From positions 7,080 through 71,079 of the IMG/VR virus record IMGVR_UViG_3300031616_000003: DNA of 64,000 nt; one strand, given 5' to 3'. The position numbers and the translations under genes were made by a program. The notes under the pieces are model-generated. The model searched no databases. It saw nothing but the letters and a program-made list of their open reading frames with translations, and had not been told where the DNA came from. This stretch comes from a virus. This document shows positions 1 through 64,000 of this stretch, piece after piece; the first letter of the stretch is position 1, and each line of letters begins with the position of its first letter.

Positions 1-2056
1 CGTTCAGGCCCGAGCGGGCGATCATCGCGACGATGCCCTGGCCGGGAGTGCCGGTGCCGCCCCCGCCGGTGACCAGCGTGTAGTGCCGTGACGCCTGGGT
101 GTTCAGCGCCTTCAGCGGCAGCGGGTCCGCATAGGCGGTCAGCGCCCCGGTCGAGTTCTGGTACTTGTCCAGGTAGAACTGGCGCGCGGTGCCGATCGGC
201 GTCAGGCTCGAGCCGCCGGTCCCGGTGTTGTTCCACCAGGCGAACCCCTGGAACTTCCAGCCCTGGGCGCCGACCGTCCAGGTGTCCAGCTCGGTGCACA
301 GCCCGTTGATCCAGGCGGCCCGGGCCGAGCCCGTCGGGTCGGTCGGGATGCCGATCGCGCCCAACTCGGCGAAGATCCGGGGGCGGGCGTCGGTGGTGTT
401 GTTGTAGCGGTAGCCCTTGACGCCGGCCAGGAAGGTGACCGGGTTGACATAGGCCGTGGCCACCGCCGTCCCGTCGCCGGGCAGCCAGGAGTCCATGTAC
501 ATGTCGATGCCGTAGAAGTCCGACAGCGTGGGCCCGGGGTCGTACTGCTGGTAGTTGCCGTTGCCCTTGGTGGCACCACCCTCGATCCACTGCCGGGTGA
601 CGACCGGCCCGACCGCGACCTTCGCGCGCACATCCGCCGGCAGCGTCGCGATGACCGCGTTGTACCAGTTCGTGTAGTTCGTCAGGTAGGTCGACGGGAC
701 CTGCTTGAAGTTGTTCTCGGGCTCATGCCGGTCGGTCAAATACAGCACCACGCCGGGGCGCTGCTTGAGCCAGTCCGGCATGTCGATGATCCACTGCTTC
801 ATCCCGGCGAACTTGCTCGAGTCGCCGTCGATGTTGCTGCTCGCGAACGGCACCGCACCGCTGGTGTGCGCGTACTCGAAGCGGGTGTCATCCCAGGCCG
901 GCGGTAGGCCGTCGGAGTTCGGGAAGATTCGGAACATGCCGTTCAGCGGGATCTGCGCCTGGTAGGCGGGGATGTCCGCCTTCTTCATCGTGGCGCCGAC
1001 CCAGTACGACCAGACCGGGGTGCTGGTCGGCGGCGGGTCCGGGTCCGGGTCGCCCCCGCCGCCGCCCCCGCCGACCGGCGGGGTGGTGCCGTGTTCGGTG
1101 GCCCAGATCGTGTTGAAGGTGTTCAGCGGCTTCGCCGGGATGAGCTTGACCGCGGAGGTGCTGTTGACGGTGCGCTCGTCCAGCGGGAAGTCACGGCGCT
1201 GGCCGACGACGGCCACGACACCGGTGGCCTTGCCCTCCTGGTTCCACCAGATCCAGCCGGCGAAGCTCCACGGCTGGGTCCAGCCGCCCGTGCCGACCTT
1301 CCAGGTCTTGACCTCGTCGTGCACGCTCTGCAGCCAGGTGGCTCGCGCGGCACCGTCGGTGTCGTCGGGCATGCCGATCAGGCCCAGCTCGGGGAACAGC
1401 CGCGGCCGGGTGTCGCCGGCGCCGAACTTGTAGGCCTTGACGTACTGGGTGAAGGCGGCCGCGGTCGGCAGGGTCGACGGGCTGACCACCGCGCTGGCGG
1501 TGCCGGTCGCGACGTACATGTCGACGCCGAAGAAGTCGCCAGTGCCCGGGTCGTACTTCGAGTAGTCGAACTGGCCCTTGGTGCTGGCGGCGTCCTCGGT
1601 CCAGGTCTTGGTCAGGATCGGACCGCATTTGATCTTCGCCCGGATGTTGCTCGGCAGGGTGTTGATCATCGCCAGGAAGGCGTTGAAGTTGCTCTTGTAG
1701 GCGTCCTGGCCGGCCACGCCGGCACCGAGGTCGCCCTCCGGCTCGTGCCGGTCGGTGATGTAGAGCATCATCGCCGGGTCGTCGAGCAGCCAGCTGGGCA
1801 TGTTCAGCAGCTGGTTCTTCACGTACGTCAGGCCCGCGGCGTACGCGTCCACCTTGGTGGACACGAACGGCCAGGTCTTCTTCTCCTGGCAGTAGACGAA
1901 CCGCGGGTCGGTCCAGGCCGGCAGCACGCCGACGTCGGCCTTGCCCGAGACGGTGATCTTGTCCGGGAAGATCCGCATGATGTCGTTGCCGGGGAACAGC
2001 GGCTGGTAGTAGCCGATGTCCTCCTTGCCGATGGACGCGCCGACGAGCAGGGCCAT
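1..2056 (-). CDS. Minor tail protein with two tandem GH26-like (clan GH-A) glycoside hydrolase domains; partial, runs off window start
   Basis: Hand translation from ATG 2056 (MALLVGASIG...), not in the ORF track. Two repeated units each carry LY(I/L)TDRHEPE, DF(F/Y)G(V/I)DMY, F(P/A)ELG and WWN, joined by a G/P/D linker. Follows Dit. Confidence 0.7.
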   Translation of the reverse strand, partial: MALLVGASIGKEDIGYYQPLFPGNDIMRIFPDKITVSGKADVGVLPAWTDPRFVYCQEKKTWPFVSTKVDAYAAGLTYVKNQLLNMPSWLLDDPAMMLYITDRHEPEGDLGAGVAGQDAYKSNFNAFLAMINTLPSNIRAKIKCGPILTKTWTEDAASTKGQFDYSKYDPGTGDFFGVDMYVATGTASAVVSPSTLPTAAAFTQYVKAYKFGAGDTRPRLFPELGLIGMPDDTDGAARATWLQSVHDEVKTWKVGTGGWTQPWSFAGWIWWNQEGKATGVVAVVGQRRDFPLDERTVNSTSAVKLIPAKPLNTFNTIWATEHGTTPPVGGGGGGGDPDPDPPPTSTPVWSYWVGATMKKADIPAYQAQIPLNGMFRIFPNSDGLPPAWDDTRFEYAHTSGAVPFASSNIDGDSSKFAGMKQWIIDMPDWLKQRPGVVLYLTDRHEPENNFKQVPSTYLTNYTNWYNAVIATLPADVRAKVAVGPVVTRQWIEGGATKGNGNYQQYDPGPTLSDFYGIDMYMDSWLPGDGTAVATAYVNPVTFLAGVKGYRYNNTTDARPRIFAELGAIGIPTDPTGSARAAWINGLCTELDTWTVGAQGWKFQGFAWWNNTGTGGSSLTPIGTARQFYLDKYQNSTGALTAYADPLPLKALNTQASRHYTLVTGGGGTGTPGQGIVAMIARSGLN

Positions 2057-2285
2057 GGGTGGTCACCCCGTTTTCGCGGATGGATGGGGCGCGGGGGTCG
2101 CCCGAGGCTGGGAGGATGAAGCGCATGAGACGCGAGCCAGGAAGCTTCTACCGGCTGACGCTGGGACTGTTCGCCGAGACGTATCCGAGCCGCCCCACGG
2201 GCTGGCGTCACGAACGGGCTCGCGCGGCTGTCCGGGCGGTCCAGGCGATCGGGACGCCGGCCGTGGTGCCGGATGGCGAGCCAGG

Positions 2286-3386
2286 TCAGGAGTTGTCGTA
2301 GCGGGGCGTGAACGCCATCCGTACGCGGGTGTTGGCCCCGGCGCCGTCGACCTCCAGGCCGATGACGTTGGGTCCGTCGGTGAGCGGCCACAGCTCGGTG
2401 CCGGAGGTGTTGAACCAGTCGATGAACTTCGACAGGTTCGCGTCGCCGGGGCCGCGCACGGTGGGCCGGTCGGTGGTGATCGTGATGGTCTGCTGATCAC
2501 CCAGCGTGTAGGTCAGCGCGAAGCGGGTGCCCAGGGTCACGTTCCAGGCGCGTAGCTGCGTCATCGGGCCGGTGATGGTCCAGGTCGGCCAGGCGTCGAC
2601 GTCGCCGGTGTTGTTGATCGTGGTCAGCGAGGCGGGGTTGTCGGTGCCGCCGCCGCTTCCGCCGGAGTTGCCGCCCGAGTCCGGGTCGTCGTCGGTCGGC
2701 GGAGTGCCCGAGCCCACCACGTTGCTGCTGCTCAGGCTGATGAACGGGGCGTAGAAGGTGATCGGGTCGTCGTTACCGCCGGCCCCGCCACCGGGGTCGC
2801 CACCGGGGTCGGTCCCGGTGGTCGTCGGCGTGAACGTGCGTTCGGCCACCACGGAGGTGCCGGAGCGCCACTTGCCGTCCGGGCAGTACAGGGTGATAAC
2901 CGGCCGGGCGAACAGGTGGTTCTGCTCGCTCTCGCCGCCCAGGCCGTCGGAGTAGAAGCACTCGATCTCCCGGACGGTTCCCGACGGGCGCTGCACCCGC
3001 AGGATCCCGGGCCGCTGGCGCCGGGTGGTCAAGGTGAACGCCCTCGAGATGCGCCGGTAGCGGGTCACGAACTCGTCGTGGGTCCGGCCGAAGATCTCCA
3101 TCGGCCACTGCAGGACCGACGGCTTGTTCTGGATGGAGCGGATCGCCTCGCCGCCACGCGGCAGGGTATCGGTGGTGATCTCGATGGGGGCCGCGCCCCA
3201 GCCGGCCGGGCCCATCAGGGTGAACCAGCCGAGGGTCTCGCTGGTGTTGCTCAGCGCCCACTCGCGCCCGTCCGGGTCGATCCACGTGAAGACCGGCGCG
3301 CCGACCGTCTCGTGGTAGGCCACGGTGGGCGGGGTGACGATGTCCTCGGGATTGACGACGACCAGACCGCCGGCGAGCAGTGGCAT
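2286..3386 (-). CDS. Distal tail protein (Dit-like)
   Basis: Directly after tape measure; NTGDVDAWPTWTITGP and ELWPLTDGPN motifs typical of actinophage Dit. Confidence 0.8.
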   Translation of the reverse strand: MPLLAGGLVVVNPEDIVTPPTVAYHETVGAPVFTWIDPDGREWALSNTSETLGWFTLMGPAGWGAAPIEITTDTLPRGGEAIRSIQNKPSVLQWPMEIFGRTHDEFVTRYRRISRAFTLTTRRQRPGILRVQRPSGTVREIECFYSDGLGGESEQNHLFARPVITLYCPDGKWRSGTSVVAERTFTPTTTGTDPGGDPGGGAGGNDDPITFYAPFISLSSSNVVGSGTPPTDDDPDSGGNSGGSGGGTDNPASLTTINNTGDVDAWPTWTITGPMTQLRAWNVTLGTRFALTYTLGDQQTITITTDRPTVRGPGDANLSKFIDWFNTSGTELWPLTDGPNVIGLEVDGAGANTRVRMAFTPRYDNS

Positions 3387-3455
3387 CCCGGCACCGCCTT
3401 CCTCGACGCAGCGCGGCGGCCCAGGATCGCTCCTGAGCCGCCGCGGGCGATGGGG

Positions 3456-6400
3456 CTAGTAGTTGGACCGGTTGACCCTGTTGAGGGCGTCACGGCGGGC
3501 CTGGACCTGGTTGTACTGCTCCACGTCCAAGGTGGCGTCGCGGAAGTGCCAGTGGTCGGTGTGACCACCCGCGATCGACTCCTTGGCCTTGTCGGCCAGG
3601 ACGGCCATGTTGCTCCACTGCCGGTCGGTCAGGACCTTGTCCGGCGTGCGCCGGCCGTGGAAGACCTGCATGGTGCCGCCCGGCATCTTGCGGGTGTCGG
3701 GCAGCAGGCCGCCGTTCTCGTAGGCCCAGTGGACATGGTTGTAGTGGATCCGTTTCACGGCCCCGGAGTAGACGTGTGACCTACCGTCCTTGATCTGCTC
3801 CGAGCCCATCGGAGAGAAGATCAGCTCGCGGGAGTTCGGATAGTTCTTGCGCAGCCACTCGAACACGTCGCGCCGGGGCGGGACGTCCACCGCCCGGTTC
3901 AGCGAGTGGTACGAGCGGTTGCCGGTGACCGTGATGGCGCCCGGCCGGAAGCCCGAGTTCAGGGCCAGGCCGGGGAACACCGCGCGCAGGACCTGCATCA
4001 TGCCGCCGGTGCCGCCCAGCGCGTTGCTGGTGCCGAACACCCCCGAGCTGGTGGTGCCGTCGGCCGCTTGGCCGCCGCCGGAGAACAGGCCGGTGACCTT
4101 GTCCTTCAGCGTCTCCAGGACCTTGGTCGGCAGCGAGATCAGCTTCTGGATGATCCAGGTGTCCTTGCCGGGAATCTTGTCGAACAGACCCTTGGCCAGG
4201 CTGGTAATCGATCCCAGCGGATCCCGGATGAAGTCCGCCGCCGAGTCGAAGACGTCGGACGCCTTCTTGCCGATGCTCTTGGCGGTCTTCTTCAGCCAGT
4301 CGCCGAACCCATCGCCGGTCTCGCCGCGTCCACCGACCGCACCGCCCCGGGCGAACCCGGGCAGGAACGTGCCGCTGAGCAGGGCCCGGCGCAGGGCATA
4401 GATGACGTCGTGGCCACCGGCGGCCCGGACCTCCCGGTCGGTGAGCACATGCTCGCCGCGGGACAGCCGCGCCGCGATGCTGTCGCTCGTGCCGGTGCCC
4501 GGCCCGTGGACCGCGCCGCCGTGAGCGAACCCCGTCCAGCCCCCCTTCGGAGCCGGGATCTTGACGTTCTTCGGCTCGATGTCGAACTTGTCGGCCAACC
4601 AGTTGTAGCCCTTGAGCAGGCCGTCGTTCAGCAGGGTCTCGACCACGAACTTGATCGGGACGCCGAGCATCTTCTTGAGGCTGGCCCAGATCTCGCCGAG
4701 CTTCTTCATCGCCTTGTTCCAGGTCGGGGCGATGTGCTTGTCGATCCAGTCCTTCATGGGCTGGAAGACGTGCTCGACCAGGGCGTCCCAGGCTGGCTTG
4801 ATCGCGTGGTCGTACAACCACTTGAAGCCCATCCCCAGGAGCTTCAGCGCGATCATGATGATGCCGATGGCGATCTTGATGAAGGCCGCGAGGATTTGCA
4901 CGGCCAGGCCGATGCTGCGCAGGATCGGCCGGATGAAGAACCAGAGGAACTTGAATACCGGCGCCAGGATCCGGACCAGTAGCCAGACGATGCCCCTGAC
5001 CACGGGCATGAACACCTTGTTCAGCAACCAGAAGACGATCACCGCGACCGCGCCGATCACGGTGCCGATGACCTCGAAGATCGGCTTGAGGATGTCGAAC
5101 AGTTCCCTGGCCACGGCCATGATCCCCTTGAAGGCAGGGAGGATGGCCTGGTCGTACAGGAAGAACGCGAGCTGGCCTAGCTGGGCAAAGAACCCGCCGA
5201 CGTTGTCGAGCGAGGGCTTGATCATTTGCCAGAAGCTGGAGAACAGTGCGACCACGGCGTCGAATGCCGGTTTCAGGCCGTCGTTGTAGAAGCTCAGCGC
5301 AGCCTCGACCATGTCGTCGAAGACCGGGCGCAGCACCTTGATCGCGGTCTTGAGGAATCCGAAGGCCGCCGCCGCGCCGGTCTTGATCGCCTCCCAGAGC
5401 ACGCCGAGCTTGCCGCGCAGCGTGTCCGACGAGCCGACCAGGGCCGAGAATGCCACCACGACCACCGCGATGGCGCCGGCGATCAGGCCGGGGATCTCCA
5501 GTGCCGCGATCGCCGTGGCGCCCGCGAACAGCGCGATCGCCGCGGCCGCGGCGGCGATGCCGGCGACGATGGCGATCAGCGTCTTCTCGGGGATCTTGTT
5601 GATCAGCTCGAAGAGCTTGGTGAAGATCGCGACGACCACCGTGCCGACCGGCGCCGCGGCGACGACCAGCTTGCCTACCGTCTTGACGATCTCGCCGATC
5701 AGGTGCATTACCGGCGGGCCGGACTGTCGCAGGTAGGCGATGAAGTCCTGGAAGCCCTTGTTCTTCTGCAGCCCCTCCGACCACTTGCGGAAGCTCTCGG
5801 TCAGCCCGAGGAAGCCCTGGCTGACCTCGCCGGTGAGCGGCGTGAACGCCAGGAAGAGGTTGAGCACCCCCTGGGTGATGTTGTCGAAGGCGTCGAACAT
5901 CAGGAACAGCGTCGGCACCGCGGTGTCGGCGATGTACTGGAAGAACCGGGTGAACGCCGGGCCCTTGAGGCTGGCGGCCAGCTTCTCGAAGATGTCGCCC
6001 AGCGCGCCGGCCACCCCGTGCACGAAGGTGAACAGCGGCTGCAGGTTGCGCTGAGCGTCCTTGCTGGTCTTGCCGATCAGCGACTCCATGGCCCGCTGCA
6101 GCCCGGCGAGCACCGGGTCCGCCGCGGCCCGCAGCGCGAAGAACGCGTCCTTGAGCCCGAAGATGTAGCGGGCGAACTTCTGGGCCGTCGGCGACAGCTT
6201 GGCCATCGCCGTGTTCAGCGCGTCCAGCTGGGAACCGCCGGCGACCGAGCTGCGGTCGTTGGCGGCGGCCAGCGCCCGCTTGGCGCTGATCAGGCTCTGG
6301 GTGGCGGTGAACTCGGCGTACGCCGCGTCCTTCTGCTGGTCGGCGGCCGCCGCACGGGCGTCGTCGATTTTCTGCTGAGCGGCCTTGATCTTTTTGAGGC

Positions 6401-8942
6401 CGTCGCTCTGCCCCCGTTGCTGATCTTGAACCGCTTTGGCCAGGTCCCGCTGAGCCTTCTTGTTGCGTTCGTCGGCGGCGGCGAGGTCGTCCTTGGCCTT
6501 GACGACCTTGTCGGCCTTCTCGATGCCCTGCTGGAACTGCTTGTCCTGCTCGTCGGCCAGCTCAGCGCCCTTGCGCTTGAGATCGTCCATCTGCAGCAGG
6601 CGCTGCTCGTAGGTGATCTGCGCCTGCTCGCGCTCCGCCTCGGACGCGCGCGGGTTGGCCAGCAGCTTGTCCAGATCGGCCTTCGCCTTGGCGATGTCGA
6701 GGGTGTTCTGGCGCTGGTCCAGCGAGTTGCCGCGCAGCGAGGAATTGAGGTCCTCGAGCGCCCGCCGGGCATCGCGGTAGGCCTCGGTCAGGCTGGCCCT
6801 GGCCCGCTGGTCGTCGATGGCCGCCTGGGTGGCGTCGCGCTGGGCCTGAGCGGTTTTTTCGGCCGCGTCCGAGTTGGCGCGGGCCACGTCCAGGACCGCG
6901 TCCTTCTCGTCGACGATCGCGTCCCGGATGGCCCGGCGCGACTTGATCGCCGCGTTGTCGTTGTTACGCCGGGTGTTGGCCAGCGCCATCTCGGCGGATT
7001 TGATCTGGTCGTTGGCCGCGACCACCGCGCTGGCCGAGCGGGCCAGCGCGACATTCGACTTCGCCTGGCTGTCGGAGTACGCCCCCAGCGCCTTGACCGC
7101 GTCGCCGATGCCGGAAAACGCCAGCGCCATGACGCCGACCCCGGAGCCGGCGGCCAGGGCCGCCGTGCCGATCGCGCCGATCGCGCTGGCCGCCGCGGCC
7201 GCCGCCGGCACGATCACCGTGCCGAGCGACGCGCCGAGCGCGATGATGCCACCGAGCCGCGACAGGTTCAGGCTCAGCGCGCCGGCCAGGCCCTTTAGGT
7301 TGGCGAGCGCGCCATCGGTGTCGACCTTGACGGTCGCCTTGTCTTTGTCGATCCGGTTGAGCAGAACGAGAATGCCGCCCAGTTCGGTCGCCGCGCTGGC
7401 GGCGTCGACCCGGACATCGATGTCGATCTTCTTGTCGCGGGAGATCGCTGACAGCCGGCGGAACTCGCGCTCCACATCGTCGGCGAACGTCTCGACGTCG
7501 ACGTTCACGCCGATCTGGATGTCACCCAGCGCCGCGATCCGGGCGCGGATCGCGGCCATCTCCTTGTCGATGTTGTTGGCCTGCAGCTGCACCGGCAGAT
7601 CGACGATGCGGCTGGCGGCAGAGCGAGCGCCCTGCTGAGCCTTGCCCGTCGTAGTGTTGGACAGCATTGCCGCATCGCGGCGCGCCTGCTCGGCCAGCGC
7701 CGCGGCGTGGTCGCGGAGGAACTGGTCCTGGGCGCGGCGCTGGCGCTTGTAGTCCTCGGCCACCGCGGCGTCGTACTGGTTGTTGAAGTCGTCCAACGCC
7801 CGGCGCTGCCGCTTGTAGTCCTCGGCCACCGCCTGGTCGTAGAGATTGCTGAAGTCGTTGCGGATCTTCAGCTGCCGCTTGTAGTCCTCGGCAATGGCGG
7901 CGTCGTACTGCTTGTTGAAGTCGTCGAGCGCCTTGCGCTGGCGCTTGAAGTCCTCGGCGATGGCGGCCTCGTGCGCCCGTCCGAGGTCCTCACGGAACTG
8001 GCGGTCCCGCTTCGCCTGCTCCTTGTAGGCGTCGTCCCACGCCTTTAGGTAGACCGCGGCCTGGTCCTCGGCGGCGCGTTGCTCCTGGGTCTTGATGTCG
8101 TTGAAGAAGCCGCCGGCCTGCTGGCGGGCCTTGTCGGTGGCCAGCGCCAGCTCGATGGTTCCGGAGCGCTCGGTGAACTGGTCGAGCAGGCCTTCGAGGT
8201 TGCCCATCTCGCGCTTGAGGTCGTCGCCGTCGATCTTCACGCCGAGCTTGAGGTTCAGCGGGTTGTTGTCGGCGGTGACGGTGTCGCCGATCTTCAGCTT
8301 CGCGGCGTCCTGGATGCGCTGCTTGAGCGCGGCGACCTGGCGCTGGTCCGGGGTGGAGCCCTCCCGGGTGAGTAGGTCCGGCAGCGCCTTGTCCATCGCC
8401 TTGAGGCGGGTCAGGTACGCGTCGCTGAACGCGTCGCCCGCGGCGAAGCCCCGCTTGCGCGCGGCGTCGACGATGTCCCGGACCGCGCCCAGCTCCTGGG
8501 CGGCGTTGCCGGCGTTGGTGAAGCGGCCGACGGCGTTGACACCCTGGGCGTCCTGCTGGGCCTTGCGCAGCGCGGTCTGCGCGCGCTCGACCCGGGCGAT
8601 GAAGTCCTTCTCGTTGAACCCCTTGGTGACGTCGATCTCGGAGATCGCGACGAGTTCCTTGCGCAGCCCGGACAGGACCCGGTCGCCCTCGGGGATGTTG
8701 GCCAGGCCCGCCCGGACCCGCTTGATCGCGTTGTCGGCGAACGTCTTGCCGAGCACCTGGCCGGCCTTGGCGGTCTCCGCGTCGGCCTGCCGGCCGGCGT
8801 TCTGCATCGCCGTGCCGAGCTGCTTGCCCAGCGACCTGTCGAGGTTCTTCGCGATCTCCCGGGCGCCCTTGGCCAGCAGCGACTCGAGGTTGACGAACGA
8901 AGGCTCGATCTGCAGAAACGCGGTGCCGGCGTCGTACGCCAC
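3456..8942 (-). CDS. Tape measure protein with C-terminal putative Zn peptidase domain
   Basis: 1828 aa, coiled-coil and hydrophobic segments, GPGTGTSDSI motif; C-terminal SYHxxxxAVD...HYNHVH. Confidence 0.95.
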   Translation of the reverse strand: MAYDAGTAFLQIEPSFVNLESLLAKGAREIAKNLDRSLGKQLGTAMQNAGRQADAETAKAGQVLGKTFADNAIKRVRAGLANIPEGDRVLSGLRKELVAISEIDVTKGFNEKDFIARVERAQTALRKAQQDAQGVNAVGRFTNAGNAAQELGAVRDIVDAARKRGFAAGDAFSDAYLTRLKAMDKALPDLLTREGSTPDQRQVAALKQRIQDAAKLKIGDTVTADNNPLNLKLGVKIDGDDLKREMGNLEGLLDQFTERSGTIELALATDKARQQAGGFFNDIKTQEQRAAEDQAAVYLKAWDDAYKEQAKRDRQFREDLGRAHEAAIAEDFKRQRKALDDFNKQYDAAIAEDYKRQLKIRNDFSNLYDQAVAEDYKRQRRALDDFNNQYDAAVAEDYKRQRRAQDQFLRDHAAALAEQARRDAAMLSNTTTGKAQQGARSAASRIVDLPVQLQANNIDKEMAAIRARIAALGDIQIGVNVDVETFADDVEREFRRLSAISRDKKIDIDVRVDAASAATELGGILVLLNRIDKDKATVKVDTDGALANLKGLAGALSLNLSRLGGIIALGASLGTVIVPAAAAAASAIGAIGTAALAAGSGVGVMALAFSGIGDAVKALGAYSDSQAKSNVALARSASAVVAANDQIKSAEMALANTRRNNDNAAIKSRRAIRDAIVDEKDAVLDVARANSDAAEKTAQAQRDATQAAIDDQRARASLTEAYRDARRALEDLNSSLRGNSLDQRQNTLDIAKAKADLDKLLANPRASEAEREQAQITYEQRLLQMDDLKRKGAELADEQDKQFQQGIEKADKVVKAKDDLAAADERNKKAQRDLAKAVQDQQRGQSDGLKKIKAAQQKIDDARAAAADQQKDAAYAEFTATQSLISAKRALAAANDRSSVAGGSQLDALNTAMAKLSPTAQKFARYIFGLKDAFFALRAAADPVLAGLQRAMESLIGKTSKDAQRNLQPLFTFVHGVAGALGDIFEKLAASLKGPAFTRFFQYIADTAVPTLFLMFDAFDNITQGVLNLFLAFTPLTGEVSQGFLGLTESFRKWSEGLQKNKGFQDFIAYLRQSGPPVMHLIGEIVKTVGKLVVAAAPVGTVVVAIFTKLFELINKIPEKTLIAIVAGIAAAAAAIALFAGATAIAALEIPGLIAGAIAVVVVAFSALVGSSDTLRGKLGVLWEAIKTGAAAAFGFLKTAIKVLRPVFDDMVEAALSFYNDGLKPAFDAVVALFSSFWQMIKPSLDNVGGFFAQLGQLAFFLYDQAILPAFKGIMAVARELFDILKPIFEVIGTVIGAVAVIVFWLLNKVFMPVVRGIVWLLVRILAPVFKFLWFFIRPILRSIGLAVQILAAFIKIAIGIIMIALKLLGMGFKWLYDHAIKPAWDALVEHVFQPMKDWIDKHIAPTWNKAMKKLGEIWASLKKMLGVPIKFVVETLLNDGLLKGYNWLADKFDIEPKNVKIPAPKGGWTGFAHGGAVHGPGTGTSDSIAARLSRGEHVLTDREVRAAGGHDVIYALRRALLSGTFLPGFARGGAVGGRGETGDGFGDWLKKTAKSIGKKASDVFDSAADFIRDPLGSITSLAKGLFDKIPGKDTWIIQKLISLPTKVLETLKDKVTGLFSGGGQAADGTTSSGVFGTSNALGGTGGMMQVLRAVFPGLALNSGFRPGAITVTGNRSYHSLNRAVDVPPRRDVFEWLRKNYPNSRELIFSPMGSEQIKDGRSHVYSGAVKRIHYNHVHWAYENGGLLPDTRKMPGGTMQVFHGRRTPDKVLTDRQWSNMAVLADKAKESIAGGHTDHWHFRDATLDVEQYNQVQARRDALNRVNRSNY

Positions 8943-8985
8943 GACCCACCTCCAGGTTCGGGATCAAGAGGTGGGCCGTGCTGCG

Positions 8986-9908
8986 TCACAGCAGCGGCAT
9001 GACCGGTGAGCGCCGGCGCCGGGTGGACATCTCCGCGGCGCTGAGCGCCGAGCCGTCCGGCTGGATGATCATGACCTTGGAGAGGATCTTCTGGTGCTGC
9101 CGGCGTGGATCGCGGATCGCGTCCAGCGCGGTCTCCGGCCGCGGCATCGGCTTGATCTTCGGCGGCTTGCCTCCCTGGGCGGCGATGACCGCCTGGATGA
9201 CATCGCCGAGGCGATCCACCAGCGCGGTCAGCAGCTCCAGCTCAGGCGACCAGTCGCGCATCCGCACCGGGCTGCCCTTGGGCGTGGGCTGCTTGGCCGC
9301 CATCTCGGCGACCTCCTCGTCGAGGCTGACCGCCTCCACGTACGCGGAGTTGCGCGGCAGGTGGTCGATGCGGCTGAGCAGGTACCGCCAGCGGCGCTTG
9401 CGCCACAGCTCACCGAGGTTCTCGCCCCGGTTGGCGAGGTCGTTCTCGATCGGCCCTGCGTACCGGTTCAGGATCGCGCAGAGCCGGCGAGTTCCCCCAG
9501 GTCGGTCAGCCCGAAGTGCCGGGTGTAGTCGCGGATCAGCTTCTTCATCTTGCCCACCGGCAGGCGCTTGGAGAAGAACTCGTCGCGCTGCTCCGGCTCG
9601 ATCAGCACGTGCATCATCAGCCGGGGGTTCTCCTGGCCGATGACGATGTCCTGGAAGTCGACCTCGTCGGGGTCCACCATGCGGAAGAACTGGTCCTCGT
9701 GCTGGAACCAGAACTCCTCAGTGGGCTTCTCCTTCTCGTAGGTGTCGAGGTTGGAGGACAGTTTCACGCCGGCGGGCAGCTGTGTGATCTTCCCGGCGAC
9801 GTCGCTGAGCGTCTCGTTGCCGCTGAGCTTGTCGGCCAGGCGCGCGGCCTCTTCGTCGGCCGTGGCCGGCCCCGAGGCGATGGCGGCTGCCGTGGTCTGG
9901 TCGGACAT
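8986..9908 (-). CDS. Tail assembly chaperones G (9468-9908) and GT (-1 frameshift, ends 8986)
   Basis: GGGGGAA slippery site at 9492-9498. The -1 frame reads GTRRLCAILNRY...WRYLLSRIDHLP into ORF 8986..9339. Lies between major tail and tape measure. Confidence 0.9.
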
Positions 9909-10000
9909 GGGTGTGTGCTCCCTGCGTCGGGTGGGCGATGTGCTGGAGACGCCACGGCCCCGGGCGCCAATGGAGGACGTCCGGGGGCCGTGGCGGTGGA

Positions 10001-10327
10001 TCAGGAGTTGGCGGCGGCCTGGCTCTTGGCGTCCGCCCGGGCGCCGGCGCTGCCGGCACCGGTCGACGTGCTGGTCTTCTTGCCGCTGAGCGTGTCGGTG
10101 TCCGCCTGCTCGGCGAAGGCGCGCTGCGAGGTCGGCACGACATCCGTCAGTCCGGACTTGACGCGCGGTCCCGCGGTCTCGTCCTTCTCGGTCGGGGCGC
10201 CCTTGCTGCCCTTGAGCACCCAGCCGGTGCCCTTCAGGTTGACGTGATCGCTCGGCAGGGTCGCGGTGCGCTCGATGAGCCGGCCACGTTCGCCGATCTT
10301 GACGTAGACGTTCTCGGACTCGGCCAC
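10001..10327 (-). CDS. Hypothetical virion-region protein
   Basis: GTG at 10327 with AAGGAG RBS. Confidence 0.7.
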   Translation of the reverse strand: MAESENVYVKIGERGRLIERTATLPSDHVNLKGTGWVLKGSKGAPTEKDETAGPRVKSGLTDVVPTSQRAFAEQADTDTLSGKKTSTSTGAGSAGARADAKSQAAANS

Positions 10328-10428
10328 GGCCGGGCTCCTTCCGTGTCTAGGTGGGCTTGTCGGATTAGGAGGGCCGGGGCAGCTCGCCCACCCAAGTTCG
10401 CTGCCCCGGCCCCGTTCAGAGGGCCAGG

Positions 10429-11088
10429 TCAGGCGGCCTGGTCGATGCCCATGTCGTCCAGGAGCGCGAGCCAGCCCGGTCCGCCGAAGATCCACTCGGC
10501 GTCCGTGCCGGTGGAGCTGTCCTCTTCAGCACGGAACGTGATGTTGTAGGTCACCGGGTCGTCACCGTCAGACATGTTCTGCTCGCCGCGCTCGGTGATC
10601 TTGGCGTACGGGTAGTAACGACCCATGTAGATCTCGCCCTCTTCGATCTCATCGACGAAGAGCCCCAGAACCCGGTAGTGGTAGTTGGCCGCGATGTTCG
10701 GCTTGGCGATCCGCACCTCGCCGGTAACCGCGGCGGCCTCGATCCCCGTCGTATCGACGCCGATGTATAGTCCCAGCGTGAGGAGCTTGGTCTCCTGCGC
10801 GGTGACCGTCATTGACAGCACGTCGGAGGTCTGGTCGGAGCGGGTCGGCTGCTGCGAACCGAACGAGGTGACCTCGCTCTGTGCGGTCTCACGGCCGTAT
10901 CCGACACCGTCCTTGGTGACCCACCCGAGGTCCTCCCAGCCGGTCGGCAGGGCAACCAGAGCCGCCGAGGCGCCGCTGGTCAGAGAGGCCAGGTTGACCA
11001 CGGAGGGTGGCGCGATGAAGACACTGCCCGTGAGCGACTTGCGGATGAGCTGGTTCTTCTTGTCCGCCAGGTCGGCGTAATTCGGCAT
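10429..11088 (-). CDS. Major tail protein
   Basis: WEDLGWVTKDG motif, size and synteny. Confidence 0.9.
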   Translation of the reverse strand: MPNYADLADKKNQLIRKSLTGSVFIAPPSVVNLASLTSGASAALVALPTGWEDLGWVTKDGVGYGRETAQSEVTSFGSQQPTRSDQTSDVLSMTVTAQETKLLTLGLYIGVDTTGIEAAAVTGEVRIAKPNIAANYHYRVLGLFVDEIEEGEIYMGRYYPYAKITERGEQNMSDGDDPVTYNITFRAEEDSSTGTDAEWIFGGPGWLALLDDMGIDQAA

Positions 11089-11158
11089 GCCCGGGTCCTT
11101 TCATGGTCGAGGCATCAGGTGAGCCCCGACGCAGCGGGGCGGGCGGTGGGTGGGCTGC

Positions 11159-11545
11159 TCACGCCACGCGGTGGCGGCGGGAGACGATGGTGAAGCGGGA
11201 CTCGAACCGGAAGATCCCGGGAGCCCAGGGCGCGATCTCCTGCGGCGCCTGGTCGACCATCACCCGGTCGATCACGACGGGGCCCAGCCGCAGCGCCGGC
11301 TGCAGGTACCCGGCGATGTCCTCGGCCAGGGCGAAACCCCGGTCGTAGTCGTCATCGAGCACATCGACGTTGATCCGGGCGAAGTCGTTGAGCCGGTCAC
11401 GCGGCCCGCCGGAACGGGTGGCCCGGGCGAACGGCAGCAGGCCGGTCAGGTCGGCCGGGGTGGCGATGCCGACCCGCTCCGGCGCGTTGACCGCGGCGAG
11501 CAGGTGCGCCACGACGGTGGCCATGTCGGCGAAGCGTTCAGTCAC
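11159..11545 (-). CDS. Tail terminator
   Basis: RSGGP and INVDV motifs; directly upstream of major tail. Confidence 0.75.
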   Translation of the reverse strand: MTERFADMATVVAHLLAAVNAPERVGIATPADLTGLLPFARATRSGGPRDRLNDFARINVDVLDDDYDRGFALAEDIAGYLQPALRLGPVVIDRVMVDQAPQEIAPWAPGIFRFESRFTIVSRRHRVA

Positions 11546-11930
11546 GGGCCACCGTCTCGATCCACTCCAGCGTCCGGCGCATGACCCGGTAGTCGGGGGT
11601 GTGCTGGCCGCCGACCTCGACGAGGATCGCGTGCTCGGAGATGTTGGCGATGTCGCCGGCCCACCGGGCCATCGGCTCGCCCCGCTGGCGGAACGGGATG
11701 TCCGGCACCACGTGCACCTTCGAGCGGAAGCTGGCCTGGTACTCGGAGGAGTCGTTGGGCGCGATCAGCTCCGCGAACATCAGCGCGTGCTCGGTAATCT
11801 GGCTGATCGCGTGGTGCAGCTCCGGGCCGACCGCGCAGCGCGCAATGCTGACCTTGTTGGGCTCGTAGCCGGTGAAGCTGACGACCCGGCCGTGGTACGG
11901 CCCGGCGCCGGGATAGAACCTGCCAGGCAC
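11538..11930 (-). CDS. Neck/tail completion protein (HK97 gp10-like)
   Basis: GTG 11930 with GGAGG RBS; IAP..S..Y..SF and HAILVEVG motifs. Confidence 0.7.
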   Translation of the reverse strand: MPGRFYPGAGPYHGRVVSFTGYEPNKVSIARCAVGPELHHAISQITEHALMFAELIAPNDSSEYQASFRSKVHVVPDIPFRQRGEPMARWAGDIANISEHAILVEVGGQHTPDYRVMRRTLEWIETVARD

Positions 11931-11944
11931 GTCGACCTCCTGCG

Positions 11945-12337
11945 CTACGGGGACTCGGCGCGTCGGCAGGCGAAGAACGGCGGGACGTACAGGTGCCCCG
12001 GGTAACCGATCTTCATCCGCCCCGCGTTGTGCAGGGCGATGAACGCGTCGCGCTGCTCCGAGGACAGGTGCGGGTAGTAGAACTTGGCGTTCTGGACGGC
12101 CTCGTGCTCCCCGATGTAGGCCTTGTAGGTCTTGTCGGTGGGGCCGAGGTACCAGCCGGCCTCGAGCAACTCCATGAACCGGTCCGGGTGCAGGGAGCCG
12201 CAGAACGAGCAGGCCGGACCGGGCGCCTTGCCGCCGGCCAGGCTGCGCCCGGCGGTCCAGCTGTCCAGCCCTTCGGCGTGCTCCCACGGGCTGAACTCGG
12301 CGAGCCGTCGCGGGCAGGTCTGTGTCGGGTCGGGCAC
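11945..12337 (-). CDS. Hypothetical protein (CSFCGSLHP motif)
   Basis: GTG 12337 with AGGAG RBS; inserted among neck genes. Confidence 0.75.
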   Translation of the reverse strand: MPDPTQTCPRRLAEFSPWEHAEGLDSWTAGRSLAGGKAPGPACSFCGSLHPDRFMELLEAGWYLGPTDKTYKAYIGEHEAVQNAKFYYPHLSSEQRDAFIALHNAGRMKIGYPGHLYVPPFFACRRAESP

Positions 12338-12345
12338 GGCATCTC

Positions 12346-12666
12346 CTATCCGGTGACCAGGCGCAGCGGGATCTCGAACCCCTCGTTGAGCCACAGCCGG
12401 GGCTTCTCGATCACGTCGTAGACGTCACCGCGGACCACCACCTGGTCCCGCGCGGTGAGCCCCGGGGCCTCGGGCGGCGCGAACAGGGTGCCGTCGGCCT
12501 GGACCTGGTTGGCGTGGACCTCGTTCTCACGCCCGGCTCCGGGCGCGAACAGGCAGTCCTCGACCACCACGTCGCTGCCGGATCCGGGGATCGGGTGCTG
12601 GAAGTTGTCCAGCCGCGCCGGATACCGGAAGATCACCGTCTCGGCGTTGCTGGACCCGAACGCCAT
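12346..12666 (-). CDS. Head-to-tail stopper
   Basis: CLFAP and DQVVVRGDVYDV motifs, ends in LVTG; synteny. Confidence 0.8.
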   Translation of the reverse strand: MAFGSSNAETVIFRYPARLDNFQHPIPGSGSDVVVEDCLFAPGAGRENEVHANQVQADGTLFAPPEAPGLTARDQVVVRGDVYDVIEKPRLWLNEGFEIPLRLVTG

Positions 12667-13373
12667 CAGTGACCGCCGGGCCCGAAGTACGGTCCATGAC
12701 TCCAGCCGCGCCGGTGCGTGGACGGCACGAAGCCGCCGGTGACCCGCGCCGTGCCGATCTTGCCGCGCGCGCCGCGGCTGGTGTCGACCGGCGGGAGCAG
12801 CAGCCCGGCGTCAGCCGAGATGATCTGCAACATGCCGCTGGCCGCGTCCGGGTCGTAGGCCCGGGAGAACGGGCCGGTGGTCTCGGAGCGCAGACCGCCC
12901 GGGTTGCGCATCACCCGGGCGACCATGTTCAGCACGGCCAGCCCGGCGCTGTCGCCCGGCACCGTGCCGGCCACGATCCGTTCGTCGATGCCCGGGTAGC
13001 TGTCACGCACCAGCTGGCTGGCCCGCTTTAGCAGTGCACGGGCGGTCGACGCCCGCGCCGCCGAGAGGTTGCCGTACAGCTCGGTGTACTCGCCGAGGGT
13101 GGCCAGCGGGGGCACCGCGCTGATCGGGTCGAACCGCTCGAAGTAGCTTTCCTTGCTGGTGGCGGTGCCGGAGGCGCTGAACACGGCCTCGTACACGCCG
13201 GCCAGCGAACCGACCAGCGTGATCGGGTACAGCCCACTGGCCGAGGGCGTCTCCGGCACCGGGACATCGGACTGCAGGACCGCCCCGGTCGGGGTGTGGA
13301 TCCAGCTCATCACCACGTCCGCGCCGGTGGCGGTGGTGTAGGTCAGTTCGATGGCGTCGCCGACATCGCTCAC
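12666..13373 (-). CDS. Head-to-tail adaptor with extra N-terminal beta domain
   Basis: RVMRNPGGLRSETTGPFS motif typical of actinophage adaptors. Confidence 0.85.
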   Translation of the reverse strand: MSDVGDAIELTYTTATGADVVMSWIHTPTGAVLQSDVPVPETPSASGLYPITLVGSLAGVYEAVFSASGTATSKESYFERFDPISAVPPLATLGEYTELYGNLSAARASTARALLKRASQLVRDSYPGIDERIVAGTVPGDSAGLAVLNMVARVMRNPGGLRSETTGPFSRAYDPDAASGMLQIISADAGLLLPPVDTSRGARGKIGTARVTGGFVPSTHRRGWSHGPYFGPGGH

Positions 13374-16369
13374 GTCGACCTCCTGATGCCGAGCACGGCG
13401 TTGTCGGTGCGAGAGATCCCGCCGAGGATCCGGGCGATCGTGATGGAGCCGACCGGTCGGCGGATGGTGATGACGTGCGCAGCTGCCACCGCCGGTGGCA
13501 GCCGGATCCCACCGGCGGTGAGCCCGCCCAGGGCCGACAGCGTCGCCGTTGCGGTGCTGTGTCCGGCCGCGCCGGCCACCACCGTGGCGACCGCGCTGAA
13601 CAGGGCCGCGATTTGCAGCTGCCGGGTCGGCGCGGCGAACAGCGACGTGCCGGCCGACAGGGCCACCGTGGCGTTCTGCACCGGCAGCGCCTGCAGTTGC
13701 GATGCCGCTGACAGCAGTACCGTGGCGACCCGCTCGCGGTCGCCGGCCGCACTGACCGAGGCCAGCGCACTCAGCGCGACGAACGCGGTCTCCCCGGTCA
13801 CCGCTGCGGCGGTCATGCCGGAGGAGGCGCTCAGGTCAGCCGCCCCGGGATGCACCCGCCGCCCCGTGGCACTCAGAGCCGAGGCGGCCGTGAGGTGCGC
13901 CACCGACTGCAGCGTGCGGAAGGCTCCCGCCGCCAGGCCGGAAGCGGCGCTGAGCGTGACGCCCTGCGCCGCGCCGGCCTGGCCGGTCGCCGATAGCTCG
14001 GATGCGGCGGACAGGTCCGCTGCCGCCACCGCAGCCGGCACACCGGCCGCGGTGAGCCCGGTGTCGGCTGCCAGCGTGACACTGGCGAGTCCTGCCACCA
14101 GGGCGTTCACGGTCAGCCCGGAAGCGGCCGCAAGTGCTGCCGTACCGGATCCGGTACCGATCGCTTCCGCGGTCAGTCCCGATGCTGCGGACAGTCCCGC
14201 CGTGCCGTACGCGAGGTACAGCGCTTCCACGCTGAGCCCGCCCGATGCCGCCAGCACCACACTGGCGGAGCCGGTGGCATCGGGAGTGGCGGACAGGTCG
14301 GTAGCAGCCGCCAGCGCGACAGCGGCCAGCGCGATGGTGACGCCGCCGCCGGTCAGCCCGGAAGCGGCGTCGAGCGTCACGCCGGCGACGGCGATCGCAA
14401 TGGCCCCGGCGTCCAGCCCGGAAGTAGCACTCAGCGCGGCCGCGCCGGCGCCGGTGGCCAGCGCGGTGACGCCGAGCCCGGACGCGGCGGACAGGTTGAT
14501 GCTCTGACCGGAGATGGCCTGAGCGGCCGCGACCAGCTCGGAGGCCGTGGTCAGGTCGACGGCCAGGGGCTGCACCCGGGCCGCTGCGGCCGCCAGGTCG
14601 GTGGTCGCCGACAGGTCGGCTGTGCCCGGCTGGGTCACTACACCGGTCGCCGACAGCAAGCTGGCGGCGGACATGGCCGCCGAGGAGAACCCGGTGGCCA
14701 GCGCCGCGGCCGAAAGCGAACTGTCGGCGGCCAGCGCGACAGCGGCCGGCCGGATCAGGATGGCCGCCGCGTTCAGGTCCGATGCGGCGCTCAAGGCGGT
14801 CGCGCCGACCGCGGTGGCACCCGACAGCGCCGACAGCGCCGAGGCTGCCGACAGACTCGCCAAGGCGAGGCCCGTCGCCAGCGCTGTGCTGCCGAGCCCG
14901 GAAGCGGCGGACAGGGCAACCCCGGCCATGCCAGTAACCACGCCGGCGACGCCCAGGCCGGATGCTGCACTGAGGGCGGCACTGGAAACCGCGGTGGCCA
15001 GAGCCGTGCTGCTGAGTCCTGAGGCCGCGCTCAGCGTCGCCGCGCCGTCGGTGGTCCGCACCGCCGCGGCGGTCAGCCCGGTGGCGGCCGACAGGTCGGC
15101 GGCGCCCAAGGCGATGGTGGTGCCGGTGGCAGCCAGTTCCGAGGCCGCGCTGAGCGCCGCCGCGACGTACGCCGTGACAGCGCCCGTGGCGCTGAGGCCT
15201 GATGCAGCCGACAGCGCGGCCGCTCCCGGTCGGATCGGCACCCCGGCAACGCTGAGGTCTGTCGCCGCGCTCAGGGTGGCGCTGGCGACGCCGGTGGCCA
15301 GGGCTCCGGCCGTCATTCCGGACGCGGCCGACAGGCCGGCGGTTGCGACTCCCGTGGCCAGTCCGGTCGCGCTCAGCCCAGAGGCGGCTGACAGGTCGGT
15401 CGCGCTGACCGCAGTGAGCAAGCCGGTGGCGCCGAGGCCTGTGGCGGCCGACAAACCTGCCGCCGCCACGCCGGTGGCGATGGCCGCCGCCGACAGGCCG
15501 CTGGCAGCGCTCATCGCCACCGCGCCCGTGCCGGTCGCCACAGCGGCAGCGGTCAGCCCCGAAGCACCCGACAGCGCTACCGCACCCAGGTTGGTCTGCA
15601 CCGCGGCCGCGGCCAGCCCGGTGGCCGCGCTCAGCGAGGCCGCTCCCGGCTGGATCTGGGTCGCCCCGGCGCTCAGCCCGGTAGCGGCGGACAGCGAAGC
15701 GCTACCCGTGGGCGCCGGCCCGGGCAGGCCGACGTCGGTCATGACGATGTCGTCGAAGTAGAAGTCGGCCAGCGAGGCGGTCGCCGTGAACTGGCCGATG
15801 CCGATCTCGTTGACCGCGCCGGTGGTGGCGAACACACCATTGCCGACGATCGTTTCCAGTGGGCTCGTCGAGTCGCCCAGGTACAGGTAGATCGTGTTGC
15901 TGAGCGTGCCCGCCTGGATGTCCCACTCGACCCGGTAGGTGGTGTTCGCCGCCAGCGTCGTGGTGCCGGTGCCGCCGCTCGTGGCCGGCGCCGAGTTGTT
16001 GCCCTGGCGTAGCTCGAGGCCGGCGCCGTTGGCATACCGCAGCCGTGCCACCTGTGTGGTGGCACGGCGCCACCGGATCAGCTCACGGTCCTGGCTGGTG
16101 CTGGTCAGCTGGAAGTACATCCGGCCGTAGACCCGGGTCGGCGAGCCGACGACGGTGGAGTCCCAGACGGTGAACACCTGGGCCGCGGTGCCGCCGGTGG
16201 ACAGCCGGTAGCCCAGCAGGCCGTGCTCGGCCGCGGTCGTGGAGTAGGTCAGCGCCCCGGTGGTGCCGATCGTCACCGACACCCAGGCGTCGCCGGAGGT
16301 GCCGCCGCTGTTGCCGGTGGTGACGGTGCTCGCGTTGGTGCCGCCCTCGGCGGAGTTCACGAGCCGCAC
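13370..16369 (-). CDS. Large virion-associated protein: N-terminal beta-sandwich plus roughly 30 Ala/Ser/Gly/Thr-rich 22-aa repeats
   Basis: 999 aa; repeated LSAASGL motif. Confidence 0.85.
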   Translation of the reverse strand: MRLVNSAEGGTNASTVTTGNSGGTSGDAWVSVTIGTTGALTYSTTAAEHGLLGYRLSTGGTAAQVFTVWDSTVVGSPTRVYGRMYFQLTSTSQDRELIRWRRATTQVARLRYANGAGLELRQGNNSAPATSGGTGTTTLAANTTYRVEWDIQAGTLSNTIYLYLGDSTSPLETIVGNGVFATTGAVNEIGIGQFTATASLADFYFDDIVMTDVGLPGPAPTGSASLSAATGLSAGATQIQPGAASLSAATGLAAAAVQTNLGAVALSGASGLTAAAVATGTGAVAMSAASGLSAAAIATGVAAAGLSAATGLGATGLLTAVSATDLSAASGLSATGLATGVATAGLSAASGMTAGALATGVASATLSAATDLSVAGVPIRPGAAALSAASGLSATGAVTAYVAAALSAASELAATGTTIALGAADLSAATGLTAAAVRTTDGAATLSAASGLSSTALATAVSSAALSAASGLGVAGVVTGMAGVALSAASGLGSTALATGLALASLSAASALSALSGATAVGATALSAASDLNAAAILIRPAAVALAADSSLSAAALATGFSSAAMSAASLLSATGVVTQPGTADLSATTDLAAAAARVQPLAVDLTTASELVAAAQAISGQSINLSAASGLGVTALATGAGAAALSATSGLDAGAIAIAVAGVTLDAASGLTGGGVTIALAAVALAAATDLSATPDATGSASVVLAASGGLSVEALYLAYGTAGLSAASGLTAEAIGTGSGTAALAAASGLTVNALVAGLASVTLAADTGLTAAGVPAAVAAADLSAASELSATGQAGAAQGVTLSAASGLAAGAFRTLQSVAHLTAASALSATGRRVHPGAADLSASSGMTAAAVTGETAFVALSALASVSAAGDRERVATVLLSAASQLQALPVQNATVALSAGTSLFAAPTRQLQIAALFSAVATVVAGAAGHSTATATLSALGGLTAGGIRLPPAVAAAHVITIRRPVGSITIARILGGISRTDNAVLGIRRST

Positions 16370-16414
16370 GGCGGCCCCCCTTCAGCTCGAGAGACCGCCG
16401 TACGCCGGGATCGA

Positions 16415-16801
16415 CTACGCCAGCGTCACGGTGACGCTGGACGCGGCGAAGCTGAGCGAGTCGCCGGACGCCACCGTCTTGCTGGCGGTCAGCGCCCCGG
16501 CCCACGCGCGCCGCGGGGTGCCGTTGGAGTCGTAGATGTCCACGCCGGTCACCGTGGCCGCCGGCATGGCGGTGAAGGTGATGGCACCAGAGTTGGCGGC
16601 CGACCCGGCGCTGGCCGCGCCGAAGGCGATGGTCTGCCGGGCGTACGAGCCGCCGGTGACCTCGGTGCCGGCGGTGCCGGCGGTGCCGGTCGCGGTGGCC
16701 AGCGCCAGCTTCATGGCGCCAGTCGGCGCGGTGTATGTGGCGGTGCCCAGCGAGGCGTCCAGCAGCCGGTTCGCCTCGGCGGTCACGATGTTGTTGGCCA
16801 T
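16415..16801 (-). CDS. Small virion/fibre-associated protein
   Basis: GTEVTGGSYARQ motif common in phage structural regions. Confidence 0.8.
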   Translation of the reverse strand: MANNIVTAEANRLLDASLGTATYTAPTGAMKLALATATGTAGTAGTEVTGGSYARQTIAFGAASAGSAANSGAITFTAMPAATVTGVDIYDSNGTPRRAWAGALTASKTVASGDSLSFAASSVTVTLA

Positions 16802-16807
16802 GGAGGA

Positions 16808-17101
16808 TCAGCCCTTCTGCTCGTCGCCGGCCGTGACCGGCTCGTCGGCCGGTGCCGTCCAGCCGGGCTTGTCGGCCTCCGGGCCGGTGGTGACCAGGTG
16901 GGCGCGCAGCGCGTCACCCTTCGGGTTCTTCTTGACGCCACCGACGTCGGCAAGCTGGGCCTTGCAGACCTCGCAGTCGCCCGCGATCACGTGGCAATCC
17001 ATGTGCCAAGTGATCAATGCGCCGTCGCCGCTGGCGATGACGTGCCGCGGGTGGTCGTCGCTCTGAGCGCACCCGATGCAGGTACGCACGGGATTCGACA
17101 T
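16808..17101 (-). CDS. Hypothetical Cys/His-rich protein
   Basis: CxxC-DDHPRH-HMDC-CxxC. Confidence 0.75.
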   Translation of the reverse strand: MSNPVRTCIGCAQSDDHPRHVIASGDGALITWHMDCHVIAGDCEVCKAQLADVGGVKKNPKGDALRAHLVTTGPEADKPGWTAPADEPVTAGDEQKG

Positions 17102-17191
17102 CTCGTCCTCGTTTCGTGTGGATCGGGTGCGGGGCAAGGGGGATCCGCGCCCCGGCGGCGGGGAAGGCTGCCGGGGCGCAAGATCGATGGG

Positions 17192-17707
17192 TTACTGGAT
17201 GCGGCCGTCGTCCTTGAGCCGGGCGATGATGTCGCCGCGGTCCGCGGCGGACGCCACGTCGACACCCAGCTGGGCGGCGTACGCGCGCCAGGCGGCCTCG
17301 GTCGCCCCCCTGCCGGAACGCGGCGGCTCCGGCAGGACCGGAGCGGCCGCCCCCTCGTCGGTGATGACCGGCTCCGGATCGGGTAGTGGCAGGCCGTTGA
17401 CCGTGCCCTGAGCGGCCGGAACGACCGCACTGGAGGCGGTGTCGGCCAGCTGCTCCGTCAGGTTCGGGATGCCGTTGGTGCCCGGCTCACTCGGGATCAC
17501 CGGCTGGCCGGTGTTCATGACATCCACCGACGGCGTGCGCCGGCCCTCGGGGCCCCACGGGTTGGCGTCGGCCTCGACGGGTGCCCAGCACTTCGGGTTC
17601 CGGATGAGGGCGGCGACCTCCGGGGGAGGTACGTCGCCCTCGTTCCAGACCACGCCGTCGAGGATCACCAGCCGCGTCAGGGCGCGGGGCTTCTCCTCGG
17701 CGGTCAC
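17192..17707 (-). CDS. Hypothetical capsid-associated protein
   Basis: GTGA overlap with capsid stop; C-terminal PPRSGRG..W..YA motif. Confidence 0.75.
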   Translation of the reverse strand: MTAEEKPRALTRLVILDGVVWNEGDVPPPEVAALIRNPKCWAPVEADANPWGPEGRRTPSVDVMNTGQPVIPSEPGTNGIPNLTEQLADTASSAVVPAAQGTVNGLPLPDPEPVITDEGAAAPVLPEPPRSGRGATEAAWRAYAAQLGVDVASAADRGDIIARLKDDGRIQ

Positions 17708-18741
17708 CAGAGGGTGGCCGTCAGGAGCTTGAGGTTGTCGGCCAGCACGGGCATGCCGATCGCCGTGACCTTGGTCCAGGTGCGGACCGGGTCGCCCTCC
17801 TTGGTCACCATGCCGACCAGGCCGGGAGCCTGGGCGAAGGTGAGCTGCGGGTTGTTGAGCCCGACCAGCTCCAGCGCCTCCGCCGTGACGCCCCAGTAGG
17901 TGTTGCCCAAGGCGGTGGCGGTCTGCGGCAGGAAGATCATCTTGTTGGCGGGGATGATCCGGGTGGCCGTGTTGTTCACGTACACCTGCGAGTCGTACTG
18001 CACCAGCTGCGGCAGGTCCTCGCTGTCCAGCACCGCGGCCAGCTGCGACCGGGTGATGACCGACGGGGTACCGCCCAGGGTGGCGTAGCGCGAGCGCACC
18101 TTCTCGTTGCGCAGCATGTGCCCGATCGCCTGGCGCGAGGTCAGCGCGTAGGCGGGGGCCTCGCCGGCGTCGTCGACGTACAGGTCGACCCAGTCGCGCA
18201 TCTGGTCGAGCGGGTCGGCGTCGACGTGGTCGGTCCACGGGTCCGGCGCGGTCGGCATGTGGCTCGACGGCACACCGAAGTCCGCCTCGATGCCCTTGAG
18301 ACCGTTTTCGCCGGCGAAGGTGAACTTGCCGGTGGTCAGGACCTGGCCGCGGGCCAGCTCCATGCGGGCCAGGACCGCCTCGGTGTTGATCCGGGCGTCG
18401 TTGTAGAGCGCCTGGATCAGGCTGGCGGTGTTGTCGCCGCCCGAACGCAGCATCTCCAGGCGCAGGCGCTCCTCCTCGCCGACCAGGGTCTTCTGACCCA
18501 GGGGCGGCAGGCTGACGCGCGAACGCTGGAAGTTGTCACGCTCGCCGATGGGCGTTTCGGCGTCGTACGCCCGGAACATGGCCGCGCGGTTGCGCTTGAA
18601 GGCCGTCGTGAAGGCGGCCTCGATGTCGGAGATGTTCTGGTCCGGCAGGAAGGTGCTGAGCGTGTAGTTCGCCGGGACCGGCAGCTCACGCACGAATCCG
18701 GTCAGGACGCCGGGCTCGATGAGATCGAAATTCAGTGCCAT
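17704..18741 (-). CDS. Major capsid protein (lambda gpE-like)
   Basis: 345 aa; LPPLG, DFGVP and MPVL motifs; follows decoration and scaffold genes. Confidence 0.92.
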   Translation of the reverse strand: MALNFDLIEPGVLTGFVRELPVPANYTLSTFLPDQNISDIEAAFTTAFKRNRAAMFRAYDAETPIGERDNFQRSRVSLPPLGQKTLVGEEERLRLEMLRSGGDNTASLIQALYNDARINTEAVLARMELARGQVLTTGKFTFAGENGLKGIEADFGVPSSHMPTAPDPWTDHVDADPLDQMRDWVDLYVDDAGEAPAYALTSRQAIGHMLRNEKVRSRYATLGGTPSVITRSQLAAVLDSEDLPQLVQYDSQVYVNNTATRIIPANKMIFLPQTATALGNTYWGVTAEALELVGLNNPQLTFAQAPGLVGMVTKEGDPVRTWTKVTAIGMPVLADNLKLLTATLW

Positions 18742-18755
18742 CGTTACGCCTCCTC

Positions 18756-19178
18756 TCAGGCCAGGTAGACCAGGCGGCCGGCAACGTCGGCCTGACCGGC
18801 CGAGTCGACGCCGTGGTCAGCGGTGATGGCAGCCAGCTTCGAGAGCCGGACCGTGCCGTGGACGAGCAGCGCCGCGCCGATGTACAGGCCGGAGCCCGTC
18901 ACCGACTTGGTGCTGAAGAGGTGGCCGACCATGGTCTGGCGACCGTCGGTGGCGGCGTTGTCGTAGGGGCCGAACATGTCCTGGGTCGCGCCAGCCGAGG
19001 TGACCTTGCCGAGGGCAACGCCACCGGGGATCAGCTGGGAGCCGGTGTAGTAGGACAGCGCGCTGAACAGCGACTTGACGAGAGTGATCGTCTGCGTCGA
19101 GTCGGTGCCGTGCGCGGAGCCCAGCCAGCTGAAGTTCTCGGGCGACCAGGGCCCGTAGCTGCGGACGCTGAGGTCCAT
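18756..19178 (-). CDS. Head decoration protein
   Basis: SWLGSAHGTD and GPYD..ATDGRQ motifs. Confidence 0.85.
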   Translation of the reverse strand: MDLSVRSYGPWSPENFSWLGSAHGTDSTQTITLVKSLFSALSYYTGSQLIPGGVALGKVTSAGATQDMFGPYDNAATDGRQTMVGHLFSTKSVTGSGLYIGAALLVHGTVRLSKLAAITADHGVDSAGQADVAGRLVYLA

Positions 19179-19226
19179 GGGTTCTCCTTGAATGGGGTGG
19201 CGCGCGAGAGGCCTCGGCGCCGGCTG

Positions 19227-20258
19227 CTAGCGGTTTCCGCCGTTGGCGAGGAAGGCGCGCGCCTGCTGGCGCCCGGCCTCCAACTTGTCGAGCGGTGCCG
19301 ACGTCTGAGCGCCCTGACCGAGATCCGGCAGCTGACGCGGCAGGCCCGTGGCGGGCTGCGGCGGCTGCGCGGAGTACGGGACGCCGACGGGCAGAGCGCC
19401 CGGGGTGGCGGGGACAGCCGGAACCGTGACGGCGGTGGCTGCGGCCTGCGGGGCGACGGTGTCGACGAAGGCGAGCACCTTGGCGGCGTCCACCGTCAGG
19501 CCGTCGGCCCCGAGGAAGTGCTGGTGGTTCAAGTTCGAGGCGAGAGCCTCCACCTGGTGCGGCTGCAGGCGCTGCTGCAGGCCCGCGCGCACGTGCGCGT
19601 CGACGAGGACGACGGCGGCCCTGGCGGTCGCGGATCGTTCTCCCTCGGCACGAGCGGCCGTGATCGCCTTCTCCTGATCGGTGGCCTGGCTGGCGACGAG
19701 CTGGTCGTATTGCCCGGCCTTGGCCTTGACGGCGTCGTAGTCGTTGCGCTCCTTCGCGCGCGTCTCCCACTGCCGGGCGTGGTACTTCCAGTACGCCTCG
19801 CGCTGCTCGGCGTTCATCTGCTCCAGCGGGGTGCCCTGCGGGTAGCCGCGATCCGCGTCGGTTCCCGTGGCGGGATCCTGCGGGGGATTGACGGGCTGCT
19901 GCACGGCGGGCTGGGCCGGAACGGCGACAGCGGGCGGCTGGACAGGAGCGGGCGGGTTCAGTCCGGGCACCGTGACGGTGAGTCCGGGCAGAGTGGTCGT
20001 GGTGACCCCGGTCGACAGGGTGGCCGGCAGCTGCACCGGGAGTACCGGCTGCTGTCCGACAACCGCGGCCGCCGCTGGATCCTGCGGCGGTGCGGCCTGC
20101 ACGGCCTGAGTAACTGGGACCGGAGCGGCCTGCGCCGCCGGTGCCGGCTGCACAGCCGGTGTGCCGGGCTGGGTGATCTGGGCCGGCTGTGCCGGAGCGG
20201 CGGGCGGCGTGACGCCTCCCGTGGCGGTGATCAGGCCCGGGATGTGCGGCTGGGTCAT
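19227..20258 (-). CDS. Scaffolding protein
   Basis: P/A/Q-rich N-terminus; YWKYHARQWE motif. Confidence 0.85.
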   Translation of the reverse strand: MTQPHIPGLITATGGVTPPAAPAQPAQITQPGTPAVQPAPAAQAAPVPVTQAVQAAPPQDPAAAAVVGQQPVLPVQLPATLSTGVTTTTLPGLTVTVPGLNPPAPVQPPAVAVPAQPAVQQPVNPPQDPATGTDADRGYPQGTPLEQMNAEQREAYWKYHARQWETRAKERNDYDAVKAKAGQYDQLVASQATDQEKAITAARAEGERSATARAAVVLVDAHVRAGLQQRLQPHQVEALASNLNHQHFLGADGLTVDAAKVLAFVDTVAPQAAATAVTVPAVPATPGALPVGVPYSAQPPQPATGLPRQLPDLGQGAQTSAPLDKLEAGRQQARAFLANGGNR

Positions 20259-20405
20259 GGTGGTGACTCCCGTGTCGGGTTGATGGGTGTGGGCGCCCAT
20301 GGCGGGCATGAAAAAGCCCCCACCGCATCAGGTGAGGGAGGTCTTGGTGTCGCAGTCGACTGTTAGGCTGTTAGTTCGACAACCCCAGCTAGACAGGAGC
20401 AAGGC

Positions 20406-20654
20406 ATGGCAGTGAACAAGACCGACATCAGCGACTGGTTCGACCGCGGCACTGAGCGCGGCGCGACGCGCATGATCGTGGTCCGCGAGGGCGGTATCGA
20501 CCGCCCGGTATATGTCACCGGGGAACTCCAGGCCCAGTTCCAGCTGGCCTGGAACCGGTGCGCCGTCGGCCTCCAGGTGGTGGAGTGTTACGACCTGCAG
20601 GCCGACAAGGGCAGCCAGCTCGCCGAACAGCGCGCCTGGCATGTGCCGGCATGA
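20406..20654 (+). CDS. Hypothetical protein
   Basis: AGGAG RBS; first gene of an inverted cassette. Confidence 0.8.
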   Translation: MAVNKTDISDWFDRGTERGATRMIVVREGGIDRPVYVTGELQAQFQLAWNRCAVGLQVVECYDLQADKGSQLAEQRAWHVPA

Positions 20655-21178
20655 CCGCCGACTACTGGACGCCCGGCGTCAGCTACACCGACGAGTTCGT
20701 CGCCCTGGCGCACCAGGGCCAGCCCTACGGCGAGGAACCGTACGTCAACCATGTCCGCCGGGTCGCCGGCCGGCTGAGGCCGCACGGCGAGTGGGCGTAC
20801 ATGGCCGGCCTGCTGCACGACGTCGTCGAGGACACCGTGGTCACCCTCAAGCTGCTGCGCGACCTGGGCTACCCGGACATGGTGGTCAGGGCTGTCGATG
20901 CGGTGACCCTGCGCGAGGGCGAGAACTACATGGACCGCATCTACATCGCGGCCGCGCACCCGCTGGCCTGCCACGTCAAGCTGGCCGACAACACCGACAA
21001 CCGATTCGAGCTGCGCAACCTCATCAAGACCGAGCCGCGGCGGGTCCGGCGGCTGTGCGAGAAGTACGACGAGGCCCTGGCGGTCCTGGTGCCGGCTCGC
21101 GACGCACACATGCGCGAACACGGGCTGGGCCGGCAGGAGTGCATGGTCTTCGGCCCGGCGATGGCCGAAGAGGACTGA
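20651..21178 (+). CDS. HD-domain phosphohydrolase, RelA/SpoT hydrolase (Mesh1/SAH)-like
   Basis: AHQGQ, EPYVNH, LLHDVVEDT and VKLADN motifs. Confidence 0.85.
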   Translation: MTADYWTPGVSYTDEFVALAHQGQPYGEEPYVNHVRRVAGRLRPHGEWAYMAGLLHDVVEDTVVTLKLLRDLGYPDMVVRAVDAVTLREGENYMDRIYIAAAHPLACHVKLADNTDNRFELRNLIKTEPRRVRRLCEKYDEALAVLVPARDAHMREHGLGRQECMVFGPAMAEED

Positions 21179-21357
21179 TGAGCGCCGACCGTTGGCCAGC
21201 TGACGAGCAGTTCGCCGACTTCGTGCTCGGTGGCTGGTGGCTGGAGAACTTCATCAAGGTCGAGCTGCCCTCCGAGGAGGTCGACCCCGAGTCCTGGACG
21301 CGTGAGGCGATGGTCGCGCGGTTCCACGACTCGCCCACGGCTGGCGGGCTCTGGTAG
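21178..21357 (+). CDS. Small hypothetical protein
   Basis: TGATG coupling with the HD gene. Confidence 0.6.
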   Translation: MSADRWPADEQFADFVLGGWWLENFIKVELPSEEVDPESWTREAMVARFHDSPTAGGLW

Positions 21358-22437
21358 TTACGGCAGGCGCGCGCTCAGTTCGCGGATCTTCTGCCTGTTC
21401 CACTGGATGGCCTGGTCGACGTCGCTGCTCTCGCCGGCCCGGCCGACCAGGCTGGACAGCTGCTCCTGCAGCGACTCCAGCTCGGCCAGCCAGTTCGTCT
21501 CCAGGTCCTGGCTCTGCGTGCGGGCGAAATCGGACAGGCCACGGAAATTCTGGTCGGCATTGGTCAGCACCGGGCCCAGCTCACCGTGCTCGTCGTAAGA
21601 CACCCGCACCGTCTTGAGCTGGTTGCGGGTGTTGCCGCCGGCGGCCTTGTAGATCGCGGCCAGGTCCTGATCGTTCAGGGTCTGGCCGGGGTCATAATCG
21701 GCCAGCACCGCGGCCACCGTGCACCGGCAGCGCGAGTGGATCGGCATCAGGTCTTCGATGTGGTAGAGCCGGTCGGCGGCTACCACACACAGGCCGCACG
21801 GCGGAGCGCCGGAGCCCAGCTCGGGGTGCAGGATGCGCCGGTAGCCGACCACGCTGGTGGGCTTGCGCTGGGTCAGGAACTTGTTCGCCTGGGCCCGGTC
21901 GGCCAGCATGACGTCGGTGTCGGCGACGATCGCGGCGCGGCGCAGGCCCTCCAACGCGGCCTGCTCGGTGCTGATCCCGCGGGAGACCGTCACGAACCGC
22001 ACGTGGTCGGCGATGCGCCCGTAGACCTCCTCGGCCGGCACCGCGGCGACACGGCTCTGCGAGCGGGTGGCCTGAGCCGCCGGGATCGAGTCGCGGCCGG
22101 ACTTGGCCAGCTGCTCGATGACGTCCTGCGGAAGCTTGCGGCGCAGCGAGCGCACGTCGATCGCGCCGACGGTGTCGTAGCGGCGCCCGGTGATCGCGCT
22201 GGTGGAGCGGGCCATGTAGCCGTCGGTGACGCTGGCCGTGCGGCGCTGCGCCGACTGCACGATCTTGACCGCGTCGGTGACCGCGCGGCGGGTCTGCTTC
22301 GGGTCGCGCCAGTCGTCGATCTTTCCGAACGCCTGGCGGACACCGGTCTGGGCCAGCTTCGACTGCTGGTCGCGTACCGCGGCCTGGGCCTGGATCAGCG
22401 CCTGCAGCTCGCGGATCTGGTCAGTGCGCCGCGCCAC
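21358..22437 (-). CDS. MuF-like head morphogenesis protein
   Basis: GYRRILHPE, CGLC and PIHSRCRC motifs; downstream of portal. Confidence 0.85.
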   Translation of the reverse strand: MARRTDQIRELQALIQAQAAVRDQQSKLAQTGVRQAFGKIDDWRDPKQTRRAVTDAVKIVQSAQRRTASVTDGYMARSTSAITGRRYDTVGAIDVRSLRRKLPQDVIEQLAKSGRDSIPAAQATRSQSRVAAVPAEEVYGRIADHVRFVTVSRGISTEQAALEGLRRAAIVADTDVMLADRAQANKFLTQRKPTSVVGYRRILHPELGSGAPPCGLCVVAADRLYHIEDLMPIHSRCRCTVAAVLADYDPGQTLNDQDLAAIYKAAGGNTRNQLKTVRVSYDEHGELGPVLTNADQNFRGLSDFARTQSQDLETNWLAELESLQEQLSSLVGRAGESSDVDQAIQWNRQKIRELSARLP

Positions 22438-22606
22438 GGTCCGGCTCCCGCAGCTCGCGACCGTCCAGCGAGTGGTGTGTGATCAGCTTTCCGGCGCCGC
22501 CGGTCTCGCCGATCAGGTGCTCGACGTCCGGCCCGCAGGGGCAGTCGACGCCCTCCTCGTCGTGCTCGATCAGGTCGCCGAGCGGCAGCACATGCAGGAT
22601 CGCCAT
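22421..22606 (-). CDS. Small His/Cys protein
   Basis: GAGGGGAG RBS; HVLP..D..EH..CPCGP..HHSLDGRE. Confidence 0.7.
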   Translation of the reverse strand: MAILHVLPLGDLIEHDEEGVDCPCGPDVEHLIGETGGAGKLITHHSLDGRELREPDRGAAH

Positions 22607-22905
22607 GTCGCTCCCCTCTGCTACGCTGTTCCGGCAGCCCGGCCACCAGCCTCCGAAGGTTCCCGCCCGATAGGTAAGTCGGCCGGGTTGCACCAGCTCC
22701 CCGCAGGTCAGCGCCAGGCGGGGGACGACGGGGTCGCCCGCGGTTTGTCACCGCATCGGTGGCCCCGTCCCATGTCCGCCTAGCCTGATCGGATGCGCAG
22801 GTATCGCACGGCGCCCGGATACTGGGCGATCAGCTTCGGTCGCAGCCCCGGCGGGTGGCACATCCAGCTGGCCCGGTGGGTCTTCACCACTGAGGTGGCC
22901 AGCGG

Positions 22906-24498
22906 TTAGGCCCGCAGGCTCTTGGGCGCCGTGCCGATCTGCAGCTGGGTACCGCCGGTCAGGCCCTTGAGGCTGGCCAGTTGCGCGGCCGCGTTGTTCG
23001 CGGTGGCCTGGGCCGCCTTCGCGCCGGCGTTGTCCCCGTCGTCGTTGCCGGCCTTGCCGGCGTTCGGGTCCAGCGACTTGGCGTTGGCCGCGGCCTGCTC
23101 CTGCGCCTGCAGCAGAAGCTGCTGCTGCAGGGCGATGAGCTGCTCCTCCTCGCGCTCCGACTGCATCCGCTCGATCGTCTGCGGGTCGAAGTCGAAGATC
23201 AGCTTCATCATCGAACGCCAGGGGATGAGCGTCTGCACCTTGTTCGCCGCGTCGGCCTTCTCGGCCAGGCTGAGCCGGTCCGGGTTGGCCCACAGCGACT
23301 GGATCTTGCTGACGTCCGCGCGCTCGGAATCGCCGACCGCGGAGAAGATCAGCGACATGACCTCGGACCACAGCGGCTTGCACCGCTCGATGCGGTCCTC
23401 GACCTTGTAGACCAACGACTCGCGCTGCATGCTCGCGCCGTCGGCGCTCTGGTTGGCGCCGCCTGGATTGAGGTAGTACATCGGGGTCTTGGTGGTGGCC
23501 GCGAACTGGATGATGTCGCTCTCGTTGATCTCCAGGATCTGCCGCATGTCCGCGGCGCCGGACTCCCAGATCTTCGCGCCCGGCGGCAGGAACCAGACCG
23601 CGCCGGGGTCAGAGGTGAACACGCCCGAGTAGTCGATCGGGTTGCCGTCCTCGTCCTCGGTGTCGATCGGCTCCTCGGCCGTCGTCTCGATCGCCCTCTG
23701 CCGAAACGCCTGCAGGGCGGCCGTGCAGAGCCGGTTCAGCGTCTGGTAGTTGATCCGGTCCAGGATGTCGATGTGCTTCTCGTACTCGCCCTGGCCGTCC
23801 TTGTTCAGGAAGCGCACCACCGGCAGCTGCTCGTGGCCTAGCGTGCCGGACCGCTCGTTGTCCCAGGTCCAGGTCTGCGGTGACCAGTACATCGGCCCCA
23901 CGTGCGGGTCGAGCGCGCTGAACGGGGCGTCGCGCTTAGCCACCCAGACCTCGCCGGGCAGGTACAGGTACGCCCGGTCTTCGCCCTCGATGTCGTCGCG
24001 CAGGAACTTCAGCGCGGCGCGCAGCTGGTACGGGTCGACCGGGTCGGGCTCGCCGACCATGTAGCGCGGGTCCTCGGCGGTGACCACCGGGATGCCCCGC
24101 TTCTCGTCCATCCAGCCGACGATGACGAAGGCCTCGCCCAGGTTCAGCATCAGGTCGTGGGTGTCGGCGCAGACGATGTTCATGCGGGCGCGCAGCCAGA
24201 TGTCGATCGCGTCGGTGTCGCCGGTCTCGTCGGCGTCGACCGCGGTCCGGAAACCGACCGGCTTCATTCGCTCGCTGACGGCCGAAACGGCCAGCTCGGC
24301 ATAGTTGGTACGGGCCTTCTTCTGGAAGGCCGTGAACAGCCCTCGGGCCACGTCGTTGCCCTCGGGCAGCGGCGGGTCGCCGTGGTAGCGCTTGTGCAGC
24401 TCGTTCAGCCGGTCGTGGCGCTTCTGGTCGGACAGCCGGCGGAACAGCCGGTCCATCCACCAACCCGGACTGAGCCGGGTCTCCACGTTGATCGCCAC
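22906..24498 (-). CDS. Portal protein (SPP1 gp6-like)
   Basis: 530 aa; RTNY, DRIN and AFRQR motifs; synteny. Confidence 0.92.
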   Translation of the reverse strand: MAINVETRLSPGWWMDRLFRRLSDQKRHDRLNELHKRYHGDPPLPEGNDVARGLFTAFQKKARTNYAELAVSAVSERMKPVGFRTAVDADETGDTDAIDIWLRARMNIVCADTHDLMLNLGEAFVIVGWMDEKRGIPVVTAEDPRYMVGEPDPVDPYQLRAALKFLRDDIEGEDRAYLYLPGEVWVAKRDAPFSALDPHVGPMYWSPQTWTWDNERSGTLGHEQLPVVRFLNKDGQGEYEKHIDILDRINYQTLNRLCTAALQAFRQRAIETTAEEPIDTEDEDGNPIDYSGVFTSDPGAVWFLPPGAKIWESGAADMRQILEINESDIIQFAATTKTPMYYLNPGGANQSADGASMQRESLVYKVEDRIERCKPLWSEVMSLIFSAVGDSERADVSKIQSLWANPDRLSLAEKADAANKVQTLIPWRSMMKLIFDFDPQTIERMQSEREEEQLIALQQQLLLQAQEQAAANAKSLDPNAGKAGNDDGDNAGAKAAQATANNAAAQLASLKGLTGGTQLQIGTAPKSLRA

Positions 24499-24862
24499 GC
24501 AGGCACGCTCCTTCCAAGGATCACGGAGCTGTGCTACGTTCTGCGCCGAGGCTCGCCGCCCGTTAATCTTCGGATCAACAGAGACCGGCGGGCCTCAACC
24601 ATTTCTACGGCTCGCGTACGCGCTCGAAGTACAGATCGAACGCATGCGCCAGCCGCGCCGCGCACTCGGTGTGCCAGATCCGCCGGCCCTCGAGCCAGCG
24701 ACGCCCGCAGCGCGCGCACATGGCGCGGGCCAGGACCGGACGGTGGTCGCGGCGCACCAGCAGGTCGCTGTGCGCCACTTGGTACCTCATGGTGCTTCGC
24801 CCTCCCTGGCGAGCACCGGCGGCCGCAGCGTAGTGAGGACGCCACAGCCGCCGGGCCAGTTC

Positions 24863-25318
24863 TCAGGCGGTCGGGCCCGGAGCCGACTCGTCGCCGGCGA
24901 TGACGTCGGGGGTGAGGCCACCGTCGTCCGCGGGCGGCGGGGTCGGGATGTCGGAACCGTCAGCGTCGCCGACCTCCACATCGAGGTCACGCAGCTGCTG
25001 CGCCACCGCGTCGGCCTTGGCGTTGGCGGCGTCGAGCGCGGCCTGGCCGGCGGCCGAGAGGTTCTCCCGGTCGGCTTCCATCGCCGCTCGCAGAGCCTCG
25101 AAGTCGGAGTGCACGTCGGTGACGACGGTGCCCAGGGCGTCGATCTTGCTGGACAGGTCGTTGATCTGGTCAGATGCGCGGGCCATGAGGGTCAGCTCCA
25201 TTCGGGAAGTGGCGACCTCGATCTGCTGCAGCCGCACCACGGCGTCGTCCAGGACGTCGAGGCGCGCCTGCAGGCGCTCGAGATGGGAGTGGAGGTGCTC
25301 GTACTGGTCAGGTCGCAC
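24863..25318 (-). CDS. Coiled-coil hypothetical protein
   Basis: GAAGGA RBS; heptad pattern. Confidence 0.7.
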   Translation of the reverse strand: MRPDQYEHLHSHLERLQARLDVLDDAVVRLQQIEVATSRMELTLMARASDQINDLSSKIDALGTVVTDVHSDFEALRAAMEADRENLSAAGQAALDAANAKADAVAQQLRDLDVEVGDADGSDIPTPPPADDGGLTPDVIAGDESAPGPTA

Positions 25319-25340
25319 GGGTCACCGTCCTTCGGGAGGG

Positions 25341-25913
25341 TTACTTGCCGACCGCGTGGAAGTTGACGGGGTAGGCGGTGGACGCCGACGGCGCGGAGCC
25401 GAAGGCGATCGTGAACGTGGTGGTGGTGACCGCGGCGACGTAGGGCGCCAGCGCCGCCACGGCCGCGCTGCCCGGGGTCAGCACCACGACGGGGGCGACG
25501 GCGAACGCGTGGTTGAACGTCACCACCGCCTGGTTGCCGGCGGCCAGGCTGGCCGAGCCGGAGGTGACCGTCACGGTGCCGGCGGTGTCCTTGCCGGTCA
25601 CCGCGGCGGTGGCGCTGGTTCCGGCCGCCGCCTGCGCGGCCACGGTGGGAGCGGAGCCGGTCGGCACGATGTGGCCGTAGCGCAGGTCCACCGCGATGCC
25701 CAGTGCGTCGCGGGCCTTGGTCGCGCTGGACAGGTCGCCGGCGACGATGTGCGACTTGCCGATCGGGATGACGCTGAGCGCCGGTGCGACCCCGCCCACC
25801 CAGGCGGCGCCGTTGCGGATCTCGTCGACGTGCGCGACGGGCATCGCGGTGTGGTCGGTGCCCGCGGCGTACCGCGTGCCCTCGACGATGACGGAGTAAG
25901 CCAGAGCGGTCAC
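25341..25913 (-). CDS. Putative virion decoration/fibre-like protein
   Basis: Beta-rich; VTFNHAF..APVVVLT motif. Confidence 0.7.
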   Translation of the reverse strand: MTALAYSVIVEGTRYAAGTDHTAMPVAHVDEIRNGAAWVGGVAPALSVIPIGKSHIVAGDLSSATKARDALGIAVDLRYGHIVPTGSAPTVAAQAAAGTSATAAVTGKDTAGTVTVTSGSASLAAGNQAVVTFNHAFAVAPVVVLTPGSAAVAALAPYVAAVTTTTFTIAFGSAPSASTAYPVNFHAVGK

Positions 25914-25959
25914 GGCGGACCTTCCTTTGTCGGTTGGCCCGCCAGTGGCGCGGCCGGAA

Positions 25960-27705
25960 CTAGCGGACCCGGCGGGGGATCCGCTTGGCGCGCGGACCGG
26001 TCTTGACGCCGGCCTTGATCGCGTCGTTGCGTGCCTGGAACGCCAGGACGGAACTCATCGCGGCGTCGATCTTGCGAGGACTTTTCGGCAGCTCCTTGCG
26101 CAGCAGATCGCCCTCGGTCGTCTTGCGGACGTAGCAGTTGGCGAGGTGCCGGCGCAGGATCAGCGGCTTGTTCTCGTCGCCCTCCGGGCGGTCCTCCGGC
26201 GGCACGATCGACAGCACTCGCAGCGTCGGGTCACCGGTGGCCATGCCCTTGGCGGTGGACTTCACCGCCAGGTAGAACGCCTCCACCGCGGCCGCCATCC
26301 GGGTCCGGATGTTGGCCCGGAACTCCAGCGGCTTACCCGCCGTGGCGCGCGCCTTGAGCTGCTTCTCCCAGCGGTTGTGCCAGGTCGCGATCCAGCTGGA
26401 CCACATGGCGGGGTCGCAGTAGAAGCCCACGACCCGGTAGGTCTTGAACGCCTGCTGCACCGCGGCGTCCACCGCGGGCTCGTCGACGCTCCACTCCCGG
26501 TGCGGTGGCAGATCCGCCGGCCGCTCGTCGATGTGGAGAAGCTCCAGGTGACCATCGGCGACCCTGCAGGCGACCAGGGCGGTGCTGTCGTCGTTGATCG
26601 AGCCGTCGAATCCAAGCGTGATCACGTCGCCGGGCTGCAGCGACCTGGTCGCGTCCTTGCAGGCGTCGATGTCGCGCAGCGGTAGCCAGGTGTCCTTCGA
26701 CGACGTCTCGGCGTTGAGGAAGTAGCGCCGGCTGTCGGCGGGGTCCGCCTTCAGCGAGTAGAACTCGTCCACGATCGACGGGATGTCGTTCCACTCGATC
26801 GCCTCGCCGAAGGCCTCCTTGATGGCCTCGACCAACTGCTCCTCGACCGTCAGGTCAGGGCAGTCGCCCCACCGGTGGTCATAGAGCATTCTGATGCGAC
26901 CGCGCTTTTTCTTGTTCTCCCGGATCAATTCCGCCTCGCGGAATGTGGTCTCGGCGACCGAATCCTCACCGGGGGCGAACATCGTCGTCGTCTCGATATA
27001 CCAAGGCTCCGACGCGGTGCCGCGCAGCTTGACCAGGTTGCGCGTCACGGTGGTATGCATACGCCGAAGCTCGGGATTGTTATAGAGGTGCGACTCATCG
27101 AATACGACGAATGTCTCTTTACCGCCGTCTTTCGCGGCAGAGCTGGCGGTCGACGGCATGACGAACCCGCCGTTCGGCAGGTAGACCCGGGTCCTACCAG
27201 GGTCGATGCCCGGGATGTGACTCAGCGGACAATCGTCGTCGGTCAGGTTGAAATAGATGGTGTCGTAGACGTTTCCGGTCTGTCCTTCCTCCGTGGCCAT
27301 GATACGGATCATGGGCACGTGGACAGGCCGGCCCATCGGCTCGCCCTCTTCGTAAACGTACTCGAAACCTAGATCCCACGGGTCGGTATAGATTTCGCCA
27401 CCCTCGGCGAAACCCGCGAAACGGCACGGTCCGAGCGCCTCGAAAAGAGCGATATAAGCGGCGAGGCCGCTCTTGTTCGTCCCCTTAGGCCGTGACAGGA
27501 AACAGTGGTCGTAATGGCGCTTGCCCTCCGGCAGAAGCGCATAGACGTCCAGGACGAAGCCGGCGAACTCGTCGCCGAACGAGATCTCCATGCCCTGGAC
27601 CGCGCCGGGCCCATGACGCACGAAGAACTCGATCCACTCACAGGCCAGGGCGCCCAAGCTGCGCAGCCGGTCGTGTCCGGGCGCGCGCACCAGGGTGCGC
27701 GGCAC
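25960..27705 (-). CDS. terL: Terminase large subunit
   Basis: Walker A RPKGTNKS, Walker B VVFDESH, nuclease LGFDGS..DST and KIDAA. Confidence 0.95.
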   Translation of the reverse strand: MPRTLVRAPGHDRLRSLGALACEWIEFFVRHGPGAVQGMEISFGDEFAGFVLDVYALLPEGKRHYDHCFLSRPKGTNKSGLAAYIALFEALGPCRFAGFAEGGEIYTDPWDLGFEYVYEEGEPMGRPVHVPMIRIMATEEGQTGNVYDTIYFNLTDDDCPLSHIPGIDPGRTRVYLPNGGFVMPSTASSAAKDGGKETFVVFDESHLYNNPELRRMHTTVTRNLVKLRGTASEPWYIETTTMFAPGEDSVAETTFREAELIRENKKKRGRIRMLYDHRWGDCPDLTVEEQLVEAIKEAFGEAIEWNDIPSIVDEFYSLKADPADSRRYFLNAETSSKDTWLPLRDIDACKDATRSLQPGDVITLGFDGSINDDSTALVACRVADGHLELLHIDERPADLPPHREWSVDEPAVDAAVQQAFKTYRVVGFYCDPAMWSSWIATWHNRWEKQLKARATAGKPLEFRANIRTRMAAAVEAFYLAVKSTAKGMATGDPTLRVLSIVPPEDRPEGDENKPLILRRHLANCYVRKTTEGDLLRKELPKSPRKIDAAMSSVLAFQARNDAIKAGVKTGPRAKRIPRRVR

Positions 27706-27708
27706 GGC

Positions 27709-28188
27709 TCAGCCTGCCAGGCGGGCGCGGCGCGACGGCGCCTTGGTGATGTCCTTGACGTTGCCGGTGTCCGGCACCGCCGGCGGCTGAGCGGCCAGCT
27801 CGTCGGGGAACTGCGCCGGATCCACGTAGCGGATGCCGAGCTTGCGCCGGTGCTCCATCGTCATGCCCAGCAGCGCCAGGCGCTGGCGCTCCTCGCCGAT
27901 CAGGTTGGCGGGCAGCGCGCCGCCGAAGATCTCGCCCCAGATCTGGTTCTTCAGCACCGCAGTCTCGATGGCGAACAGCCAGTCGGCTTCGGTCCACAGC
28001 CGGCAGTGCGGCATCCGGCGCACGACATTCCACCAGGCCACGGTGGTCTCGTACCAAGGCAGGCCGGGGATGTCGGGCAGGTCACGGTCGGAGCCCGCTC
28101 CGACGTAGGGCAGATCGGGGACGTCGACGAAGTCGGCACCGGAGTGGCCGTGCTTGACGGCCTTCGGAGCCGGGCCGGTTCGAGCCAT
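27709..28188 (-). CDS. Terminase small subunit
   Basis: MARTGPAPK start; WW..V..MPH..LW..DW motif; adjacent to terL. Confidence 0.88.
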   Translation of the reverse strand: MARTGPAPKAVKHGHSGADFVDVPDLPYVGAGSDRDLPDIPGLPWYETTVAWWNVVRRMPHCRLWTEADWLFAIETAVLKNQIWGEIFGGALPANLIGEERQRLALLGMTMEHRRKLGIRYVDPAQFPDELAAQPPAVPDTGNVKDITKAPSRRARLAG

Positions 28189-28274
28189 GGTGATCACTCC
28201 CGTGTCGGGAAGGGGAAGAGCCCACAGGCCGTGGCGGCCGCGGGCTCTCAGTGGGTGGGCGGCAGGAAAGCGCG

Positions 28275-28553
28275 TTACGGCAGGAGCCCGCGCACGGAGA
28301 TCTTCGGGGTGCCCGCGGAGATGGCCTTGACCACGGTGGCGCCGTGGGTACGCGGCCTCACCGTGAGTCGGCCGATCGCGGCCGGCAGCACGATGCTGCC
28401 GTCGGTGGCCACGGCCGGCGTGGCGCCGTCGGTGGTGAAGTAGATCGCCGCGGTGCCGTCGACATTGGTCAGCTCGACCTCGCCGTAGTCGGCGTCCAGA
28501 GTGAAGGTCTTCACGGTGGACGCCACCAGAGTGAAGTGCTGGGGGTTCGCCAT
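28275..28553 (-). CDS. Small beta-rich hypothetical protein
   Basis: ORF track; coding-like composition. Confidence 0.75.
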   Translation of the reverse strand: MANPQHFTLVASTVKTFTLDADYGEVELTNVDGTAAIYFTTDGATPAVATDGSIVLPAAIGRLTVRPRTHGATVVKAISAGTPKISVRGLLP

Positions 28554-28562
28554 GTCGCCCGC

Positions 28563-28892
28563 CTAGCTGCGGGACAGCACGGCGAAGGTGACGGTGGCGG
28601 TCACCGACCACGACAGGCTCACCATGCCGTCGACGTCGCGGTAGACCCGGTCCGTCGGCACCACTAGAAACGCCTCGGTGCCGTTGACGATGGTGCGGGT
28701 CCGGTCGGCGATGGCGAGGTCGCCGTCGGCCACCGCCGGGGTGGCCATGGTAAGCACCGTGCTGGCCGCGTTGGCGTTCTTGACATGCAGCACCACGCCG
28801 GGACGAACGCGGTCGCCGCCGCCGCCGCTGGCGGCGTAGTAGCTGGGCTGAAGGACCGTCTCGGTGAAGGTCTGGGGGCTGCGGTCAGCCAT
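28563..28892 (-). CDS. Small beta-rich hypothetical protein
   Basis: ATG 28892 with GAGGAG RBS. Confidence 0.75.
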   Translation of the reverse strand: MADRSPQTFTETVLQPSYYAASGGGGDRVRPGVVLHVKNANAASTVLTMATPAVADGDLAIADRTRTIVNGTEAFLVVPTDRVYRDVDGMVSLSWSVTATVTFAVLSRS

Positions 28893-28989
28893 CTCTGTGC
28901 TCCTCGTGTGCGCAGTGAGGTGCCCGCCGGGACACCCGGTAGGCGGGAAGGCATTGCGGTGCTCGCGCGAGCGATGTGAAGCTCGACAG

Positions 28990-29265
28990 GTGTTGCTCGC
29001 AGCGGACCAACCGGCCACCAGCGGCGCGTCGTTACCGACCCTCACCGCGGTGCTGGTGATCGGCGCGGTGATCTTCGGGTTCGGCTACCGACTGGCCGTC
29101 ACGCACCGGGCCAACAGCGACTACAAGAAGACCAAGGCGGGCCTGCCCGGGATGCGCAAGGCGTTCTGGGAGGCGCTGTGGGCGGCCGTGAAGTTCGGCT
29201 TCTGGATGGTCATCGCGTTCGCGCTGCTGCTGTCCTGGGTGGTGCACGAGGCGCGCGCTAGCTAG
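28990..29265 (+). CDS. Two-TM membrane protein
   Basis: Two hydrophobic segments; lone plus-strand ORF. Confidence 0.55.
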   Translation: MLLAADQPATSGASLPTLTAVLVIGAVIFGFGYRLAVTHRANSDYKKTKAGLPGMRKAFWEALWAAVKFGFWMVIAFALLLSWVVHEARAS

Positions 29266-29677
29266 GCAGCTCGTCCTGGTCGACGTGGTCGGCCACCAGC
29301 ATGTCCGGCGGCTTGAGGTGGATCTGCGGCCCGCAGCCGCACTCCAGGCTGTCGGTGTGCCCGGCGCCGTCGTCGGGAATGACGTGGTGCACCTCGACCT
29401 GGTGACCGTTGCCGCCCAATGTCTGCACGGAGTCGCAGCCGCAGTCCGGGGTGATCGCGCTCAGCCCGCCGGAGTCCAGCCAGAGGATCGTGGTGCGGCC
29501 CTCGTGGCCGTGGATGCGCTCGACGTCGCCGGCACTGTCGTAGAGGGCGGTGGAGGCGGTCTCGGTCAGCCAGCGCATCGCGCAGTGCCCGTCGTCGAAC
29601 TGGACGCCTTGGGCCACCACGCCGGTACCGCTGACCCCGCTGGCGTCCTCTATCCGGTGCAGCTCAAATCGGCGCAC
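29258..29677 (-). CDS. Phage-type hypothetical protein
   Basis: D.SGVSGTGVVA.GV.F.DG...RW...HGH motif. Confidence 0.8.
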   Translation of the reverse strand: MRRFELHRIEDASGVSGTGVVAQGVQFDDGHCAMRWLTETASTALYDSAGDVERIHGHEGRTTILWLDSGGLSAITPDCGCDSVQTLGGNGHQVEVHHVIPDDGAGHTDSLECGCGPQIHLKPPDMLVADHVDQDELPS

Positions 29678-29785
29678 GCCCGACTCCCTCCCTGGCGCCA
29701 GGCGTGCGCCGAAACTCGAGGTTCCCTCCGACAAACTCCCAGGTCAGCGCGCTGATGTGCGTACGCACACGCGGGCTAGGACGTC

Positions 29786-30217
29786 CTAGGATGCTTTAGG
29801 CGTGGTGTCGTCACGCACGTCGGTGAGCCGGCCGGATGGCGTCTCGACCGAGGGGCTCGCCTCCGGCAGTCCCTCGCCGGCGACCAGCACGAAGACGTAG
29901 TTCGGGTCGTTGTCGGCGTACATGTGCACGATCTCGTAGTTGGCCGGCAGCTTGAGCAGCGTGTGCATCTGCTCCGGGCCGAGGGCCAGCTTGATCCGCT
30001 TGCGGGTGGTGACCGGGTTCGGCGCGGTCGCGGTCGCACCGCCGATCGCCTGGCAGACGGAGCAGGATTCCATGTGCCGGCGCAGGCTCGGGCGGCGCTC
30101 GGCGGCGGCCTTGGCCCGGGCGTAGTCGACGCGCAGCGCATCGTGCAGCGAGCCCGGGTTGTTGGCGTCGTACCAGACCTGGTCGGGAAAGACGAAGCGT
30201 TCGTTGGTGCTGGCCAT
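29786..30217 (-). CDS. Hypothetical protein
   Basis: ATG 30217 with GAAGGGG RBS. Confidence 0.7.
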   Translation of the reverse strand: MASTNERFVFPDQVWYDANNPGSLHDALRVDYARAKAAAERRPSLRRHMESCSVCQAIGGATATAPNPVTTRKRIKLALGPEQMHTLLKLPANYEIVHMYADNDPNYVFVLVAGEGLPEASPSVETPSGRLTDVRDDTTPKAS

Positions 30218-30305
30218 GGGTGAAGTGGCCCCTTCGCGGGATAGGAAGATCCCGCCGGTCCACTGAGCGCAATGCCCCTCGGGATCCGGCGGGATCCGCT
30301 CGTGG

Positions 30306-30605
30306 TCAGCCGAGCGCCGGGTGGCGTTCGACGTTGCGGTCCCGGCGCGCCTTCTTTGCGGCGTTGCCCTGCGCGGAGCTGCGCCGGTCGTGATGTGCGC
30401 TGCACAGCAGGCGCAGGTTGCCCGGGGAGTGGTCGTCCGGGTCCTTGATGTGGTCGACGTCGGTGCCGCGCTCACGGCAGCGGGCGTTGTTCTCGATCCA
30501 CCGGCATCGGCCGGAGTCGCGCGCGATGATGGCCGGGCGGATCCGTGAGTACCAGTCGGCGGGTAGTTCCGTCCTGCGCTGACTGCCTTTCCACCCGCCC
30601 GGCAT
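30306..30605 (-). CDS. HNH endonuclease (packaging-associated)
   Basis: RD..RC, DVDHI and NLRLLC..HH motifs. Confidence 0.9.
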   Translation of the reverse strand: MPGGWKGSQRRTELPADWYSRIRPAIIARDSGRCRWIENNARCRERGTDVDHIKDPDDHSPGNLRLLCSAHHDRRSSAQGNAAKKARRDRNVERHPALG

Positions 30606-30870
30606 CGTCGGCCTCCCAGCGTTCCAGGACGGGCTCGACGTACGGTTCGGCCCGCTCGAAGCTGCCGCCGGTCACGTCGAAGCCCATCGGCATGTACCGG
30701 GTGGCGGCCGCGGTCTGGTCGTAGATGCCCAGGGCGTACCCGACGACGTCGACCAGGGGGTCGGCGGACTCGACGGACACGCTGTGGCCGCCGACGGTGA
30801 TCTCTACTTTGTTGCTGGTCCCGGGAGGAGGCGAAGCCGGATCGGCCTCTGTTTCCAGGTTGTCGCCCAT
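30472..30870 (-). CDS. Hypothetical protein
   Basis: GGAG RBS; 3' end overlaps the HNH gene. Confidence 0.55.
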   Translation of the reverse strand: MGDNLETEADPASPPPGTSNKVEITVGGHSVSVESADPLVDVVGYALGIYDQTAAATRYMPMGFDVTGGSFERAEPYVEPVLERWEADDAGRVERQSAQDGTTRRLVLTDPPGHHRARLRPMPVDREQRPLP

Positions 30871-30914
30871 CGACTCCGCCGCCTCGACCGGGGTGGGGTT
30901 GTTGCCGGATACGT

Positions 30915-31238
30915 CTATTCGTCCTTGCCGTACGCCTGGTCACGCGCGGCGCGCAGTTGCTTGATCAGGTGGTTGATGCCGCCGCGGTCCAGGTCGACGA
31001 AGAAGCCCTCCCAGGCTGGGCGCATCGGCTCGGAGCCGGTGTCGCTCTCCGGCGGCAGGAACTCCTGCGCCGTGTCGATCTTCGCGGGGTCGCCAGCCCA
31101 GCGGGTGCTGGCCAGCTGGACGTAGGTGTCGCGCTGCCAGTGCAGCTCGAGCCGGCCGGAGGGCGGCAGTGGTTCGCCCTCGGCCGGCGGGACGGCCAGG
31201 AAGCGGCCGGCGAGAGGGTAGATGTTGTGCTTCGGCAT
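30915..31238 (-). CDS. Hypothetical protein
   Basis: GAGGAG RBS; LDR.GIN.LI..LR.ARD.AYG.DE motif. Confidence 0.8.
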   Translation of the reverse strand: MPKHNIYPLAGRFLAVPPAEGEPLPPSGRLELHWQRDTYVQLASTRWAGDPAKIDTAQEFLPPESDTGSEPMRPAWEGFFVDLDRGGINHLIKQLRAARDQAYGKDE

Positions 31239-31308
31239 GAGCCGGCTCCTCTGAAGGAGTGCCCTTGAACCCGGGCCGGGTCGACCCGCGCCTGTGCGCG
31301 GGAGTTCG

Positions 31309-31551
31309 TCAGGAGCCTTCCTGCAGCCGTTTGACCACCAGCGCCTGGCGCACGAACGCGTCCTTGGCCTCCAGCAGCTTGCGCAGCGCCACCGTCATCT
31401 CCGGACCGTCCGGCAGTGTGCCGGCCAGGTCGAACGCGAGGTCGTGGCACGGTGCGCTGACCGCCTGCAGGAACGGCGGCAGGTGGTCGTAGGCGAAGAA
31501 GCTGAGCAGCTGCAGAGTGCTCGGGTGTCGGCCTACGAGGACGTCGGTCAT
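31309..31551 (-). CDS. Small helical-hairpin protein (possible Acb2/Tad1-like fold)
   Basis: FFAYDHLP...LPDGPE...LRKLLEAKDAFVR. Confidence 0.7.
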   Translation of the reverse strand: MTDVLVGRHPSTLQLLSFFAYDHLPPFLQAVSAPCHDLAFDLAGTLPDGPEMTVALRKLLEAKDAFVRQALVVKRLQEGS

Positions 31552-31628
31552 GGTGATCCGTTCTGTGTGGGTGGGGGTTGGGCGCCCGCCCCGGCGGGGC
31601 CGCCAGGTTTCCTGCCGGAGCGGGCACG

Positions 31629-32009
31629 TCAGGAGTTGTCGGGCCGCGTGCCCAGGCCGTCCCAGTGCACGGCGAGACCCTCGGCGACGAGCAGGTCGGA
31701 CAGGTTGCGCCCGTCGGGCAGCACCAGCTCGGCCATCCACTCGCCGGTCTTGCCGGCCGGCGCCCCGTACTTGTAGCCGCGGCCGGTGGTGATGGTGAGC
31801 TTCACGCCGGCGGTGAGCGCGAGCAGCCGCGCCTTGGCGCGGAAACCCTTGTCGCTCTTCACCGGCTCGGCGTTGATCCGGTTCAGCCGCAGCCGTACAG
31901 GGAAGCTGACGCTGCCCTCGAAGCCGATGTCGCGGGTCAGGCAGGCTTCGACGGTGTCGCCGTCGATGACCCGGGCGACGGTGCTGTTGGGCCAGGACCA
32001 TTCAGCCAC
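31629..32009 (-). CDS. Thermonuclease (SNase) family protein
   Basis: RVIDGDT, RL..INA and LVAEGLA motifs. Confidence 0.85.
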   Translation of the reverse strand: MAEWSWPNSTVARVIDGDTVEACLTRDIGFEGSVSFPVRLRLNRINAEPVKSDKGFRAKARLLALTAGVKLTITTGRGYKYGAPAGKTGEWMAELVLPDGRNLSDLLVAEGLAVHWDGLGTRPDNS

Positions 32010-32027
32010 GGGGGTGGCCTTCCTCGG

Positions 32028-32276
32028 TCAGGCGGCCAGGGCCGGCGGAAGCGTGCGGCGCCGGGCGCGCGGGTTCAGGCTGGTGTCGTGCTCGGCGGCG
32101 AGGATGTCGCCGAGGCGGAACAGCAGCGCCCGGCCGTCGCCCGGCCTGGTGCTCAGCGTGTGCCGTTCACCCTGCGGGTCGGTCCAGCCGCGGGCGTGCC
32201 ACTTGCCGATGGTGTCCGGGCGCACTCCGGTCACCATGGCGGCCTGAGACCGGGTCACGTAGGCATCAAGATTCAC
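32028..32276 (-). CDS. MerR-like HTH DNA-binding protein
   Basis: T..QAA..TGV.PDTI.KW..RG. Confidence 0.7.
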   Translation of the reverse strand: MNLDAYVTRSQAAMVTGVRPDTIGKWHARGWTDPQGERHTLSTRPGDGRALLFRLGDILAAEHDTSLNPRARRRTLPPALAA

Positions 32277-32564
32277 CAGGCGCCTCCCGATCTGGCCCCA
32301 GAAACGCGAAAACGCCCGCCGATCCGGTTGGGGATCTGCGGGCGTTGCTCCAGGCTGCAAACACACTGCACCTGCTGGTCGCCATGATGACAGTCGCAGC
32401 TGCCGAAATGCAAGCTATGCGGCCTAGTGTCTTATTGACGTTTCATTCGTTATCTGCTTACTGCGTCATGACTGGGTTGACTCTCGTACGCCGATGCGAT
32501 CTGATGCTCTTCTTTTCTTCGGCGGCCCACCCTCACCGGCAAGGGGGCAGGCCGCCGTTTTATG

Positions 32565-32807
32565 TCAGTCCGGCGGGTGCGGCACCACGAAGTGGCCACC
32601 GGTGAAGGTGATCCCGTCCTCGGCGTACGTCGGGTTCTCCAGGTGCCCCACCAGCGACAGGTCGCACTCGCTGCACTCCGCGATCGCGACGGAGTTCGCG
32701 GAGACCTTGAACTGGGCACCGGCGAGCGAGAAGCTGCCGATCTGCCGTGCGCTGAAGGCCCGCCGGATGCTGACGGTGTCCTCAGCCTGGCAGTTCGGGC
32801 AGTGCAT
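32565..32807 (-). CDS. Zn-ribbon protein
   Basis: Two CxxC motifs. Confidence 0.75.
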   Translation of the reverse strand: MHCPNCQAEDTVSIRRAFSARQIGSFSLAGAQFKVSANSVAIAECSECDLSLVGHLENPTYAEDGITFTGGHFVVPHPPD

Positions 32808-32992
32808 CAGATCCCCCGGTCGGCTAGGAACATCCCGATGCCGCCCTCGTAGTGCTCGCGCACCCCGTCGATCACGTCGTCGTCGCTCAGCGCGGCGACC
32901 TGCTCATCATCCAGGTCCGCCCACGGGCAGTCGGCGATCCACAGGCGCATGTCGGCAACCTCTTCCACGCTCAGCGCGTCCAGCAGGTACAT
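32807..32992 (-). CDS. Hypothetical protein
   Basis: AAAGGA RBS; translationally coupled. Confidence 0.75.
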   Translation of the reverse strand: MYLLDALSVEEVADMRLWIADCPWADLDDEQVAALSDDDVIDGVREHYEGGIGMFLADRGI

Positions 32993-33037
32993 GTCGGTTC
33001 CTTTCGGGCAGGTCGGCGGCGCGGAAGCGCCTGTAGA

Positions 33038-33433
33038 TCAAGCTCGCCAGATGACCACGGGGAACGCCCCGGCGGTCTGCGAGTTGGCGTCCCAGGTGAG
33101 CCACCAACCCGCCTCCTTGATCTCCGAGCATTCCATGCAGTCCGGGTCGTGGTCGGCTTCTTCGGCCTCGTCGCAGGCGTACTTCTGCACGGCCCAGGTG
33201 CTCTCCAGCGAGTTCCAGACGGCCTGCCACTTCTCCGGGTCGCGGCTGAGCAGCCCGTCGTAGAGGTCGGTCCAGCCCAGCAGCCGGCGGGCGCAGGCGT
33301 TGAAAGCGGCCAGGGCGTGGCGCAGGTTGTGGTGGCCGAGGGCGACCATGGTCTCGCTGTCCTCGCCGATGACGGCCACCCAGATGCCGTAGTAGCTGTC
33401 GAAGCCCTCGCGCTGCGGGTCGTCGGTGATCAT
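33038..33433 (-). CDS. Hypothetical protein
   Basis: GAGGAG RBS. Confidence 0.75.
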   Translation of the reverse strand: MITDDPQREGFDSYYGIWVAVIGEDSETMVALGHHNLRHALAAFNACARRLLGWTDLYDGLLSRDPEKWQAVWNSLESTWAVQKYACDEAEEADHDPDCMECSEIKEAGWWLTWDANSQTAGAFPVVIWRA

Positions 33434-33611
33434 TGGGGTGCTCCTCGCTTCTGGCGTTGCGGCGCCTCGGTGATGTGCCAGGCTCCGTCGGCCCAGCGGA
33501 TGTTCTGGTCCCGGCCGGTACGCCGGGATCGTTGCTCGGCGTGCGCGAGCGCCGCCGTGGCGTCCATTCGCGCGCACCGTCCCCGGCCGCGGCAGCACAC
33601 CCGCAGCAGGA

Positions 33612-34205
33612 TCATGCCGCGCGCCGCATCGGCACTTCCAGGGCCTGCGACCACCACTGGTCGCTGGGCCGGCGCGGTCGGCCGCGGTGCTTGAGGTTCA
33701 GCAGGATGATCGGCAGGCCGGCGCTGTACGCCTTGCACAGGCAGCTGGACGTGCCCGAGCGCAGGTTGCCCTCGTCCCAGACCCCGACCACGACCTGGGC
33801 GACCCGCAGCATCGCGTCGTTGCGCTTGTGCAGCATCGCGACACGCTCCTTGAAGTCGCGCGGGTCGCTGTCGCTGACCATGTGCACCGCGTGAGCCTGG
33901 CTCACCAGGGAGGCCCAGACGACCTGCTGGTCGACGGTCCACTGCTGGTTGGCCGGGGCGACCGGGTCGCAGGACTGGCTGGGGAACGGGATCGCCGCGA
34001 CCAGCTTCAGGTCCAGCTCGAGCGCGATCTCGGCCCAGGTCGTGTCGACCTCCAGCGCCATGCCGGAGACCGCCGTCTCGGTACCGTGCTCGCTCTGCAG
34101 CTTGGTCGCGACCTCCCGGAGCTGCTGCGCCACCCAGGGCCGGTCGGCGGCGGCGACCCGGCGGTGCCCGGTGACCATCGCGACCGGCCAGGTCTCCGTG
34201 CTCAT
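33612..34205 (-). CDS. SLOG family (YspA/DUF1273-like) protein
   Basis: VTGHR, SGMALEVD, IPF and RNDAM...SGT motifs. Confidence 0.85.
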   Translation of the reverse strand: MSTETWPVAMVTGHRRVAAADRPWVAQQLREVATKLQSEHGTETAVSGMALEVDTTWAEIALELDLKLVAAIPFPSQSCDPVAPANQQWTVDQQVVWASLVSQAHAVHMVSDSDPRDFKERVAMLHKRNDAMLRVAQVVVGVWDEGNLRSGTSSCLCKAYSAGLPIILLNLKHRGRPRRPSDQWWSQALEVPMRRAA

Positions 34206-34765
34206 CGGGCGGCCTGCGCGAACGGGTCGGGGTCGGGGAAGACCCGGTCGTCGACCGTCGTAGTAATCGGCGACATCTGGCGCTGAGCCAGCCACTGCGC
34301 CTGCGTGGCGTCGTCGATGCCCTTGGATCGCAGGTACGCCGACGGCGCGTGCATCTCGGCCCATGCCTCCTCGGGAGTGTGGCCCCAGGCGCCGTAGCTC
34401 TGCGGGTCGCCGGCCTTGAGCTTCCCGATATCGCTCGGCTCGATGCCGGCGAACTCCCACAGGATCGGGGCCCGTTTCAGCCGGCCCATCAGCTCCCTCA
34501 TGATCCGGCCGAACTCGTCCGGGTCGAGCCAACCCTGGTCCTCGCCCTCGCCGTACTCGCCGCCGGCGGAGTACAGCGGCTTGAACCAGCCCTGCCCGCT
34601 CTGGATCCGCAGCTCGGCCCAGTTGTGCCGGAAGCGGAAGTAGAACTCCTCGTCGTGGATGGTGCCCTCGGCCTGGAACGGACAGACGCCGCCGGCCCGG
34701 CTGATCGTCAGGTACGGGTACTCGACCAGCAGCTCATCGACTGCGGTCTCCAGCTGCTCGTTCAT
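34202..34765 (-). CDS. Hypothetical protein
   Basis: CP.QAEGT....FYFRFRH motif; ATGA coupling. Confidence 0.8.
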   Translation of the reverse strand: MNEQLETAVDELLVEYPYLTISRAGGVCPFQAEGTIHDEEFYFRFRHNWAELRIQSGQGWFKPLYSAGGEYGEGEDQGWLDPDEFGRIMRELMGRLKRAPILWEFAGIEPSDIGKLKAGDPQSYGAWGHTPEEAWAEMHAPSAYLRSKGIDDATQAQWLAQRQMSPITTTVDDRVFPDPDPFAQAAR

Positions 34766-35187
34766 TCGCCCTCGCTCTCCACGCGCATGCGCTGCGCATC
34801 ACGTCGGCCGGCGCCGCGCAGCACCGCGATCGGCCAGTCGATCCATTGGGTGGCCACCACGTCCCACCAGTGCCGGTCGTAGCGGCGGGTCGGGTGGTCG
34901 CAGTGACCTTCGGCGTCGTCGCGGTGGAAGATCTGGGCCACGCCCTCCTCGTCATGCACCAGCAGCCAGGCGCCGTCCTCCGGCTCCGGGGCCAGGTCGG
35001 CAGTGAGGGCGGCGAACCACAGGTCGGCCTCGCAGATCCAGCCCTGGTAGTTCTCCGTCTTGGAGGTGAACTGCACCAGGGCGCCCACGCCAGCGACGGA
35101 GCGGATGACCTCGCCGCTCACCATCACCGTGTCGCCGACGAAGATCTCGGCGCCGTCGACCTTGCCTCGGGCGTGCTCGTCGCTCAC
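34762..35187 (-). CDS. Hypothetical protein
   Basis: GTGA coupling. Confidence 0.7.
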   Translation of the reverse strand: MSDEHARGKVDGAEIFVGDTVMVSGEVIRSVAGVGALVQFTSKTENYQGWICEADLWFAALTADLAPEPEDGAWLLVHDEEGVAQIFHRDDAEGHCDHPTRRYDRHWWDVVATQWIDWPIAVLRGAGRRDAQRMRVESEGE

Positions 35188-35423
35188 TTGGGCTCCTCGG
35201 TGTCTGCGTAGTCGTCGGGGTCTTCGATGTGCCAGCCCCAGGCGAACCGGTTGTAGGCGGCTTCGTCGGCGATCTGCTCGCAGTACGCGGTGCGCGCGGC
35301 CGGCGTCATCGCGTCCCATTCGTCTCGGGGGATCTCCACGGTGTCGCTCTCACTGCCGCCGACACCGGGCCAGCTCAGGTTGTACTCGACGACGACGGGC
35401 GGGCGAGGATTGCTGTCTGTCAT
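35184..35423 (-). CDS. Hypothetical protein
   Basis: Preceded by TGCTACGCT -10-like box. Confidence 0.7.
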   Translation of the reverse strand: MTDSNPRPPVVVEYNLSWPGVGGSESDTVEIPRDEWDAMTPAARTAYCEQIADEAAYNRFAWGWHIEDPDDYADTEEPK

Positions 35424-35474
35424 ATGCGACAGCGTAGCAGTCCGATAGGACATGTCCTCGCCCGCCCGCGCCGG

Positions 35475-38400
35475 TCAGAGCCGGATCGCCTCGCGGCCGA
35501 ACAGCTCCATCATCTCGGTCATGAACTCGATGTCCGGGGTGACCGTCCAGCCTTCCGGCAGGTAGCTCTCCGAGCCGAGCTGGAAGCGCAGCGGCCGGTC
35601 GCCCGGGTGGTCCAGCATGATCTTGCGAACCCGGCCGGCCAGCTCCGCGTCGAACAGCTCCGGAGCGCAGTGGATCTCCACCAGCCGCGGGCCGCTCGTG
35701 CTGGGCCCGGTGACCCCGATCAGGCCCATGTCCAGCTCGTCGAGGATGTCGACGCAGATGGTCGGCGCCTCGCCCTCGTCGCGCTGCCACAAGCTCACCT
35801 TGACGCGCACCTTCGAGTCGGGCTGCATCAGGTGCCGGTAGGAGCCGTACGCCCGGCCGAACGCCATGATCTCGGCCTGGCTGTCCAGGTCGGCGAGCAC
35901 CAGCTTCGCGTACGACTTCCCCGACCGGGCGACCTTGTGCTCCGCGCTGACCAGCTGGCCGGCCAGGGTGGCGCCGGTGACCGACGCGTCGGCGACCCCG
36001 CCCTCCTCGTCCACCGCGATAGCCGCCAGCAGCTCGCCGATGGTCATCGTGCGGTTGCCGGCCAGCACCGGCTCCAGCTCGTCCAGCGGGTGCCCGGACA
36101 CGTACAGCCCCAGCGCTTCGCGCTCCAGGGTGAGCAGGGTCTCCTTGTTCCACTCCTCGATGTCGCGCACCGCCACCGACTCCAACTGCACGTCCTCGAC
36201 CGCGCTGAACAGGTCGTACTGGCCGACGGCCTCCTTCTTCTTCACCCCGGCGAGCTGGCCGACGCCGTCCTCGTAGCAGGCGGTCAGCGAGCTGCGGGTG
36301 TGCCCGATGGAGTCGAACGCGCCGCCGCGGATCAGCGCGCCGACCGCGGGCTTGCTGCAGGTGCTCAGCGGGATCCGGTCGAGGAAGTCGGCGAACGAGA
36401 CGTATGGTCCCTTTGCCCGGCCGGAGATGATGCCGGGCACCGCCTTGGCGCCGAGGCCGTTGACGGCGTTGAGGCCGAAGCGGATCTCGGACCTGCTGAT
36501 CGGGGTGAAGCTGGGACCGGACTCGTTGACGTCGGGCACCAGCACGGTGATCCCGATGCGCCGGCACTCGGCCAGGTACATCGCCTTCTTGTCGGAGTCG
36601 TCACCGGCCTGGGTGAGCAGCGCCGCCATGAACTCGGCCGGGTAGTGGGCCTTCAGCCACGCCGTGGCGTAGGTGATGAAGCCGTAGCTCACGGTGTGCG
36701 CGATGTTGAACGCGTACGCGCTGAACGGCAGGAAGATGTCCCAGAGCGCCTGTGCGGCCTCCTCCGAGTAGCCCTGCTCCTTCATGCCGGCGAAGAACGG
36801 CGGCTTCTCCTTGGCCAGCACCTCGGGCTTCTTCTTGCCCATCGCCTTACGCAGCAGGTCGGCCCGGCCCAGTGAGTAGCCGGCGACGGCCTGCACGGAG
36901 CGCAGCACCTGCTCCTGGTAGGCGATGACGCCGTAGGTGGGGCCGAGGATCTCGGCCAGGGCGTCCTCCAGTTCCGGGTGGATCGGCTTGATCTTCTGCC
37001 GGCCGGTCTTGCGCAGCGCGTAGTCGGTGTGCGCGTCGGCGCCCATCGGGCCCGGCCGGTACAGCGCCAGCGCCGCGGAGATGTCCTCGAAGCGGTCGGC
37101 GCGCATCTGCGCCAGCAGCTTCGACAGGCCACCGGAGGCGACCTGGAACATGCCGACGGTGTGCCCGCTGGCCAGTTCGGCGAACGCGGCCGGGTCGTCA
37201 AGCTCCGTCAACCGGGGCTCGACGTCCACCCCGTGGCGCTCGGCGATCTGGTCGACGGTGTGCTGGATGACGTCCATGGTGTCCAGGCCCAGGCAGTCGA
37301 CCTTGAGCAGGCCCATCGGCTCGAGGACTTCGGCGTTGGGGAAGCCGGACACCCACTGCTGGTCCTTCTCCGACCAGACCAGCGGGATCAGGCCCATCAG
37401 CGGCTGGCTGGACACCACGATGCCGCAGGCGTGCACGCCGACGGACCGGATCAGGCCCTCCAGCTGCACCGCCAGGTCGAAGACCTCCTGCGCACCCTCT
37501 TCCTTGCCGAGCACCGCCCGGAAGTCCTCGGCGTCGGCGTAGCGCGGATGCTCCTCGTCGGTGACGCAGGCCAGGTCGGCCTCGAAACCGCTGATCGCCT
37601 TGGGGAACGCCGCGGTCATCCGGGCGCCGGTGGCGAACGGCTTGTCCAGCACCCTCGCCGCATCCTTGATCGCGGCCTTGGCCTTGATCGTGCCCAGGGT
37701 CTGGATCCGGCAGACCCGGTCCTCGCCCCAGCGCTCCATCAGGTAGCGGAACACCTCGTCGCGGCGGCCCTGCATGAAGTCGACGTCGACATCCGGCGGG
37801 GACACCCGCTCCGGGTTGATGAACCGCTCGAACAGCAGGCCGTGCTCCAGGGTCGGCACGGTGGTGATGTCCAGGGCGTAGCTGGTGCCGGAGCCGGCGG
37901 CCGAGCCGCGGCCGGGGCCGACCCGGATGCCCTTGCCACGGGACCAGTCGGTCATGTCGGCCACCATCAGCATGTAGTCCGGGTAGCCCATCTTGGTGAT
38001 AACCGGCAGCTCGTAGCCCAGCACCCGCTCGTGCGCGTCGGCCCGGATGCCCTCCTCGCCGGCGGGGTCCGGGTACTTGCGCTGCAGCCCCGCCACGACC
38101 CGCTCGCGCAGGTAGCTGTCGGAGGTGTGACCCTCGGGTACGGGGAACTTCGGCAGCAGGTCGTCGCGGGGCAGGAACACCTCGTCGTAGGCGTCGGTGG
38201 CGATCCGCTCGGCGATGGCCAGGGTGTTGTCGCAGGCCTCCGGCAGCTCGCTGAACAGCCCGCGCATCTCCTCGGAGGAGCGCAGGTAGTAGCCCTGGCC
38301 GTCGAACTTCATCCGGTTCGACTCGTGGATCTTGTTCTGCATCTGGATGCACAGCAGCGCGTCGTGCATCGGTGCCTGCTCGGCCTCCACGTAGTGGCTG

Positions 38401-39119
38401 TCGTTGGTGGCCAGCAGCGGCAGGTCCAGCTCCTTGGCTAGGCGCATCAGGTCGTCGCGGACGTTGTTCTCCAACGCCATGCCGTGGTCCATCAGCTCCA
38501 GGAAGTAGTTCTCCGGGCCCAGCAGGTCACGCCAGATCGCCGCCTCCTGCACGGCCCGGTCGTACTGGCCGAGCCGGATCCGGGTCTGCACCGCGCCGGA
38601 CGGGCACCCGGTGGTGCCGACCAGCACCGCGCCGGACCATTTGGCGAGGACTTCGCCGAGCAGGTCGGCGTCGATGCGCGGCTTCTGATAGAAGCCCTCC
38701 CGGGAGGCGCGGCTGGTCAGCTCGAACAGGGCCCGCAGGCCCTGCGCGTTCTGCGCCAGCACGGTCATGTGGGTGAAGGCGCCGTCACCGGAGACGTCCT
38801 TGCTGTCGTCCCCGCCGCCCTTCTTGGCCGCCTTCTTGCCGCCGGCCCCGAAGTAGATCTTCTTCTTGTCGAACCGGCTGGCCGGTGCCACATACAGCTC
38901 GCAACCCAGCACCGGCTTGATGTCGGCGCCGCCCTCGCGCAGCTTGCGCGCCACGTCCCACATCTCGTAGTGGCTGAACACGTTGCCATGGTCAGTGCTG
39001 GCCACGGCCGGTTGGCCCAGCGCGACCGCCTTGGCCATCAGTTTCCTGATCTTCGCGGCGCCGTCGAGCATCGAGTACTCGGTATGCGTGTGCAGGTGCA
39101 CAAAGCTGTCGGCGCTCAC
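35475..39119 (-). CDS. dnaE: DNA polymerase III alpha subunit
   Basis: PHP HLHTHTEYSMLDG, GPGRGSAAGS, catalytic PDVDVD, YQEQV, OB fold. Confidence 0.97.
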   Translation of the reverse strand: MSADSFVHLHTHTEYSMLDGAAKIRKLMAKAVALGQPAVASTDHGNVFSHYEMWDVARKLREGGADIKPVLGCELYVAPASRFDKKKIYFGAGGKKAAKKGGGDDSKDVSGDGAFTHMTVLAQNAQGLRALFELTSRASREGFYQKPRIDADLLGEVLAKWSGAVLVGTTGCPSGAVQTRIRLGQYDRAVQEAAIWRDLLGPENYFLELMDHGMALENNVRDDLMRLAKELDLPLLATNDSHYVEAEQAPMHDALLCIQMQNKIHESNRMKFDGQGYYLRSSEEMRGLFSELPEACDNTLAIAERIATDAYDEVFLPRDDLLPKFPVPEGHTSDSYLRERVVAGLQRKYPDPAGEEGIRADAHERVLGYELPVITKMGYPDYMLMVADMTDWSRGKGIRVGPGRGSAAGSGTSYALDITTVPTLEHGLLFERFINPERVSPPDVDVDFMQGRRDEVFRYLMERWGEDRVCRIQTLGTIKAKAAIKDAARVLDKPFATGARMTAAFPKAISGFEADLACVTDEEHPRYADAEDFRAVLGKEEGAQEVFDLAVQLEGLIRSVGVHACGIVVSSQPLMGLIPLVWSEKDQQWVSGFPNAEVLEPMGLLKVDCLGLDTMDVIQHTVDQIAERHGVDVEPRLTELDDPAAFAELASGHTVGMFQVASGGLSKLLAQMRADRFEDISAALALYRPGPMGADAHTDYALRKTGRQKIKPIHPELEDALAEILGPTYGVIAYQEQVLRSVQAVAGYSLGRADLLRKAMGKKKPEVLAKEKPPFFAGMKEQGYSEEAAQALWDIFLPFSAYAFNIAHTVSYGFITYATAWLKAHYPAEFMAALLTQAGDDSDKKAMYLAECRRIGITVLVPDVNESGPSFTPISRSEIRFGLNAVNGLGAKAVPGIISGRAKGPYVSFADFLDRIPLSTCSKPAVGALIRGGAFDSIGHTRSSLTACYEDGVGQLAGVKKKEAVGQYDLFSAVEDVQLESVAVRDIEEWNKETLLTLEREALGLYVSGHPLDELEPVLAGNRTMTIGELLAAIAVDEEGGVADASVTGATLAGQLVSAEHKVARSGKSYAKLVLADLDSQAEIMAFGRAYGSYRHLMQPDSKVRVKVSLWQRDEGEAPTICVDILDELDMGLIGVTGPSTSGPRLVEIHCAPELFDAELAGRVRKIMLDHPGDRPLRFQLGSESYLPEGWTVTPDIEFMTEMMELFGREAIRL

Positions 39120-39340
39120 GCCGGCACCAGGCCCTTCTCCTTGCTGTGGTCGTGGCCCTGGGTGCATTCGTGCGGCTGCCCGCGGTCGGTCCAGGCCGCG
39201 CCGGAGATCTCGTCGCAGCAGTGGCCCTTGTGGTTGTTGATCCGCGTACAGATCAGGTCGGGCTTCTTCGGGTTGATCGCCAGGCAGAAGTCGATCTTCG
39301 TCTTCGGCCGGGCGAGCGTCGAGGTGGGGTTGTCGCTCAT
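39116..39340 (-). CDS. Small Cys/His protein
   Basis: GGAAGGA RBS; coupled to dnaE. Confidence 0.65.
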   Translation of the reverse strand: MSDNPTSTLARPKTKIDFCLAINPKKPDLICTRINNHKGHCCDEISGAAWTDRGQPHECTQGHDHSKEKGLVPA

Positions 39341-39355
39341 GCTCGTCCTTCCAAC

Positions 39356-39622
39356 TCAGGCGGCAAGGCGCCGCACGAACGTCATGCACCGTTCGCAGGC
39401 TGGCAACTCGTCGATCTTCACGAGCTGCCGGATGTTGCGGGCTTGGTAGTTGGCGCGGTCCTGGTCGACCGCGCCGCGAGTCCCACAGACAGTCGTCCCG
39501 GAGCGCCCGGGACGGATGGCGTCACTGGCCAGCACATAGGACCAGTGGCGCACCAGGGGGACATACAGAGCCCGGCTCGGAGTGCGCAACAGCGTGCACG
39601 GCTCCGGTCGGGTGTCTGACAT
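39356..39622 (-). CDS. Hypothetical protein
   Basis: H..CG...CxxC pattern. Confidence 0.6.
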   Translation of the reverse strand: MSDTRPEPCTLLRTPSRALYVPLVRHWSYVLASDAIRPGRSGTTVCGTRGAVDQDRANYQARNIRQLVKIDELPACERCMTFVRRLAA

Positions 39623-39686
39623 GCGAGACACCGTATCACAGGAATACGACACCGAGCCGGGAAGTCACAATATTCCCGGCGGTGCG

Positions 39687-39911
39687 TCATTCCTGCTGGG
39701 AAGCGGTGTCCGCGGCCGCGCGTTCCAACAGGGCAATGCGCTCCGCCTGCAGGTCAGCGGGGTTCGGCCGGCGCCAGCCCCAGGTTCCAGGGTCCATCCC
39801 GCCGTACGCCGAGTTCCGGCGGTTGCGGTCGACCTCCACCCGTTTGTCCCTGGTCTCGAACCGGGTCCAGTAGTCGTCGCCCATGGGGTCGTCGTTTGCG
39901 ACGGTGTTCAT
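39687..39911 (-). CDS. Hypothetical protein
   Basis: GAGGAG RBS. Confidence 0.6.
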   Translation of the reverse strand: MNTVANDDPMGDDYWTRFETRDKRVEVDRNRRNSAYGGMDPGTWGWRRPNPADLQAERIALLERAAADTASQQE

Positions 39912-39927
39912 CGATCTCCTCGACAGG

Positions 39928-40278
39928 TCACCAGGCGTCAGCCCGGTACGGATGCGGTGCATCCTCGTCCAGCTCGTCCGCGGCCCACTGGGCCGAGACG
40001 TCATGCAACTGGCGGCGAGTGCCCTGGCGATCCCGGCGGCGGGCCCGCTTGCGCGAATCCCGCATCGAGCACAACTCGCAGGCGCAGATCCGCTGCGCCG
40101 AGCACCACTGCAGCGAGCACCGGGTGCGCAGGTACCGGCCACCGGCGAACCAGGCGTCCAGGAATTCCTGCAGATCACAGGTGCCGTCGTCGTGCCGGTG
40201 ATCCTCGCGGAAGTGGTTCCGCATGCTCGGATCCTGCGCGATGACGTGCAGCGGGCGGTGGATGTCAGTACGGGACAT
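39928..40278 (-). CDS. Arg/Cys/His-rich 'MSRTD' protein, paralogue 1
   Basis: MSRTD..P...HxH...CDL; Arg-rich C-terminus. Confidence 0.75.
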   Translation of the reverse strand: MSRTDIHRPLHVIAQDPSMRNHFREDHRHDDGTCDLQEFLDAWFAGGRYLRTRCSLQWCSAQRICACELCSMRDSRKRARRRDRQGTRRQLHDVSAQWAADELDEDAPHPYRADAW

Positions 40279-40321
40279 GGCGATCAGTCCTCTCGGGGCG
40301 CCCTGCGTATCCGACGCAGGG

Positions 40322-40339
40322 CTAAGGCCTGTCTTGCAT
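40322..40339 (-). promoter_or_regulatory. uORF MQDRP-UAG followed by a 9-bp hairpin
   Basis: AAGGAGG RBS; ATG CAA GAC AGG CCT TAG; GCCCTGCGT/ACGCAGGGC stem. Confidence 0.6.
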
Positions 40340-40352
40340 GCCGACCACCTCC

Positions 40353-40766
40353 TTAGGTCTCCGCGCGCAGCCGGATCGCGCCCTCTGTCAGCAGGTTCAA
40401 CGCGCCGAGCACCTCGCCGAGTACGGCTCGCAACTGTCGGATCTCCCCGCCCGCTTCGGCGCTGAGCAGGCCCTCTGCCCGGGTGATGGTCTCGCCGAGA
40501 TCGTCAAATATCACGGCGTCCTCGGCGCGGACCCGGTAGCGGTCCGGCCGGGTCCAGGGCTTGCCGGCCAGGCCGGCGTTGTGGTGCTCGGCGATCTGGT
40601 GGGCGTCCGCCTCGGACAGATACCGGGCGATCTGCAGCTCACCGGTGGCCGGGTCGGACTGCACCGGGCTCTTCGCAACGTTCATCACGCACCAGCTGCC
40701 CAGCGCCGACATGTCGTCGATGACGGCATACCAGCGCTGGGCAGCGATGTCTTCCGGGTTGGTCAT
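40353..40766 (-). CDS. Hypothetical protein
   Basis: GGGAGA RBS. Confidence 0.7.
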   Translation of the reverse strand: MTNPEDIAAQRWYAVIDDMSALGSWCVMNVAKSPVQSDPATGELQIARYLSEADAHQIAEHHNAGLAGKPWTRPDRYRVRAEDAVIFDDLGETITRAEGLLSAEAGGEIRQLRAVLGEVLGALNLLTEGAIRLRAET

Positions 40767-40855
40767 GGCTCTCCCACAGGTCTGGCTGGCCTGGGGTGAT
40801 TGTGCCTCTTGCCTGCGACTATTTCCCCCGGCGATTAGCTCGAGAGCTTCGCCGC

Positions 40856-41524
40856 CTACTCGGACTTGACGTCCAGGCCGCTCTCCGCCACGGCGGCACC
40901 GCGGGTGGCGCCCTTGGCGTACGCCGCGCTGGTCCGGCTCAGGCCCTCGTACGACGAGCTGACACCCTGGCCGGTGGCAGCGACGGCGATCGACGAGGAG
41001 AAGCCCATGCTGCCGGCCTGCTGCCAGGTGTCCGGGCCGGCGCCCATGAAGATCGCCGCCCACTTCCCGGCGTCCTCCCGGTCCTTGATCATCTTGGCGA
41101 TGCCCTCGCGGGTGTACTCCCGGGAGGAGTTCTCCTGCCCGTCGGTCTGCGCGACCAGCAGTACCCGGTCGTCCGCGCCCAGCTGGAGCACCGCGGCCTC
41201 GAAGTCCGTGATCACCTTGCCGATCGCGTCCAGCAGCGCGGTGCCGCCGTTCGGGGTGTAGTTGCCGGTGTCGAGCCGCGGCGCGTCCTTCGGCTTCGCG
41301 CTGGTGCACAGCAGGGTGACCCCGGTGTTGAACAGCACGGAGGTCACCCGGTAGCGGATGCCGACGGCCTCGCGCGGGTCGCGCAGCTCGCCGCTGGCGA
41401 CGTCGACATCCTTGCCCAGGTCGTCCAGGTAGGCGTTGTAGCCGCCGCGCACATCGTCGGCGAGCGCGTACATGCTGCCGCTGACGTCGGTGGCCAGCAG
41501 CACGTAGGTGGTGGGCTTGCTCAT
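40856..41524 (-). CDS. vWA domain protein
   Basis: MIDAS DVSGSM, GGTALLDAIG and TDGQENSS. Confidence 0.92.
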   Translation of the reverse strand: MSKPTTYVLLATDVSGSMYALADDVRGGYNAYLDDLGKDVDVASGELRDPREAVGIRYRVTSVLFNTGVTLLCTSAKPKDAPRLDTGNYTPNGGTALLDAIGKVITDFEAAVLQLGADDRVLLVAQTDGQENSSREYTREGIAKMIKDREDAGKWAAIFMGAGPDTWQQAGSMGFSSSIAVAATGQGVSSSYEGLSRTSAAYAKGATRGAAVAESGLDVKSE

Positions 41525-41552
41525 CTCGGGTACTCCTCGGGTGGGTTGTTGT

Positions 41553-41945
41553 TCACCACCAGGACCAGCGGGCCATGTGGCGGTGCTGGGTGGTGGACGG
41601 GACGGTGTCGATCTCGCCGCTGCCGCGGTGTTCCTGGCGGACCCGGGTCAGCTCGTCACGCACTCGGCGCCGGTCGGGTCCGGTGTACTCCAGGCGCACG
41701 TACCAGGTGGGCACGCCGCGCGGTCCGTACGGGCGGTAGTAGTGGTCCCAGGTGGGCCGCCAGCAGCAGGCCGCGCCCTGGCGGGTGCGCCAGCTGTGGT
41801 TCACAGGCCGCTCGCGCTTGGGCTCGGCGGGCAGGTCGCATTCGCGCCGGCCGTTGCGCCAGAGCGCGAACTGGCAGCTGTGGTGATCGGGCTCCCAGTA
41901 GTGGGACAGCAGCCAGAACGGCAGGTCTTTGTCGGTGCGGGACAT
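41553..41945 (-). CDS. Arg/Trp-rich 'MSRTD' protein, paralogue 2
   Basis: MSRTDKDLP...HH..CDLP; GAGGAGG RBS. Confidence 0.75.
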   Translation of the reverse strand: MSRTDKDLPFWLLSHYWEPDHHSCQFALWRNGRRECDLPAEPKRERPVNHSWRTRQGAACCWRPTWDHYYRPYGPRGVPTWYVRLEYTGPDRRRVRDELTRVRQEHRGSGEIDTVPSTTQHRHMARWSWW

Positions 41946-41983
41946 TTCGGCCTCCTCGCGGAGGACCACATGGTGTGGCCCTA

Positions 41984-42013
41984 CTAAGGTGGCCGTGAGC
42001 TGCGCATGCGCAT
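41984..42013 (-). promoter_or_regulatory. uORF MRMRSSRPP-UAG followed by hairpins
   Basis: AGGAG RBS; ends CGG CCA CCT TAG TAG; CCTCC-GCGA-GGAGG hairpin masks the downstream SD. Confidence 0.6.
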
Positions 42014-42015
42014 GA

Positions 42016-42330
42016 TCACTTCTCCTGTTCCCGCCGGTCTTCGATGATCAGCCGGACGATGCCGGCGCCGATCCGGATGGCCTGGGCGTTGGTCAGGCCG
42101 TACTTCGACACCAGTAGCCGGTACGCCGGCACCTCGCCCCGCTCGGCGACGATGATCCTGACCACGTCCGGGTCGGCGTGCAGTCGGATCCCGTGCTCCT
42201 CGCCGAGCACCGAGCCGTCGGCCGCCTCCACGCCGTGCGCCTGGGGGAACTCCACGAAGCCGTGGCCGGCCAGCTCGCCCATCAGCTGGTTGGTCTGCCG
42301 ACTGGCCGGTGTGGGATCAAGGTCAGTCAT
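42016..42330 (-). CDS. Hypothetical protein
   Basis: ORF track. Confidence 0.65.
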   Translation of the reverse strand: MTDLDPTPASRQTNQLMGELAGHGFVEFPQAHGVEAADGSVLGEEHGIRLHADPDVVRIIVAERGEVPAYRLLVSKYGLTNAQAIRIGAGIVRLIIEDRREQEK

Positions 42331-42343
42331 GGCAAACAGCCTA

Positions 42344-42610
42344 CTACTGGGCTTCGACACCCGTGTCGGCGGCACGCCGGGTGATCTCCTCGTCACGCAG
42401 CCGGCGCAACCGGTTGATCAGCGCGGGGGAGTGCCGCTGCGCGCGCTCGTCGTCCAGCATCCGGTTCAGCGCCAGGTAGTAGGCCGTCTCGGTGACGTGC
42501 GGCCAGCGCTGGCGGAACTCGCTGTGCTTGGACCCGGCGAGCTTCCAGGTGCGCGCCTCCAGTTCCAGGACGTCGAGCTGGAGGCGCGACAGCGGCAGTT
42601 CGTTGAGCAT
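42344..42610 (-). CDS. DUF3263-like protein
   Basis: LELE...W...GSK...YY..LN..LD...P.L.NRLRRLR. Confidence 0.8.
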   Translation of the reverse strand: MLNELPLSRLQLDVLELEARTWKLAGSKHSEFRQRWPHVTETAYYLALNRMLDDERAQRHSPALINRLRRLRDEEITRRAADTGVEAQ

Positions 42611-42612
42611 GA

Positions 42613-43038
42613 TCAGAAATTACCCTCAGCGCACTGGAAAACGGTGAGGCCCAGCCGGCGCCACATCCGGACGACCTTGTCCCGGTCGTCGACCACGAAC
42701 GCGACGTCGTAGTGCGGCAGGACGCGTTCCTGGTACAGCTCGAGCTTGACGACGTCGTCCGGCCGGTTGTCCTTGTGCGGGCGCATGATCAGCTCTCGGA
42801 ACCAGACCTGCTGCTCGCCCAGGCTCCGGAAGGTGGCCTCGTAGCAGACCTCGTCACGACCGGACATCACCACGATCTCCAGGTCGCCGGCCTTGATGAT
42901 GCTGTGGGCCAGCTCGACCACGGCCTCGTTCGGGGTGTCCTCGCCGACTCGGTGCCAGTCGTAGAACTTGCGCCCGCCGGTGTTCTTCATCAGGGTGCCG
43001 TCCACGTCGAACAGCACCACGCGGGGCTTAACGATCAC
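42613..43038 (-). CDS. Standalone polynucleotide 3'-phosphatase (T4 PNK C-terminal HAD-like)
   Basis: DVDGTL, SGR, MR...D.RPD.VVK, DDR..VV.MWR and GNF. Confidence 0.88.
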   Translation of the reverse strand: MIVKPRVVLFDVDGTLMKNTGGRKFYDWHRVGEDTPNEAVVELAHSIIKAGDLEIVVMSGRDEVCYEATFRSLGEQQVWFRELIMRPHKDNRPDDVVKLELYQERVLPHYDVAFVVDDRDKVVRMWRRLGLTVFQCAEGNF

Positions 43039-43264
43039 TATGGTTCTCCCTGGCCATGAAGGTCCACGCCCATCCCTGGGTGTAGTCGCAGTCGCCGCGA
43101 GGGCAGTGCCAGCCCTCGCCGGTAGCAACGAGCGAGACGCCCGATTCGTGCTGGCGGTCCTGGCCACGGCCGCAGGTGAAGGGGTGGAAGGGTCCGTGTT
43201 CCTGGTATTGGTTCAGCGCCGCGGCGACTTCCGGGCCCCAGGGGGCGAAGATTTTGTCCGGCAT
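43028..43264 (-). CDS. Hypothetical Zn-binding protein
   Basis: HPFTC..LVAT..GW.C..C.YTQ.WA. Confidence 0.75.
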   Translation of the reverse strand: MPDKIFAPWGPEVAAALNQYQEHGPFHPFTCGRGQDRQHESGVSLVATGEGWHCPRGDCDYTQGWAWTFMARENHSDR

Positions 43265-43473
43265 CAATCCTCCTCGTCTTCCTCGTCGAGCGTGTCCACC
43301 AGCTCTCGCAGCGGGATCTGCATGCCGCCACCGACGTCGACCATCGGCTCCTCGTCGCAGAGGGCGCCGCCTTCCTCGTACGGGGCGAGGAAGACATCGA
43401 TGTCGTCGATCTTCAGTGGACCGCCGCCGGGATTGAGGAGCACGCGGCGACGCTGCTCGGGGATACGCACCAT
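43264..43473 (-). CDS. Small acidic protein
   Basis: ORF track; TGATG coupling. Confidence 0.6.
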   Translation of the reverse strand: MVRIPEQRRRVLLNPGGGPLKIDDIDVFLAPYEEGGALCDEEPMVDVGGGMQIPLRELVDTLDEEDEED

Positions 43474-43514
43474 CCGAGCAGCGTAGCGCACAAGTGTGAC
43501 ACCGTACGGCGGAT

Positions 43515-43817
43515 TCAGACCGCGGCCGGCACGCTCTCGTAAGCCCGCCGGCGCGGCGCGGGCCGGGCCGCCGCTCGGCGATCACCGGGCAGCACGTAGT
43601 CGGCCAGCCGGGCGCCCGGGTCCAGCCACATCAGCAGCGAGCACAGGGTGTCCGCGTCGGGCCGAAACCCGTCGTTGAGCCGGGTGAACACGCTGGACGA
43701 GCCGGCGCCGATCTGCCGCGCGACCTCGCGGAACGAGATCTCGTCGGGGGTGCCGGCCCGGCGGGCCCGGTCGATGGCGCGGGCCAGTTTGACGGTGTCC
43801 AGCCGGTGGGTGGTCAC
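43515..43817 (-). CDS. XRE-type HTH protein
   Basis: SFREVARQIG...FTRL..G.RPD. Confidence 0.8.
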   Translation of the reverse strand: MTTHRLDTVKLARAIDRARRAGTPDEISFREVARQIGAGSSSVFTRLNDGFRPDADTLCSLLMWLDPGARLADYVLPGDRRAAARPAPRRRAYESVPAAV

Positions 43818-44401
43818 TGGGGGCGCTCCGTCCTGCCGGTCCGACCGGCGATCTCGGCCCGGGCGTACGCCGCCAGGACCTCGGTGGCCGGCTCGTCCTC
43901 CTCGAAGAAGTCGCCGTCGATCGTGGCGCGGCAGCAGCCGTCGCAGTCGTGGTCGGCCAGCTCCGGGTGCAGCCGCACCTGCTGGTCGTCGGGGTCCGGG
44001 TGGTGCTGCTCGTGCGTACACAGCCGGGTCATGATGCCGAGGTCCTCGCGCCAGCTCAGCGGCCAGTCGGCCTGCGGGTGGTCACTGGGCCAGTGCACCG
44101 GGCAGGTCGGCCGGCAGCGGGTGGGCCCGTGCACGCGCAGCGGTGTCGTGTCCCGCGGCGGGCCGACGAAGACGTAGTCGATCTGCGGCAGCGCCTCGTG
44201 CTCGGACCGGGTCGGCAGCCGGCCGTGCCGGCCCCACGCCTGGTACTCCTGCCACGTCATGCCCAGGTAGACGTGCAGCTGCACATGGCTGTCGCTGGCG
44301 GTCCAGACCTCCAGGAAGTCGTCAACCGCGGCGGCCGGGACCTCGCCGGCGAAGTAGAGGTCCAGGAACCTCAGGGGCTTGTTCACGTTGGCCTCTCTCA
44401 C
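43814..44401 (-). CDS. Hypothetical Cys/His-rich protein
   Basis: C.VH.PSDH..WR.D...R.C.H..H.DPD..H.CDGCC. Confidence 0.75.
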   Translation of the reverse strand: MREANVNKPLRFLDLYFAGEVPAAAVDDFLEVWTASDSHVQLHVYLGMTWQEYQAWGRHGRLPTRSEHEALPQIDYVFVGPPRDTTPLRVHGPTRCRPTCPVHWPSDHPQADWPLSWREDLGIMTRLCTHEQHHPDPDDQQVRLHPELADHDCDGCCRATIDGDFFEEDEPATEVLAAYARAEIAGRTGRTERPQ

Positions 44402-44790
44402 ATCGCGCTCGTGATGCGCCAGTTGTGGCGCCCCGAGCGCAGGTACACCTCGTGCAGGATGGTCACCCGCAGGCGCAGGATCTGCCCCTGGCCCACCGCG
44501 GCCTCCTCACGCGGACCTGGCGCACCGTGCTGGTCCAGCAGGAACCGGCTGGTCATCGCCTCCTCGGTGGCACCGATGCAGGTGGGCTGGTGCGCGCCGT
44601 AGTCCAGCCAGGCCCAGTAGTCGTCCGGCCGCGGATCCTCGGCGGCCGCGAGCAGCACCCTCACCACCCGCTTGGCGGTGCGGTCCTGCTGAGCGAAGCC
44701 CAGCGGGCCGAAGTGCCGCAGCGGATGCGTGGAGCCCGGCTCGTCAGCGGAGGCGAACAGCTCCCACTCGGTCTCGAACAGGTCGCTCAC
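44398..44790 (-). CDS. Hypothetical protein
   Basis: GTGA coupling. Confidence 0.65.
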   Translation of the reverse strand: MSDLFETEWELFASADEPGSTHPLRHFGPLGFAQQDRTAKRVVRVLLAAAEDPRPDDYWAWLDYGAHQPTCIGATEEAMTSRFLLDQHGAPGPREEAAVGQGQILRLRVTILHEVYLRSGRHNWRITSAM

Positions 44791-45131
44791 AGGACCACCT
44801 GCGCATCCGGGGCGCGCATGACCCGGCCGTAGCGTTTGCAGTAGTCCTGGTGCAGCTCGCCCTCGCCGGCCGAGCAGGTAGCACAGCCGTACCGGTCGCT
44901 GGTGCGGTGCGGGAAGCGGTCCGGCGTGAAGCCGAGCTTCCAAGCCCTGGTGCCGAACTCCACGGTCGTGGCCGCGCTTAGGATCGCCGAGGCCGCGCGG
45001 GCGCCCAGATGATCCGGGTTGGCGATCGCGCCGCTGGCCATCAGGCTGTCCTCGTACTCCCGCTGGACCTCGGCGGCGATCCGCTCGTACAGGCTCACCA
45101 TCTGCGGGTCGTTGTCCCAGTTGATGTCCAC
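44787..45131 (-). CDS. Hypothetical protein
   Basis: GAGGAGG RBS; first gene of the leftward unit. Confidence 0.7.
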   Translation of the reverse strand: MDINWDNDPQMVSLYERIAAEVQREYEDSLMASGAIANPDHLGARAASAILSAATTVEFGTRAWKLGFTPDRFPHRTSDRYGCATCSAGEGELHQDYCKRYGRVMRAPDAQVVL

Positions 45132-45223
45132 GTTCGTCCGGCCTCCTCAAGTTTGAGACAGCGTACAACATCAGGTGCGACAGACCGGCACGTGCCACGA
45201 TCACGTGAAATCCCAGCATGCAA

Positions 45224-45447
45224 TAAACGAAAACCCCCTGCATAGCTCTTGCCATACCCGGGGATTAAACGGACATCGCGCGATAGCAAGTGCCATCCGA
45301 GGGTTTTCTGTTTATTCGGCCGGACCGACGTTCGCGCAGGTCAGGCCCTACGCGAAAATTCCGGAAACTCGGCCATAGCAAGTGCCATACCCGGGGTTTC
45401 CGCAGAAAACCCCCGGATGGCACTTGCTATGCAGGGGTTTTCGTTTA
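45224..45447. repeat. Four copies (3 direct, 1 inverted) of ATAGCAAGTGCCAT(A)CCNGGGG within an outer inverted repeat
   Basis: Copies at about 45241, 45282 and 45374, inverted copy at 45405-45431; outer TAAACGAAAACCCC(C)TGCATAGC / GCTATGCAGGGGTTTTCGTTTA. Confidence 0.85.
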
Positions 45448-45656
45448 ATTCCTCACCAGGTGGGACTCTCGCGTACCCTGGGGCAAGGTCGGAGGCGTGC
45501 TAGCCCACCCCTCCCCACCCTGCGCTCCACGGGTCGTTGGTCCGTCCCTGTCGGCCGCGCGAGGCGAAGACCCGGGCGCCCTCCCCCTTCCAGTGCCGCC
45601 CGGGTCCACGCCCGGTGATGTCACGACACACCTGTATGCTCCTTCGAGGAAAACCC

Positions 45657-45685
45657 TTGTGCGCCAGGCGTGGATCACCTACGGT
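45657..45685 (+). promoter_or_regulatory. Putative housekeeping-sigma promoter of the leader/tRNA operon
   Basis: TTGTGC-N17-TACGGT. Confidence 0.45.
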
Positions 45686-45719
45686 TGGTGTCAAGCAGAA
45701 CTAGACGAGGAGCCCCGAG

Positions 45720-45848
45720 ATGTATCGCTGGCACGCCACGAGCAACCCGCAGCACATGCTGCCGGGCTCGGCAGCCTGCGCCCTCGGGACAATCAACTTC
45801 GTCCGCGATGAGCAGTCCCGCAAGCCCGGAACGAGGCGGCGCCCCTAG
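45720..45848 (+). CDS. Putative attenuator leader peptide (42 aa, all 20 amino acids)
   Basis: GAGGAG RBS; MYRWHATSNPQHMLPGSAACALGTINFVRDEQSRKPGTRRRP*. Confidence 0.7.
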   Translation: MYRWHATSNPQHMLPGSAACALGTINFVRDEQSRKPGTRRRP

Positions 45849-45862
45849 CGCCACGGTCACAC

Positions 45863-45898
45863 AGACGCCGCCTCCGAACTCGGAGAGCGGCGTTTTTT
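45863..45898 (+). terminator. Intrinsic terminator (attenuator) before the first tRNA
   Basis: GACGCCGC-CTCCG-AACT-CGGAG-A-GCGGCGTT with T6 tract; 5' arm can alternatively pair with 45833-45841. Confidence 0.8.
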
Positions 45899-45930
45899 CG
45901 TAGGTCAAACAACTGAATAGGCACCACCGA

Positions 45931-46003
45931 GTGGGTGTAGTTCAACTGGTAGAGCAGCTGCCTCCAAAACAGCAAGTTGCAGGTTCGAGTCCTGTCGCCC
46001 GCG
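45931..46003 (+). tRNA. tRNA-Trp(CCA)
   Basis: Cloverleaf; loop CTCCAAA. Confidence 0.9.
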
Positions 46004-46105
46004 CGTACGGTCCCCCGAGAACCTTTGGGCATGGACATGGCACCACTTGAGAACTGCACAGTGGAATGGCATGAGATCGCCCGGCGGTACGCCGCCGGGC
46101 GCAAT

Positions 46106-46178
46106 GGGGCCTTGGCGCAGCTGGTAGCGCGTCGGTATGGCATACCGAAGGTCGTGGGTTCGAATCCCGCAGGCTCCA
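46106..46178 (+). tRNA. tRNA-Ala(GGC)
   Basis: Cloverleaf; loop ATGGCAT. Confidence 0.9.
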
Positions 46179-46183
46179 CTCAC

Positions 46184-46256
46184 GCTCGTGTAGCTCAGTT
46201 GGGAGAGCGCTGCTCTGAAAAGGCAGAGGCCGCCGGATCGATACCGGCCGCGAGCA
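46184..46256 (+). tRNA. tRNA-Phe(GAA)
   Basis: Cloverleaf; loop CTGAAAA. Confidence 0.88.
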
Positions 46257-46306
46257 CGTCGTCGCCGGTCTGGTCAGGGCGCCATCCCTGCCGGCGGCGG
46301 CTCCAT

Positions 46307-46381
46307 GGGCCACTGGAGCTGTTGGCAAAGCTCATCTCGTTCTCAGCGAGAAGATCGTCGGTTCGAGCCCGACGTGGCCTA
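46307..46381 (+). tRNA. tRNA-Glu(CTC)
   Basis: Cloverleaf; loop TTCTCAG. Confidence 0.88.
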
Positions 46382-46390
46382 CGCAACAAT

Positions 46391-46461
46391 GCGGACGTAG
46401 CTCAATGGCAGAGCTTCTGTCTTCCAAACAGACCACGCGAGTTCGATTCTCGTCGTCCGCT
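46391..46461 (+). tRNA. tRNA-Gly(TCC)
   Basis: Cloverleaf; loop CTTCCAA. Confidence 0.9.
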
Positions 46462-46468
46462 CTTTCGC

Positions 46469-46545
46469 TCCGGGTTGGGCTGTTGGCAGGCTCGACGGGG
46501 TTTTGGTCCCCGGTACAGACGCGGGTTCGAATCCTGCACCCGGAA
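46469..46545 (+). tRNA. tRNA-Gln(TTG)
   Basis: Loop TTTTGGT; atypical D and variable regions. Confidence 0.78.
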
Positions 46546-46550
46546 CAAAT

Positions 46551-46623
46551 GCCGCCGAAGCTCAGCTGGTTGAGCACCCGCATGGTAAGCGGGAGGCTGA
46601 GAGTTCGAATCTCTCCGGTGGCT
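46551..46623 (+). tRNA. tRNA-Thr(GGT)
   Basis: Loop ATGGTAA. Confidence 0.88.
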
Positions 46624-46635
46624 CGTAAATGCAAT

Positions 46636-46708
46636 GCGGCAGTAGCTCAGTAGGTAGAGCGCGACGTTGCCAACGTCGAGGTGGCGGGTTCGAGACCCGT
46701 CTGTCGCT
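46636..46708 (+). tRNA. tRNA-Gly(GCC)
   Basis: Loop TTGCCAA. Confidence 0.9.
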
Positions 46709-46751
46709 CTCGCCCCGGTATCTTTTGATCAAAGAAAAGGAGGTGATCCCG

Positions 46752-47192
46752 GTGAGCGACGTCCTGGTCATCAACGCCGACCTGGGGCCCCTGCACCGGG
46801 TGCCTCTGAAACACGCGATCCGGATGCTGGTCCGCGAGGTCGCCGAGATCCACGACTTTGAGCCCGACAAGCTGATCGGCATCTTCCCGATGCCGCGGGT
46901 GGTCCGGCTCATCCGGTACGTCTACACGAAGTGGCGACACACCAGCGGTCCCGGTTGGTCCCGGGCCGGCGTGCTCAAGCGTGACGGCGACCGCTGCGGC
47001 TACTGCCGCGGCGCGGCCACCACGGTCGACCACATCCAGCCGCGCTCGCGCAGCGGCCGCAACAGCTGGAAGAACACCGTGGCGAGCTGCTACCGGTGTA
47101 ACCAGGCCAAGGCCAACCGCACGCCGGCCGAGGCCGGCATGAGGCTGCTGGTGACCACCGCAGCCCCCACGTGGGCTTCTCTCGCCCACTGA
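46752..47192 (+). CDS. HNH endonuclease within the tRNA array
   Basis: AAAGGAGGTG RBS; RD...CGYC, TVDHI.PRSR.G.N.W.N and CYRCN motifs. Confidence 0.92.
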   Translation: MSDVLVINADLGPLHRVPLKHAIRMLVREVAEIHDFEPDKLIGIFPMPRVVRLIRYVYTKWRHTSGPGWSRAGVLKRDGDRCGYCRGAATTVDHIQPRSRSGRNSWKNTVASCYRCNQAKANRTPAEAGMRLLVTTAAPTWASLAH

Positions 47193-47194
47193 TC

Positions 47195-47273
47195 GCCAGG
47201 CCGACGCCCTGTTGCCGCGGGGCGCGAGTTGAAGGCGCGGAACAAGCACGCCCGCGACGTCGGCCTGGCCCCA
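47195..47273 (+). ncRNA. Unclassified tRNA-sized structured RNA candidate
   Basis: 12-bp closing stem GCCAGGCCGACG/CGTCGGCCTGGC with internal hairpins; ends CCCA. Confidence 0.4.
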
Positions 47274-47274
47274 T

Positions 47275-47347
47275 TCCCCGCTGGTGTAACTGGCAGCACG
47301 CCTGATTCTGGATCAGGAAGCCTTGGGTTCGAATCCTGGGTGGGGAG
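47275..47347 (+). tRNA. tRNA-Gln(CTG)
   Basis: Loop TTCTGGA. Confidence 0.88.
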
Positions 47348-47403
47348 CGTTGACCCTGCGCTGTCATGCTGCCAGCCCGCGAGAGCCGGGCCAGGGTCCA
47401 CAT

Positions 47404-47537
47404 GCCGGGGTAGTTCAGCGGAAGAACACCGCCGCCTCTCGCCTCAGCGTGGTCTGGCCAGACGCGCACGGGGCCCGGGTGTACAACCGGGAGGTTCGCA
47501 GGCGGAGGTCGCAGGTTCGAATCCTGTCTCTGGCCCA
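47404..47537 (+). ncRNA. tRNA-like RNA with a 67-nt structured insert replacing the anticodon loop
   Basis: Acceptor GCCGGGG/CTCTGGC, D arm, CCGCC/GGCGG stem, AGGTC and T arm GCAGGTTCGAATCCTGT all intact. Confidence 0.75.
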
Positions 47538-47539
47538 AT

Positions 47540-47612
47540 GCCGATGCAGCTCAGCAGGTAGAGCACGCCACTCGTAATGGCGAGGGCTCCGGTTCGAGTC
47601 CGGACTTCGGCT
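47540..47612 (+). tRNA. tRNA-Thr(CGT)
   Basis: Loop CTCGTAA. Confidence 0.87.
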
Positions 47613-47617
47613 CTCAT

Positions 47618-47701
47618 GCGCTCGTGGTGGAAATGGTAGTCACGCCGGTTTCAGAAACCGGTCTCCGCGAGGAGGTGGGAGTTCGACTCTCCCCGGGCGC
47701 A
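47618..47701 (+). tRNA. tRNA-Leu(CAG)
   Basis: Loop TTCAGAA; long variable arm. Confidence 0.9.
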
Positions 47702-47703
47702 CT

Positions 47704-64000: not shown

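Follow-up and report, generated by a model that had tools for sequence, protein, structure and literature searches.

Transcription of a phage tRNA operon is probably governed by a ribosome-controlled attenuator that keeps the prophage operon off until translation falters, and that is conserved, similar to the wblC leader and tuned to the content of the tRNA array. What large tRNA sets do for the phages and plasmids that carry them has long been asked, the candidate answers being codon supply, stress survival and the replacement of tRNAs cut by host nucleases. A regulator reveals the condition for which an array is built. Under an attenuator the array should stay silent while translation runs normally and be induced when tRNAs run short or ribosomes stall, which makes the purpose of the array testable codon by codon. 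Such an attenuator would also bring leader-peptide attenuation to operons of stable RNA, provide a case of a prophage that draws on the WblC stress response and supply, in only 42 codons, a sensor that covers translation stress broadly.

The window (the whole stretch of DNA analysed, 64,000 nt) comes from a temperate actinophage. It belongs to a 71-kb virus record, 51% complete, with genes for portal, major capsid, terminase, DNA polymerase III alpha and tyrosine integrase, and two relatives are classed as proviruses. The host is probably a member of Micromonosporaceae, because the nearest relatives of the HNH protein in named genomes are mostly from this family (best 80 of 575). ARAGORN finds 30 tRNAs on the plus strand and a profile search adds Cys and Tyr, giving the 32 tRNAs counted in an earlier note made from the sequence alone. 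DNA similarity to named phages and plasmids was confined to tRNA stretches. Contigs from four RNA runs (5-7% word share) derive from other organisms, and the leader is touched by one short piece at most. The features of the region are as follows.

45649-45654, plus strand: A/T-rich tract GAAAAC just 5' of the -35 hexamer, candidate WhiB7/WblC-type site
45657-45685, plus strand: predicted SigA/HrdB-type promoter (motif), -35 TTGTGC, 17 bp, -10 TACGGT
45707-45712, plus strand: Shine-Dalgarno GAGGAG, 7 nt 5' of the ATG (sequence; duplex -7.9 kcal/mol)
45720-45848, plus strand: leader ORF, 42 codons, 20 of 20 amino acids, 30 distinct codons
45833-45841, plus strand: antiterminator strand, complementary to the terminator 5' arm 45866-45874 (exact 9-nt match; duplex -20.8 kcal/mol)
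45838-45852, plus strand: small hairpin across the stop codon, competing with the antiterminator at the window locus (folding)
45863-45898, plus strand: intrinsic terminator (attenuator), hairpin 45863-45895 and U-tract 45893-45898
45931-50031, plus strand: array of 32 tRNAs, Trp first, all 20 isotypes (ARAGORN and profile search)
46047-46063, plus strand: TTGAGAACTGCACAGTG, near copy of a host 16S-23S rRNA spacer motif, after the first tRNA
46755-47192, plus strand: HNH endonuclease gene within the array, used as family marker (Pfam HNH, E 3.6e-11)
49484-49566 and 49861-49934: tRNA-Tyr and tRNA-Cys with unusual D-arms, both missed by default ARAGORN
50200-50303, plus strand: Y RNA (YrlA)-like element (Rfam RF02553, 48 bits, E 1e-8; below the gathering score of 69)
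50373-51977, plus strand: Ro60/TROVE gene, 3' of the array on the same strand (Pfam TROVE, E 2.8e-12)

Several further elements were seen around the array. A complementary pair, CAACTGAATGACGAGCAG ... CTGCTCGTCATTCAGTT, flanks the YrlA-like RNA (50160-50337) directly 5' of the Ro60 start, and CAACTGAAT occurs both in this region and 5' of tRNA-Trp. A tRNA-like element with about 60 extra nt in its anticodon arm lies at 47404-47535 (Rfam tRNA, 44 bits; missed by ARAGORN), and weak tRNA-like calls are found at a similar place in three relatives (L004, L006, L167). The window also holds a polynucleotide kinase-like gene (42613-43167) and a lone tRNA-Met on the minus strand (58310-58387). In the relative L008 the Tyr slot of the array (~10401) has an AAA anticodon, called as Phe, and the leader of L008 lacks Tyr.

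The GAGGAG site and the 42-codon frame are present as the earlier note described them, with 20 amino acids (nine of them once only) in 30 codons. Eight proteins are similar to the leader peptide, one of them nearly identical to the query and all without a Pfam domain. All 20 amino acids are found in 0.49% of 42-codon draws under phage codon usage, in 78 of 13,864 overlapping windows of real phage genes, in 0.05-1.2% of random stop-free DNA and in none of 3,136 host-gene windows. Thirty distinct codons arise in 0.35% of cases under phage codon usage vs 31-69% in random DNA, and are weak evidence by themselves because they are so common in the latter; the family-wide mean is 29.5 vs 26.9 after shuffling, and the codon count was given little weight. 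Since a chance of about 0.5% is itself weak after a genome scan, relatives were sought. Seven of the 32 array anticodons have no dedicated codon in the window leader, so that the claim of a response to the loss of almost any tRNA is too strong.

The terminator hairpin 45863-45895 (-24.7 kcal/mol, z -6.0) is matched in stability by none of 200 shuffles, and its U-tract ends 32 nt before tRNA-Trp, which agrees with the first description. A simple terminator scan missed this hairpin, whose stem carries a bulge. The consensus from 20 hand-picked relatives is the outer 9-bp stem, with compensatory change at two pairs. The exact complementarity of 45833-45841 to the terminator 5' arm was verified in the sequence; in shuffled leaders, a 9-mer of this kind falls within the final 30 nt with p 0.0004. 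No Rfam cis-regulator, T-box or other, matched upstream of 45931 at E<=1.

Folding was modelled with an assumed transcript start at 45692 and a ribosome footprint of 10 nt. With the transcript ending at 45878, where only the 5' arm is out, predicted antiterminator pairing is 0.58-0.93 for ribosomes stalled at codons 3-35 and 0.00 from codon 36 on; a 12-nt footprint shifts the masking edge to about codon 33-34. At transcript end 45885 pairing varies from 0.03 to 0.90 by stall codon, and in the full-length transcript all modelled states favour the terminator, so that read-through must be kinetic. Antiterminator and terminator are thus mutually exclusive in silico, with masking by a ribosome at the end of the ORF, and the modelled sensing zone would be codons ~3-34. 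The last ~8 codons would be blind, and the single Lys35 is borderline because stalls from about codon 34-36 mask the antiterminator. The small hairpin across the stop codon was considered as a conserved anti-antiterminator, which is not established: it is found at 62 of 89 loci vs 1,362 of 2,311 internal control positions (59%).

The attenuator layout belongs to a conserved family, in which frame and stop-to-terminator spacing are kept and the peptide drifts. Family loci (n=149) were defined by an HNH protein at least 50% identical and were drawn from viral, genome and metagenome collections, leaving out duplicates and loci with <330 nt upstream. A fixed rule was applied, based on terminator strength, Shine-Dalgarno strength, length and stop-to-terminator distance and never on amino-acid content. 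A short ORF with an initiation signal 5' of an intrinsic terminator was recovered in this way at 89 of the 149 loci, in Micromonosporaceae genomes, phages and metagenome contigs: 49 of 62 with at least 10 tRNAs, 26 of 32 with 2-9 and 14 of 55 with 0-1. Three loci were dropped for gap length. Among the 13 large-array failures, five (L143, L147, L148, L171, L209) show leader and terminator by eye, and one (L043) shows neither by eye. TROVE is a poor family marker, with an array at only one of four loci.

Leaders are mostly 39-45 codons long, and the gap from stop to terminator is 12-24 nt with a peak at 20 nt. Among 20 disjoint pairs, internal indels are multiples of three in 6 of 8 cases in the leader vs 3 of 71 in the flanks, and pN/pS is 0.80, so that the peptide sequence is nearly free. 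The terminator 5' arm pairs better with the real than with the shuffled leader at 79 of 89 loci (0.74 vs 0.57), and the best-pairing window lies 3-24 nt 5' of the stop in 66 of the 89. The cognate antiterminator/terminator pair exceeds the non-cognate mean in 48 of 89 (p 0.026, uncorrected for kinship); covariation is weak because the core is nearly invariant. At eight loci (L071, L109, L115, L117, L119, L121, L127, L139) promoter, leader and terminator are kept before the HNH gene although the tRNAs are gone, which suggests that the HNH protein is itself part of a translation-stress response.

A WhiB7-type promoter and an rRNA-spacer motif are layers that the first description missed. Promoters of the WhiB7/WblC regulon have an A/T-rich motif ~3 bp 5' of a TKG -35 element, a 16-19 bp spacer and TANNNT (PMC7157823 and PMC3905903, in the parts available). 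The window promoter has this layout, its GAAAAC lying 2 bp (the A-run 3 bp) before TTG, and is the sole match in the 71-kb contig to TTG-16/19-TANNNT with at least four A/T at -9..-4. Among the family leaders, 77 of 89 have TTGNNN-17/18-TANNNT, with a spacer of 17-18 in 75 of the 77. At least four of the six tract positions are A/T in 74 of 77 family promoters vs 1 of 16 housekeeping tRNA promoters, and the means are 4.9/6 and 2.4 (p 5e-10, uncorrected for kinship); the housekeeping set comprises those 16 of 47 tRNA units that have such a promoter, and the genome background, which contains array promoters, was left out. WhiB7-like proteins are present at the two host-family loci examined, the Krasilnikovia wblC promoter looks the same, and the 51%-complete contig itself gave no WhiB match. 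From the tract, it is probably host WblC/WhiB7 that boosts the array promoter; a UP-like element or a phage operator is another possible reading. A promoter downstream of 45898, from which the tRNAs could be transcribed directly, was looked for by motif: apart from the leader promoter, the interval 45250-50400 contains no promoter-like match, and 45840-45931 contains no -10-like hexamer. A cluster of 26-50 nt direct and inverted repeats lies at 45220-45450, between a divergent gene block and the array promoter, and is a possible operator or origin.

The rRNA-spacer motif is found near the first tRNA in 45 of 75 arrays, with 0.003 expected per window. Three host genomes have 11 matches to its pattern; of the five loci checked, four are in rRNA spacers just before 23S and one is in another tRNA array. 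We take the motif to resemble an rRNA boxA/processing stalk, and by analogy it could protect the long untranslated array transcript. In two mycobacterial plasmid arrays (L248, L249), which have no leader by the rule, a similar motif lies upstream of the first tRNA.

Taken together, the anatomy, conservation, statistics and folding models would fit the following course. RNA polymerase would start at the promoter 45657-45685, probably boosted by WblC/WhiB7 via the A/T tract, and a ribosome loaded at the Shine-Dalgarno site would trail it through the 42 codons. On reaching the last ~8 codons or the stop, the ribosome would cover 45833-45841, the terminator would fold and transcription would end 32 nt before the first tRNA. 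An earlier stall, caused by a shortage of charged tRNA or by an antibiotic block, would leave 45833-45841 free to capture the emerging terminator 5' arm, and polymerase would continue through the 32 tRNAs and the HNH gene, probably as far as the Y RNA and Ro60 genes. The peptide sequence would matter little, the leader being selected for many amino acids and preferentially for those that the array supplies. The stall-switch of the earlier note is supported in its layout, its masking near the stop and its breadth, as far as sequence and models go; what does not stand is an invariant set of all 20 amino acids and sensing by the last ~8 codons.

The closest competitor of this reading is a general translation-stress attenuator that answers mainly to ribosome antibiotics, as wblC does, and has its breadth as a by-product. 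We regard it as possible but doubtful. It accounts for the WblC-type promoter tract, and it agrees with the antibiotic induction of the WblC regulon, which includes six tRNA genes (PMC7157823, available part), and with the chloramphenicol induction of the long Anabaena array (PMC8421152, available part). The persistence of leaders after tRNA loss (at 14 of 55 loci with 0-1 tRNA) also points to it.

The composition of the leaders argues against breadth as a by-product. Where the array has at least 17 isotypes (n=27), leaders contain 18.7 amino-acid types vs 16.6 after shuffling with the base composition of every codon position preserved, and the real leader is higher in all 27 cases. Host-gene windows have a mean of 15.0 types, and 1.2% of them reach at least 19. 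Completeness varies, with 20 types in six of the 27 full-array leaders, 19 in nine, 18 in nine and 17 in three; the breadth asserted in the earlier note is therefore above chance, but the full set is not a fixed feature. When the last 8 codons are excluded, Lys is missing in 13 of 26 and Phe in 13 of 26 full-array leaders. Among 12 close relatives (54-83% identity), seven keep 20 types and all 12 keep at least 19, where neutral drift starting from the window leader expects 0.6 and 3.0; seven of the 12 came from peptide similarity, which favours rare residues and biases the count, and all 12 are linked by common descent. Of the five that came from the HNH search, two have 20 types and all five at least 19 (expected ~0.15 and ~0.9). 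Rare residues in these relatives change position rather than vanish, as in a Tyr/Phe swap, which also argues against a by-product.

Leader composition also follows the tRNAs that are kept, an effect that looks real but modest in these sequence comparisons. Leaders contain on average 18.5, 17.5 and 14.5 types where a complete array supplies 17-20, 11-16 and 1-10 isotypes, respectively (n=22, 13 and 20). In phylogenetic contrasts over 55 loci, based on an HNH tree of 432 DNA columns in which 17 of 61 inner forks are open, isotype number and leader diversity correlate with r 0.38 (p 0.004), and with r 0.54 when 12 Dactylosporangium loci are removed. With the effect of array size removed, an amino-acid-specific association persists, by frequency (partial r 0.15, p<0.001, also without Dactylosporangium) and by presence (r 0.07-0.11, p 0.001-0.035). 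The 13 Dactylosporangium-type leaders, whose arrays are reduced to Trp, Leu, Ala, Ser and Arg, have Leu and Ser doubled and lack Gln and Cys; they also lose the GC-rich Pro (2.6% vs 8.3%), which GC drift would not explain, and the reduction counts as one event. Counter-examples are Catellatospora (7 isotypes, leaders with 17-19 types) and Krasilnikovia (3 isotypes, 18 types). Besides its reduced array, Krasilnikovia has a larger one (L493), which is preceded by a separate leader and promoter; the layout is present there, but the leader has only 16 types.

The simpler leaders of reduced arrays could instead reflect joint decay of array and leader once the element is fixed in the chromosome, an extension of the antibiotic reading that we hold to be similarly questionable. 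It draws on tests that were not significant: tip pairs comparing leader composition with array content (14 vs 8 with 16 ties, p 0.29) and underpowered binary independent pairs (p 0.125 and 0.5). The excess over shuffles, tested by contrasts, gave p 0.11. It is opposed by the amino-acid-specific association that survives removal of the array-size effect. The antibiotic reading is compatible with the proposed attenuator, and both inputs may act.

A function for the peptide itself, as a nascent arrest peptide or small protein in which the conserved early Trp, the PQ and the terminal RW/RR do the sensing, is unlikely. In its favour, the leader ORF has a GC3 of 0.88 and the phage clade keeps a 14-residue core nearly unchanged; over the whole family, Trp is within the first six codons in 38 of 89 leaders and RW or RR within the last seven in 61 of 89. 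Against it, pN/pS is 0.80, the antiterminator sequence itself accounts for the terminal residues, and the peptides of distant leaders look little alike by eye. A further reading takes the hairpin as a fixed, leaky terminator or a processing signal, which a protein antiterminator, either host Nus factors or a protein of the phage, would override. It would suit the rRNA-spacer motif within the array, the recurrence of GAAAACCC in the repeats at 45220-45450 and the dominance of the terminator in equilibrium folding, but is very improbable: the motif sits downstream of the terminator, and conservation extends to the RBS, the open frame, the frame-keeping indels and the spacing from the stop. The companion idea, with an incidental ORF and the A/T tract serving as a UP-like element or as an operator of the phage, has just as little to recommend it, since among five close loci the repeats are clear only in the window and L006, whereas the tract is family-wide.

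Outside the family, 35 distant arrays were examined, of which seven have no terminator, nine a terminator without an ORF and 19 both; in most of the 35 the layout is not convincing. Among the 19, four leaders have 20 types and seven at least 19, and several look like chance. Those with 20 types are 51-66 codons long, with shuffle p values of 0.03-0.06. Leaders with 19-20 types precede unrelated arrays in Pseudarthrobacter, Arthrobacter and Euzebya plasmids and Tyr-first viral arrays, which suggests wide spread or repeated invention; the leaders of L247, L028 and L015 were read by eye after re-anchoring and are leads only. In L021 a small ORF with, by eye, many Ser, Leu, Tyr and Cys codons (~3005-3090) lies directly 5' of a Ser-Leu-Ser-Cys-Tyr-Leu array, with no terminator by the rule upstream of the array. 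It is an evenly balanced proposition that long phage and plasmid arrays generally carry a compact "codon inventory" leader, selected to include at least one codon for each amino acid served, which allows transcription on a shortage of the tRNAs that the array can replace and shrinks with the array. We give equal weight for and against the view that in Micromonosporaceae phages this inventory is combined with a host WblC-type promoter in front of it and a spacer signal of the rRNA type behind it.

Among known systems, the trp, his, leu and ilv attenuators regulate enzymes of biosynthesis through leaders in which one to three amino acids are over-represented. The phage system shares with them the choice of terminator or antiterminator by a stop-proximal ribosome position, but favours breadth and has tRNA as its output; the window leader shows no enrichment of the trp/his type, with 20 of 20 types and nine of them single. 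Mycobacterial tRNA array units are mobile actinobacterial arrays with HNH genes, as is the phage array, and the main texts describing them make no mention of a leader or attenuation (PMC5966550, PMC12803027); no such leader was found by the rule in the two mycobacterial plasmid arrays examined. The L-array trn operon of Anabaena PCC 7120 is likewise long and linked to an HNH gene, normally silent and induced by translational stress, but according to the available part of the report it is controlled by promoter repeats and the TrcR repressor (PMC8421152). A repeat search found no tandem repeats over 45680-45695, the place of a TrcR-style -10/start site, and the words "attenuat" and "leader" are absent from the main text of PMC8421152 and PMC10272220. 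No description of a leader-attenuator on a tRNA array was found in a literature search that covered main texts and few subscription papers.

The nearest parallel is the attenuator of whiB7/wblC, which combines a broad uORF, an intrinsic terminator and an antiterminator formed on stalling (PMC11550727, 10.1101/2023.06.02.543512, in the parts available) with an A/T tract 5' of the -35 (PMC3905903, PMC7157823, likewise). Its uORF senses many amino-acid shortages, the composition of the uORF setting which of them induce, and in M. smegmatis includes 19 of the 20 amino acids (10.1101/2023.06.02.543512, available part). The tRNase VapC5 induces whiB7, which the authors link to the uORF (PMC10287673, available part). 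The principle of broad stall sensing, of which the earlier note was not aware as a described design, is thus published for whiB7/wblC. In Krasilnikovia, the host wblC gene shares the promoter layout of the phage array and is preceded by a uORF of 92 codons in which all 20 amino acids occur. In contrast, the phage leader has ~42 codons, differs by eye in its end and terminator, controls a tRNA operon instead of a transcription factor and has a composition that follows the downstream tRNA set, a link for which no earlier report was found. The phage leader works like that of whiB7/wblC but, with tRNAs downstream and as compared by eye with the Krasilnikovia leader, is not a member of that family.
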